DNA of 41,202 nt from the IMG/VR virus record IMGVR_UViG_3300036768_001066; one strand, written 5' to 3'. The stretch is from a virus (lineage: Duplodnaviria > Heunggongvirae > Uroviricota > Caudoviricetes). The translations under genes and the position numbers were made by a program. Of the stretch, positions 1-41,202 are shown piece by piece (the stretch's first letter is position 1; each line of letters opens with the position of its first letter). The notes beneath the pieces were generated by a model. The model made no database searches. It saw nothing but the letters and a program-made list of their open reading frames with translations, and was not told the origin of the DNA.

Positions 1-139
1 AAAGCACTTCAAAATGAAGGGTGTCGCAGCCTTTTTCATATAAACTACAACCAGGAAAAGCACTTCAAAATGAAGGGTGTCGCAGCGACGATGCTACTCC
101 TGAGCCGCACGAGCCGCTGGAAAAGCACTTCAAAATGAA
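1..139. CRISPR. End of a CRISPR-like mini-array: 36-nt repeat GCTGGAAAAGCACTTCAAAATGAAGGGTGTCGCAGC (type VI-B/Cas13b-like), cut by the window edge
   Basis: Copies at 1-30 (5' part outside the window), 51-86 (two 5' mismatches) and 116-139 (degenerate after 24 nt). Unrelated spacers of 20 nt (31-50) and 29 nt (87-115). The repeat has GCTG/CAGC terminal pairing and a CTTCA-AAA-TGAAG hairpin. Confidence 0.7.
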
Positions 140-152
140 TTGATAAGTGTAA

Positions 153-476
153 TTGCAAAAGGCACTACGGTTAATACACGAATATGGTATATGTGGAGCA
201 GAAAATCAAGAACAAGCAGAGCAGAAAGTTTATGATAATGGACGGATAGGGTGGGTAAGAATTGTCCATTTAGACGATGACAAAAACCGTGGCGCAGATT
301 TCTTTCTTTGGCGCTGCGAAAAAAACGTTTTACCTCTTTTGCGGCAGCATCAGTGCGCAGTACTCGTCCGGTCCAGGTATTCGTTGCACAGCGGCGAGAA
401 AAATTTCCCAGGATCCGAAATACCCGGACTCGGAAAATGGCTACACCGATGGTTGAAAAATGGTTTTCTGGATTAA
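153..476 (+). CDS. Hypothetical protein (TTG start) in the AT-richer segment next to the array
   Basis: 107-aa ORF followed by a terminator; no recognisable motif. Confidence 0.35.
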   Translation: MQKALRLIHEYGICGAENQEQAEQKVYDNGRIGWVRIVHLDDDKNRGADFFLWRCEKNVLPLLRQHQCAVLVRSRYSLHSGEKNFPGSEIPGLGKWLHRWLKNGFLD

Positions 477-521
477 AGAAGGCTTAAAGTTACTAAGTAA
501 ATAAAATTTGTAAAAATATGG

Positions 522-550
522 AAAACCGGCTTAGGGCCGGTTTTTTATTT
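522..550 (+). terminator. Intrinsic terminator
   Basis: AAAACCGGC-TTAGG-GCCGGTTTT plus a T run. Confidence 0.75.
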
Positions 551-558
551 GATATATA
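551..558 (+). promoter_or_regulatory. GATATATA box (candidate phage late promoter)
   Basis: Exact motif recurring in intergenic regions upstream of starts. Confidence 0.5.
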
Positions 559-609
559 AGATATGGGATAAAGACCCAAACCCAGCAAAACTAACCATCT
601 CAAGGAACT

Positions 610-996
610 ATGCTTAGCTCATCGGCAGCGAAGAAGAAGGTTAAGTCGCACGTGACGCGATACAAGAACGGGAATGACTTCCAGTTCACCGATCGTCACA
701 TCGTGTACTGGTTTGGGGTGATCAACAGGGCCGCATTCAGGAACAAGCTCCCAATGCCGGTATTCAAGATCCGCCGTTTACGCGGCGCATGGGGTCTCTG
801 TGAGGGCGACAATGGTAACGAGATAGTGATAAGCATCAACGAGACAATCGACAACCGGGAGCTCTTCATATCCACACTTGCGCACGAGATGGTTCACCAA
901 TATCAGTACCTATACGTTGGTGGCACGATGAACCACAAGGAAACTTTTATAGAGTGGAAACGCTTCTTCAAGCGCCACATGCGGATTTTAATCTGA
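610..996 (+). CDS. SprT-like zinc metalloprotease domain protein
   Basis: STLAHEMVHQYQ (HExxH) followed by MNHKETF, with a WGLC upstream motif, as in the SprT family. The true N-terminus may lie at 563 but is interrupted. Confidence 0.75.
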   Translation: MLSSSAAKKKVKSHVTRYKNGNDFQFTDRHIVYWFGVINRAAFRNKLPMPVFKIRRLRGAWGLCEGDNGNEIVISINETIDNRELFISTLAHEMVHQYQYLYVGGTMNHKETFIEWKRFFKRHMRILI

Positions 997-1026
997 AACT
1001 TTTTCGTATATTGACCTAAAATTACC

Positions 1027-1359
1027 ATGGTTGATATACACATTGAAAACGTCATGGACCTTGTATCTGAAGGTCTTGCGTATAAGTTATGGCGCGTCCC
1101 GCCTGGCAACGACTTGCCAGGTAAGGATCATTACGTCATTTACCCGACATTCAATTGTGAGTGGTTGGACGAGAGGATCCACCTCGTAGTTTCTAATTCC
1201 GAAAGAAAATCATATTTTTACTGCATGTCCTCCGGTAACAGGTCGCCGTTGTTCTTCGATGGTAAGGCGGTACATTCCGGGATGTCGGTCGACAACAATA
1301 TACTGATGGACACAATCAAAAACGTACTCGAATTTTATCATGTCAAGCAAACAGTCTAA
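1027..1359 (+). CDS. Hypothetical protein
   Basis: 110-aa ORF with phage-like codon usage, overlapping the start of the topoisomerase gene. Confidence 0.65.
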   Translation: MVDIHIENVMDLVSEGLAYKLWRVPPGNDLPGKDHYVIYPTFNCEWLDERIHLVVSNSERKSYFYCMSSGNRSPLFFDGKAVHSGMSVDNNILMDTIKNVLEFYHVKQTV

Positions 1360-3148
1360 TAATAAGGAAATAGTAGTACTCGACGAGCACGAGCACGTAT
1401 TACAGAGACCGACTATGTATGTCGGTGCAGTGGAGCTAACCGAGGAGAAGATACCAATCGTCCGCGATGGCAGGATAGTCATGGAGCAACACGACATATC
1501 AGTTGGTTTTTACAAGCTGTTTCACGAGATACTCGACAACGCGGTGGACGAGGCAAAGCGACTGAAGGGAAAGATGAAGTCCATAAAGGTTACCATCGAT
1601 TCGACGAACAACCTCGTGGAGATTATCGACGGCGGAGAAGGATTCCATAACGGGACCGCGATAAACAAGAAGTCGGGCCTGACCAACATCGAGACCGCGA
1701 TAAGCCAGCTGAGGGCCGGTTCCAACTTCAACAACGACAACATAAATGACGCGCTTATAGGTACTAATGGAGTTGGTGCTGCGCTCGTTAACATGCTGTC
1801 GAGCAAGTTCTACATTGAGACGCGTAACAAAGAATCATACTTTCACAAGGAGTGGAATAACTTCAAGTCCAACAATACAACCGTGTCGAAGGGCATACAG
1901 GTGACTACCGGCACGAAGGTTGGTTTCATACCGCGCAAGGATATATTCAAGAAGGCGAGATGGAACAAGGACATAATAAGGACACAGATGATATTCAAGA
2001 ATTTTCTCCTCAAGCAGGACGAGTTCCTTGCGTCACTTAAGTTCGAGGTGTTCTTTGATGGCGAGAAGCTTGCGCTCGACGTGCCGTTCTACCCGTCATC
2101 GGCATTTGTCTACAAATCAAAGCTCGGACACTTGATACTGTACGAGAGCTATGACTCGTCTGGGTCCTTGTCGTTCGTGAACTCTGCTATGTGTACTGGT
2201 ATACATCAGAGGATCATAAACGAGAACATCAACAAGGAGCTCGACGACACGCTTGGTCACCACTTCTACGAGACGTTCTTCGTGCTCAACCTCCCGCCGA
2301 AATTGGTGAGGTTCCAGGACCAGAACAAGACCAGGCTCGCGTCCACGAGAGACGACGTTGAGGGAACCATATTAGAAAACTTCAGAAGGGGGCTCCAGCA
2401 GTTCTACACAACCGACTTGTTCCAGAAAATCCTGAAGAGGGTTGAGGACCGTAAGATGTCCACCGAGGTCAACAAGCTCAGGAACGTTAAGAAGAAGACA
2501 AACATGAAGAAGTCTTCCAAGTACTTCCCGCCCTCTGGGAGGATAGAGAACCTGTTCATAGTCGAGGGCGAGTCCGCTATGGGTTCTATCCTGCAGAAGC
2601 GTGATACGAAGACTGACGGTGTGTACTCGCTAAAGGGTAAGATAAACAACGTGCGCTCCGTATCGGACCTGTCTGGCAACGAGGAGATCGTAGCACTGAT
2701 GCAGATACTCGACCTCGACCTCGACCCTAATAAGCGCAACCACTTCACATACAAGCGAATAATAATAGCGTCCGATTCCGACGAGGACGGAGGGCACATC
2801 TGCTCGCTGCTCGTCAATTTGTTCTACAGGTGGTTCCCATACATAATCGACGAGGGCAAGTTGTACAGGCTTAAGATTCCACTCATGTCTATAGACGAGG
2901 GCAAAAGCAGGCAGTACTTCTTCGACAAGAAAGAGTTCGAGGAGTTTCAGCGCAAGAAGAAATCGTACAAGGGTCTTAGGTTCCTCAAGGGTCTCGGGTC
3001 TCTTGCTGAGGAGGATTGGGAGCACATAATGGCGAACAAGCAATTGTTACAGATCCAGCGTGGAGAGGATGCTAAGAAGTTCCTGGACATGGCATTCGGT
3101 ATGGACTCGGCACCGAGAAAGAAATGGTTGTCAAACGAATTTGAATAA
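1340..3148 (+). CDS. gp39: Type II DNA topoisomerase large subunit (T4 gp39+gp60-like; GyrB/ParE family)
   Basis: HVLQRPTMYVG, EILDNAVDE, GTNGVGA (GHKL ATPase); FIVEGESA, LKGKI, DSDEDGGHI, RFLKGLGS (TOPRIM). Confidence 0.95.
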   Translation: MSSKQSNNKEIVVLDEHEHVLQRPTMYVGAVELTEEKIPIVRDGRIVMEQHDISVGFYKLFHEILDNAVDEAKRLKGKMKSIKVTIDSTNNLVEIIDGGEGFHNGTAINKKSGLTNIETAISQLRAGSNFNNDNINDALIGTNGVGAALVNMLSSKFYIETRNKESYFHKEWNNFKSNNTTVSKGIQVTTGTKVGFIPRKDIFKKARWNKDIIRTQMIFKNFLLKQDEFLASLKFEVFFDGEKLALDVPFYPSSAFVYKSKLGHLILYESYDSSGSLSFVNSAMCTGIHQRIINENINKELDDTLGHHFYETFFVLNLPPKLVRFQDQNKTRLASTRDDVEGTILENFRRGLQQFYTTDLFQKILKRVEDRKMSTEVNKLRNVKKKTNMKKSSKYFPPSGRIENLFIVEGESAMGSILQKRDTKTDGVYSLKGKINNVRSVSDLSGNEEIVALMQILDLDLDPNKRNHFTYKRIIIASDSDEDGGHICSLLVNLFYRWFPYIIDEGKLYRLKIPLMSIDEGKSRQYFFDKKEFEEFQRKKKSYKGLRFLKGLGSLAEEDWEHIMANKQLLQIQRGEDAKKFLDMAFGMDSAPRKKWLSNEFE

Positions 3149-3218
3149 CATGGAATACATCGATGGAGGTCAAGAAGGTACTTCTTCGAACAAATTGTAC
3201 AAGTAATAAGAGAGAGAA

Positions 3219-4616
3219 ATGGATATAACTACAATAGGAATTAAGGAGCAGATAAATACGGACTACCGCACGTACTCGATGTACGTTATTCAGAGTCGCG
3301 GCATCCCGAACTTCTACGATTCGATAACTCCGGTTCAGCGATTGATACTGCTGCACGTGCCCGAGAGGTTTCAGACCACAGTCGCGCTCGTTGGGTCGGT
3401 AATGGCCACGGGCCTGTATCACCACGGCGATATGAGCTTGTCGAAGGCTATAAACAAACTGGCTCGACCATTCGGATGCTCGCGCTCCATGATAATAGGT
3501 GACGGATTCTTCGGAAGCCCGGTGCGGCCGAGACCGGCATCCACCAGGTACACAAAGGTTAAGAGCGACCCGCATATCAAAGAGATACTGGACAAGTACG
3601 CGCCGTTAAACGTAAGGAACATGGAAGGTAATTTCGAGTTCTTGAATCTCGATGTGCCAATAGGGTTGTACACGCACATCGTCGGTATCGCGGTTGGGTA
3701 CAGGTCCAACATCCTGCCTCGTAAGATGGATGACGTAATAAAATACTTGAACGGCGAGAACAAGCAGCTTAAACCATACTTCGTTGGGTTCAAGGGCAAC
3801 ATCAAGAAGCACAACGGTCTCGACAAGGCCTGGCTCATAGAGGGGCAGTTCGAGAAAGACGACGCCAAGATGACCATGCACATTGGTGATCTCCCGCCGC
3901 TCATGAAGTACGATTCGTTCATAGTAAGGATGCACGAGAAGCTTGCGAAGCACGGCGACAACTATATCAAGATAGAGAACAACTCCAAGAAGGAAGTCGA
4001 CATCACCATCAGGTGGAGGGATAAATCCACGTTTGCCGCGGTGTGCGAGGATATAGAGAAACTGACGAAGCTTGTCGTGGTTGAGGGTCTGATATTCGTT
4101 AAGGACGGTTCCGTCATAGAGTACGAGAGCATAAGTGATTACCTTGACGAGTTCAAGGTGCACAGGGAGCGCGTCATACACAACCGGATGGTGTACGACC
4201 TTCACGTGTACAATGAGGAGCTCGACTACTTGAGGGCCAAGAGGGAATTCTTGTTGTTCATGATGGAGAAGAAGCGCAAGAACGAGGAGATCAAAGTATT
4301 CATATCAAAATACAACAAGAAAATAGCGGCACGCCTCGATAACATAAAGCTCACCGCCCTGTCACCGGAGACGGTTAAGAAGACGGAGGAGGAAATCAAG
4401 GAGCTCGAGAAGCAAATACGCGACCAGAAGAAAACCATAGAGGAACAGCTCAAGAAGTGCAAGGCTCTCGAGAAGACATTTGTGTCAAAGGGTAAGATCA
4501 ACATGAAGTCCGTGCCGCTCTTCGACGACCAGCCTATGAGCATTGACGGCGTGGAGGTGTATAACGGTGAAGACGAGGATGAGACTGGGGACGAAATCGA
4601 GGAGGACGAGGACTAA
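3219..4616 (+). CDS. gp52: Type II DNA topoisomerase medium subunit (T4 gp52-like; GyrA/ParC family)
   Basis: YHHGD motif, GDGFFGS, ASTRYT (catalytic Tyr), NILP; acidic tail. Confidence 0.92.
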   Translation: MDITTIGIKEQINTDYRTYSMYVIQSRGIPNFYDSITPVQRLILLHVPERFQTTVALVGSVMATGLYHHGDMSLSKAINKLARPFGCSRSMIIGDGFFGSPVRPRPASTRYTKVKSDPHIKEILDKYAPLNVRNMEGNFEFLNLDVPIGLYTHIVGIAVGYRSNILPRKMDDVIKYLNGENKQLKPYFVGFKGNIKKHNGLDKAWLIEGQFEKDDAKMTMHIGDLPPLMKYDSFIVRMHEKLAKHGDNYIKIENNSKKEVDITIRWRDKSTFAAVCEDIEKLTKLVVVEGLIFVKDGSVIEYESISDYLDEFKVHRERVIHNRMVYDLHVYNEELDYLRAKREFLLFMMEKKRKNEEIKVFISKYNKKIAARLDNIKLTALSPETVKKTEEEIKELEKQIRDQKKTIEEQLKKCKALEKTFVSKGKINMKSVPLFDDQPMSIDGVEVYNGEDEDETGDEIEEDED

Positions 4617-4686
4617 TAATTTCCGCCGCACGCGATGAAACAAACAATCAGTTTACCGTATAAACAATAAGACAAATAAGAAAGGC

Positions 4687-5454
4687 ATGGCTACCGCTAC
4701 AAAAACAAAGACGAACGTCGCCAAGTTCAAGCTCAAGAGCTCGTCGAACTTAATATCGTTCCTCAAGAGGTTCTCCACCATTGACAAGAACCTGCTGATA
4801 GAGATAACACCGGATACTATACAGGCGAAGTCGTACACCGGCGACAAGTGTATAGTCAAGTACTCCAAGCTCGCGATAGGTGACGTTTTGGAGGGCAAAG
4901 TGCCCGCTGACCTAATGAAGGTTGCGGTGTTCGACATCGGCAAAATAATCAATGTGTTCAACCACTTCTCCGAGGCGGACGAAATTTTCGTCGACATCAA
5001 GTACGAGGTAATATCCGAAGAGTACGTTGGCACTGAGATTCTATTCCACACAGACTCACTAAGGATCAGGGTTGAGTGCGCAGACTTGTCGCTGTTGACA
5101 TACATTAGCAGTGAGATGATTAAGCGCATCGTGAAGGCTGCCATGGACGACAAGGTCATTGATTTCCCGTTTCCTAAGGAGTCTTTCGCCAAGATCAACT
5201 CACTGTGTAAGATCGACTCAGTGAAGGACTTTCTTAACATCAAGATAAATGATGGCAAGGTGGTATTCAAGGGCAAGTCGTTCGAGTACGAGGTCGGCAA
5301 TGTTCCAAAGGACGCGAACATAGATTTCGCTATCCTCAACGAGCACTTCTCTATGGTGGAGCCAGAGATTTCGACCTTTGTGGTAGGTAACTCGAAGCTC
5401 GTCGTGAAGTCACAGGAGTCTGACACTTTAATCGTAATAGGGAGGGTTGACTGA
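4687..5454 (+). CDS. gp45: Sliding clamp (T4 gp45-like)
   Basis: 255 aa with N-terminal LISFLKRFSTIDKNLLI resembling gp45 LLKNFATIN; two-domain periodicity; replication context. Confidence 0.6.
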   Translation: MATATKTKTNVAKFKLKSSSNLISFLKRFSTIDKNLLIEITPDTIQAKSYTGDKCIVKYSKLAIGDVLEGKVPADLMKVAVFDIGKIINVFNHFSEADEIFVDIKYEVISEEYVGTEILFHTDSLRIRVECADLSLLTYISSEMIKRIVKAAMDDKVIDFPFPKESFAKINSLCKIDSVKDFLNIKINDGKVVFKGKSFEYEVGNVPKDANIDFAILNEHFSMVEPEISTFVVGNSKLVVKSQESDTLIVIGRVD

Positions 5455-6167
5455 TGCTCAAGGATAACGAAATACAGAAGCTGTATGAGGATATGCGTCC
5501 GGCAATCGCCGACACATTCACGTACCAGGGCGACCAGCTGAGGGGGGTTGTTGACGCGCTCGAGAGAATGCCTCTTTTCTCGGGATGCGAGATCGAAGTG
5601 CTCGACAGTCCATTCTACGATTCGGTCTACGGTTCGGTCGATGACGGTAACCTGTGCGTGACCGTTCAGCTTAACAACATGTTCAAGCCGAGAAGTAAGG
5701 TACGCATATACTCCATCGCATTCACACCTGGGGTGTTCAAGGAGAACATGCAGAACATGAACCATGGTGTTTATTTGCTGCCGCCTACGACGTCCGAGGT
5801 GAACTTCAAACTGACGAGGACGATACTGACTAAGATTGAGCTGGATCGCATTGCCGATGCGAGATTCGACAGGGACTCTATCATAGAGCCTGCAGGAGTG
5901 ATGGTGGGCAAGTGGGAAAGAAGCGACCTGAGGGTTGCGGACCTAAAGGCAACCTTGATGCGCGAGTTCGAGCAGAAGCTCGATAGGATTCTAAAGATGG
6001 ATCTTGAACAGTTTGCTGATACGTCAGATTCGGATGTGCACAGATTTGGAAAGGTGTATGTGCGTGTTTCCAGGGACAGTTTTGACCTCGATTCCGGAGA
6101 GGATGTGTACTGGGATAACAATTCTTATTTCCGCGTTATTGAGGCAGAACCGGAACTGCCGTTCTAA
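5454..6167 (+). CDS. Hypothetical protein
   Basis: 237-aa ORF coupled to the clamp gene (TGATG overlap). Confidence 0.75.
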   Translation: MLKDNEIQKLYEDMRPAIADTFTYQGDQLRGVVDALERMPLFSGCEIEVLDSPFYDSVYGSVDDGNLCVTVQLNNMFKPRSKVRIYSIAFTPGVFKENMQNMNHGVYLLPPTTSEVNFKLTRTILTKIELDRIADARFDRDSIIEPAGVMVGKWERSDLRVADLKATLMREFEQKLDRILKMDLEQFADTSDSDVHRFGKVYVRVSRDSFDLDSGEDVYWDNNSYFRVIEAEPELPF

Positions 6168-6174
6168 AAATGTG

Positions 6175-6182
6175 TATATTTG
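6175..6182 (+). promoter_or_regulatory. Bacteroidota-type -7 promoter box TATATTTG
   Basis: Matches TAnnTTTG; intergenic, upstream of RNase HII. Confidence 0.5.
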
Positions 6183-6234
6183 TATTGATAATTCAAGAGG
6201 CTTGGGTAAAATACTTAGGGCCTTTTTTCATTTA

Positions 6235-6864
6235 ATGGAAATGGAACTTAAACTTAAATACGATTCCGGCACCGAGATAGGCACCGATGAGGTTGGGCGA
6301 GGATGCTGCGCAGGTCCGGTAGTGGCCGCTGCCGTCATACTCGGCGATAACTTCAAGTACGATGGCATCCGCGATTCCAAGAAGATGACCGAGAAGGCGC
6401 GGGACAAGGCGTACGAGTTCTTGACCGCCGAGGATAATGACATGGTGATTGGGTATGGCATCGGGGTCGTTTCGCCGTCCAAGATAGACGAGATGAACAT
6501 CCTGAACGCTTCTATAAAGGCGATGCACCTTGCCATAGACAGCCTATCTATGTGGCACGATAGCGTGAGCCTCATCGTGTCGGATGGCAATCAGTTCAAG
6601 CCGTATGGAAACATACCTCACGTCACTGTGGTCAAAGGCGACGACAAGTATCTCCACATAGCGGCAGCCTCGGTTATTGCGAAGGTGTACAGAGACAGGT
6701 TGATGACGAAGCTCGGCGAACAGTTCCCCCAGTATCTGTGGGAAAATAACAAGGGGTATGGAACGGAGGCCCATCTCCAAGCAATAGCGGACTACGGTTA
6801 CACGGTGCACCACCGGAGATCGTTCTCGCTCAAGCTGCCTCCGGGTAAAAAAGTGCTAATTTAA
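6235..6864 (+). CDS. rnhB: Ribonuclease HII
   Basis: GTDEVGRGCCAGPVVAAAVIL, DSKK, DGN, VKGD...IAAASVIAKVYRD, NKGYGT..H, HRRSF. Start at ATG 6235 or 6241, not 6004. Confidence 0.95.
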   Translation: MEMELKLKYDSGTEIGTDEVGRGCCAGPVVAAAVILGDNFKYDGIRDSKKMTEKARDKAYEFLTAEDNDMVIGYGIGVVSPSKIDEMNILNASIKAMHLAIDSLSMWHDSVSLIVSDGNQFKPYGNIPHVTVVKGDDKYLHIAAASVIAKVYRDRLMTKLGEQFPQYLWENNKGYGTEAHLQAIADYGYTVHHRRSFSLKLPPGKKVLI

Positions 6865-6903
6865 AATTATATTTCGAACAAGGATTAACACAAAAACAAA
6901 TAG

Positions 6904-6911
6904 TATCTTTG
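6904..6911 (+). promoter_or_regulatory. Bacteroidota-type -7 promoter box TATCTTTG
   Basis: Matches TAnnTTTG 50 nt upstream of ATG 6961. Confidence 0.55.
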
Positions 6912-6960
6912 TTAGGAATTTCACCGGCTTGTGCGCCGGTAAATATTAAAAAATTGAATA

Positions 6961-7620
6961 ATGAAAATACAACAAACTGACGAATGCCAAGTATATTTCT
7001 CGGCCGATAGTCATTACGGACACAAAAACATCACGGCTGGGGTTAGTTCATGGATTAAGCCAGAGGACTGGCCTACACCATACAACAAATGGACTGACAG
7101 AGATGCGCGTAGCGCGTTTTGTAAAGAGAATGGACTGAGAGATTTCGCGACGCTCGAGGACATGAACGAGGCACTCGTGAGCAGGTATAATGAGACGGTG
7201 AGACAGACGGACGTGCTGTTCATTCTCGGCGACGTGGCGTTCGGCGGACGCGAGAACGTCGGGATATTTATGGACAGGCTCGTGTGCAAGAACGTGTACC
7301 TGATATACGGTAATCATGACCACAACATCCGTAGGGACGAGAACCTCAGAAGATATTTCAAGAGGTGCGACTCGTACATGGAGGTCCTAATAGACGGGCA
7401 GATGGTCTGCATGTTCCACTACTCGGCAAGGGTGTGGGACCAGTCACACAGGGGCTCGTGGTTCCTTTATGGACACAGTCACGGATCTCTTGCAGAGATA
7501 CCAAATGCAAGGACCATGGACGTAGGAGTTGATACTAACAATCTTTATCCGTATAGCTTCGATGAACTGAAGAAGATAATGGACAAGCGGGTCCCAACTG
7601 CTATAGACAACCATCATTAA
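6961..7620 (+). CDS. Calcineurin-like metallophosphoesterase
   Basis: ADSHYGH, LGDVAF, YGNHD, HY, LYGHSHG, DVGVD motifs. Confidence 0.92.
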   Translation: MKIQQTDECQVYFSADSHYGHKNITAGVSSWIKPEDWPTPYNKWTDRDARSAFCKENGLRDFATLEDMNEALVSRYNETVRQTDVLFILGDVAFGGRENVGIFMDRLVCKNVYLIYGNHDHNIRRDENLRRYFKRCDSYMEVLIDGQMVCMFHYSARVWDQSHRGSWFLYGHSHGSLAEIPNARTMDVGVDTNNLYPYSFDELKKIMDKRVPTAIDNHH

Positions 7621-7622
7621 AG

Positions 7623-7650
7623 AAAAAGCCGACTTATTTGTCGGCTTCTT
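7623..7650. terminator. Bidirectional intrinsic terminator
   Basis: AAGCCGAC-TTATTT-GTCGGCTT with A/T runs on both sides. Confidence 0.75.
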
Positions 7651-7904
7651 AATTTATACATTTTCCATTTTCGAACGTAAGAAAATAGTCTCAGATTCCC
7701 GGAAATCTAAGATATTTTAGCTACGCTTAGCCGCAGTCCAACGGACACCTCACTTAGGATACCTTAAGGCTCGTCTGATACGTTTACACACCTAACTTTT
7801 GTTTCACTATATTTAGTGTCTTCTTCTCCACCGGACAAGTCTGTGTCCACAACACAACATGAAATGCCCCAAATACTCGAGTATCTGTATCTTCACCGAT
7901 TTAT

Positions 7905-8312
7905 TCATTGAACATTGAACATCGACTCAATGCTGAATATTTTGTTCTTATCCACAGGCGGGACGTTAATTTCGACTTTCACCGGTGGGACGCCCTTCAT
8001 CATTTGGCACAGGCTTACGAAACAGACATAATCCTCTGACATTGGCTTGTATGTCTGTGACGGGAACCCCTTGAAGGCATCTTGCTCTTCGCGTGCAGTA
8101 AGCACGGTAAGCACGGCAGCATACACCCGTCTAATCCAATCTTGGTCTGCCCCGCAACAGTAGTCTATGTGGTAAAACCCTGAGCCGACGTAGCCGGCTC
8201 TGACCCTGTACCCGAAAATTACGCGGTACACACCTATCTCAACGCGACCTGACGTCATCCGGTGCGTAAGATAGTTTTCATCTTCTGTTGGTTGGAAATC
8301 CACGAGAAACAA
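7905..8312 (-). CDS. Hypothetical protein (true start probably ~8328, frameshifted)
   Basis: 135-aa ORF with a TTG start; an ATG just upstream is one base out of frame (MGVQIDLFLVDF if restored). Confidence 0.6.
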   Translation of the reverse strand: MFLVDFQPTEDENYLTHRMTSGRVEIGVYRVIFGYRVRAGYVGSGFYHIDYCCGADQDWIRRVYAAVLTVLTAREEQDAFKGFPSQTYKPMSEDYVCFVSLCQMMKGVPPVKVEINVPPVDKNKIFSIESMFNVQ

Positions 8313-8350
8313 ATCAATTTGAACACCATAAAATTAACAAAATATTCTCG

Positions 8351-9592
8351 ATGTTTACATACACTACTATAGATCCTTCCACCGCCACCGTAGAAGAAAT
8401 CAAGGCGGAGATAGAGCGCATGAAGCAGCTCTCCAACGAATGGAAAAACGAGGAACAGGCCATCAAGCTAACCATCAACTCCATATACGGGGCGCTCGGT
8501 AACAAGTGGCTGGTGTGCTTCAACCCTGAGGTTGCGGAGACCATCACGTTGCAGGGTCAAAACCTCATCAAGTACGCTGAGGAGAGGCTCAACCAGTACT
8601 TCAACGAATTTTGGCATAAGGATACGGAGCTTCACGCGAAGCTTGGCATAGACTACGAGGTTAGGCAGGTGAAGCGCCCAGTGAACATCTATTCGGATAC
8701 GGATTCTTGCTACGTGTCGTTTGAGGAGGTTGTGGAGTCGTGTAATTGGACCGGGGACCCAAAGCAACTCATACTCGAAATCAACGAGCACAGGCTCGCC
8801 TCCTATCTCAACAAGTGCTTCGATAAGTACGCTGAGAAGTGGAACACCAAGAACCACATGGACTTTGAGCTTGAAAACATCTCCGAGTCCGGTATATGGC
8901 TCGCTAAGAAGAAATACCTGATAAACGAGGTGTGGGAGTCCGGCATAGCCATGGAGTCTCTGTCTCACATTATATTTAAGGGAGTTGAGTTGGCGCAGAG
9001 TTCGACACCGGCGTTCGCTCGCGAGAAGCTCAAGGAGCTGGTGAAATATGTGTTCACTAAGAAGAAGTCTTTGAACAAGAACGAGATGGTGACGATTCTC
9101 CGAAAAATAAAGGAGGAGTTCAAGATGGCGGACCCTGAGAAGATCTCGATGGGCCGGAGCATCAACGACTACGGGAAGTACATCCTGAATGACACAACTG
9201 CATTCGAGACTGGCAAGCAGACACCTATTCACGTCCGCGCTTCTGGTTACTACAACTTCACCCTTAATCAGTCCAAGTACAAGTCTAAGTACCAGCTCAT
9301 CAGGGCTGGCGACAAGGTCAAGTTCTACTACGCAAAAACCAAGCACAAGAACGCGGAGGAGAACGTGTTCGCTTACATACCGGGTATGTATCCGTACGAG
9401 TTCGCGCCTGCCATAGATTACGACGAGCAGTTCTCTAAAACTATTCTTGACCCGATAAATAGGATCATGGTGGCCATGGGACACACCGAGATACCGGTTG
9501 GACTTCAGCGTTTGACGGACGTCACCGACTTGAAGAAGTCGGATGACGATAAGTCGGAGGACAACCTAAATGATTACGACCCATTCGCATGA
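8351..9592 (+). CDS. gp43: Family B DNA polymerase, C-terminal half only (split gp43, fingers to thumb)
   Basis: Motif B KLTINSIYGALGN, motif C YSDTDSCY, AKKKY, KGVE. No exonuclease domain or motif A. Confidence 0.92.
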   Translation: MFTYTTIDPSTATVEEIKAEIERMKQLSNEWKNEEQAIKLTINSIYGALGNKWLVCFNPEVAETITLQGQNLIKYAEERLNQYFNEFWHKDTELHAKLGIDYEVRQVKRPVNIYSDTDSCYVSFEEVVESCNWTGDPKQLILEINEHRLASYLNKCFDKYAEKWNTKNHMDFELENISESGIWLAKKKYLINEVWESGIAMESLSHIIFKGVELAQSSTPAFAREKLKELVKYVFTKKKSLNKNEMVTILRKIKEEFKMADPEKISMGRSINDYGKYILNDTTAFETGKQTPIHVRASGYYNFTLNQSKYKSKYQLIRAGDKVKFYYAKTKHKNAEENVFAYIPGMYPYEFAPAIDYDEQFSKTILDPINRIMVAMGHTEIPVGLQRLTDVTDLKKSDDDKSEDNLNDYDPFA

Positions 9593-10200
9593 GCAACATC
9601 GCAGAGAAATACCTAAAGTTCCACCGCAGAGTAATACTGCCGACAGGTCTGTATTGCCCGATGACGAGTAATCCTATGACACTGGACGCAGACGCGGATT
9701 CTGACAACTTCGTGTACGTGACTAAAACCGGCAAGCGCTGGGAGTACAAGTACAGGGAACACGTGTTCGTCGAAATGTGCAAGTCCGCGAGGATTTACAG
9801 GTGGAACCAGGACGACAGCACTTGGACGAGGATGGTCGTAAAGATTTTTGACAGCTCGTGGGGCATATTCAGCACCAACACCGAGTACGTTCCGGTGCCG
9901 AAGACAAACTGGGGCGCGTTCGTTCTTCACGTTAACAACTCGTGGTACACCAACAAGTACGTGTTGCGGTTCATGAAGGCATGGCGCCAGGTATTCCCAC
10001 GCAAGGTGAAGCTGCAATGGTCAGGCGCGTCCAGGCGCGTCCAGGCGCAAACCATAGGGCTCGACATCGTGCCTGTGCAGCCGATGAGTGCCCCGCAATC
10101 TATCGAGTTCTTCCTTGATTTTAAAGGCGATAAACCTGCCGAAACAAAGCAGCAAGGACACGTAATAATAAAGAAAGACAACCCAAGCACAAATAAATAA
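9589..10200 (+). CDS. Hypothetical protein with a C-terminal AQTIGLDIVPVQPMSAP motif
   Basis: ATGA overlap with the polymerase gene; 203 aa. Confidence 0.75.
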   Translation: MSNIAEKYLKFHRRVILPTGLYCPMTSNPMTLDADADSDNFVYVTKTGKRWEYKYREHVFVEMCKSARIYRWNQDDSTWTRMVVKIFDSSWGIFSTNTEYVPVPKTNWGAFVLHVNNSWYTNKYVLRFMKAWRQVFPRKVKLQWSGASRRVQAQTIGLDIVPVQPMSAPQSIEFFLDFKGDKPAETKQQGHVIIKKDNPSTNK

Positions 10201-10219
10201 GAATCAAAGTTTATCAAAG

Positions 10220-11497
10220 ATGGCTAAGAAGAAAACAGAAGCTGCTTCGGCGGCAAATTCAGGTGGAGGATTTTCTTTCCTCGATTTTGACAAGAAGCTC
10301 AGTAAGATACCAGGTTTCGAGCTTGGTTCGGTCATAGAGCACAACACCTTTTCGGAGGTTTCTGAGTACATAAACACGGGCAACTACCTACTCAATGCGG
10401 TTCTGTCGGGCTCGCTGCTCGGCGGTATACCGAACAGCAGGAGTCTCGGTCTTGTTGGGGATCCCGAGACGGGCAAGACCTACTTGTGCTTGAACTTCGT
10501 TCGTGAGTTTCAGAAAGCAAACTACGATTGCATCTACTGCGAGACGGAGGCTGCTGTTGATCGCGTGACTGTTAAGAAGTTCGGCATCGACACGATGCGC
10601 ATGAGGTACCAGCCTATCAAGACCGTTAACGAGTTCAAGATATTCACCATGCAGGTGATCAAGGGTGTACAGGAGGCTCGCGAGGCCGGCCACAACCCGA
10701 AGATCGCGCTGTTCCTCGACTCTCTCGGTATGTTGAGCACTGAGAAGGAGATTAACGACGCGCTCGAAGGCAAGACCGCGATGGATATGGGTCTCAAAGC
10801 CAAGCAGCTCCGCGCGATGTTCCGCGCCATAACGCTCGACCTCGCCGCTAACAAGATCCCATTGATTTGCACCAACCACACGACCATAGGTGGTATCGGT
10901 TCTTACACAGGCCCTACTAAAGAGTCTGCCGGTGGCGATGGTCCGATATTCGCAATGTCTTCGCTCCTATTTATGTCTAAGAAGTTCGAGACCGAGGGAG
11001 TGGACAAGGTTAAGACCGGAGTAATCCTTAACGTCCGTCCGCGCAAGAGCAGGAACGTGATCCCGAAGAACATAAGCATGCACGTCAGTTTCGTTGGCGG
11101 TATGAACCCTTATGTTGGACTTGAGGAGTACGTGAACTGGGAGGCGTGCGGAATCGACAGGGGCAAGATCTACACTAAGAAGGAGGCGGAGAAGGAAGGC
11201 GTAAAGAACGGCCATCCGTTCACATACACGTACGACGACGTAGACAAGGAGACCGGGGAGATCAAGAAGACTATCACGGAGGAGCTCGTGTTCGTGCAAA
11301 AGGACACAGGGCGCTGGTGTGTGAAGCACCTCGGCAAATCGCTATCAAGCGGTAGCCAGCTGTTCAACAAGCTCGTATTCACTCATGAGGTGATCAAACA
11401 GCTCGACGAGAACGTAATTCAGAACGAGTTCAAGTTCCCAGACCACGTTGACAGTGAGGACCTAACGGAGTTTGACAAACAAATCGACACTGAGTAA
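10220..11497 (+). CDS. uvsX: UvsX/RecA-like recombinase
   Basis: Walker A GDPETGKT, YCETE, Walker B LFLDSLGML, KAKQLRAMFR, CTNHT, GG.G. Confidence 0.92.
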   Translation: MAKKKTEAASAANSGGGFSFLDFDKKLSKIPGFELGSVIEHNTFSEVSEYINTGNYLLNAVLSGSLLGGIPNSRSLGLVGDPETGKTYLCLNFVREFQKANYDCIYCETEAAVDRVTVKKFGIDTMRMRYQPIKTVNEFKIFTMQVIKGVQEAREAGHNPKIALFLDSLGMLSTEKEINDALEGKTAMDMGLKAKQLRAMFRAITLDLAANKIPLICTNHTTIGGIGSYTGPTKESAGGDGPIFAMSSLLFMSKKFETEGVDKVKTGVILNVRPRKSRNVIPKNISMHVSFVGGMNPYVGLEEYVNWEACGIDRGKIYTKKEAEKEGVKNGHPFTYTYDDVDKETGEIKKTITEELVFVQKDTGRWCVKHLGKSLSSGSQLFNKLVFTHEVIKQLDENVIQNEFKFPDHVDSEDLTEFDKQIDTE

Positions 11498-11805
11498 TGA
11501 ATACTGACAAAGTACCATTCAAGTACCTACTCGGAATGTGGAAGACTCGTCGGGGTTACCCGACCAAGATGGATGTGATGTATGAACTCTACGTCTATGT
11601 TCTCAAGAACATGAAGGCGCAAGAGTTCTCAGAGCAGACGTTCAACGGGATATGGTGTGACGCTGCCGGCGTTGCAAGCTGGAAGGGAACCAAGCACGAG
11701 AAGCACATAAACGAGATGCTGTCGGACGGGACCTTTGAGAAGACTCGTGAATCCGGCGGTAAGACTTGGTACAAGATTGCGGACGGGCGAAACCCGTTCG
11801 TGTGA
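11497..11805 (+). CDS. Hypothetical protein
   Basis: TAATG overlap with uvsX; 102 aa. Confidence 0.75.
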   Translation: MNTDKVPFKYLLGMWKTRRGYPTKMDVMYELYVYVLKNMKAQEFSEQTFNGIWCDAAGVASWKGTKHEKHINEMLSDGTFEKTRESGGKTWYKIADGRNPFV

Positions 11806-11810
11806 GTGAG

Positions 11811-11840
11811 GAGACCGGCCAGAAGCCGGTTTTCTTATTT
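11811..11840. terminator. Terminator between convergent genes
   Basis: AGACCGGC-CAGAA-GCCGGTTT hairpin. Confidence 0.65.
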
Positions 11841-12410
11841 TAGACATAGCTCTGCGAATTTTACGACGGCCTCGCCGTCAAAAGTGTTCTCGAATATCTC
11901 GACATCAAAGCTAAACTTCTCCCTCAGGTATTCAATGTACAACAAGTATTTGTTGTGAACGTCCTCGTACGTCAGGTATTCCCACTGGTCTTTCGGCATA
12001 TCACGCCCGCCAGGTGAATTTCCACGCTTGATGTACAAGACTCTGACGTTGCTGCCAATATATCCCTCTCTGCGCAGGAAGTCCATGTATGCGTACGCAT
12101 CCTCGTCGGTTATCCTTTTTTGGACGACACCCAGCACGATATTAGACAGGAACCCTCGGTCCACGAGCAGTCTCGGTCCCCAGATGAGACCCTGCTTGGC
12201 CATCGACATGATTGTCACGTCGAACGATGTGGTGAAATGATAGGTTGTTTTGTCCCCGGTGCCCATGCTGTCCGTGTTGTCCTTGAGGAACGTGTTGAAG
12301 TAACCGGCGAAGGGAAATTTGTAGCTCGGGATGCCCGAGGTTTCCATTAGGTAGGTCTTTCCTACGTTTTTGGCCCCCTCCACGATGATTATTTTACTTG
12401 CTTCATTCAT
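11835..12410 (-). CDS. Nucleoside monophosphate kinase-like P-loop protein (thymidylate kinase fold)
   Basis: IIIVEGAKNVGKT P-loop and LLVDRGFLS motif. Confidence 0.75.
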   Translation of the reverse strand: MNEASKIIIVEGAKNVGKTYLMETSGIPSYKFPFAGYFNTFLKDNTDSMGTGDKTTYHFTTSFDVTIMSMAKQGLIWGPRLLVDRGFLSNIVLGVVQKRITDEDAYAYMDFLRREGYIGSNVRVLYIKRGNSPGGRDMPKDQWEYLTYEDVHNKYLLYIEYLREKFSFDVEIFENTFDGEAVVKFAELCLK

Positions 12411-12485
12411 GCTGTAAAGAAAGCGAAAATACTTGACATTTGGAAGCCCCCTCGGATAAAAGCTCAGAACGAAACTAAATGACTG

Positions 12486-12493
12486 GATATATA
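12486..12493 (+). promoter_or_regulatory. GATATATA box
   Basis: 27 nt upstream of ATG 12521. Confidence 0.55.
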
Positions 12494-12520
12494 TAAAAAG
12501 TAAAAGAACCCCATTTGTAA

Positions 12521-12937
12521 ATGGATCAGAAGAACATCAAGAAAAGGGACGTGTGGTCATTCGACGAGTTTGTCGAAGCATACGACCAGGCGAGGAAAAC
12601 CGTCATGCTGAAGAACGGCGAGGACGCTCACCCCGGAACCCACAAGATAAAGGCCGAGGGGTCTTATGTCAGGAATGACGCTAACCCCTACAAGGCTTTT
12701 GGTATTCCGCACAATGCGCAGGAAGCCAACGTTAACGACCGCATGAACGCCAACCGCGTGCATCTGTTCGACCAGACCAAGAACAACAGGGTCGAGGTCA
12801 TCACACAGGGTAAGGGTCTCGGTAAGGGCGCTACGCCAAACGAAGTTATAGTTAACACGGCCACTATCGTTGGTTCGGACATCGACGAGTCGGTGAAGCC
12901 TGAGGATAGGACGAAGAAACAGAGAAGTAATGAGTAG
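12521..12937 (+). CDS. Putative head-internal protein (VWSFDEFVE near the N-terminus)
   Basis: F-x-E-F-x-E motif; follows a GATATATA box. Confidence 0.6.
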   Translation: MDQKNIKKRDVWSFDEFVEAYDQARKTVMLKNGEDAHPGTHKIKAEGSYVRNDANPYKAFGIPHNAQEANVNDRMNANRVHLFDQTKNNRVEVITQGKGLGKGATPNEVIVNTATIVGSDIDESVKPEDRTKKQRSNE

Positions 12938-14006
12938 ACTCCTAAAATTTGACGATTTCAATAACGACAGGAAGAAGCCGGAAGAGGTTTCTCCTGTCGC
13001 CGTACAACCCGTGAGAACCGTGCACGAGAACAACCAGACCATGAATAAATTAGAAGATAAGATGAAGAAACTCGTCTGGAAAGGCGTGATGGAGTCGTCG
13101 TACTTTAGTGAGGCGGACAAGAAGGGAATATACAGCGCAATGAAGGCCGCCGGCCTCGACAACAAAGCGCTGAACGAGAGCATCCTCACCCGGATGCGCG
13201 AAGTACTCCCTAAGTTGAAGGAGGACGGAGTTGAGGTGAAGGAGGAAACTATCGACAAACTCGAGAAGGTAATGAAGAGTGCAAGTGCATTCTCCAAATA
13301 CCTTGCAGATCTTGTTCTCAGAGCGTGGGATCGCGCGCTCGGATTCTACAAGACAAAGCTCGACCCGGCCAAGACCGATGCGTTCGCTCGCATAAAGCAA
13401 CTACGCAAGGAGGGAACCGATCTCAACGACAACATAGCGGCAGAACTCGCCGCACTTAAGGAGGTCAGCATGTTCTGGCTAAAAGTATTTCCAGGACTTG
13501 TGTCCAAGGCACTGCTTCAAAACTACTCAAAGGCTATTATGAAGGAGTCACTTGAGGTTTCGGCAGATATTCACACTTCCCTAATGAAGTTCAGTCCTAC
13601 GAAGCTTAATGAGGACAACCAGGCTCTGTGGGCGTTCATGGACGACATAACCGACCAGCTGAAGGACGCCGAGCCGTTTAAATCCATAAGTGCTGTCAGG
13701 AGTTTTGACGGCACCACACCAGAGAAATTCGCCGAGGCGTACATCAAGTACACTGCCGACGCAGGCGGGCCATCCACGAAGAAATACGCAATGCTCCCCA
13801 TAGTAATGGAGGAGGTTGTTAAGTACAGGAACAATACGATACCAGGCGACATGAAGGACCAGATCCTGAAGTCCGAAGGTGTGCTCAAGTTCTTGCCTAT
13901 GAACAAAGAGATACTAACTTTAATTGAGGCGCTCGCCATGACGGTCGTGTGCACGGAGATAATGATGAAGATCAAGGACGACTCCAGCTCAGTTTACAAA
14001 AAATAA
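12930..14006 (+). CDS. Putative head-internal protein (MSRLLKFDDFNN; several LNE/MES sites)
   Basis: Capsid-targeting-like N-terminus; helical, charged. Confidence 0.65.
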   Translation: MSRLLKFDDFNNDRKKPEEVSPVAVQPVRTVHENNQTMNKLEDKMKKLVWKGVMESSYFSEADKKGIYSAMKAAGLDNKALNESILTRMREVLPKLKEDGVEVKEETIDKLEKVMKSASAFSKYLADLVLRAWDRALGFYKTKLDPAKTDAFARIKQLRKEGTDLNDNIAAELAALKEVSMFWLKVFPGLVSKALLQNYSKAIMKESLEVSADIHTSLMKFSPTKLNEDNQALWAFMDDITDQLKDAEPFKSISAVRSFDGTTPEKFAEAYIKYTADAGGPSTKKYAMLPIVMEEVVKYRNNTIPGDMKDQILKSEGVLKFLPMNKEILTLIEALAMTVVCTEIMMKIKDDSSSVYKK

Positions 14007-14009
14007 AGA

Positions 14010-14462
14010 ATGGGATTCAACAAGATTATTCTACCCGACGTCAAGGAGATGAAGGAGAGATACAAACAGGAGCCGAAGTCTACACTGAACTGGATAATGA
14101 AGGCCGACGCTATAATAGGACCAGTCGAATCGGTACGGTACGTCGAGAAGCTCCTGAAGAAAAAGAATAGTGCCATGAATTTCAAGAAGAGGACCAAGGA
14201 AGAGATTGATTACGCAGTGGATGTTCAGAAGGACTATACCGGCGGATACGAGTTCTGGCCGTGGCTTATTTACATGAGGTTGTCATACCTAATAGGTCTG
14301 TTCCTAAATGCGGCAATAGGCCTCGGCTCGTTCATAACCGGCGACAAGTCCGATTGGATAACTTGGGCGGCTGGTGGATTTTTCGGCGTATTCGCCCCAG
14401 CGCTAATATCGTACAAGCTACTACAAGACTACAAAAAATTAAAGAAGGGCATCGGCCGATAA
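14010..14462 (+). CDS. Membrane protein (two C-terminal hydrophobic segments); possibly two fused small genes
   Basis: Hydrophobic stretches YLIGLFLNAAIGLGSF and WAAGGFFGVFAPALI; internal ATG (MNFKKR). Confidence 0.65.
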   Translation: MGFNKIILPDVKEMKERYKQEPKSTLNWIMKADAIIGPVESVRYVEKLLKKKNSAMNFKKRTKEEIDYAVDVQKDYTGGYEFWPWLIYMRLSYLIGLFLNAAIGLGSFITGDKSDWITWAAGGFFGVFAPALISYKLLQDYKKLKKGIGR

Positions 14463-14479
14463 AAAAAACAAGACAAAAA

Positions 14480-15433
14480 ATGAAAAGGATATTCGGATTC
14501 AACGAATTTGTAAACGAGAGTTACCGTCTCAACGAGGGCGGAGGGGCGGGCATCGACTTCAGGACGGATGTCGACGTCAATCTAATTCTCGAGCTGTCCG
14601 CATCAGGACTCACAGAGGTCAGCAAGAAAATTGAGATGGCGGACACGTTCGACGCGGAGGGATACGACGACGGCATGGACGAAGTCGGCACCTGGATGCT
14701 CAAGAGCGGACTCGACCTCAAGCTGGACAAGCTCGAGAATAAGATAAGGCAGATACCTATAGGGTCCGTCTCGGACTACAGTGGACTGTTCGACGATCTC
14801 GGTATAGAAGAAGCGGCGAGAGAAGACGTGAAGAAACTGGGCGACCTGTTCATAGCGCAACCGGAGCTCGTACTCAACGTAACGTTCAATATAAGTTTCA
14901 ATAACTACAGGGAGGTGCACTTCGCCGGTTACATACGCGGCGAGTTCGAGAAGGGTGATCTCATCATCGGCAGCGATGCTGCCAGGTACAATAACGGTCA
15001 CTACGACTCGATCACGCTGTCATCCGGCAGCGGGCGTGCGGAGGAGTTCGAGTTGAACTTTGATTCTCAGGTTGCTAAATTGATAGATGACGTCAAGCCA
15101 CAGCTCACGGCCACGGCCACTTTCGTAGAGTTCTACACCAATGTGTTTGACATGGTCAATGAGAACTTCGACGCTTACATAAAGGATGAGCTTCTCGAGA
15201 ACGATATAGATGCGGATGAGGTTGATGAGGAGATACAGGAGTACATAGACAACAACGACCTCGAGATCACCATTGACGATTTCAAGAAGGAAAAAGAAAA
15301 GTACGTGAACGATGAGTTCATCAACTTCATGAAGGACAAGGACGACTACTACACGAGAAAGTGGGACGACTACTGGTCGGGACTGAAGGACGAATACGGC
15401 AAGGATAACCCTGCGGGTCTGGAGCAAGAATAA
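14480..15433 (+). CDS. Acidic putative head-internal protein (MKRIFGFNEFVNES)
   Basis: Start at ATG 14480 after an A-rich leader rather than 14261; capsid-targeting-like N-terminus; very D/E-rich. Confidence 0.75.
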   Translation: MKRIFGFNEFVNESYRLNEGGGAGIDFRTDVDVNLILELSASGLTEVSKKIEMADTFDAEGYDDGMDEVGTWMLKSGLDLKLDKLENKIRQIPIGSVSDYSGLFDDLGIEEAAREDVKKLGDLFIAQPELVLNVTFNISFNNYREVHFAGYIRGEFEKGDLIIGSDAARYNNGHYDSITLSSGSGRAEEFELNFDSQVAKLIDDVKPQLTATATFVEFYTNVFDMVNENFDAYIKDELLENDIDADEVDEEIQEYIDNNDLEITIDDFKKEKEKYVNDEFINFMKDKDDYYTRKWDDYWSGLKDEYGKDNPAGLEQE

Positions 15434-15436
15434 TTT

Positions 15437-15462
15437 AAAAGCCGGTTTTTAGCCGGCTTTTT
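15437..15462. terminator. Bidirectional terminator
   Basis: AAAAGCCGG-TTTTTAG-CCGGCTTTT between convergent genes. Confidence 0.75.
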
Positions 15463-16174
15463 ACATTCTCCACTTCTCGCTGTCCTCCTTTGAAGAAGAC
15501 GTCTTGGTTATTACTTTGGACTTGATCACCTGGTGTACCACAGGTAGCAGCCCGTCTTTTGTGTCAAATGGTTTGGTGGGCTCAACCGATATGTATGCGT
15601 AGTCCTCGTGCACGCCTGAGTACTTAGCCATGACGTCTGAGTACTTGGGCGACTCGTTCTCGTCGAACCCTATGAGCTCCGACTTCACTTGGTCCTTATC
15701 CACCCAAAACTTGTACGTCTCCACTATCCAGGAGCCGGGGTACCGTATGAACATGTACCCACCCCTCACCTTCTTTGGTTTGTTGCCGATGAACGACATC
15801 GCCAGGCAGTTCTCTATGTGCTTCCAGACGTCTGATCCGTGCCTCTGCAGGTCCTTTAGTTGCAGCACCGACCACTTTACTATCTTGTCGACCTCCATCC
15901 GATCTGGGTGGTTATCCGGCAGCATGGACACGTAATCTATGGTCTTCAGATCCTCCTCGGTGAACTCGTCGCCCTCCCTTTTCAGGAGTCCTCGGATCGA
16001 GCTGTAGCACTCCATATTCTTTAGCTGCGCCCTTACGTCGTCGAAGTACGGTTCGAGCTTGTTGGTCTCGAATGCCTTATTGGCGTCCCGTATGTAGGCG
16101 AGCAGGACGTATTGCTTGTGTTCGAAGTCGAATGGAGGTTTCAAAAACCACGTAGGTGTGAGAACTTTCAGCAT
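15461..16174 (-). CDS. Conserved hypothetical protein (DFEHKQYVLLAY)
   Basis: 237 aa; the N-terminal W..P.DFE.K.YVLLAY resembles a family I associate with Bacteroidota and their phages (not verified). Confidence 0.75.
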   Translation of the reverse strand: MLKVLTPTWFLKPPFDFEHKQYVLLAYIRDANKAFETNKLEPYFDDVRAQLKNMECYSSIRGLLKREGDEFTEEDLKTIDYVSMLPDNHPDRMEVDKIVKWSVLQLKDLQRHGSDVWKHIENCLAMSFIGNKPKKVRGGYMFIRYPGSWIVETYKFWVDKDQVKSELIGFDENESPKYSDVMAKYSGVHEDYAYISVEPTKPFDTKDGLLPVVHQVIKSKVITKTSSSKEDSEKWRM

Positions 16175-16197
16175 GCGTTCCTGATTATTGGTTTTAG

Positions 16198-16237
16198 TAT
16201 ATATCGCCTGTCTGAAGCGTTATGTTTTAGATATATA
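16198..16237. promoter_or_regulatory. Back-to-back GATATATA boxes (minus 16198-16205; plus 16230-16237)
   Basis: Each points to the adjacent divergent start codon (16174 and 16275). Confidence 0.6.
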
Positions 16238-16274
16238 AAAAGAGCCGAAAGGTTTCGAATGCAACGATATTTTA

Positions 16275-17813
16275 ATGACACCAAAAAGTCAAATACCCAT
16301 TCGACAGATAGATGGACTGCAGGCCGATCTTGATTCAAAGTTGAACAAGGCGGGTGATGCAATGTCCGGACCTCTGGCGCTTAATTCGACGCTCGTCGAC
16401 GGCGACGGCTCGTCCGGTATATCCGGCCAAATACTTATGACCACTGGCGACGGGGTCAAGTGGCTCGATAGCGGCAGTTTTGTCGGCGCGAGTGGAACTT
16501 CAGGATTCAGTGGAACCTCCGGGTTCTCCGGCACTTCCGGTATTTCCGGAACGTCCGGATTGAGTGGTACTTCGGGCGTGAGTGGTTTCTCGGGCGTATC
16601 AGGGTTCAGCGGTGTGAGCGGATTCAGCGGAGTATCAGGATTCTCCGGCACGTCTGGATTCAGCGGTACTTCCGGAACGAGTGGGTTTTCCGGCACATCT
16701 GGTCTAAGCGGCACGAGTGGATCATCGGGCGTATCAGGGTTCAGTGGTGTGAGCGGATTCAGCGGAGTATCAGGATTCTCCGGTACGTCGGGTTTCTCTG
16801 GTGAGTCCGGCGCAAGTGGCATATCGGGTGTGAGCGGAGCGAGCGGGACGTCCGGGTTCAGCGGAATATCAGGTTCATCAGGTTACTATGGACAGGATGG
16901 TATGTCCGGAGTCTCTGGATTTTCTGGATTTTCTGGTGTTGACGGCGCTTCCGGATTTTCCGGCGTCAATGGTGTAGCCGGTGGTGCATTATACTACCTG
17001 AGGAACGATGCCTCTGATATAGTTGGTTTCAGGCAATTGAATATCAATCCCGATTCTATAGATCCAGAGAGTTCATTCACCGCGGTGTGTAATAATACGA
17101 CAGGCGAGGTTCTTATCCAGCAATTCTTGACCTTACCGTCTAACCCAGACCAGCTTTACATATCTGGTGGTTCGTGGATATTCGATACTTACTCTTCGGT
17201 CGACAACCCAGTTGGAGACACGCGAATAGTTATACGCGTGTACAAGAGGGATTTCGTCGGAACGGAGACACCTTTATTCAGTGCTGAGACTGCCGAGATA
17301 AACGGCGCGGTCGTAGCACTCTATTCTAAAGAGATATTACAGGGCGAGTTCGACCTCGACCTCACGGATAGGATACTCGTCAAGTATTATGCTAAGACCA
17401 CTTCTGTGTCTAATATAACGGTGAGTCTATACGTTGAAGGGTTTACAAACGCTACACACGTTCACTCGCCGGTGTCTTTCGTTGGAGCCTCTGGATTTTC
17501 GGGTTTCAGCGGGGTGAGCGGTTTCTCGGGCGCCTCTGGTTTCTCGGGCACCTCTGGTTTGAGCGGTTACTCAGGAGTCTCAGGATTCAGCGGAGCCTCA
17601 GGATTCTCGGGAGAGAGTGGGACGAGCGGTTTCTCGGGAGAGAGTGGGACGAGCGGTTTATCGGGCACCTCTGGTTTCAGCGGATACTTCGGCGCCTCAG
17701 GGTTCTCCGGCGTGAGCGGGTTCTCCGGCGTGAGCGGGTTCTCCGGCGCCTCTGGTTTCAGCGGATTTGATGCTGGTATACTCGCTATGATAATAAACAG
17801 CCTCGGACTATAA
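16275..17813 (+). CDS. Tail-fibre-like protein with two Ser-Gly-X repeat blocks
   Basis: N-terminal [14 protein letters not shown] resembles the phage tail repeat (I..V.GLQ..L..K); (SGX)n blocks flank a globular domain. Confidence 0.75.
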
Positions 17814-17828
17814 GAAAATATATAAAAT

Positions 17829-18596
17829 ATGATCCGTTTAGATACGACCTCGAAGAGCATTAGGATATACTCGGACGCTACGGCGACGACGAGCGAGCCT
17901 GTATTCGTAACGTCGTATGACGATATACGCGTGGTCAATCCGGCGTTCACTCCAGGGAGTCAGGACGGATCGTTGAATGGTACAACGCCTGTTACTGCAG
18001 TTTCGTCGCCTGTGTCGCCGTTCTACAGGAACATAAAGTACATAAGTGTAGCTAATGTCGATACGGCACCGCATACGGTAACTATTGAGCTCCTCAATGG
18101 AGTCGACCAACGTACGCTGATGAAGGTTTACCTCGAGATAGGGGAAGAGCTCGTGTTCAGCGACGCCGCCGGATGGATGGTAATGAACTCTCTTGGTGAG
18201 ATACGAGTTACCGGGGAATCTGGGCAGAACATAAAGGTCGGTTCGATCGGGTTCGGTCTTGACAACGGAGCAAACCCTCTGACCATAGGAACTAAAGCGT
18301 ACGTGACCGTGCCGTTCTCTGGTACCATAGTAGCGTGGGTAGTTTTCGCCGACCAAATAGGCGACATCCAGGTGGACGTGTGGAAGGACACGTACGACAA
18401 CTATCCGCCGACTGTCGCCGATTCTATACCGGGCAGCGATAAGCCTCGCCTCGTATCGCAGATAAAGAACAGGAACACGAACCTAACGGGGTGGACGGAT
18501 ACTACGGTCAATGCCGGCGACATATTCGCCTTTAACATCGACTCAGTATCAACTATAACGAGAGTTACTGTGCACCTCAAAATAATGAAAGACTAA
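17829..18596 (+). CDS. Virion structural protein, module A plus C-terminal beta domain
   Basis: N-terminus nearly identical in pattern to 20865 (MIRLDT..KS.RIYSDA.ATTSEP.FVT.YDDI). Confidence 0.75.
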   Translation: MIRLDTTSKSIRIYSDATATTSEPVFVTSYDDIRVVNPAFTPGSQDGSLNGTTPVTAVSSPVSPFYRNIKYISVANVDTAPHTVTIELLNGVDQRTLMKVYLEIGEELVFSDAAGWMVMNSLGEIRVTGESGQNIKVGSIGFGLDNGANPLTIGTKAYVTVPFSGTIVAWVVFADQIGDIQVDVWKDTYDNYPPTVADSIPGSDKPRLVSQIKNRNTNLTGWTDTTVNAGDIFAFNIDSVSTITRVTVHLKIMKD

Positions 18597-18597
18597 G

Positions 18598-20712
18598 ATG
18601 TCAAAGAAAGCAGTAGAACATTTATTCACCGGAGCCACGACGCCTATAACGTCGTACGACTCCACCAAGACCAACGTTGGTACGCAGATCAGGCAATACA
18701 CGGGATCCAACCCTACCGACAAGTTTGCAGGTCCATCGATAATAGGTGTGGCAAGACCAATGGAACAATCCACGGCGATACCGGGGATGTTCCCGCACGT
18801 AATAAACTGTGACACGAATACCGATTACGTGTTCCTTGCCGATAACGCCGCTGCCGCTGCAACGAGAAGGATAATTATGTATGAGTACAACAAGGTCACG
18901 TCAATGTTCAACTGGAGGGGTTTCATAACTCTGACATATCCAACCGCGACCGCGCATACCATAAGGGGGTTCAGGATGATATGCGAGTCGTATACAACTG
19001 GTACAGTATCTGTATCAGGCACGGCCGTGACCGGAAGCGGATCTGCCTGGCTAACTGATAGGATGAGCGTAGGATGCCGAATTGGATTCGGGTCCACCGA
19101 TCCGACTGCGATAACCACGTGGTACGAAATCTCGGCCATCGGCGGCGATACTTCCATAACGTTAACGACCTCTGCGGGAACTATACCAGGTGGAACTGCA
19201 TACGTAATACAAGACTTGATGTGTGTGACGTCTACGACTAATGCGACTGCGACCAATGGTGGTCTGTTCGTCACAAAGGGATTGAGAATAGAAAATTTTA
19301 CGACGTCCGGTACCACGATACCGGCCGCGACCACAGTCGATAATATAAGGGCTGTGTACTGGCTCGCCGACGCGGCGGTGGTCACTAATACTACAGCTGC
19401 AGGATCCGCCATAGGACAGAGGACTTCTTGGACATCTCAGTATGTATACGTACTGAATGCGACAGGATCTATCTGCTTCGTGTATAACATAAGAATGGCG
19501 CTAACGCTTGCCGCGGGCAAGGATACTACTACTAACATTATTAAGACTGGTAACCAAGTTCTGACAGGAACCATGTCGCAGATCAATAACGGCAGGATTG
19601 GTACGTTATCTCACGGTCCTGGAAGTGGGGTTGAGAGCTTATATTTTGTAACCACCACAAGGGTTTACAGGTGTGCGTTGACTAACATAACCAACGGTAG
19701 CACAACCTGGACCTCGGACGTAATGGTCGAGGTCCCGCCGGGCGGGACTGCAACATTCGCAGCGACATCCGCGTTGTCTTCTGTAGAGATCTCGAGCTTG
19801 ATAGACAGACTCGTGATAATGACAACTGGTGCTACAAGTACCCGCAGCTACGTCACCACATATAACACAATATCGTCGCAGTTCGAGTTGATATTCCTCG
19901 CAGACGACAGACAGCTCGACCAGTCTACGGCGGATTCCACTATAGTACCACACCCTTCAATACAGGCTTCCACTTTTTCTATTTGGTCGGAGGGGGGAAT
20001 ACTGTATATGGCACGTCACAGTACGGCAGCAACGGCCAATCAGATATACACCATACCGATAGAGGCACACTGGACATACACGTCAACCACTAACCAGGTC
20101 CTAATAACACCTGCCATGGACACGTCGAACGCCACCAAGCTGTATAGGGTTTACGTGAACGAGATTAAGAAGATGGGTAATGATTATCTCGTTAAGAATC
20201 CGGAGCCGTTCAAGACTTACGTCAGGACTGCCGGAATATCTGATAACTCTGGTACGTGGACTCTACTTGACGATAGTGGCACGCTAACATCAATATCGCC
20301 GTCAACGTCTATACAGTTTAAGTTCGAATTTAGAGTGCTTGGCGAGTCGTGCATACCCGCGAGGATAATGGGACTTACGGTGGTTTACGAGGACGACACA
20401 ACTGATTCTCATTACACGCCGTCAGTGGCCAAGTCAAGCGTGACATCTAACACCTTCGGGTACAGGCAATCGTCCCTATGGGGCGGCACAATACCTGACC
20501 TGAGGATAAGGCTGTACAACGCGGTATCGGGCGTGCCGATAGTCGACGACACAGTGACGGCTTCCGCCTTCGGAACGTGGCAGTACTCGACCGACGGCAA
20601 CGTATGGAACGCATGGAGCTCTTCGGCAGATGTCGTGGGCAACTACATCCGTTACGTCGCTACGTCGCTGCCGGGTTCAATTAAAGTGAGGGCGCTGCTT
20701 ACGCAGGCGTAA
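18598..20712 (+). CDS. Large Thr/Gly-rich beta-structured virion/tail protein
   Basis: 704 aa, T/G/S/A-rich, inside the fibre cluster. Confidence 0.75.
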   Translation: MSKKAVEHLFTGATTPITSYDSTKTNVGTQIRQYTGSNPTDKFAGPSIIGVARPMEQSTAIPGMFPHVINCDTNTDYVFLADNAAAAATRRIIMYEYNKVTSMFNWRGFITLTYPTATAHTIRGFRMICESYTTGTVSVSGTAVTGSGSAWLTDRMSVGCRIGFGSTDPTAITTWYEISAIGGDTSITLTTSAGTIPGGTAYVIQDLMCVTSTTNATATNGGLFVTKGLRIENFTTSGTTIPAATTVDNIRAVYWLADAAVVTNTTAAGSAIGQRTSWTSQYVYVLNATGSICFVYNIRMALTLAAGKDTTTNIIKTGNQVLTGTMSQINNGRIGTLSHGPGSGVESLYFVTTTRVYRCALTNITNGSTTWTSDVMVEVPPGGTATFAATSALSSVEISSLIDRLVIMTTGATSTRSYVTTYNTISSQFELIFLADDRQLDQSTADSTIVPHPSIQASTFSIWSEGGILYMARHSTAATANQIYTIPIEAHWTYTSTTNQVLITPAMDTSNATKLYRVYVNEIKKMGNDYLVKNPEPFKTYVRTAGISDNSGTWTLLDDSGTLTSISPSTSIQFKFEFRVLGESCIPARIMGLTVVYEDDTTDSHYTPSVAKSSVTSNTFGYRQSSLWGGTIPDLRIRLYNAVSGVPIVDDTVTASAFGTWQYSTDGNVWNAWSSSADVVGNYIRYVATSLPGSIKVRALLTQA

Positions 20713-20718
20713 TAGAAC

Positions 20719-20865
20719 ATGATCAACGACATAGTTTTTGATCCGTCAGAATTTGTGCTCGAGGTCGCAGACACGACCCCCGGCACTATTGTCGGCATAA
20801 GCCTCGACGGCTCTGCGTACACGTTCACCCAAGTGGCCGAAATAGTTACAATACAGGTAGGCTGA
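20719..20865 (+). CDS. Small protein (48 aa, MINDIVFDPSEFVLEV...)
   Basis: Fills the gap exactly; TGATG overlap with the next gene; below the ORF-track cutoff. Confidence 0.65.
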   Translation: MINDIVFDPSEFVLEVADTTPGTIVGISLDGSAYTFTQVAEIVTIQVG

Positions 20866-21950
20866 TGATAAGATTAGATACCATAAACAAATCTCTCAGG
20901 ATATACTCGGACGCTGCGGCGACGACGAGCGAGCCGATATTTGTAACGGCGTACGATGACATAGAGTCGACAACACCAGTTATGACGCCCGGTGGCAATG
21001 ACGGTGTGCTCACTGGCAACACACCGGTAACGGCTGTGGCACCTCCTGCTGCATCCATATACAGGAACATAAAATACGTGAACGTGTTCAACAACGACAC
21101 GGTCAACAGGGTGATAACAGTCGAGCTCTACAACACGGGTACGAGCAGAACATTGATAAGCGTGATACTTAAACCGGACGAGCAGCTCGTATTCAACGAC
21201 GGTGCTGGATGGATGGTACTCACCACTCTTGGCGAGAAAAAAGTTACAGGTATATCGGGGTTCTCCGGTTATTCAGGCACATCGGGGTTCTCCGGCTACT
21301 CCGGTACAAGCGGGGTTAGTGGATTTAGCGGAACTTCTGGCATATCTGGATACTCAGGAGTGAGTGGATTCTCAGGAGTGATCGGATTCTCAGGAACCTC
21401 AGGGTTCAGCGGATACTTGGGAGTATCTGGATTCAGTGGCGTGTCCGGTTTTTCTGGAGTATCCGGATTCAGTGGAGTTTCGGGGTTTTCTGGCGTAAGT
21501 GGTTATTCGGGAGTGAGCGGATCGGGAGTATCTGGATTCAGTGGAGTTTCCGGTTATTCGGGAGTGAGCGGATTCTCAGGCCTCAGTGGTGATCCGAGCT
21601 ACGGCTTGCTTACCATTAGCGCATCTCGCAACTCGGCAAACACAACGAATCAATACCTAAGGGACGAGGACGGTGTGCCCATGAACCTGGCGCCGGTCGT
21701 AATGCCTTACAATGGCACTATAGTGGCAATGTCCGCATCATGCAACTCGGTTAACGGCAACGCGTGGAGCATAGAGGTGCGGAACAACGGTACTCTTACC
21801 GGAGCTGTGATAAATTTAACTGGTGCACAAACGAGCAATTACTCAGATACATACAACGTGGATGTGAACGCCGGCGATTTACTTCAACTGTATATGACTG
21901 GGGCATCCATAGACAGACCGAAGGGAACAATAGTAATAAAGAGAAGGTAA
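20865..21950 (+). CDS. Fibre-like protein: module A + Ser-Gly-X repeats + C-terminal beta domain
   Basis: Paralogue of 17829 with an inserted (SGX)n block. Confidence 0.75.
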   Translation: MIRLDTINKSLRIYSDAAATTSEPIFVTAYDDIESTTPVMTPGGNDGVLTGNTPVTAVAPPAASIYRNIKYVNVFNNDTVNRVITVELYNTGTSRTLISVILKPDEQLVFNDGAGWMVLTTLGEKKVTGISGFSGYSGTSGFSGYSGTSGVSGFSGTSGISGYSGVSGFSGVIGFSGTSGFSGYLGVSGFSGVSGFSGVSGFSGVSGFSGVSGYSGVSGSGVSGFSGVSGYSGVSGFSGLSGDPSYGLLTISASRNSANTTNQYLRDEDGVPMNLAPVVMPYNGTIVAMSASCNSVNGNAWSIEVRNNGTLTGAVINLTGAQTSNYSDTYNVDVNAGDLLQLYMTGASIDRPKGTIVIKRR

Positions 21951-21955
21951 TATAA

Positions 21956-24049
21956 ATGGTGCCATTTTTAAAAATAACGACAACAGGAGTTGGAAGTCCG
22001 GACATCGTGGTTCTTTATGACCTCGGTGAACGTACTTTTTATCATCCAGTCGTCGACCATGATCTGCTGGAGGAGTACTCGCTGTCGGAATTACAGAATT
22101 CACGCGATCTAATAACAGCTATAGATGACGGTAAATTGACCGGCAACTATAATGGATATTCTGTTACTTCAGCTGACGATTTCTACAATTTCGTAACAGG
22201 TGTGTCGGGCTTTAGTGGGTTTTCTGGCGTTAGTGGTCACTCGGGAATATCTGGATTTTCTGGCATCTCGGGTTACTCTGGCGTTAGTGGGTTCTCGGGT
22301 TACTCTGGCGTTAGTGGGTTCTCGGGTTACTCTGGCGTTTCTGGCCACTCTGGAGTGAGCGGTTTTAGCGGTTACTCTGGAACGAGTGGAACCTCTGGCG
22401 TGAGCGGGTTCTCGGGTTACTCTGGAGTCTCGGGCTATTCGGGTTACTCTGGAGTCTCCGGATACTCCGGAACCTCGGGATTCAGCGGTTACTCTGGAAC
22501 GAGCGGCACATCAGGCGAGTCTGGTTATTCGGGCATATCAGGTTTCAGTGGATACTCTGGCATTTCTGGAATTTCTGGCACTTCTGGTGAGTCTGGTTAC
22601 TCAGGTACAAGCGGGGTATCAGGGGTCTCCGGCTACTCTGGGGTAAGTGGTTACTCGGGTTACTCGGGTTACTCGGGGCTTTCGGGATTCTCTGGCAAAG
22701 CGGACAGATATTTAACATCATCAACTGATTCGCTCACAATACCAGTTGGGTCTCCTAATATACAAATAATTTTTGTTGAGTCGGGATTATCGTATTCCGT
22801 AGGACAAGGAGTTGTCGTCGCGTACAACGCTACAAATCTTTTCATAGGAGAGGTGCAGTCGTACAACTCAGGCACTGGAGAACTCGTAGTCCTCGTCATA
22901 ACAGAGGAGGGTTCGGGAACTTATTCTTCGTGGACCGTCAATCTTGACGGCGTGCAGGGCGTGCAGGGTGAGTCTGGAATCTCCGGTTACTCTGGCATAG
23001 GTTTATCGGGCTACTCAGGCGTGTCTGGTTTTTCTGGTACTTCGGGTTACTCTGGCACCTCCGGATTTTCGGGCTCCGGCACTTCCGGATTTTCGGGTTA
23101 CAGCGGCACTTCCGGATTTTCGGGTTACAGCGGTACATCAGGATTCTCGGGCGTTTCTGGATACTCCGGTGTGAGCGGATACTCTGGCGTTTCTGGATAC
23201 TCCGGTGTGAGCGGATACTCGGGCGTTTCTGGATACTCAGGAACAAGCGGATTCAGCGGATACTCAGGAACAAGCGGATACTCAGGAACCTCCGGCATAT
23301 CTGGTTACTCTGGGACGAGCGGATTCTCCGGCGTATCGGGTTACTCCGGCACGTCGGGATTTTCGGGTTACTCCGGCACGTCGGGATTTTCGGGTTACTC
23401 CGGCACGTCGGGATTTTCGGGTTACTCCGGAACCTCAGGAACCTCAGGTTACTCTGGAGTGAGTGGTTTTAGTGGTGTATCTGGGTTCTCTGGCGTTTCT
23501 GGCCGCTCTGGAGTGAGTGGTTTTAGTGGTGTATCTGGGTTCTCTGGCGTTTCTGGCTATTCTGGAGTTAGCGGATATTCTGGTTACTCTGGCACGAGCG
23601 GTTTTTCTGGAAATTCGCCAGCATCGACATACGGAGAAATGTACTTAAACGGCAACGCAACGGCAACGGCAATCGCGGCAACATCCACTCCATTGAAAGT
23701 GGCTGGAACTACTACAGCCGGAGATCTTACGGCAGACGTGACGCATTCCAATGGAAGACTGACTTATACTGGTGCGGCAACGAGAGAATTTTTAATAAAC
23801 GTGTCCGTGTCGTCTGTATCTGCATCCGCCAACGAGACGTTCAGTTTCTTTGTTTACAAGAACGGCGCGCGAGTTACAAAGTCGCAGATAAATTCATTCT
23901 TCAGGACTTCTACTGATCAATACGCAGCTGGAGTCAATTGCTTGGTATCTCTTGCAACTAACGATTACGTAGAGTTGTGGGTGCAGAATATAACATCCGC
24001 CGCGGACATAACTATATCGTACATGAACTTTACAATGACAAGGATATAA
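21956..24049 (+). CDS. Fibre-like protein with very long Ser-Gly-X repeats and a C1q/BclA-like C-terminal domain
   Basis: Two (SGX)n blocks. The C-terminus (GRLTYTG...FLINVSV...VYKNG...[14 protein letters not shown]) has the C1q/TNF-like jelly-roll pattern. Confidence 0.75.
23341..23421 (+). repeat. Three perfect 27-nt tandem copies (ttactccggcacgtcgggattttcggg) inside the SGX block
   Basis: Copies at 23341, 23368 and 23395. A similar 18-nt unit is repeated ~2.7x at 17700-17748. Confidence 0.9.
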
Positions 24050-24051
24050 AA

Positions 24052-25482
24052 ATGAGGATAGCAGTATTAGATAGCAACGGCATTCAATCTACGGTCGACG
24101 GACAGTTGAGCAACTATTACATAGTGCCGGACAACTATAACTTTGCCACCAATGGCGCCACGGACGTCACTTCGCCTGAGACGTTGTACTTGTTCTTTTC
24201 AGTTAAGCGCATGGAGTATTTTGACTGGAAGGACTCGGCAAATTCGCACGTTATTCCGAATTGGTCTGGCGTTTCCGCTGAGATGAAATACGAGTACAGA
24301 AGGCATTTTGTTATGCCGAACTCTGAGAATATTCTCGACTACTTTACAAGGGCCGAGATATACGAGTTCATGCAGGATCTTGTATGGCGTCCAGACGTAA
24401 TATCATTCGACCCAAGATCTTTGACTCAGACGGTACTGATAGAGCTACCAGATCTTGGTACATCTGGAAAGTTAATAACAACGCAAAATTTGGCGGATGC
24501 ACAAGCTGCTTCTGGATTTAGCGGGGTCTCTGGTTATTCAGGACTCGGCTTATCCGGTTATTCTGGTATAAGCGGCACGAGTGGATCATCTGGCGTGTCG
24601 GGGGTCTCTGGAGTGAGCGGATTCAGTGGCGTGTCGGGTTATTCGGGAAATATCGGTATTTCTGGTACTTCTGGTTTCAGCGGGACCCAAGGTTTTTCGG
24701 GCGTGTCGGGCGTGTCCGGTTTCTCCGGCATTAGTGGTTTCTCCGGTTATTCTGGAGTATCTGGATTCAGTGGTACTGACGGTACAAATGGTTCCTCAGG
24801 GTTCTCCGGATACTCCGGAGTTTCTGGTACCAGCGGCCGAAGCGGGTTCTCCGGATACTCTGGCGCATCTGGTTTTTCTGGGCTGTCGGGTTACTCAGGG
24901 ATCTTTGGATTCAGCGGCATGTCGGGTTACTCAGGGGTCTCTGGGTTTTCTGGTTATAGCGGGACTTCAGGATTCTCGGGAACAAACGGTGCAGCAGGTA
25001 CTTCAGGATTCTCCGGTACGAGTGGCTCATCCGGAATATCTGGGTTCAGCGGTCGAAGTGGGTTCAGCGGAGTATCTGGGGTTTCTGGTTACTCTGGAGC
25101 CCCGTTATCAACAGCAGGTGTTGGTACTTCTCCAGCTGCTACCCAAACAACAACAATCACACATGGTCTCGGAAAGGTTCCAGCTATCATAAGAATTTAT
25201 GGTTATGGTACATTTACCGCAAACAGCTCTGCAACCGCAACCACATCATCTATTGGTATATGGAACTCAAGCGGAAACAGGTGTGTATATCAACGATTCG
25301 GAGCAACAATTACCGCAACTCAAGCGGGTTTATCTTCAACCACCTTTGCAATACTTTTAGCAACAGGCGGGGGAAGTTATATTTCGGGAGTCATTCAGAA
25401 CGTCACATCAACATCATTCGATATTGCATGGACTGAAACTGGAACGACAACAGCGCAGGTGTATATGTGGGAAGCACAATAA
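24052..25482 (+). CDS. Fibre-like protein: module B + Ser-Gly-X repeats + C-terminal beta domain
   Basis: Start at ATG 24052 (MRIAVLD); N-terminus paralogous to 25500; C-terminus has a TITHGLGKVP motif. Confidence 0.75.
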   Translation: MRIAVLDSNGIQSTVDGQLSNYYIVPDNYNFATNGATDVTSPETLYLFFSVKRMEYFDWKDSANSHVIPNWSGVSAEMKYEYRRHFVMPNSENILDYFTRAEIYEFMQDLVWRPDVISFDPRSLTQTVLIELPDLGTSGKLITTQNLADAQAASGFSGVSGYSGLGLSGYSGISGTSGSSGVSGVSGVSGFSGVSGYSGNIGISGTSGFSGTQGFSGVSGVSGFSGISGFSGYSGVSGFSGTDGTNGSSGFSGYSGVSGTSGRSGFSGYSGASGFSGLSGYSGIFGFSGMSGYSGVSGFSGYSGTSGFSGTNGAAGTSGFSGTSGSSGISGFSGRSGFSGVSGVSGYSGAPLSTAGVGTSPAATQTTTITHGLGKVPAIIRIYGYGTFTANSSATATTSSIGIWNSSGNRCVYQRFGATITATQAGLSSTTFAILLATGGGSYISGVIQNVTSTSFDIAWTETGTTTAQVYMWEAQ

Positions 25483-25499
25483 ATCATAGAGTTATTAAA

Positions 25500-26150
25500 A
25501 TGAGGATAGCCAAACTAAAAACAACACCGCACCAGGACACGAGTCAAGGAATTTTGAACTACTATTACACGGTTCCAAATAATCATGTCTTTTCCCAGGA
25601 TGAAGACGATGTAACATCGGTGGATACGCTGCTGACGATGACGAACGGTAGGAAGTTTGACTATGGCGTGTTCAGAGATTCGTTGCGCGACATACTTGTT
25701 ACCGACTGGGGCGCTCTCATGTATGAAGATCGTAAGAAATGCGTGCAACACTACCGCTACCCCGCAGACATAAGTCAGGGTGAGTGGGACACCTATTTCA
25801 CACCAGCTGAGCATGAGCGCAACTGGAACATACTAACGGCGAGGACAAGGGAGGTTCGCCTATCGCGACTATTCGCAGCGTTCCAAAAAATATCATTCCG
25901 TCTTCCGGAGGCGTATGTGGCCATGATATACATGGTCACCAAAGAGATGTGCTATGACTATTACTATGCGAATCTTCCTCACATTATCCTGTGGCTGCAG
26001 AACGGTTCGTACCCAGTGCTCGGTATAAATTACACGAATAACGGGTTCGCTCAGATGCCCGGATACACCACTTCGCTTATGTACGAGCTGCTCGACATAT
26101 TTGTAAACGGTAATTACGAGAACGTGGACAACGAGATGCGTTTTAGATAA
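25500..26150 (+). CDS. Module-B protein without repeats
   Basis: Start at ATG 25500 (MRIAKLK); aligns by eye with the 24052 N-terminus (NYY.VP.N..F...DVTS..TL, FD.....W). Confidence 0.75.
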   Translation: MRIAKLKTTPHQDTSQGILNYYYTVPNNHVFSQDEDDVTSVDTLLTMTNGRKFDYGVFRDSLRDILVTDWGALMYEDRKKCVQHYRYPADISQGEWDTYFTPAEHERNWNILTARTREVRLSRLFAAFQKISFRLPEAYVAMIYMVTKEMCYDYYYANLPHIILWLQNGSYPVLGINYTNNGFAQMPGYTTSLMYELLDIFVNGNYENVDNEMRFR

Positions 26151-26170
26151 AAAATAAAAACTAAGAAATA

Positions 26171-26800
26171 ATGCAAATGCTTATCGGTTCCAAGAACCAA
26201 GACGTACCTGAGAAGTACAAAAAATACAGGGACAGTTTTGAGACTGGAGACCTTGTGTTGTATAGGGGAAGCAGCTTCCTATCGAGGTCCATCCAGTATT
26301 TCGACCGCGCATACTACAACCACATAGGGGTTGTTTGGAAGGCTGATGACATGGACCGCGTGCTCACGCTGGACATGTGGTCAGGAGGTCTCGTTTGCGT
26401 CCCGCTGTCAAGGAGGATGGACGGGTACAGCGACTTCTGCATCATGCGTCCTCGCGTTGGCGAGGCAAAGATGGAGGCTGCCATAAAGGAGATTCTCTCT
26501 TATTGGGGCGGCAAGGAGGTCAAGTACGACAACACGTTGCTGCTGCGCATCGCTTTAATAAAGAAGACCGGAATAGACCTTACCGGTCTCGGCAAGTCCG
26601 ACCGGTTCATCTGCAGTGAGTTCGCGCAGTTCTACGTCAACCTGCTCGGGCTGAACACTTACGATAACATCAACCTGATAACGCCCGAAGACTTCAGGAG
26701 GTACATAGACCAGAATTTCGTGGTGCTGTACGATGAAGCGCCGGCTCCAGATTTCACGCACCGCGGTAAGAAGATCCGCTGTGGCGGTTACACTATTTAA
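26171..26800 (+). CDS. Permuted papain-like amidase (YiiX/YaeF-type NlpC/P60)
   Basis: GDLVLYRG, NHIGVV (His first), KYD, FICSEF (Cys later). Confidence 0.85.
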   Translation: MQMLIGSKNQDVPEKYKKYRDSFETGDLVLYRGSSFLSRSIQYFDRAYYNHIGVVWKADDMDRVLTLDMWSGGLVCVPLSRRMDGYSDFCIMRPRVGEAKMEAAIKEILSYWGGKEVKYDNTLLLRIALIKKTGIDLTGLGKSDRFICSEFAQFYVNLLGLNTYDNINLITPEDFRRYIDQNFVVLYDEAPAPDFTHRGKKIRCGGYTI

Positions 26801-26809
26801 AACCAGTTT

Positions 26810-26843
26810 ATTAGGGGGGGCGACAAAAGCCCCCTAATTTTTT
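26810..26843 (+). terminator. Intrinsic terminator ending the fibre cluster
   Basis: ATTAGGGGG...CCCCCTAAT plus a T run. Confidence 0.7.
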
Positions 26844-26845
26844 CC

Positions 26846-26853
26846 GATATATA
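26846..26853 (+). promoter_or_regulatory. GATATATA box
   Basis: Directly after the terminator, upstream of ATG 26898. Confidence 0.5.
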
Positions 26854-26897
26854 AAACAGGGAGGCGCAACATTGCAGATAAATCAAATAAAAACAAC

Positions 26898-28097
26898 ATG
26901 ATGGATAAACTAAAGATAGACAAGCTCGGGCACAGGATACACGAGGAGGAATCTGACGCGCTAAACTTCTTCGTAAAGGACAACTCGGTCGTACCGTCAT
27001 GGATGCGGATCAACGGGCCGTTCTTGTTTAACCAGTTCATATCTGTTATACAGGACATCTACAAGGAGGACTGCAGCCTGGACTGGAAGTACCAGGACGA
27101 CGAGTACCAGCAGGTCCTCATGCGCATAAAGTACAAGGACAGCATCGTGTACGTTCGCAACAGGAGGTCTCACTCTGCCGACGACGATCACTACAAGATA
27201 AAGCCGGCGCAGAAGAAGTTCAAGGACAAGGAACACGGCACGCTCGTGTGTCAGGAGGTTGACATCATGTACAATCAGTATGTGGGTGTCCCCGATGAGC
27301 TTGTCGAGGCGCTGCACAAGATAAAGCTCGAGACGTCGGACGAGATAAACAGGATTCACTTGTTGTGCCAGGACTCAGAGTCCGGATTGTACACCAAGGA
27401 GCTGCCGATGATAAGCGCGGACCTGAAGTTCGACCTCGACATTCACTACGGAGACGGGTTTTCCAAGTTCCACGAGCTTAACCTGAAGAGGATAAGCGAG
27501 AAGAACAAGGGCATCATACTCCTGTACGGCACGCCAGGAACTGGCAAGTCGTACTACATACGCAGGCTGATAAGAGACCTGGCGAAAACGAAGAAGAATA
27601 TCCTGTACATGCCGAACAACATGGTCGACATGATAGGAACCCCGGTGTTCAACAACTTCCTGCTCGACTGGGCTGATGACAGGATAGACGAAGAGGGCGG
27701 CAAGAAGAAGCCAGGCATACTGCTCGTGATAGAGGACGCCGAGCGCGTGCTCATCAAGAGGGACATAAACCAGTACGGCGGAGACGGCGTGTCCAACATA
27801 CTCAACTCGTCCGATGGCATACTCAACGACTTCCTGAACATTCAGGTGCTTGCCACATTCAACTCCGACATAAAGATGATAGACGAAGCGATACTCAGAA
27901 AACAGCGCATGCTCTCCATAAAGGAGTTCAACAAGCTGTCTAAAGAGGATGCTCAGAGGGTGATAGACAAGTATGAGATCAAGCATACGGCAACCGGGCC
28001 TATGAGTCTGGCCGACATATTCTCGCTGAGGCAGGACGAGGACGACACTGTACTACTTGGGGACTCAAAACCAACGAAGGGCATAGGATTCAAATAA
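26898..28097 (+). CDS. AAA+ family ATPase
   Basis: LLYGTPGTGKS, LLVIEDAE, LNSSDG, ATFN, AILRKQR. Confidence 0.9.
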   Translation: MMDKLKIDKLGHRIHEEESDALNFFVKDNSVVPSWMRINGPFLFNQFISVIQDIYKEDCSLDWKYQDDEYQQVLMRIKYKDSIVYVRNRRSHSADDDHYKIKPAQKKFKDKEHGTLVCQEVDIMYNQYVGVPDELVEALHKIKLETSDEINRIHLLCQDSESGLYTKELPMISADLKFDLDIHYGDGFSKFHELNLKRISEKNKGIILLYGTPGTGKSYYIRRLIRDLAKTKKNILYMPNNMVDMIGTPVFNNFLLDWADDRIDEEGGKKKPGILLVIEDAERVLIKRDINQYGGDGVSNILNSSDGILNDFLNIQVLATFNSDIKMIDEAILRKQRMLSIKEFNKLSKEDAQRVIDKYEIKHTATGPMSLADIFSLRQDEDDTVLLGDSKPTKGIGFK

Positions 28098-28104
28098 AAT
28101 ACAC

Positions 28105-28307
28105 ATGAAACTTTACGACGTACCAAGGGAGACCTATCAAAGTGCTTGAAGACGTGCACGTACCGGTAGGATGCGCGCCGATAAGGTCGGCGAGATTATA
28201 TTCTTCGACCATATCGACGGGATGTACTCGTTCTGGACAAGGACAAAAAACATGTGCTCCATTTGGCTGCATTCACGGAGGTAGAAATTCTGGATCCGCA
28301 ACCATGA
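28105..28307 (+). pseudogene. Small phage gene broken by three frameshifts (MKLYDVPRETY-IKVLEDVHVPVGCAPI-KVGEIIFFDHIDGMYSF-DKDKKHVLHLAAFTEVEIL)
   Basis: Coherent protein-like segments in successive frames; the stop overlaps the next ATG. Confidence 0.7.
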
Positions 28308-28400
28308 AAAGATTTGTTCAACGTGTGAGGATGACAGGCGCGGTGAGGATTACTATGTGACTCCTGCAATATGCTTCAAAATATGATAAACTATTTGAAT
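28304..28400 (+). pseudogene. Possible small CxxC...CxxC gene with two frameshifts (MK-KICSTCEDDRRGEDYY-CDSCNML)
   Basis: Restoring one base at each of two sites yields two CxxC motifs; this is a reconstruction. Confidence 0.4.
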
Positions 28401-28998
28401 GATAGAGTTAGGTAGCATATTAAACAAACATAAAGGATCAAACATAATAGTTTGTGGATGTGGTGAAAGCGCTACTTTGTTAGTTGAACCACATAGAAAT
28501 ATAACTATTGGTGTTAATGATATTCAACGATTATTTTCGCCGAACTACCTCGTGGTCGTCAACGACAAGGTGAGCTTCAGCCAGCAGAGGTGGTCTTTCA
28601 TAGAGAGCACTCAAGCACAGGTCATATTCACGCACCTACGTGGCATGAAAGTTGACGACGCCCGGAAGTGCGTGATAACTCTCGGCAGGTACGGGGCGTG
28701 TGAACTCGACAAACCAGCTATCGACTACACGAGCAATTCGCCATACATAGCGGTCATACTCGCGTACAAGATGGGCGCAAAGAATATTGGGCTTCTCGGC
28801 GTTGATTTCACGCCGAACCACTTCTTCGCGAAGACTGGTGACCACCCGCTGTCTAAGAAGGCGGGGACCATAAGCAACGAGTACGTGCAGCTGCACAGGG
28901 CCCTCGCGAACAAGAACGTTGGATTCTACAACCTGAGTCCGGTCTCTAAGATAATGATACCTAAGATGCACCTGGACGATTTCCAAAATATGCAGTAA
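28399..28998 (+). CDS. DUF115/MptE-like (sialyltransferase-like fold) glyco-related protein
   Basis: KHKG..IIVCGCGES, ITIGVND, PNYLVVVND, NS.Y.AV.LAYKMGAKNIGLLGVDF. Confidence 0.7.
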   Translation: MIELGSILNKHKGSNIIVCGCGESATLLVEPHRNITIGVNDIQRLFSPNYLVVVNDKVSFSQQRWSFIESTQAQVIFTHLRGMKVDDARKCVITLGRYGACELDKPAIDYTSNSPYIAVILAYKMGAKNIGLLGVDFTPNHFFAKTGDHPLSKKAGTISNEYVQLHRALANKNVGFYNLSPVSKIMIPKMHLDDFQNMQ

Positions 28999-29360
28999 TG
29001 GAAGACGAAATCGAAGACATCAAAGACGCGGTAAGAGACCTGCGCGAACTTGTTACCGATCTGAAAGACAACTTCACCGGAGAGGACGAGGAAGGCGAGA
29101 TAGACGACTTCATGGACGAAGCGCTCGACAAGCTTGAAGAGATTGAAGACAACATCACGACCATAAAGGACGAAGCGGAAGAACTCGAGGAGAATGCCGA
29201 TTACGATGATGGTGTTTTGAAGTACTCTGTTCCGATCCCAACGCTCGAGGACGAGATGAAGATGGAGTTGCTGCACACCTGGTTTAACAAATACAATCTC
29301 ATTCAGCTCGAGCGGATACAGCGAATAATAGATAACGCGCCGGCATTAAAGCAGAGATAA
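28998..29360 (+). CDS. Acidic hypothetical protein
   Basis: TAATG overlap; 120 aa. Confidence 0.7.
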   Translation: MEDEIEDIKDAVRDLRELVTDLKDNFTGEDEEGEIDDFMDEALDKLEEIEDNITTIKDEAEELEENADYDDGVLKYSVPIPTLEDEMKMELLHTWFNKYNLIQLERIQRIIDNAPALKQR

Positions 29361-29511
29361 ACCGCCCGTGACGGCGTCTACTTCGTCGGACCATCCTGGA
29401 CCGACCGACATGGCAGGTATACGTAGGCTTATCGAATTCTGTGAGTCCTGCGTCGAGTATCAGCGCGCACGGCAATCCGGACGATTACGCCCGCATTACG
29501 ATTACCTGTTT
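29346..29511 (-). pseudogene. Peptidyl-tRNA hydrolase 2 (PTH2) remnant
   Basis: KQVIVMRA (PTH2 N-terminus) is joined directly to SSGLPCALILDAGLTEFDKPTYTC and, after a 1-nt shift, SVGPGWSDEVDAVTGGLSLL* (PTH2 C-terminus). The middle and the start codon are missing. Confidence 0.8.
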
Positions 29512-30128
29512 ACTTTTTTCTTTCTTGGGTTTCTACTCTCTTGGTGCTTTATGAATTCCTCCGCGTCGGTCCACATCTTGCGCTCGAGGTCGAGCACTTC
29601 CTTGGCCTTGCGGATTATGTATGGGTTGTGCGTGCACGCGAACACCTGGTTGTGCTTGGCGCACTCGGCAATAGCGTCCGCGACCTTGATCTGACTGCGG
29701 ATAGACAACGCCGCCTCTGGCTCGTCGAGAAACAGGATGTATCCCTTCATGTCCTTGCACGCCCCGACCATCGGTAGAAGAATCTGTCCGTGCGACATGA
29801 AGTTGGAAGCTATTGTGTAGCCAACGTCTCTCGCGTAATTGAGGTTTCCGACCGTGCGCGGGTTCATCTTCTCGGTGTCGAGGAACCTGAACTCCACCGG
29901 GTCTACGTCTATAGTCCACTGGTCGTTCTTGTCATCGCGCATGCAGGATATTATCGTGCTCTTGCCGCACCCTTGGTCTCCGACGAGCAGGTTCAGTCCG
30001 GGCTTGAACTCATATCGCTCTCCCTTTTTGAAGCACCTGTATTCTTTATTAAACACGATGCTCTTCATCGCAGCTTCCGTTAGGGATTCGCGCTCTTTGC
30101 TGTAACTTCTACTTTTTGTTATCGACAT
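29502..30128 (-). CDS. ABC/SMC-type AAA ATPase (COG3910-like)
   Basis: GDQGCGKST, SHGQ signature, FLDEPEAALS, CTHNP. Confidence 0.88.
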   Translation of the reverse strand: MSITKSRSYSKERESLTEAAMKSIVFNKEYRCFKKGERYEFKPGLNLLVGDQGCGKSTIISCMRDDKNDQWTIDVDPVEFRFLDTEKMNPRTVGNLNYARDVGYTIASNFMSHGQILLPMVGACKDMKGYILFLDEPEAALSIRSQIKVADAIAECAKHNQVFACTHNPYIIRKAKEVLDLERKMWTDAEEFIKHQESRNPRKKKVNR

Positions 30129-30175
30129 ACTGTTTTATTTTTTTTGAATATTATTTCTATTGGGTTTGTTCCATC

Positions 30176-30275
30176 CAGCACGTCGCCCTGCAGATATGGT
30201 TGAATCCCAGAGCGGCTATGCGCTTGGCCTGTGTGCCCTTACCGGAACCCAGAGGTCCGAAATTATGATGTTCAT
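30176..30275 (-). pseudogene. adk: Adenylate kinase N-terminal remnant
   Basis: ATG overlaps the previous stop. MNIII-FGPLGSGKGTQAKRIAALGFNHI-GDVL spans two frameshifts, then homology stops. Confidence 0.8.
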
Positions 30276-30694
30276 CGTAGGCTGTACTTTTTTGTTGGTG
30301 TGGGGTTGGTCGATATAGAATACCCTTTCTGTGCGAGGGCCCGAGCAGCCAGCTTGGTGTCGAATATCTCGCGGTCAACCTTGCGCTGCGCCATCATGAT
30401 GAGTTCGTACGCAGTCGTCGGCGCACTGTCAACCATATACGAGTAATCTATGTCGAGCGCGCTGATGGACGTCCGATCCGCCTCGCAATAGTACATGACT
30501 ACCTTAGATTCTGACAGCTTCTTCCACTTCTCGTCGAGCTTAGCGAGTAGCTTCGCCTCCGATTTGTCCACACATTTTTTTACCTGGCCGAGCGCCATCC
30601 ACTGCGTCATGGTCGCCTCGTTCGTGCTCACCTTCCCGAGCTTCGACTCCATGGCGATAACCTCAATATAAGATTTCCCGTTTATTATTTTCAT
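30272..30694 (-). CDS. Hypothetical protein
   Basis: 140 aa, coupled to both neighbours by ATGA overlaps. Confidence 0.7.
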   Translation of the reverse strand: MKIINGKSYIEVIAMESKLGKVSTNEATMTQWMALGQVKKCVDKSEAKLLAKLDEKWKKLSESKVVMYYCEADRTSISALDIDYSYMVDSAPTTAYELIMMAQRKVDREIFDTKLAARALAQKGYSISTNPTPTKKYSLR

Positions 30695-30918
30695 CCTTTT
30701 AAATTTTGGAGCTGGTCCTGGTACAGTACCTCCAGTTCGTTACATTTAGACCCTATTTTTTTGTTTACGAGTTCGATGTAGTTCTGTGCCGAGCTCAGTT
30801 GCAGTGATGTCTCGCAGCTACGTATCACGGCCTTGGCCTTCTCTATGGCCTTAGTCGGCAACACAGCCGGTGATTTTTTGCCTTGCGTAAATCGCTTCAT
30901 GAGTTGTTTCATTGACAT
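30691..30918 (-). CDS. Hypothetical protein
   Basis: 75-aa ORF in the same operon. Confidence 0.65.
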   Translation of the reverse strand: MSMKQLMKRFTQGKKSPAVLPTKAIEKAKAVIRSCETSLQLSSAQNYIELVNKKIGSKCNELEVLYQDQLQNLKG

Positions 30919-30987
30919 AACTTAATGGGTAAATTTACAAAAAGAAAACGAATATGCCGATACGCGTTTCCATTACTTTATTTATCT

Positions 30988-30995
30988 TATATTTG
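30988..30995 (+). promoter_or_regulatory. Bacteroidota-type -7 box TATATTTG
   Basis: TAnnTTTG just upstream of ATG 31001. Confidence 0.5.
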
Positions 30996-31000
30996 TTTTG

Positions 31001-31285
31001 ATGAAACAGCAGATGGGTATTATATGTGCCGAGCTCGTTACGGTCGGCAAGCCCGAGCGCGTGCGCGGCAACGTGTACCGTCGGCTCGTATTCAAGAACA
31101 TGAACGGCGACGACCACAATAAGTACCAGCTCTATGTGATAGACGGGTACAACCAGTCCAAGAAGTTCCTGCGCCTTGCGCCGGGTGCCAAACTCAAGAA
31201 CGTTAAGGTGTACACGGAGAAGTCCAAGTTCTACGTCGACATTCACAGCGACATCAAGGAAATAAAAGCGCGACCTCTCTTCTGA
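31001..31285 (+). CDS. Hypothetical protein
   Basis: 94 aa from ATG 31001. Confidence 0.65.
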   Translation: MKQQMGIICAELVTVGKPERVRGNVYRRLVFKNMNGDDHNKYQLYVIDGYNQSKKFLRLAPGAKLKNVKVYTEKSKFYVDIHSDIKEIKARPLF

Positions 31286-31302
31286 CATGCCGTATAAAGG
31301 GC

Positions 31303-32022
31303 ATGGATTTAAAGAAACTCGTAATTGTAGATATTGAGACAGCAGGTATCGTCTCTACCTACGACGACCTGACGGTCGCTCATCCCCGCCTCGCCGAGCT
31401 CTGGCACAAAAGAACAGATTGGCTGAGGGAAAGATACCCCGAGAACAAAGATCTCGGGGTCGACGAGATGTGGAAGTTGAAGTCCGGGTTGCATCCCGAG
31501 TTCGGTCGTGTTGTGTGCGTAACGTTCGGCCAGTGGGATTCGTCCGGCGAGTACAAGATCAACTCGTTCTACGGGGGCGACGAGCTCGACATTCTCAAAA
31601 AGACCAACATCGTATTAAACAACGCTTACGCAACCGGGCACACCCTCGGTGGGCACACCATAGAGAGGTTTGACGTTCCGTTCCTTTGGAAGCGCATGCT
31701 CATAAACAAGATCAAGCCGTCCGGCATAATCACCGTGTACGACAAGAAGCCTTGGGACCTAAAGTTCATGGACATCGCCAAGTTCTGGAGCGGAGGCGCA
31801 TGGCAGGAGAGCTTCACATCGCTCGACACAATGTCGGCCGTGTTCGGCATCGCATCGCCTAAGGCTGAGATGCAGGCCAACCGCGTGCACCTTAGCTACT
31901 ATGCCGGAGACCACGAGGGCATAAAGAAATACTGCGAGGGCGACGTTGTTGCTACCATGGATTTATGCACCGAGTTCTCGAACACGCTGAGCAATCTCGT
32001 TTCTAACGCTGTTGCTCAGTAA
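31303..32022 (+). CDS. Stand-alone 3'-5' exonuclease (PolB-exonuclease-like DEDDy, COG3298-type)
   Basis: VIVDIETAG, GHTIERFDVPFLWKR, SLD...GI.SPK, YCEGDV. Confidence 0.88.
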   Translation: MDLKKLVIVDIETAGIVSTYDDLTVAHPRLAELWHKRTDWLRERYPENKDLGVDEMWKLKSGLHPEFGRVVCVTFGQWDSSGEYKINSFYGGDELDILKKTNIVLNNAYATGHTLGGHTIERFDVPFLWKRMLINKIKPSGIITVYDKKPWDLKFMDIAKFWSGGAWQESFTSLDTMSAVFGIASPKAEMQANRVHLSYYAGDHEGIKKYCEGDVVATMDLCTEFSNTLSNLVSNAVAQ

Positions 32023-32042
32023 GTCCTGAATATATAATAAGA

Positions 32043-32276
32043 ATGTTCAGGGTAAACCAATACTATCTGCAGGTCGGAACTGGCCTGGATAGGAACATAG
32101 TCAACGGCGGTCCGGTGTACTCGGCAAACGGATCGGGGGGGGAAATCGGCAAGATAGTTGATTACCTGCCGGACAGCGGATTCGCCAAGATCCTGTTGTT
32201 CTACGACGTTAACTATGTGGAGCTGGTGAGGAGCGGTATTCCGATGGATCACATTGTGTTCAAAAACGTAGCGTGA
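32043..32276 (+). CDS. Hypothetical protein
   Basis: 77 aa, preceded by an AATATATA variant box. Confidence 0.6.
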   Translation: MFRVNQYYLQVGTGLDRNIVNGGPVYSANGSGGEIGKIVDYLPDSGFAKILLFYDVNYVELVRSGIPMDHIVFKNVA

Positions 32277-32319
32277 CCACCTGGGTGTTTTATGAAAATG
32301 GAAGATGACAGTATAAAGG

Positions 32320-32601
32320 GTGAGAAACAGAATCGCCATAATTTGCTTAATGCTCGGGATGTTCTTCAACCCGCTGGGCTTCGACGTCTTGTTCAAAATG
32401 ATTTTGGACTTGACTGGGAGCTATTGGGTGACTACTGGAATATTCTACTTTGTGGCAGCGCTATTCTTTGGTCTGTATTTCTACTTCTCCCGAACTAATC
32501 CTGTCGCGGCAGTCGGCGGCCACATAAAGACGACAGCACACAAAATAAAGAACAAATGTCAGAACAACTTAAAGTCCATAAGGACGCGACTGCCGAAGTA
32601 G
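32320..32601 (+). CDS. Small membrane protein (CLMLGMFFNPLGFD); in-frame ATG at 32305 cut off by TAA
   Basis: Two hydrophobic segments; ATG ACA GTA TAA AGG GTG upstream. Confidence 0.65.
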   Translation: MRNRIAIICLMLGMFFNPLGFDVLFKMILDLTGSYWVTTGIFYFVAALFFGLYFYFSRTNPVAAVGGHIKTTAHKIKNKCQNNLKSIRTRLPK

Positions 32602-32744
32602 TAATAGACTTCGGAAACTTCAAGGCGGAACTGTCGGAGTGCAGGATATTCGCCAATGATAGCAAGGATGAGCACATCGTGTTCATCGCGCAAGACATTT
32701 CGGACCCCAACAAGAAGGTCCAGATAACCATAAAGAAAAAGTAA
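32556..32744 (+). CDS. Hypothetical protein
   Basis: 62 aa followed by a terminator. Confidence 0.65.
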   Translation: MSEQLKVHKDATAEVVIDFGNFKAELSECRIFANDSKDEHIVFIAQDISDPNKKVQITIKKK

Positions 32745-32765
32745 TCACCATCAACTAAGTCGGAG

Positions 32766-32805
32766 GAAACCTGTGGTTCGTAAAGGGCCGCGGGTTTCTT
32801 TTTTT
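32766..32805 (+). terminator. Intrinsic terminator
   Basis: 14-bp stem GAAACCTGTGGTTC/GGGCCGCGGGTTTC, GTAAA loop, T7. Confidence 0.8.
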
Positions 32806-32821
32806 ATTCATATATTCGCGT

Positions 32822-34312
32822 ATGCTAATAAATCTCAAAATAGGAGAGTTCTACAAGGTGGAGAATAAGATGTCCGCACTGTGCGTGACCGACGACAGCA
32901 CGAGGGTGTTCGAGAAGAAGGACTACGCGTTCCCCATTACCGACATACTCGATGGGTTCGTCTACGTCGATTACCTTGGCGACAAGTACAGATTCGAGTA
33001 CGGGCACGCGAGGCACAACTTCCGGAAGGCCCTCACGTCAAAGGACATCGAGCAGTACATCGTGCTAAAGTACATAACCGGCAGCAGGGCATACGGCACC
33101 AACGTGCCGACGTCCGACACCGACTACAAGGCCGTGTTCATATTCCCGGATTCGTACTACTCCATGTTCGATTTCAACCCCGACTGGGAGGAAATAAAGG
33201 AGAAGAACATGGAAACCAACGAGGAGACCACTTACTACTCGATGCGCAAGTTCATATCGCTGCTCGCGGTGAACAACCCAAACATGCTCGAGGTTTTCGA
33301 CATACCGGACGACTGCCTCGTTTACAAACACCCAGAGATGGACATATTGCTCAAACGCCCGGAAGTGTTTCTGTCGAAGCTTTGTTACAAGGCGTTCCTC
33401 GGTTACGGGGAGAGTCAGATACGCAAGGCCGACGGTCAGGACAAGCTGAACAACTGGGAGAAGGAGAAGATGGAACGCAAGGGTCCACTCGACTTCTGCT
33501 ACACGTTCGTTGGTCAGGGTAGTGTTCCCATAGAGCAGTGGCTCTCCGAAAGAGGCATGGAACAGAGGTTCTGCGCGCTGAACGCTGTGGAGCACATGCG
33601 CGACATGTATGGCGTATATTACGACCGACTCGCACATACCATCGTGTACCTGAAAGAGATAATAGAGGGGGCTCGACCTGCGACAGATATAAAGGACAAC
33701 GATGTAGTCCGTGGGTATCTCGGGGAATTAAACGGAGGCATGTTCAGTGCGTACTTCGCCGATGATCCGGAGCGGACCCTTGAATGGGTCAAATCACACG
33801 GATTGAAGATGCTCGGGTACAAGGGCATCGTGCTCGACGACTCGGATACTATCCGTCTAAGCAAGACGCCTAAGGATGCAGTACCAATGTGCTACATGAG
33901 TTACAACAAGGACGGTTTCATGTCCCACTGCAAGTTGTACAACCGGTACATGACCTGGAGGCGCGAGCGTAACGAGGCGAGGTGGATCGACGTTGAGGGA
34001 CACAACCAGAAGATCGACGGCAAGAACATGCTGCATTGCATGCGCCTCATATACATGAGCGAGGACATCGCCGCCGGCCGCGGCATTATAGTGAGGAGGC
34101 CGGAGGCCGAGTACCTGAAGAGTATACGGTACGGCAAGGTGGAGCTGAACAAGCTCATGGACGACGCAGCACAGAAGTTGAAGGACCTCGGCACCGCGTT
34201 CGAGCAGGCCGACCTGATGGACGAGCCGGATTCCGACAAGGTTGCCGAGCTGTACAACGATACCGTATTCGCCGTAAACAATTATATTGCTGGTCTATCA
34301 ATACACAGATAA
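32822..34312 (+). CDS. Pol-beta superfamily nucleotidyltransferase (RlaP/YcgL-like phage family)
   Basis: ITGSRAYGTNVPTSDTDYKAVF, NNPNMLE, GY...QI.K, DGKNMLHCMRL, IRYG. Confidence 0.9.
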   Translation: MLINLKIGEFYKVENKMSALCVTDDSTRVFEKKDYAFPITDILDGFVYVDYLGDKYRFEYGHARHNFRKALTSKDIEQYIVLKYITGSRAYGTNVPTSDTDYKAVFIFPDSYYSMFDFNPDWEEIKEKNMETNEETTYYSMRKFISLLAVNNPNMLEVFDIPDDCLVYKHPEMDILLKRPEVFLSKLCYKAFLGYGESQIRKADGQDKLNNWEKEKMERKGPLDFCYTFVGQGSVPIEQWLSERGMEQRFCALNAVEHMRDMYGVYYDRLAHTIVYLKEIIEGARPATDIKDNDVVRGYLGELNGGMFSAYFADDPERTLEWVKSHGLKMLGYKGIVLDDSDTIRLSKTPKDAVPMCYMSYNKDGFMSHCKLYNRYMTWRRERNEARWIDVEGHNQKIDGKNMLHCMRLIYMSEDIAAGRGIIVRRPEAEYLKSIRYGKVELNKLMDDAAQKLKDLGTAFEQADLMDEPDSDKVAELYNDTVFAVNNYIAGLSIHR

Positions 34313-34314
34313 TA

Positions 34315-34722
34315 ATGGACGAGGGTAAAATCAGAAGCCTATTCATCGAGAAGCTCGGAGCCTCCGGGCGCATCATATCGATGTCTAAATCAGGTTACAG
34401 GGAGAGGAACCCAAAGAACGCAGTCATATTCAACGCAAACGTCGTTATGACACTGCGCGGACTCAAGGAGTTCGAGAAGGTGTGGTATGGGGATCTTGAC
34501 ATCACGAAGGACGAGGTCGCTTTGCGCGAGATAGCAAGTGAGATGAACATGGAGCTTTATGTGCTTTACGAGATGGACGCGAGGTTCGAAAACGAGACCA
34601 AGCCAAACATGGGATCGTACGCGTTCATGAGCGATGCCGGCGACGCGTTCGAGGTCGGTCCAAAGTACAAGGATTACTTCGTGAGGGACATCGTTAGCGG
34701 CGGTCTGGTGAGGTCTAATTAA
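34315..34722 (+). CDS. Hypothetical protein
   Basis: Start at ATG 34315 (MDEGKIR), not 34036. Confidence 0.7.
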   Translation: MDEGKIRSLFIEKLGASGRIISMSKSGYRERNPKNAVIFNANVVMTLRGLKEFEKVWYGDLDITKDEVALREIASEMNMELYVLYEMDARFENETKPNMGSYAFMSDAGDAFEVGPKYKDYFVRDIVSGGLVRSN

Positions 34723-35353
34723 ATCTCGCGAGCAATTCCATGGATTCCTTGTCCGTGGATAGCATCTCGTAGCACTCGGCGTAGTCGAGTTCGCCTATCA
34801 GCATGTCTATGTGCATCGAGTAATTCCCGGAGTGTATGTGGAACTGACCCTCGCCCTCGTTGTTCCTGTGCTGCTTGTTCGAGTATCCTATGTCCGCGGA
34901 TTCTATGTCGTCAGACTTTATTATGAACACCTGGATCTTGTCGTGCGCGAATATCATGTACATCAGTTCGTCGAACAGGCCGCGCTTTATCTGCTGGATG
35001 TTGCAGTTGTACGTGCGCTCGAACGGGAGGTCCTTCGCGTTTACGAGAACTTTTCTCTTGTCCTTGACGAAAGCCCGAGAGCTCTTAACTTCCAGCCTGA
35101 TGCCGTCCATGTAGTAGTCGAACTCGTCGGACTCGACCGGGTCGAGATCGTACTTCTTCTCGGCTATCTTCTCGGCTATCTTGCCCATCTCCTTCGGACC
35201 GGCGCTCACAACCGCTTGTCGGAGGTACTGTTTCTTGCAGAACGGCACGTGGAGATTCTGTGTCGGCAGGTCGAGATCACGCGAGTTGACCGTGCACTCG
35301 AGCTCATTTTCCGACACATCCCACTTTGGGGGAACTCCAAACGAGTACTTCAT
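34715..35353 (-). CDS. PD-(D/E)XK restriction-endonuclease-like nuclease
   Basis: FDYYMDGIRLEVKSSR catalytic-like motif, NIQQIK, KQHRNNEGEGQFHI. Confidence 0.6.
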   Translation of the reverse strand: MKYSFGVPPKWDVSENELECTVNSRDLDLPTQNLHVPFCKKQYLRQAVVSAGPKEMGKIAEKIAEKKYDLDPVESDEFDYYMDGIRLEVKSSRAFVKDKRKVLVNAKDLPFERTYNCNIQQIKRGLFDELMYMIFAHDKIQVFIIKSDDIESADIGYSNKQHRNNEGEGQFHIHSGNYSMHIDMLIGELDYAECYEMLSTDKESMELLARFN

Positions 35354-35369
35354 CGATACGTATTTTGAT

Positions 35370-35377
35370 TATATTTG
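35370..35377 (+). promoter_or_regulatory. Bacteroidota-type -7 box TATATTTG
   Basis: TAnnTTTG 30 nt upstream of ATG 35407. Confidence 0.5.
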
Positions 35378-35406
35378 TATTCTAAAATGAGATAAGGTTT
35401 CGTCCT

Positions 35407-36834
35407 ATGTTATATTTATTATTGTTCGTCGCTTTCCTGGCCGTAGTTGCCATACGCGACATAATGCAAAACAGACACGCAATAACCCACAACTTCCCGG
35501 TGATAGGACACATCCGTTATCTGTTCGAGAAGATAGGTCCAGAAATCCGGCAGTACTTCATCGCCAACAATAGAGAGGAGCTTCCATTCTCGAGGCGACA
35601 CAGAGCTTGGATATATGCCTCGGCGAAGGATGAGAACAACCTCACAGGGTTCGGTACAGACATGGACTTCAACGAACCCGGTCACATAATCATAAAGCAC
35701 AAGATGATGCCGGTGCACTCCGACAACATCGGTCACCTGCCATGCAAGAAACAGCTCGGCAAAGGCAAGCGTGCAAAACCATACACACCAAACTCTATAG
35801 TGAACATATCTGGCATGAGCTTCGGCGCGTTATCGGCAAAGGCTGTAGAGTCACTTAACGGCGGAGCTAAGCTCGCTGGTTGTTACCACAACACTGGGGA
35901 GGGCGGATTGTCAGTGTATCACAAGCAAGGGGCTGACGTGGTGTTCCAGTTCGGAACTGGATACTTCGGAGTGTGCGACGAGAAGGGTAAGTTCTCGCTC
36001 GAGAAGCTGAAGAAACTCGTGCAAGATAATCCCTGCATAAAGGCAATCGAGATAAAGCTGTCCCAGGGCGCGAAGCCCGGCAAGGGAGGAATTCTGCCGG
36101 CCGCGAAGATGACACAGGAGATCGCAGACGCCAGGGGCATCGAAATGGGCAAGGCCGCCGTGTCGCCAAGCACTCACAGCGCGTTCAAGGACGTGACAAG
36201 CATGATAAACTTTATCGAAGAGATAGCAAACGCAACCGGTCTGCCTGTCGGTATAAAGGCGGCGATTGGAAGCGTAAAAGACTGGGAGGAGCTCGCCACG
36301 CAAATGGCCATGTCCGGTTTCGGCCCGGATTTCATCACAATAGACGGCGGCGAGGGCGGCACTGGTGCAGCACCACCATCATTCACAGACCACCTGTCTC
36401 TGCCGTTCAACGAGGCAATACACAGCATCATAAAAATATTCAGAGTTTACCCGGCGCTCGACAACGTAGTGTTCATCGGGTCTGGCAAGCTCGGGCTTCC
36501 AGCCAATGCCATAAAGGCATTTGCGCTCGGCTGTGATATGGTTAACGTCGGTAGGGAAGCGCTGATGTCCATCGGTTGTATCCAGGCACAGGTTTGTCAC
36601 ACGAACAGGTGTCCGTCTGGCGTGGCCACACAGAACAAGTGGCTGCAGAACGGCATAGACCCGACGCTCAAATCCGTCCGCGCAGCTAACTACATCAAGC
36701 AGCTGCGCAAAGAGATCCACGAGATGTCCAACGCTTGCGGGTACCACCACCCTTCCGAGTTCAAGAAGGAGGACCTGCTCGTCGCCTGTGGCGACCACAG
36801 GCGATTCATAACTTTGAAAGAGATGTACGCATAA
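35407..36834 (+). CDS. FMN-binding glutamate synthase family protein (GltB2/YerD-like)
   Basis: SGMSFGALS, NTGEGG, EIKLSQGAKPGKGG, DGGEGGTGAAP, CIQAQVCHTNRCPSGV (3Fe-4S); N-terminal TM helix. Confidence 0.95.
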   Translation: MLYLLLFVAFLAVVAIRDIMQNRHAITHNFPVIGHIRYLFEKIGPEIRQYFIANNREELPFSRRHRAWIYASAKDENNLTGFGTDMDFNEPGHIIIKHKMMPVHSDNIGHLPCKKQLGKGKRAKPYTPNSIVNISGMSFGALSAKAVESLNGGAKLAGCYHNTGEGGLSVYHKQGADVVFQFGTGYFGVCDEKGKFSLEKLKKLVQDNPCIKAIEIKLSQGAKPGKGGILPAAKMTQEIADARGIEMGKAAVSPSTHSAFKDVTSMINFIEEIANATGLPVGIKAAIGSVKDWEELATQMAMSGFGPDFITIDGGEGGTGAAPPSFTDHLSLPFNEAIHSIIKIFRVYPALDNVVFIGSGKLGLPANAIKAFALGCDMVNVGREALMSIGCIQAQVCHTNRCPSGVATQNKWLQNGIDPTLKSVRAANYIKQLRKEIHEMSNACGYHHPSEFKKEDLLVACGDHRRFITLKEMYA

Positions 36835-36844
36835 TGACAATACA

Positions 36845-37552
36845 ATGAAAATAGAATCAAAATTTTGGCCGCTGTTCGTCCAGGCGACGTTCGGCGTTAA
36901 ACCCGAAACGCTCTTCTGGTATGTGATGGCCTGTATAACGGCCGTGATAATACTGCCAATATCGTGGATCGGCGTTCTCGTAAACTTCCTGACCATGAAA
37001 AGCCGGAGAGACGAAATGAGCAAGCCGTTCCCACTGCTGCTGTCCATATTCGCCATGCCGATAGCTTGCGCCACCGGTGTCTGCATCTGGGATGTGTTCT
37101 TTGCCGAACCATCATTTGCTGGTTGGTGGGACAAGCTGTTGTTCGCTTGGGCGCTCGGGTTTCCCGGACTGATAGCCGTTACGGTAGCTCTGTTTGTCGG
37201 AGCCATAGTTGCCGCAGCTATAGTGTACTCGGTGATACTGTTTAAAGAGTGGGCCGCCAAGCGCATACAATTCGGCACGAGGGTGACCTACACGGTTGAC
37301 GACCATTCGTACAACTTGAACTTATCGAGCGCCTCGTCCTTGGAAACATCGCCCTCGAGAGTGTCGCCAAGTATGGCCACCGTGCCATTGGTGACACCCA
37401 TGCCGAGGAACGCCTTTGCGAGCACCAGGTTGGACAGATGGCCAACGTGCAGGTGCTTGTTCATGTTCGGGCTGAACCCGTCCATGTACTGGAACTTCCC
37501 CGCCGGCTCGAACACCTCATCGATGTCCTTGTCGATGTACACATTCGTATAA
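36845..37552 (+). CDS. Polytopic membrane protein; beyond ~37310 the ORF runs through the antisense of the ArgRS remnant
   Basis: Four or more hydrophobic segments up to KEWAAKR, then a low-complexity tail that is the reverse complement of the ArgRS-like gene. Confidence 0.65.
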   Translation: MKIESKFWPLFVQATFGVKPETLFWYVMACITAVIILPISWIGVLVNFLTMKSRRDEMSKPFPLLLSIFAMPIACATGVCIWDVFFAEPSFAGWWDKLLFAWALGFPGLIAVTVALFVGAIVAAAIVYSVILFKEWAAKRIQFGTRVTYTVDDHSYNLNLSSASSLETSPSRVSPSMATVPLVTPMPRNAFASTRLDRWPTCRCLFMFGLNPSMYWNFPAGSNTSSMSLSMYTFV

Positions 37553-37693
37553 GGACCAACTTTTTCTACCTCGAAACCGTGCGCTGCAATCCATGTGGAC
37601 ACCTCAGCATCCGGTTCCCCGAATATGCACACTCCGAACTTGGAATTGACTTCCTTAGGGATCTGTTTTACTTTTTTTGATGTTCAGTTTCAT
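37288..37693 (-). pseudogene. argS: Arginyl-tRNA synthetase-like gene, frameshifted near the start and truncated after the HIGH region
   Basis: DGFSPNMNKHLHVGHLSNLVLA (class I HIGH motif in the ArgRS context SPN..K.LHVGH). ATG 37693 is out of frame by one extra A in an A7 run; the ORF ends ~45 aa after HVGH. Confidence 0.75.
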
Positions 37694-37707
37694 AACTTTA
37701 CTTTTTG

Positions 37708-37780
37708 TGATCCCGACTGGATTCGAACCAGTGACCCTTTGCTTAGAAGGCAAATGCTCTATCCGCTGAGCTACGGGACC
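37708..37780 (-). tRNA. tRNA-Arg(UCU)
   Basis: Acceptor GGTCCCG/CGGGATC; anticodon stem TTTGC/GCAAA with loop CTTCTAA; T-loop TTCGAAT; no encoded CCA. Confidence 0.95.
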
Positions 37781-37842
37781 GTATCTTAATTCATATTCTG
37801 CCCTATCGGTTCCGAAGCCGACGGGACTACTGAGGCATTTTG

Positions 37843-37916
37843 TACACGCGAAAGGATTCGAACCCCCAGCCTCCTGATCCGTAGTCAGGTGATCTATCCA
37901 GTTGATCTACGCGTGC
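37843..37916 (-). tRNA. tRNA-Arg(ACG)
   Basis: Acceptor GCACGCG/CGCGTGT; stem CCTGA/TCAGG with loop CTACGGA; D-loop CTGGATA; wobble-rich T-stem. Confidence 0.9.
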
Positions 37917-37982
37917 ATTCTCTAACGCCCGGGTGGTTTAATGTCCGGTAACAATGCAAGCCATCCCGCATATTGACTGGCT

Positions 37983-38035
37983 TGGTAGTCGCTTCCAGAC
38001 TCGAACTGGGGACCAACCAACTGAGCTAAGCGACT
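37983..38035 (-). ncRNA. 53-nt tRNA-like element lacking the anticodon arm
   Basis: AGTCGCT-TAGCTCAGTTGGTT-GGTC-CCCAG-TTCGAGT-CTGGA-AGCGACT-A-CCA: perfect acceptor stem, T-arm and CCA, but no 3' D-stem or anticodon arm. Confidence 0.8.
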
Positions 38036-38040
38036 ATTTG

Positions 38041-38114
38041 TTGGTGCGGTGGGAGTCGAACCCACGATTTCCTCCGTATCAGGGAGGTGCCTTAACCAGC
38101 TTGGTCACACACCA
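38041..38114 (-). tRNA. tRNA-Ile(GAU)
   Basis: Acceptor TGGTGTG/CGCACCA with A73; stem CCTCC/GGAGG with loop CTGATAC; T-arm GTGGG-TTCGACT-CCCAC. Confidence 0.9.
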
Positions 38115-38118
38115 GTGT

Positions 38119-38152
38119 AAAATAAAAAACCCGGACGATTAGGTCCGGGTTT
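38119..38152 (-). terminator. Intrinsic terminator immediately upstream of the tRNA cluster (candidate attenuator)
   Basis: AAACCCGGAC-CTAATC-GTCCGGGTTT plus TTTATTTT, ending 5 nt before tRNA-Ile. Confidence 0.85.
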
Positions 38153-38178
38153 CTTGTCCCAAAAGAAAAGCGATGTTA

Positions 38179-38259
38179 TCAGCTTACGATTGGACATAAT
38201 CCGGACAGGACGTCTGAGCGCCTTCTGCTAATTCGAACTATGTTAATCATTTGCTTCAT
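38179..38259 (-). promoter_or_regulatory. Candidate leader peptide MKQMINIVRISRRRSDVLSGLCPIVS* overlapping an antiterminator strand
   Basis: Ile codons ATT/ATA/ATT and Arg codons CGA/AGA/AGG/CGC are clustered. GATTATGTCC (38201-38192) is 9/10 complementary to GGACCTAATC in the terminator. Confidence 0.7.
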
Positions 38260-38266
38260 CGTACAT

Positions 38267-38274
38267 TATATATC
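38267..38274 (-). promoter_or_regulatory. GATATATA box upstream of the leader
   Basis: Exact motif 7 nt upstream of the leader ATG. Confidence 0.55.
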
Positions 38275-38319
38275 TGCGGCGCGTTTTGTTTCGGCTGCAA
38301 TTACTTTGTTTTTTCTTTA

Positions 38320-38568
38320 TTATGCTTTCGGGCGTGCCTCATTAACGATGATGGAACGACCACCAAACTCAGAACCGTTAAGAGCTGCGATAGCCTTTGT
38401 TGCGGCTTCATCGTCAGACATCTCTACGAACCCATATCCCTTGCTACGGTTGGTTTCGCGGTCCTTGATAATTTTGGCAGAGGTTACCTCACCATGCTTT
38501 TCGAAAGCGGCCTGAAGCTCGCTCTCAGTCAGCTTGAAAGGCAAGCTGCTTACGAAGATGTTTTTCAT
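38320..38568 (-). CDS. Single-RRM RNA-binding protein
   Basis: RNP2 IFVSSL and RNP1 KGYGFVEM; TATCTTTG box at 38598-38605 (minus). Confidence 0.95.
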   Translation of the reverse strand: MKNIFVSSLPFKLTESELQAAFEKHGEVTSAKIIKDRETNRSKGYGFVEMSDDEAATKAIAALNGSEFGGRSIIVNEARPKA

Positions 38569-38641
38569 TTTACTTACAGTTTTATTAGTTACAGATACAA
38601 AGATAACACAATTATTCTAACCGTACGCTACCGTCAGAAAA

Positions 38642-38890
38642 CTATTTTCCCTCCCGCAGCCTCTTGTTTTCCTTGTGCTCTCTTATGGGGTTTATCACCC
38701 AGGCGTACGCAATCATCACGAGTGTCAGCCCCGTTATGTATGCGAGGGCGGGCATCGCTGTCCAGAAAGCCCAGGATCCTTCCACGTTATTGTCTATGGC
38801 CATGAACACGGCGAACCACACGAACGATATTAAAAGCCACCCGAGCTTCGTGTGCGTCATCCAGTATAGCGCGTCCTTTATCTTATTCAT
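38642..38890 (-). CDS. Small membrane protein
   Basis: Two hydrophobic segments; basic C-terminus. Confidence 0.7.
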   Translation of the reverse strand: MNKIKDALYWMTHTKLGWLLISFVWFAVFMAIDNNVEGSWAFWTAMPALAYITGLTLVMIAYAWVINPIREHKENKRLREGK

Positions 38891-38963
38891 GTAATGATTA
38901 TTTTATGAGTAGCTCCTGTGCTTCCATCCGTGTTCTGCCGTGAGAGTGGTTCAGGATTCCCGG

Positions 38964-39764
38964 TTAGTTCATATTTTTATCTCCGGCTTTGCGCGCCTTG
39001 TACATCTCGTCCGTTATTATACGGATCATGTTATCCTGGCCGATGTCCTGCAGCGCGAGCTTTAGCTTGTCCAGGTGCGGCGGGAAGTCCTCAGGAGTAA
39101 TTATTTCGCCGGCAACGAGTGCACGGAAGTCATCCTCGGTCAATGAGATGTGAGTCTCGTCTGCCTTGTCATCCTTAAGCTCGGACTCATTTGTCCACTC
39201 AGGTAAGTCTGCCTTATTAAGAGGGAACGGCCTCTTGGGTATGTACTCCTGTATCCCGGCCCATACCGCACGCTTGATATCGTCGCTGATCTCTGTTATG
39301 CCATCGACCCACCATGCGGCTGATTGTCTCGTGGTGCCACCCATCTTGGTCGCAAACTTCTCTATAAAGTAGTCGATCTGCTCTTGGTCCTTCTTGGAAA
39401 AATCACCGAATACTGCCTTTTTATGTGAGTAATTCTCAAAGGTCATGAGGTTCTTCATCCCACTCTCGAACACACCCATCTTCTTGTCTGTATCAACATC
39501 CCTCTTAAGATTTGCCGCGAGCTCTGTGGCGTAGTGCTTCGGGTAGAACTCCTTCAGCACCTTGACCGCCTTCTCGAGGTCGTTGTTGTGTATGAGCAGG
39601 ACGCGCTTGCCGATGTATGAGCTGTTGCCCGCCATGGACCTTACGTTCCTTCTCTTGAGGGTGCTCGTCATTTCCTGAACCTCGGATCTGCCGCCGTTGT
39701 AGTTGCCTACGTACTCGCCGGACCTCTTGTAGTTCTCCCCTTGGAATGCTTTTCTTGTTGCCAT
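38964..39764 (-). CDS. Putative head-internal multi-module protein with an internal MKNLMTFENY motif
   Basis: Co-transcribed with 39767-40246; FES and NES sites between modules. Confidence 0.65.
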   Translation of the reverse strand: MATRKAFQGENYKRSGEYVGNYNGGRSEVQEMTSTLKRRNVRSMAGNSSYIGKRVLLIHNNDLEKAVKVLKEFYPKHYATELAANLKRDVDTDKKMGVFESGMKNLMTFENYSHKKAVFGDFSKKDQEQIDYFIEKFATKMGGTTRQSAAWWVDGITEISDDIKRAVWAGIQEYIPKRPFPLNKADLPEWTNESELKDDKADETHISLTEDDFRALVAGEIITPEDFPPHLDKLKLALQDIGQDNMIRIITDEMYKARKAGDKNMN

Positions 39765-39766
39765 GA

Positions 39767-40246
39767 TTACTCGGCCTCTTCGGCTTCTTTTTTAATTTGC
39801 TCCCAGGTCTTACCCGCGTGACTCATATACGCCCTCTTGAGCTTCTCGGTCTCTGCGTATTTATGCAGGTTGTAACCGTATGTTGTGTAGAGGTCGAGCA
39901 GGGTCCCTGTGTCGAGCCCAGTCATCTCCTCGTAGTACTGGAGATCCTCCTGCCCGTATGCGGTGATGTCCGCCTCGAGCAGGTCTATCAGTTTGTAGAA
40001 CTGGAGCGACGTCATCGTCTTGATGTCGAGCGTAGAGTTATCGTCGTTGAGCGGGTTGTCCGACTCGTTTTTCTTCGCGGGTACCTTGTATCCCTTGCGC
40101 CTTGCGTAGCTGTACGCTATGGCCGCCGCCTGCTTTGGGCCCTTACCCTCACCGCGGAGCTTCGCGATCTTTTTCGACACATAGTCCTGACCAGCGTCGG
40201 TTAGTTTCTCGTTGACCGAGAACTCTTCGAACCTGAATATTTTCAT
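39767..40246 (-). CDS. Putative head-internal protein (MKIFRFEEFSVNE)
   Basis: Capsid-targeting-like N-terminus; KQAAAIAYSYARRKG basic motif; follows a GATATATA box. Confidence 0.75.
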   Translation of the reverse strand: MKIFRFEEFSVNEKLTDAGQDYVSKKIAKLRGEGKGPKQAAAIAYSYARRKGYKVPAKKNESDNPLNDDNSTLDIKTMTSLQFYKLIDLLEADITAYGQEDLQYYEEMTGLDTGTLLDLYTTYGYNLHKYAETEKLKRAYMSHAGKTWEQIKKEAEEAE

Positions 40247-40262
40247 TTTTAAGGATTGATAT

Positions 40263-40344
40263 TTTTCTTATATATCCTGTCCGGATAGGAGAAAGTGCTT
40301 CCGGCGTTGACTTGAATTCCGGCGTTGTTTTCTTATATATCCTG
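40263..40344 (-). repeat. Duplicated promoter segment: two 17-nt copies of ttttcttatatatcctg (each with a minus-strand GATATATA) and two 11-nt copies of ttccggcgttg
   Basis: 40263-40279 and 40328-40344; 40299-40309 and 40317-40327. Confidence 0.85.
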
Positions 40345-40729
40345 GCCAAATTGAGGAAACGACCAAGTTTCGAGGAGTTTGTTTATTTCGGCCCGGCCTA
40401 CCGAATTGAGTGAATGCGACGTGCACCTCGGCCAGTTGTCCGGATGCGGTTCCTTCATTGTGAGCCTGCGGATGAGCTTCTTAAGGCAGTCCAAACCGGT
40501 GTCCTCCTTGTACGAATATAGCTCCCCGAAGAAGTATACCTTCTCCCAGTCTATGTCGTAATGTTCGTCGTCGTGGTCGTGGTCAAACGATATGACGTCG
40601 GGGATACCGTTCTGGTTCAGGTAATCTTCGAATTCGTGACCGTTTTTTTACGACTCCATTCTATGCCTTCGTAACCTACAACTTCATCCGGCTGTCTCTG
40701 GTCGTCCAAAAACAAATATCTCCTATCAT
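40333..40729 (-). pseudogene. Cyclic-phosphate-processing receiver (cREC-REC)-like gene with frameshifts
   Basis: RYLFLDDQRQP...EW, then in another frame EFEDYL...GIPDVISFDHD...EDTGLDCLKKL...HSLNSVGRAEI. Confidence 0.75.
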
Positions 40730-41034
40730 TCTTTTATGGATATGCGAAGCTCCTCGTGATTAAGCACCTTCTTGGTGAACACATACTCGAGAGCAGTATA
40801 CACGTTCATTTCATGCTTGCGCGGGCCGGATACCGGTTTCAATTCATCAATGGACGAACCGGTTTGTCGCTCGTAATATACATACAGACGCACCTCATCG
40901 GCAACGGTATCACACGCTTGGTGTATCCGATGCTCCGCATCCTGTCGTAGAAGTGGGGGTCGTCGAGGGGATCCTTCTCCCGGTCCTCACCGAGACCGTA
41001 GTAATGCAGGCTGCTCTATTTAGTTCTTGCTCAT
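40726..41034 (-). pseudogene. Small phage gene with an early stop and frameshifts (SLHYYGLGEDREKDPLDDPHFYDRMRSIGYTKRVIPL ... SIDELKPVSGPRKHEMNVYTALEYVF)
   Basis: ATG AGC AAG AAC TAA, then two protein-like segments in different frames; the stop overlaps the next ATG. Confidence 0.65.
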
Positions 41035-41200
41035 TTTTAAAATTGCTCCAATAGCTCCGGCCGTATGAAGTGAATATCTCGTCGCCGGATTTTATGTACC
41101 TGGTCGCCACGATGTGCACCCGGTAGTTGCCCCTCTTGCCGGAGTACCTGAATGTCGCGTTGTTCCTTGCGCCGGTTCTTGTTAGCCCCATGGCGTCGTT
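40910..41200 (-). CDS. SET-domain protein, C-terminal part (start outside the window)
   Basis: NDAMG...NNATF...IVATRYIKSGDEIFTSYGRSYW matches SET C-terminal motifs; the read-through tail after YW is probably not native. Confidence 0.8.
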   Translation of the reverse strand, partial: NDAMGLTRTGARNNATFRYSGKRGNYRVHIVATRYIKSGDEIFTSYGRSYWSNFKNEQELNRAACITTVSVRTGRRIPSTTPTSTTGCGASDTPSV

Positions 41201-41202
41201 GC

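Follow-up and report, generated by a model that had tools for sequence, protein, structure and literature searches.

The repeats at the very start of the window (the whole stretch of 41,202 nucleotides analysed here) probably represent a small, partly eroded CRISPR-type array, in which the final 36 nt of a small gene, orfX, make up the first repeat. CRISPR arrays are generally regarded as non-coding, with a location next to cas genes or, in the case of mini-arrays, in intergenic DNA. In the present family, selection at the protein level acts on the first repeat as the C-terminal end of a predicted folded domain, and the identical DNA is also copied around captured 30-nt pieces. The window corresponds to the minus strand of G000:C1:49295-90496, within a phage record of 373,759 bp that is 100% complete according to CheckV. 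The features of the locus are listed below; negative positions lie to the left of the window.

-196 to 43 (L002:155-394, minus strand of L002), plus strand: orfX, 79 aa, with a GGAGG ribosome-binding site just 5' of the ATG; its 3' end is at 1-43, with the stop codon at 41-43
1-30 (-5 to 30 in the 36-nt register), plus strand: repeat copy 1, cut by the window start; equals the last 12 codons of orfX
31-50, plus strand: spacer 1, 20 nt, about 10 nt below the family norm (29-31 nt); the orfX stop codon lies inside it
51-86, plus strand: repeat copy 2, of which 57-86 is identical to copy 1
87-115, plus strand: spacer 2, 29 nt, 62% GC
116-139, plus strand: repeat copy 3, a terminal half repeat with the 5' 21-24 nt retained, then divergent
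522-544: GC-rich hairpin between A and T runs, terminator-like as read from the sequence
L002:484-1203, minus strand: clear HNH endonuclease gene, left of the window and upstream of orfX
L002:1354-1653, minus strand: HNH-like ORF, recognized by its Cys/His motif, without a significant family match; upstream of orfX

Repeats and spacers at the start of the window

In the 36-nt register taken from the relatives of orfX (see below), the three copies are located at -5 to 30, 51-86 and 116-151, giving copy-to-copy distances of 56 and 65 nt. Positions 1-30 recur at 57-86 without a mismatch, where the chance expectation is 0 (up to 3 mismatches allowed, 100 shuffles). Copy 3 has 21 nt in common with copy 2 (119-139 vs 54-74) and diverges thereafter. 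The first-pass annotation had described three copies of a 36-nt repeat, with spacers of 29 and 20 nt, as a phage-borne CRISPR-like mini-array. The number of copies and both spacers are borne out (20 nt at 31-50, 29 nt at 87-115), and the repeat/spacer layout, together with the 36/30 arrays of the relatives, supports a CRISPR-type mini-array. The repeat length of 36 nt stands as the register of the family, but the copies in the window agree with each other over 30-33 nt only, the first 4-6 bases being unlike in all three. A search of the whole 373,759-bp record for more copies found none, either upstream or elsewhere.

No spacer gave a significant match in the target searches. For spacer 2 there was none in the phage's own genome, in IMG/VR or in GenBank phages, so that a comparison of the spacers with phage sequences, suggested earlier as a check, produced no target. 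Rfam recognized no CRISPR repeat family over the locus, and scanning of both strands revealed no recognisable promoter, whether sigma-70-like or of the Bacteroidota type. The hairpin at 522-544 is likely to be the right-hand limit of the transcription unit, judging from its terminator-like sequence.

The orfX family and its gene-plus-array layout

The earlier annotation had overlooked both the coding nature of the first repeat, which forms the 3' end of a conserved gene, and the fact that the arrangement of gene plus array is a trait of the gene family. A phmmer search of 1.8 billion representative proteins recovered 283 relatives of orfX (a family of about 280 sequence clusters), mostly 100-150 aa long, the alignment reaching orfX residues 75-79, i.e. 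the very C-terminus. The family alignment displays a conserved C-terminal motif of 12 residues, VE.HFK.KG.TP, which is encoded by the 36-nt unit. When relatives of up to 300 aa were examined, the end motif recurred in frame in 92 of 241, and in 89 of these 92 the distance was exactly 22 aa (66 nt). Many C-terminal tails end shortly after the start of a motif.

DNA was read for eight metagenome loci, while most other relatives are known here as proteins. In the eight loci, an array of 36-nt repeats and 29-31-nt spacers opens with the final 36 nt of the gene. These arrays have 2-5 copies, frequently with a half or decayed last repeat, and some of their periods are 65 nt. Repeats are near-identical within one locus, except for the last, decayed copies, and unlike between loci; the spacers are unrelated to each other. 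A half-repeat ending that retains the 5' part only occurs in L010 and in the first array of L012, a locus with two gene-plus-array modules in tandem. In L011, L015 and L017, the repeat at the gene end is followed by further copies, the last of which is whole or nearly whole. Arrays that begin inside a gene were not described in the literature searched.

Nine of the 14 variable columns of the gene-end repeats are at third codon positions, and the motif is therefore also selected as protein. An AlphaFold2 model of a family protein has a mean pLDDT of 93.6, and places the motif at the end of the last helix. Comparison of this protein with known folds gave no match (Foldseek E>0.7; VIA-align Z≤4, with scattered winged-helix or homeodomain-like rows), and the ESM Atlas contained no usable match. 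Relatives are found in bacterial chromosomes too, and some belong to Chryseobacterium isolates, among them Chryseobacterium gallinarum and Chryseobacterium sp. MYb328. The family profile found nothing convincing, and two weak matches, in about 1,150 Bacteroidota genomes (401 Bacteroidota, 401 Flavobacteriales and 351 from the family of a Cas13b-bearing genome).

A further setting is seen at L015:6636-9106, where an orfX-family gene and a two-repeat mini-array separate cas6e from cas7e within a type I-E cas operon; the same occurs in L017. A solitary copy of the I-E system's own repeat of 27-29 nt follows the mini-array, just upstream of cas7e, and L017 has a normal I-E array besides (period 60).

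A motif that recurs in frame could be a tandem repeat of the protein, with the units translated and the repeated C-terminal peptide being the functional product. The 66-nt period is divisible by three, and in 92 relatives the reading frame continues through one or more additional units. Against this, the spacers are unrelated to one another, those of L010, L011 and L017 contain in-frame stops, and periods of 65 nt also occur. Within the window, the frame changes from copy to copy (spacings of 56 and 65 nt), and the stop codon of orfX falls in spacer 1; read in the frame of the repeat, copies 2 and 3 are in different frames from copy 1, and are therefore not an in-frame protein repeat. Thus, of the possibility raised previously that the unit is part of a coding repeat, the part that holds is that copy 1 encodes the end of orfX, while copies 2 and 3 do not fit it. 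A protein-level explanation of the repeats is very improbable, and close to refuted.

Genomic setting of orfX in this phage

The family profile matches orfX with an E-value of 6.9e-31 over model positions 44-127 of 143. The conserved core is present, while the N-terminal helices of most relatives are absent. A search of the record with the same profile shows that the phage has a single copy of the gene. Pfam and PHROGs gave nothing for orfX, no relatives were found in GenBank phages or PLSDB plasmids, and the viral contigs of IMG/VR contained neither relatives, nor the periodic motif, nor the repeat consensus.

orfX has a GC content of 0.31, compared to 0.50 for the phage genome and 0.26-0.39 for the family loci, and base composition shifts sharply at about position -200 of the window. 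The HNH endonuclease gene and the HNH-like ORF together occupy the stretch 0.3-1.5 kb to the left of the window, and a SprT-like gene is found on the right side of orfX and the array. The ligase and topoisomerase genes are separated by 4.25 kb, a gap that accommodates orfX, the array and the HNH genes. A single related phage fragment was found (L027; topoisomerase 48% and ligase 37% identical to those of this phage), and there the same gap is about 670 bp; the module, an AT-rich island, therefore lies in an accessory, insertion-prone stretch.

With two HNH genes (one of them HNH-like) just to the left of orfX, the repeats might have arisen by local duplication, either during repair after cutting by an HNH homing endonuclease or by slippage, and be unrelated to CRISPR. 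This would not account for the same gene-end layout, with regular 36/30 spacing, in unrelated metagenome loci that lack HNH neighbours. Local duplication is extremely unlikely, and is disfavoured by the relatives.

Resemblance to Cas13b repeats

The initial annotation had compared the repeat with those of Cas13b (type VI-B) systems. Characteristic of the VI-B arrays of Bacteroidota are a 36-nt repeat with a U-rich open loop and GUUG/CAAC ends, spacers of 30 nt, and a guide RNA in which the spacer precedes the repeat (Smargon et al., bioRxiv 10.1101/092577). The reference set consisted of six genuine Cas13b loci and their arrays. Family repeats show 20-22/36 identity to the six genuine repeats (p≤0.006 vs shuffles), with the best matches antisense. 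These values fall inside the range that the genuine repeats show among themselves (18-28/36), and support the resemblance noticed earlier.

A covariance model built from the genuine Cas13b repeats (R1) matched 22 family repeats, all antisense to orfX; the matches are individually weak (E 0.3-5.5) and most span model positions 11-27, the central hairpin of 16-17 nt. In the phage, copy 1 is matched over the full length of the model, antisense, with 11.2 bits and an E-value of 3 (L002:168-203), and copy 2 over the central hairpin, also antisense (L002:122-137). The loop of this hairpin is U-rich on the antisense strand only, the sense strand having an A-rich loop. Two matches to the Cas13b repeat model, 66 nt apart and on the same strand as the family repeats, were also seen at L014:3812-3893, and suggest a second mini-array in that locus.

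The family shares with Cas13b arrays the 36-nt repeat, spacers of about 30 nt (66-nt period), complementary repeat ends and, on the antisense strand, a central hairpin with a U-rich loop. In the antisense reading, a complete repeat comes after each spacer, in the order of a Cas13b guide. That the Cas13b-like features are on the opposite strand, and that the copy in the window is eroded, had been overlooked. The relatives have clean 36-nt units and spacers of 29-31 nt, as opposed to the 30-33 nt of agreement and the spacers of 20 and 29 nt in the window. GUUG/CAAC ends are absent from the family, the ends being GGU...ACC in orfX sense and, in L012 antisense, GGUG...UACC. The genuine arrays L022 and L023 have a GCUG...CAGC pair, which the window can form only by combining the 3' end of copy 2 with the 5' end of copy 3; copy 2 by itself has no terminal stem. 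The family also differs from Cas13b arrays in the very small size of its arrays, in having a first repeat that encodes protein, and in the absence of cas13b from the phage and from the vicinity of every relative seen. As far as sequence comparison goes, the resemblance to Cas13b repeats is real; because the GUUG/CAAC ends are absent and the R1 matches are weak, it is a resemblance, and membership of type VI-B is not established.

Two of the genuine Cas13b arrays (L019:51-872 and L018:21-372) have 36-nt repeats mixed with long composite repeats (periods of 117-118 nt). These are presumably of the same kind as the long direct repeats described for Bergeyella zoohelcum.

Cas genes, effectors and host arrays

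One suggestion made at first was that a Cas13 might be encoded to the left of the window. Profiles for Cas13b (NF038190), Cas13a (NF038188) and Cas13d (NF038189) found no match there, or anywhere in the complete 373,759-bp record. Cas1 and the TnpB/Cas12f nuclease-bridge domain likewise gave no match above threshold in the phage, in agreement with the original observation that no cas gene is nearby. Among the loci studied, no effector or integrase tied to any of these arrays was found. Large ORFs adjacent to the arrays of L011 and L012 were considered as a conserved neighbouring effector and rejected; they are unrelated to each other and have no family match. L011 also contains an ORF of 442 aa (L011:1141-2469, minus strand) with weak similarity to TnpB (TIGR01766, 31.4 bits, cut-off 32), about 5.4 kb from the orfX module. 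The exact 19-nt core of the repeat has six single matches in 185,579 reference genomes, none of them in an array; this is about the number of exact matches estimated for chance.

Comparison with known mini-arrays

Virus-borne CRISPR mini-arrays, solitary repeat units and RNA anti-CRISPRs are known; the described cases are located between genes, and their repeat is a copy of one from a known host system. Like these, the array of this phage is short, lacks cas genes and presumably depends on host Cas proteins. It differs in that its first repeat is formed by the end of a conserved gene, and in that a search with the exact 19-nt core found no matching host array. [quoted passage not shown] They are similar to the present ones in their repeats, but are found within cas loci, whereas the phage array occurs in a genome without cas genes. 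Repeat-like hits overlapping ORFs were discarded in that survey (Shmakov et al., PMC10120712). In Flavobacterium columnare, VI-B arrays are filled in trans by the Cas1-Cas2 of a type II-C system (Hoikkala et al., PMC8092290). This is a precedent for arrays without an integrase of their own gaining 30-nt spacers, although the array in question is a chromosomal one of a bacterium, next to cas13b, with a non-coding leader of the ordinary kind.

Possible origin, polarity and function

The reading given at the outset includes, as a tentative part, two steps for the family as a whole. A host Cas1-Cas2 integrase would take the gene end for a repeat and insert spacers of about 30 nt. The antisense transcript would then be cut by a host Cas13b-like effector, yielding spacer-plus-repeat guides for that nuclease. 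The full scheme, in which small genes of mobile elements and phages have a coding 3' end that doubles as a CRISPR repeat and the guides let the element direct host RNA-targeting immunity, is possible but improbable.

The polarity of the arrays contains a conflict. The gene side looks like the leader, because the decayed repeat, usually a sign of the old end, is far from the gene, yet transcription from the opposite side is what the Cas13b-like features suggest. Type II-C arrays are transcribed towards the leader (Hoikkala et al., PMC8092290), and transcription of this kind would reconcile a leader-like gene side with antisense Cas13b features. A half repeat at the start of the antisense transcript would avert a useless first guide, a problem that VI-B leaders solve with a hairpin (PMC13187072).

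In this phage, the module probably arrived by horizontal transfer from AT-rich DNA, with the array decaying since. Decay is suggested by the 20-nt spacer, the unlike 5' ends of the repeats and the missing N-terminal helices of orfX; the same spacer and repeat ends, with the lost stem of copy 2 and the single copy of the module, argue for a horizontally acquired, decaying element. On these sequence features the array is probably weak or inactive at present, and the host of the phage may lack the matching machinery.

The earlier proposal had been that the phage borrows or decoys a host Cas13b, i.e. that the array is working now and its transcripts are loaded by, or soak up, the host effector, so that host immunity is turned on competitors or blunted. 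The resemblance to Cas13b repeats is consistent with this, as are the absence of a cas gene from the phage and the survival of two near-complete repeats and a 29-nt spacer, and phages are reported to carry crRNA-like RNAs by which host Cas proteins are hijacked (bioRxiv 10.1101/2024.10.29.618823). It is opposed by the length of spacer 1 (just 20 nt), by the differing 5' ends of all three copies, through which copy 2 has lost its terminal stem, by the presence of a single copy only, and by the lack of a spacer target in the phage's own genome, IMG/VR and GenBank phages. A working mini-array or RNA decoy in this phage is therefore considered fairly unlikely.

It is equally doubtful that the arrays are mere scars, left where the Cas1-Cas2 of a host integrated spacers off-target at a repeat-like gene end, and have no function for the element. 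Off-target integration by the E. coli integrase, creating new arrays, has been described. Such an origin would agree with the precisely held spacer length, with the duplicated repeat being the local one, with the motif being under protein-level selection and part of a domain that is well folded in the AlphaFold2 model, and with no linked effector being known. What it leaves unaccounted for is that arrays are present in at least 38% of the relatives and are spread over highly divergent members (30-50% identity), that tandem gene-array modules are kept (L012), and that a hairpin with a U-rich loop is retained, which would be superfluous for an integrase alone.

If the arrays work, a single sequence serves as both peptide code and repeat, and mobile elements have a new route into host RNA-targeting immunity; with antisense Cas13b-like guides, an element could direct that immunity against rivals or against transcripts of the host. 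Should the arrays instead be scars of integration, they are an example of host adaptation enzymes that write into foreign genes. What the window adds is a module that moves horizontally into an unrelated, T4-like huge phage of 50% GC and then decays. The relatives in bacterial chromosomes and in a type I-E cas operon, and the Cas13b-like features in antisense, are further additions.

Other features of the window

Between the array and the hairpin at 522-544 there is an ORF of 107 aa (153-476, TTG start) without a family match. Further to the right, three large ORFs with collagen triple-helix repeats are located at 16275-25482 (Pfam PF01391, E 1e-28 to 1e-54).

Follow-up and report, generated by a model that had tools for sequence, protein, structure and literature searches.

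Introduction

Enterobacterial leader-peptide attenuators such as trpL, hisL, leuL, pheL, thrL and ilvL combine a short translated open reading frame (ORF), which carries a run of control codons, with four RNA segments whose pairings 1:2, 2:3 and 3:4 exclude one another. The regulated genes are directly preceded by an intrinsic terminator, and the position of the ribosome reports the supply of charged tRNA. A gene of the translation apparatus is controlled in the same manner in the E. coli pheST attenuator, where the pheM leader acts on phenylalanyl-tRNA synthetase. T-box riboswitches are likewise cis-acting sensors of tRNA status that operate a terminator/antiterminator switch in front of translation-related genes; they bind uncharged tRNA directly and do not need translation.

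Phage tRNA genes have been known for more than 50 years, and their purpose is still debated. To our knowledge, the control of their expression has hardly been addressed so far, and in the literature we found no description of leader-peptide attenuators controlling phage tRNA operons. Recent work on phage tRNA arrays discusses codon compensation or the replacement of tRNAs that are cut by defence nucleases (eLife 2023, PMC10264068; PARIS, Nature 2024, PMC11464382). These studies concern the same cargo and setting as the present one, namely large phages with many tRNA genes; their topic appears to be what the tRNAs are for rather than a demand-sensing control of transcription.

Here we analyse a stretch of 41,202 nucleotides (the window) that is part of the 373,759-bp record of an uncultured phage with 49 tRNA genes (G000). 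A sequence-only reading of the window had proposed an attenuator of the trp/his type in front of phage tRNA genes for Ile and Arg, a proposal that is supported by the codon match, the RNA pairings and the recurrence of the design reported below. Based on these features, the Ile/Arg unit very likely represents a ribosome-mediated (leader-peptide) transcription attenuator of a phage tRNA operon, one of at least seven in this phage. In its anatomy and predicted pairings it resembles the enterobacterial attenuators described above, and it would report charged-tRNA supply in the same manner; several of the phage units are multivalent, as are thrL and ilvL. Unlike the trpL-type elements, the phage units would regulate the tRNAs themselves instead of biosynthetic enzymes, so that the loop closes on tRNA supply, and the element is phage-encoded and repeated at seven operons with different codon sets. 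The parallel to pheST would lie in the ArgRS-like gene downstream, which here is a truncated remnant, the main cargo being tRNA genes. Compared to T-boxes, the ribosome would be the sensor, and no T-box or specifier structure is present.

Anatomy of the Ile/Arg unit and its leader

The box, ORF, hairpin and tRNA genes that the sequence-only reading had placed on the minus strand are all present at the positions given there. In window coordinates, the unit and its downstream genes consist of:

38286..38294, minus strand: upstream promoter-like element CCGAAACAA, which marks the tRNA-operon class of promoter-like sites
38267..38274, minus strand: GATATATA box, a promoter-like or initiator motif read from the sequence
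38179..38259, minus strand: leader ORF, 26 codons plus TGA with an ATG start, encoding MKQMINIVRISRRRSDVLSGLCPIVS
38218..38247, minus strand: control-codon run ATT aac ATA gtt CGA ATT agc AGA AGG CGC (three Ile, four Arg)
38181..38255, minus strand: long imperfect hairpin, segments 1:2, in the MFE and centroid structures
38192..38206, minus strand: GTCCGGATTATGTCC, the putative antiterminator strand (segment 2), lying 10-24 nt ahead of the stop codon
38143..38161, minus strand: terminator 5' arm (segment 3) TGGGACAAGAAACCCGGAC, from folding and direct reading
38118..38142, minus strand: terminator loop CTAATC with 3' arm and U-tract GTCCGGGTTTTTTATTTTA (segment 4), from folding; its end is 3 nt from tRNA-Ile
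38040..38114, minus strand: tRNA-Ile(GAU), the first gene that would be regulated (ARAGORN; Rfam tRNA, 58.1 bits)
37983..38034, minus strand: tRNA-like element without anticodon arm, read directly
37842..37916, minus strand: tRNA-Arg(ACG) (ARAGORN; Rfam, 58.9 bits)
37707..37780, minus strand: tRNA-Arg(UCU) (ARAGORN; Rfam, 72.2 bits)
37288..37693, minus strand: remnant of a gene for an ArgRS-like aminoacyl-tRNA synthetase of class I, from family comparison

Of a regular tRNA, the tRNA-like element retains the acceptor stem, the T arm, an encoded CCA and, from the D arm, the 5' side; it is called by neither ARAGORN nor Rfam. The start codon of the leader is uncertain: a Shine-Dalgarno sequence is missing, and the end of the box holds a second ATG in a different frame. 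The leader MKQMINIVRISRRRSDVLSGLCPIVS contains the Ile codons ATT, ATA, ATT and ATC and the Arg codons CGA, AGA, AGG and CGC. Ile and Arg thus make up 8 of its 25 residues, an enrichment with a binomial P of 0.004 when compared to the phage's own amino-acid usage. The anticodons GAU, ACG (as ICG) and UCU encoded downstream can decode seven of these eight codons. The exception is ATA, which the sequence-only reading had listed in the codon run and which is not read by the encoded tRNA-Ile(GAU). The same reading had stated that the two encoded tRNA-Arg read precisely the four Arg codons present; this is true, and it discriminates little since the two anticodons read five of the six Arg codons.

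Predicted folds and antiterminator

The leader RNA folds more stably than expected (z = -3.8 to -4.4 versus dinucleotide shuffles). At positions 38161-38118 we find a terminator hairpin with U-tract whose core stem comprises 13 bp, not the 10 bp initially claimed, with a folding energy of -20.3 kcal/mol and the tail UUUUUUAUUUU, ending 3-5 nt before tRNA-Ile. A simple terminator scanner called no terminator at this unit although RNAfold shows the hairpin clearly, likely because the scanner's maximal stem absorbs the T-run. In the predicted fold of the ribosome-free RNA, the 1:2 hairpin pairs the control-codon region with the antiterminator strand. This strand can alternatively pair with the terminator 5' arm, the predicted duplex having an energy of -17.3 kcal/mol compared to -9.4 ± 2.2 kcal/mol for shuffles (p = 0.004). 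The antiterminator strand GTCCGGATTATGTCC contains the segment GATTATGTCC (38201-38192), for which a 9/10 pairing with GGACCTAATC (38146-38137) had been described and can be read directly from the sequence. The best predicted antiterminator involves this leader segment in another register, consisting of GUCCGG:CCGGAC and UGUCC:GGACA; the register first proposed is not the predicted optimum.

Folding with masked ribosome footprints gives the logic expected of an attenuator for the Ile/Arg unit. A ribosome stalled within the Ile/Arg run is predicted to leave 12-13 of the 19 nt of the terminator 5' arm sequestered, with the antiterminator forming for stalls at codon 5, 12 or 14, whereas the arm is predicted to be free once the ribosome has reached the stop codon, and likewise in ribosome-free RNA. 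Applied to all seven units of the phage (A to G), the same analysis yields a clean result, i.e. an arm that is sequestered upon stalling in the control run and free when the ribosome sits on the stop codon, in B, C, D, F and G (5/7, including the Ile/Arg unit). Units A and E are ambiguous, as their antiterminator strand is not covered by a single ribosome at the stop codon. The ribosome-free state is predicted to read through rather than to terminate in 5/7 units, which distinguishes them from trpL-type attenuators. At equilibrium the terminator is favoured in 6/7 units even with a stalled ribosome; the switch would therefore have to be kinetic, as in trp.

Recurrence of the design at other tRNA clusters

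Taken in isolation, the Ile/Arg unit is only modestly unusual. Six further tRNA clusters of the phage carry the same design of promoter-like box, short ORF and terminator, which brings the total to seven units in this genome and to 12 across three phages. The additional five units are found in two distant huge phages of about 30% GC (G001 and LR745206.1). These counts provide the decisive evidence beyond chance for the Ile/Arg unit, and they confirm that the original sequence observation is real and stronger than the window alone could show. In each of the seven units of G000, a box is followed by an ORF of 22-30 codons and a GC-rich hairpin with U-tract that terminates 2-10 nt before the first tRNA gene, the terminator lying between ORF and tRNAs in 7/7 cases. 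At about 150 nt each, the units are compact, and they are modular.

The GATATATA box occurs in 33 + 34 copies in G000 compared to about 11 expected from composition (~6-fold enriched). Nearly all copies are intergenic; often the box directly follows a terminator and has an ATG 3-35 nt further on. When GAAACAA is required 2-26 nt ahead of NNTATATA, nine sites remain, and for eight of these a tRNA cluster follows within about 550 nt. In LR745206.1, the leaders are preceded by a related AATATATA(A/C) box, and the box also directly abuts one tRNA cluster that has no leader, which supports its interpretation as a promoter. Scanning G000 for a box followed after 90-270 nt by a strong terminator returned eight units, among them six of the tRNA leaders; the remaining one has a variant box and a variant T-run and therefore escaped the scan. 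The pattern GAAACAA...GATATATARRATATAA has two matches in IMG/VR, both in AT-rich contigs with no tRNAs nearby, and these were rejected as chance occurrences.

The amino acids of each leader track the tRNA genes that follow it. In G000, the leader MKKYNAYQQYNQNQNQ... (NYQ) lies upstream of tRNAs for Asn (two), Tyr (two) and Gln (three), the FPV leader precedes tRNAs Phe, Pro and Val (two), and the HW leader precedes tRNAs Trp and His (two). The IR leader, i.e. that of the window, is followed by tRNAs Ile and Arg (two), the DACE leader by Asp, Ala, Cys and Glu (two), the SL leader ...LSLSSLLSLSLLS... by Ser and Leu tRNAs, and the KMGT leader by Lys, Met, Gly and Thr tRNAs. Counting matched residues, the true assignment of leaders to clusters scores 73 and is the unique maximum of all 5040 permutations (mean 25.7, runner-up 64). 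For the 12 units of the three phages, the diagonal amino-acid match amounts to 155 compared to 68.5 ± 12.3 for permutations, a value reached by 0 of 500,000. At the codon level and with strict wobble rules, the cluster behind each leader supplies a decoding anticodon for 64 of the 73 control codons in G000. The remaining nine, for which no annotated anticodon of the cluster matches, are ATA (one, in the Ile/Arg leader), TCA (five), GCG (two) and TTA (one). All TCA codons belong to the Ser/Leu leader, and the phage has no tRNA-Ser(UGA); the GCG and TTA codons are covered solely if degenerate tRNA-like genes are functional. The control codons are enriched in rarer synonymous codons, but so are the other leader codons, and we therefore rejected rare-codon bias as a diagnostic of control codons.

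The pairing potential recurs as well. In 7/7 units of G000, the terminator 5' arm is predicted to pair with a strand whose end lies 0-21 nt ahead of the stop codon. Using 1000 dinucleotide shuffles per unit, the p-values are 0.002, 0.002, 0.13, 0.004, 0.10, 0.009 and 0.04 for the seven units in order; units C and E are weak individually (0.13 and 0.10), and the combined p-value according to Fisher is about 1e-7. Furthermore, the antiterminators co-vary with their terminators: across the 12 units, leaders pair best with their own terminator arm, with a summed energy of -149.5 kcal/mol compared to -97.1 ± 8.2 kcal/mol for exchanged partners, and none of 500,000 permutations reaches this value. 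Anatomy, codon-tRNA match and mutually exclusive pairings were thus all found computationally, along with their recurrence and co-variation in the 12 units.

Proposed mechanism and alternative explanations

From these features we infer the transcription start, leader translation, the kinetic coupling and the physiological signal sensed as follows. Transcription would begin at or near the CCGAAACAA...GATATATA site, and the 26-codon leader would be translated while RNA polymerase moves on. When charged tRNA-Ile or tRNA-Arg is scarce, the ribosome would stall in the stretch I-N-I-V-R-I-S-R-R-R, leaving GUCCGGAUUAUGUCC free to pair with the terminator 5' arm. With the arm sequestered, the polymerase would read through into tRNA-Ile, tRNA-Arg(ACG) and tRNA-Arg(UCU). 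If the control codons are read fast, the ribosome would reach the stop codon and cover the antiterminator strand, and the 13-bp terminator would form. If no ribosome is loaded, the antiterminator strand would be held in the long 1:2 hairpin, and transcription would end before tRNA-Ile. The net effect would be a negative feedback on the supply of the operon's own tRNAs. Judging from the leader and cluster sequences, production of a given tRNA set is probably restricted to times when the matching codons are read slowly by ribosomes. In a broader sense, we regard a demand-driven tRNA supply in huge phages as likely: each operon would carry a codon-matched switch, only short tRNA sets would be transcribed, and the switch would double as an alarm and repair system that responds to the depletion of host tRNAs or to their cleavage by tRNA-targeting defences. 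A link to anticodon nucleases or Cas13, as suggested in the sequence-only reading, is speculation.

The same mechanism could respond to amino-acid starvation or poor charging instead of tRNA loss, or could serve as a timer by which the tRNA genes are expressed early, as long as phage tRNAs have not yet accumulated, and then switched off. An attenuator reads the decoding rate, which depends on charged tRNA, and for the trp and his attenuators a missing tRNA is indistinguishable from an uncharged one. Moreover, no phage tRNA reads the five TCA codons in the leader of the Ser/Leu unit, and host tRNA or charging would thus have to contribute to the signal. Extra tRNA, however, gives no relief of amino-acid starvation, which would thus be an input without useful feedback, and the predominance of control codons that are read by the operon's own tRNAs (64/73) fits autoregulation of tRNA supply. 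We therefore consider a starvation signal or timer possible, yet the less likely reading of the signal.

Alternatively, the units might be under selection without being sensors. The terminator could be constitutive and partly leaky, or the element could act in processing or stability and so set the tRNA level, while the ORF has another role, e.g. as a small peptide, as a ribosome-loading site or in transcript protection. The terminators are indeed strong and win at equilibrium. In addition, N-termini are conserved across units and phages (MK(K/Q)MINIV is common to the Ile/Arg leader and leader B of G000, and MNKVINIV occurs in G001), which might point to a role of the peptide itself or of translation initiation. 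Such a scenario leaves unexplained why the amino acids of the leaders track the tRNAs in 12 units and why every ORF contains a strand complementary to the terminator arm of its own unit, and we judge it to be improbable. That the whole arrangement is accidental, i.e. a fortuitous ORF in a 205-nt spacer, a hairpin that terminates the upstream RRM-protein gene, and tRNAs expressed via read-through or an unseen promoter, is very improbable: the Ile/Arg unit alone is modestly enriched (P = 0.004), short ORFs and 9/10 pairings can be found in many spacers and the exact leader has no orthologue that we found, but the RRM gene and the ORF are separated by a promoter-like box, and the design recurs at seven tRNA clusters of G000 with matched composition (1 in 5040; 0 in 500,000 for the 12 units).

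If demand-driven attenuation holds true, large phages regulate their tRNA supply set by set and on demand, and classical attenuation extends from amino-acid biosynthesis to tRNA genes. The leaders would then offer a means, based on nothing but sequence, of grouping tRNA genes into operons, and would show which codons a phage treats as limiting. They would also make competing ideas testable, namely codon compensation versus the replacement of tRNAs cut by host defence. Compact and modular as they are, the units could also be used as synthetic sensors that report the capacity to decode codons of choice.

Database searches

Sequence searches for closer relatives returned little beyond the 12 units. 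We found no orthologue of the exact Ile/Arg leader in IMG/VR, GenBank phages or metagenome contigs. The exact terminator sequence has 0 matches in IMG/VR, the 5' half of tRNA-Ile has none in metagenome contigs, and the neighbouring 266-aa protein has none in IMG/VR or metagenome contigs. A blastn search of the region against GenBank phages matched tRNAs alone. The back-translated motif M(K/N)x(M/V)INIV occurs at 40 loci in IMG/VR, with tRNAs downstream solely in the already known unit of G001.

Unlike trpL-type attenuators, the phage elements show no significant match to any Rfam leader family. Between positions 36000 and 39500 (E up to 1), the sole leader match is Thr_leader with 21.2 bits compared to a gathering threshold of 55 (E = 0.88), and it covers the terminator hairpin alone. 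The loci holding the seven units gave no match to Rfam leader families at E up to 0.1. T-box matches were absent both from 36000-39500 (E up to 1) and from the seven-unit loci (E up to 0.1).

The ArgRS-like gene

According to the sequence-only reading, the attenuator would switch on an ArgRS along with the tRNAs. The ArgRS-like gene starts with an ATG at 37693, suffers a frameshift in an A7 run (37678-37672) and retains the HVGH motif. The ORF at 37632-37288 corresponds to no more than residues 7-125 in a protein family about 396 aa long, and the family residues beyond this segment are absent elsewhere in G000. Extending the ORF through its TAG stop was tried and rejected, as the resulting open frame has no family match or similarity to the relatives and is antisense to plus-strand genes. 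The window copy lacks the full set of class I ArgRS features (a catalytic domain with HIGH and KMSKS, and an anticodon-binding domain), and it has no Pfam hit. Judged by this family comparison, the "ArgRS" of the window is a frameshifted, truncated remnant, which renders its induction by the attenuator doubtful.

Among 13 ArgRS-like loci, an attenuator unit is seen in one (L006) within the stretches fetched, and neither the RRM gene nor the Ile/Arg leader occurs in any of the 13. The attenuator design is hence not universal, as far as the fetched stretches indicate, since most ArgRS-like loci of related phages are without the unit there. The window copy is 49-54% identical to the N-termini of proteins of 394-404 aa at 12 of the 13 IMG/VR loci. 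These full-length relatives carry both HVGH and KMSS(R/S), and one of them matches PF00750 with 25.9 bits compared to a cut-off of 23.3.

The Ile/Arg unit

G000, an IMG/VR virus record of 373,759 bp with 50% GC, has 49 tRNA genes, of which two carry a CUA anticodon; the window is its reverse strand over bases 49295-90496 (G000 position = 90497 minus window position). Judged from its sequence, the region ahead of the Ile/Arg tRNA genes fits a putative leader-peptide transcription attenuator.

Features of the Ile/Arg region (window positions)
38568-38320, minus: RRM-domain protein gene, 82 aa, single RRM (PF00076, E = 6e-24)
38294-38286, minus: CCGAAACAA, read in the sequence
38274-38267, minus: box GATATATA, read in the sequence
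38259-38179, minus: leader ORF with ATG start, product MKQMINIVRISRRRSDVLSGLCPIVS
38161-38118, minus: hairpin and U-tract
38114-38040, minus: tRNA-Ile(GAU), 3 nt after the hairpin and U-tract
38034-37983, minus: tRNA-like element without anticodon arm
37916-37842, minus: tRNA-Arg(ACG)
37780-37707, minus: tRNA-Arg(UCU)
37288-37693, minus: ArgRS-like remnant with HVGH motif, last in the series

RNAfold predicts a long hairpin within the ORF and a 13-bp terminator, the leader fold reaching z = -3.8 to -4.4 against dinucleotide shuffles. A simple terminator scanner called no terminator at this unit in the window, most likely because its maximal stem consumes the T-run. The RRM RNA-binding protein gene (38320-38568, minus) lies immediately 5' of the putative tRNA-operon promoter. 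In the tRNA-like gene between tRNA-Ile and tRNA-Arg(ACG) (37983-38034, minus) the acceptor stem is perfect and is accompanied by a T arm and an encoded CCA, the anticodon arm being absent; speculatively, if derived from a tRNA-Ile2(CAU), the gene would formerly have served the ATA codon of the leader.

Leader composition and downstream tRNAs

Seven tRNA clusters of G000 (units A-G; D is that of the window) share one layout: box, ATG-initiated ORF of 22-30 codons, spacer of 16-29 nt, and GC hairpin with a U-tract that stops 2-10 nt short of the first tRNA. Further units were found in G001 (IMGVR_UViG_3300033121_001869; 182 kb, 30% GC), which has only the ArgRS-like protein in common with G000 (~51% identity), and in LR745206.1, an uncultured phage of 634,780 bp in GenBank with three units. 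In size LR745206.1 would fit the Mahaphage clade, for which Bacteroidetes hosts are predicted (Al-Shayeb et al. 2020, PMC7162821).

Leaders and the tRNAs that follow them
G000 A: MKKYNAYQQYNQNQNQSSGLSVISPFEK; Asn, Asn, Tyr, Tyr, Gln, Gln, Gln
G000 B: MKKMINIVLVFPVFVSFSGSGRVLR; Phe, Pro, Val, Val
G000 C: MKNLIHIHHIWQLSQGPAVYSV; Trp, His, His
G000 D (window): MKQMINIVRISRRRSDVLSGLCPIVS; Ile, Arg, Arg
G000 E: MKTNSTYLFMLTAADCAEEDNIGLVELTMR; Asp, Ala, Cys, Glu, Glu
G000 F: MKKNLSLSSLLSLSLLSGKRDSWAMS; Ser, Ser, Leu, Leu, Leu, Ser
G000 G: MFATITKGMYTGTTFTTKKDGKVFSGICES; Lys, Met, Gly, Met, Gly, Gly, Thr, Thr, Lys, Lys, Lys, Met
G001: MNLNMNNLRTLTVVINTLCINRT...; Leu, Leu, Arg, Asn, Asn, Ile, Thr
G001: MNKVINIVNQVQPQVVVDQPD...; Pro, after a gap Asp x3, His, Pro, Gln x3
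LR745206.1: MTTMNLNMTMNLTLNVVNITLCNIRPT...; 19-tRNA cluster of Asn, Arg, Leu, Val, Ile, Thr, Met
LR745206.1: MKTINVNIAPVNPQPQDQDP...; Pro, Asp x4, Pro, Gln x3
LR745206.1: MTTNSTHKNFSKSHKWFS...; His, Phe, His, Phe, Trp, Lys x4, Arg, Ser

In a test of the kind that the sequence-only reading had proposed for related phages, leader composition follows the downstream tRNAs: in the seven G000 units the real assignment gives 73 matched residues, the sole maximum among 5040 permutations (mean 25.7, second best 64). Unit by unit, binomial P values for leader enrichment range from 3e-7 to 0.11 (unit D, P = 0.004). For all 12 units (seven from G000, two from G001, three from LR745206.1) the match is 155, compared to 68.5 +/- 12.3 for permutations (maximum 135; 0/500,000 reach 155). 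No close relative of G000 was found by searching IMG/VR for the exact terminator or for the neighbouring 266-aa protein, or metagenome contigs for the 266-aa protein or the tRNA-Ile 5' half.

A scan of the whole of G000 for a box, 90-270 nt and a strong terminator returned eight units, six of which are tRNA leaders; the Ser/Leu unit is absent from the output because its box and T-run are variants. Several single tRNAs in G000 have no attenuator unit upstream, and the same holds for both pairs that contain a CUA-anticodon (amber suppressor type) gene (19877-19952 and 42187-42258 of G000, outside the window; partners Cys and Leu). Leader A ends in TAG, with TAA immediately after. From sequence, TAG may be read as a sense codon at some stage in this phage.

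Predicted switch

In 7/7 G000 units the ORF contains, towards its 3' end, a strand complementary to the terminator 5' arm; this strand ends 0-21 nt before the stop. Compared to 1000 dinucleotide shuffles of the upstream sequence per unit, duplex energies give p = 0.002, 0.002, 0.13, 0.004, 0.10, 0.009 and 0.04 for units A-G (Fisher combined p ~1e-7). Covariation, which the earlier reading had proposed to test, is seen over the 12 units: leaders pair best with their own arm (-149.5 kcal/mol, permutations -97.1 +/- 8.2; 0/500,000 reach the observed value), which, since terminator sequences differ between units, amounts to co-variation of the two strands.

Ribosome-footprint masks were then applied in folds of each RNA that ran as far as the terminator loop. 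With the ribosome stalled in the control run, the strand is free and most of the arm is sequestered; with the ribosome at the stop codon the arm is released, cleanly in units B, C, D, F and G and ambiguously in A and E. For unit D, where the sequence-only reading had called for such folds, 12-13 nt of the 19-nt arm are paired upstream upon stalling at codon 5, 12 or 14, compared to 2 nt both without a ribosome and at the stop codon; these folds give unit D the complete trp-like arrangement of 1:2, 2:3 and 3:4 pairings. The 9/10 leader-terminator pairing claimed earlier is present in the sequence; the leader segment of that antiterminator agrees with the predicted 2:3 pairing (GUCCGG:CCGGAC plus UGUCC:GGACA), while its register differs. 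At equilibrium the terminator is favored in 6/7 G000 units, so that the switch would need to be kinetic, as it is in classical leader-peptide attenuators.

In such a scheme, read-through would follow when ribosomes are slow on the codons that the operon's tRNAs serve, and termination when these codons are decoded fast; the outcome would be negative feedback on tRNA supply, one tRNA set at a time. Candidate natural causes of shortage are codon-usage differences, host shut-off, host-nuclease cleavage and poor charging. In full-text literature searches, tRNA genes under leader-peptide control were nowhere described, and words beginning attenuat-, leader and terminator are all absent from the huge-phage paper (PMC7162821). 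As far as can be told, the target, the modular repetition and the phage setting are new, the mechanism class being already known.

Control codons and tRNA genes

Under strict wobble, 64/73 control codons of the seven G000 units can be decoded by an anticodon of their own cluster. The other nine are ATA (unit D), GCG x2, TTA and TCA x5. GCG may be read by an Ala-like gene whose anticodon loop has 8 nt, and TTA by a degenerate Leu(UAA)-like gene; for TCA there is no tRNA anywhere among the phage tRNAs. Leader codons are skewed to rarer, A/T-ending synonyms, a skew seen in both control and non-control codons. The Ser/Leu cluster also contains two degenerate tRNA-like genes (G000 294970-295039 and 295520-295602; L085:871-940 and L085:1421-1503), one Leu(CAG)-like without a recognizable T arm, the other Leu(UAA)-like, with an unusual D arm and its CCA encoded; ARAGORN at default settings called neither. 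Many tRNAs for Asn, Tyr, Gln, His, Val, Lys, Gly, Thr, Met and Cys in the G000 clusters and in loci L003, L004, L006 and L011 measure 80-93 nt because of an extra arm or insert.

A genome-wide promoter-like box

By its sequence and distribution, the box is a promoter-like motif used throughout G000: GATATATA occurs in 33 + 34 copies (67 sites; ~11 expected from composition), nearly all intergenic and many directly 3' of a terminator, 3-35 nt ahead of an ATG. GATATATA(A) often stands just 3-6 nt ahead of the ATG of an ordinary gene, which implies very short or missing 5' leaders and no Shine-Dalgarno sequence. A subclass with GAAACAA a few bases 5' counts nine members in G000, 8/9 upstream of tRNA clusters. 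LR745206.1 and G001 carry AATATATAAGAAA or a similar box at the equivalent position, and LR745206.1 leaders have AATATATAAGAA(A/C)A upstream. A shorter form, AATATATAC, adjoins a further LR745206.1 tRNA cluster without a leader (L084:29350-29870; Met, Glu x3, Tyr, Glu, Tyr, Ile, Gly, Met, Gly), where 18 nt separate the box from the first tRNA and a terminator is likewise lacking; attenuated and unattenuated tRNA operons thus coexist in this phage.

The ArgRS-like remnant

The ArgRS-like gene, earlier taken as a target of the switch, is by its sequence a frameshifted remnant. Of the relatives at 13 IMG/VR loci, 12 are 394-404 aa long and carry HVGH and KMSS(R/S) motifs, and the remaining copy is interrupted; one full-length relative matches PF00750 (ArgRS catalytic domain; 25.9 bits, cut-off 23.3). 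In the window copy the match to the family covers only residues 7-125 and is lost beyond them, an A7 run puts the ATG at 37693 out of frame, and the remaining part is absent from the whole of G000. On the plus strand, a membrane-protein ORF (36845-37552) looks real for its first ~145 aa and then runs for ~90 codons antisense to the remnant (37288-37693, minus). Together with the frameshift and cut-off of the remnant, this suggests a recent rearrangement at the convergent junction. Nearby, 35407-36834 (plus) encodes a 475-aa phage protein with a glutamate-synthase FMN domain (PF01645, E = 1.8e-76) and a hydrophobic N-terminal segment.
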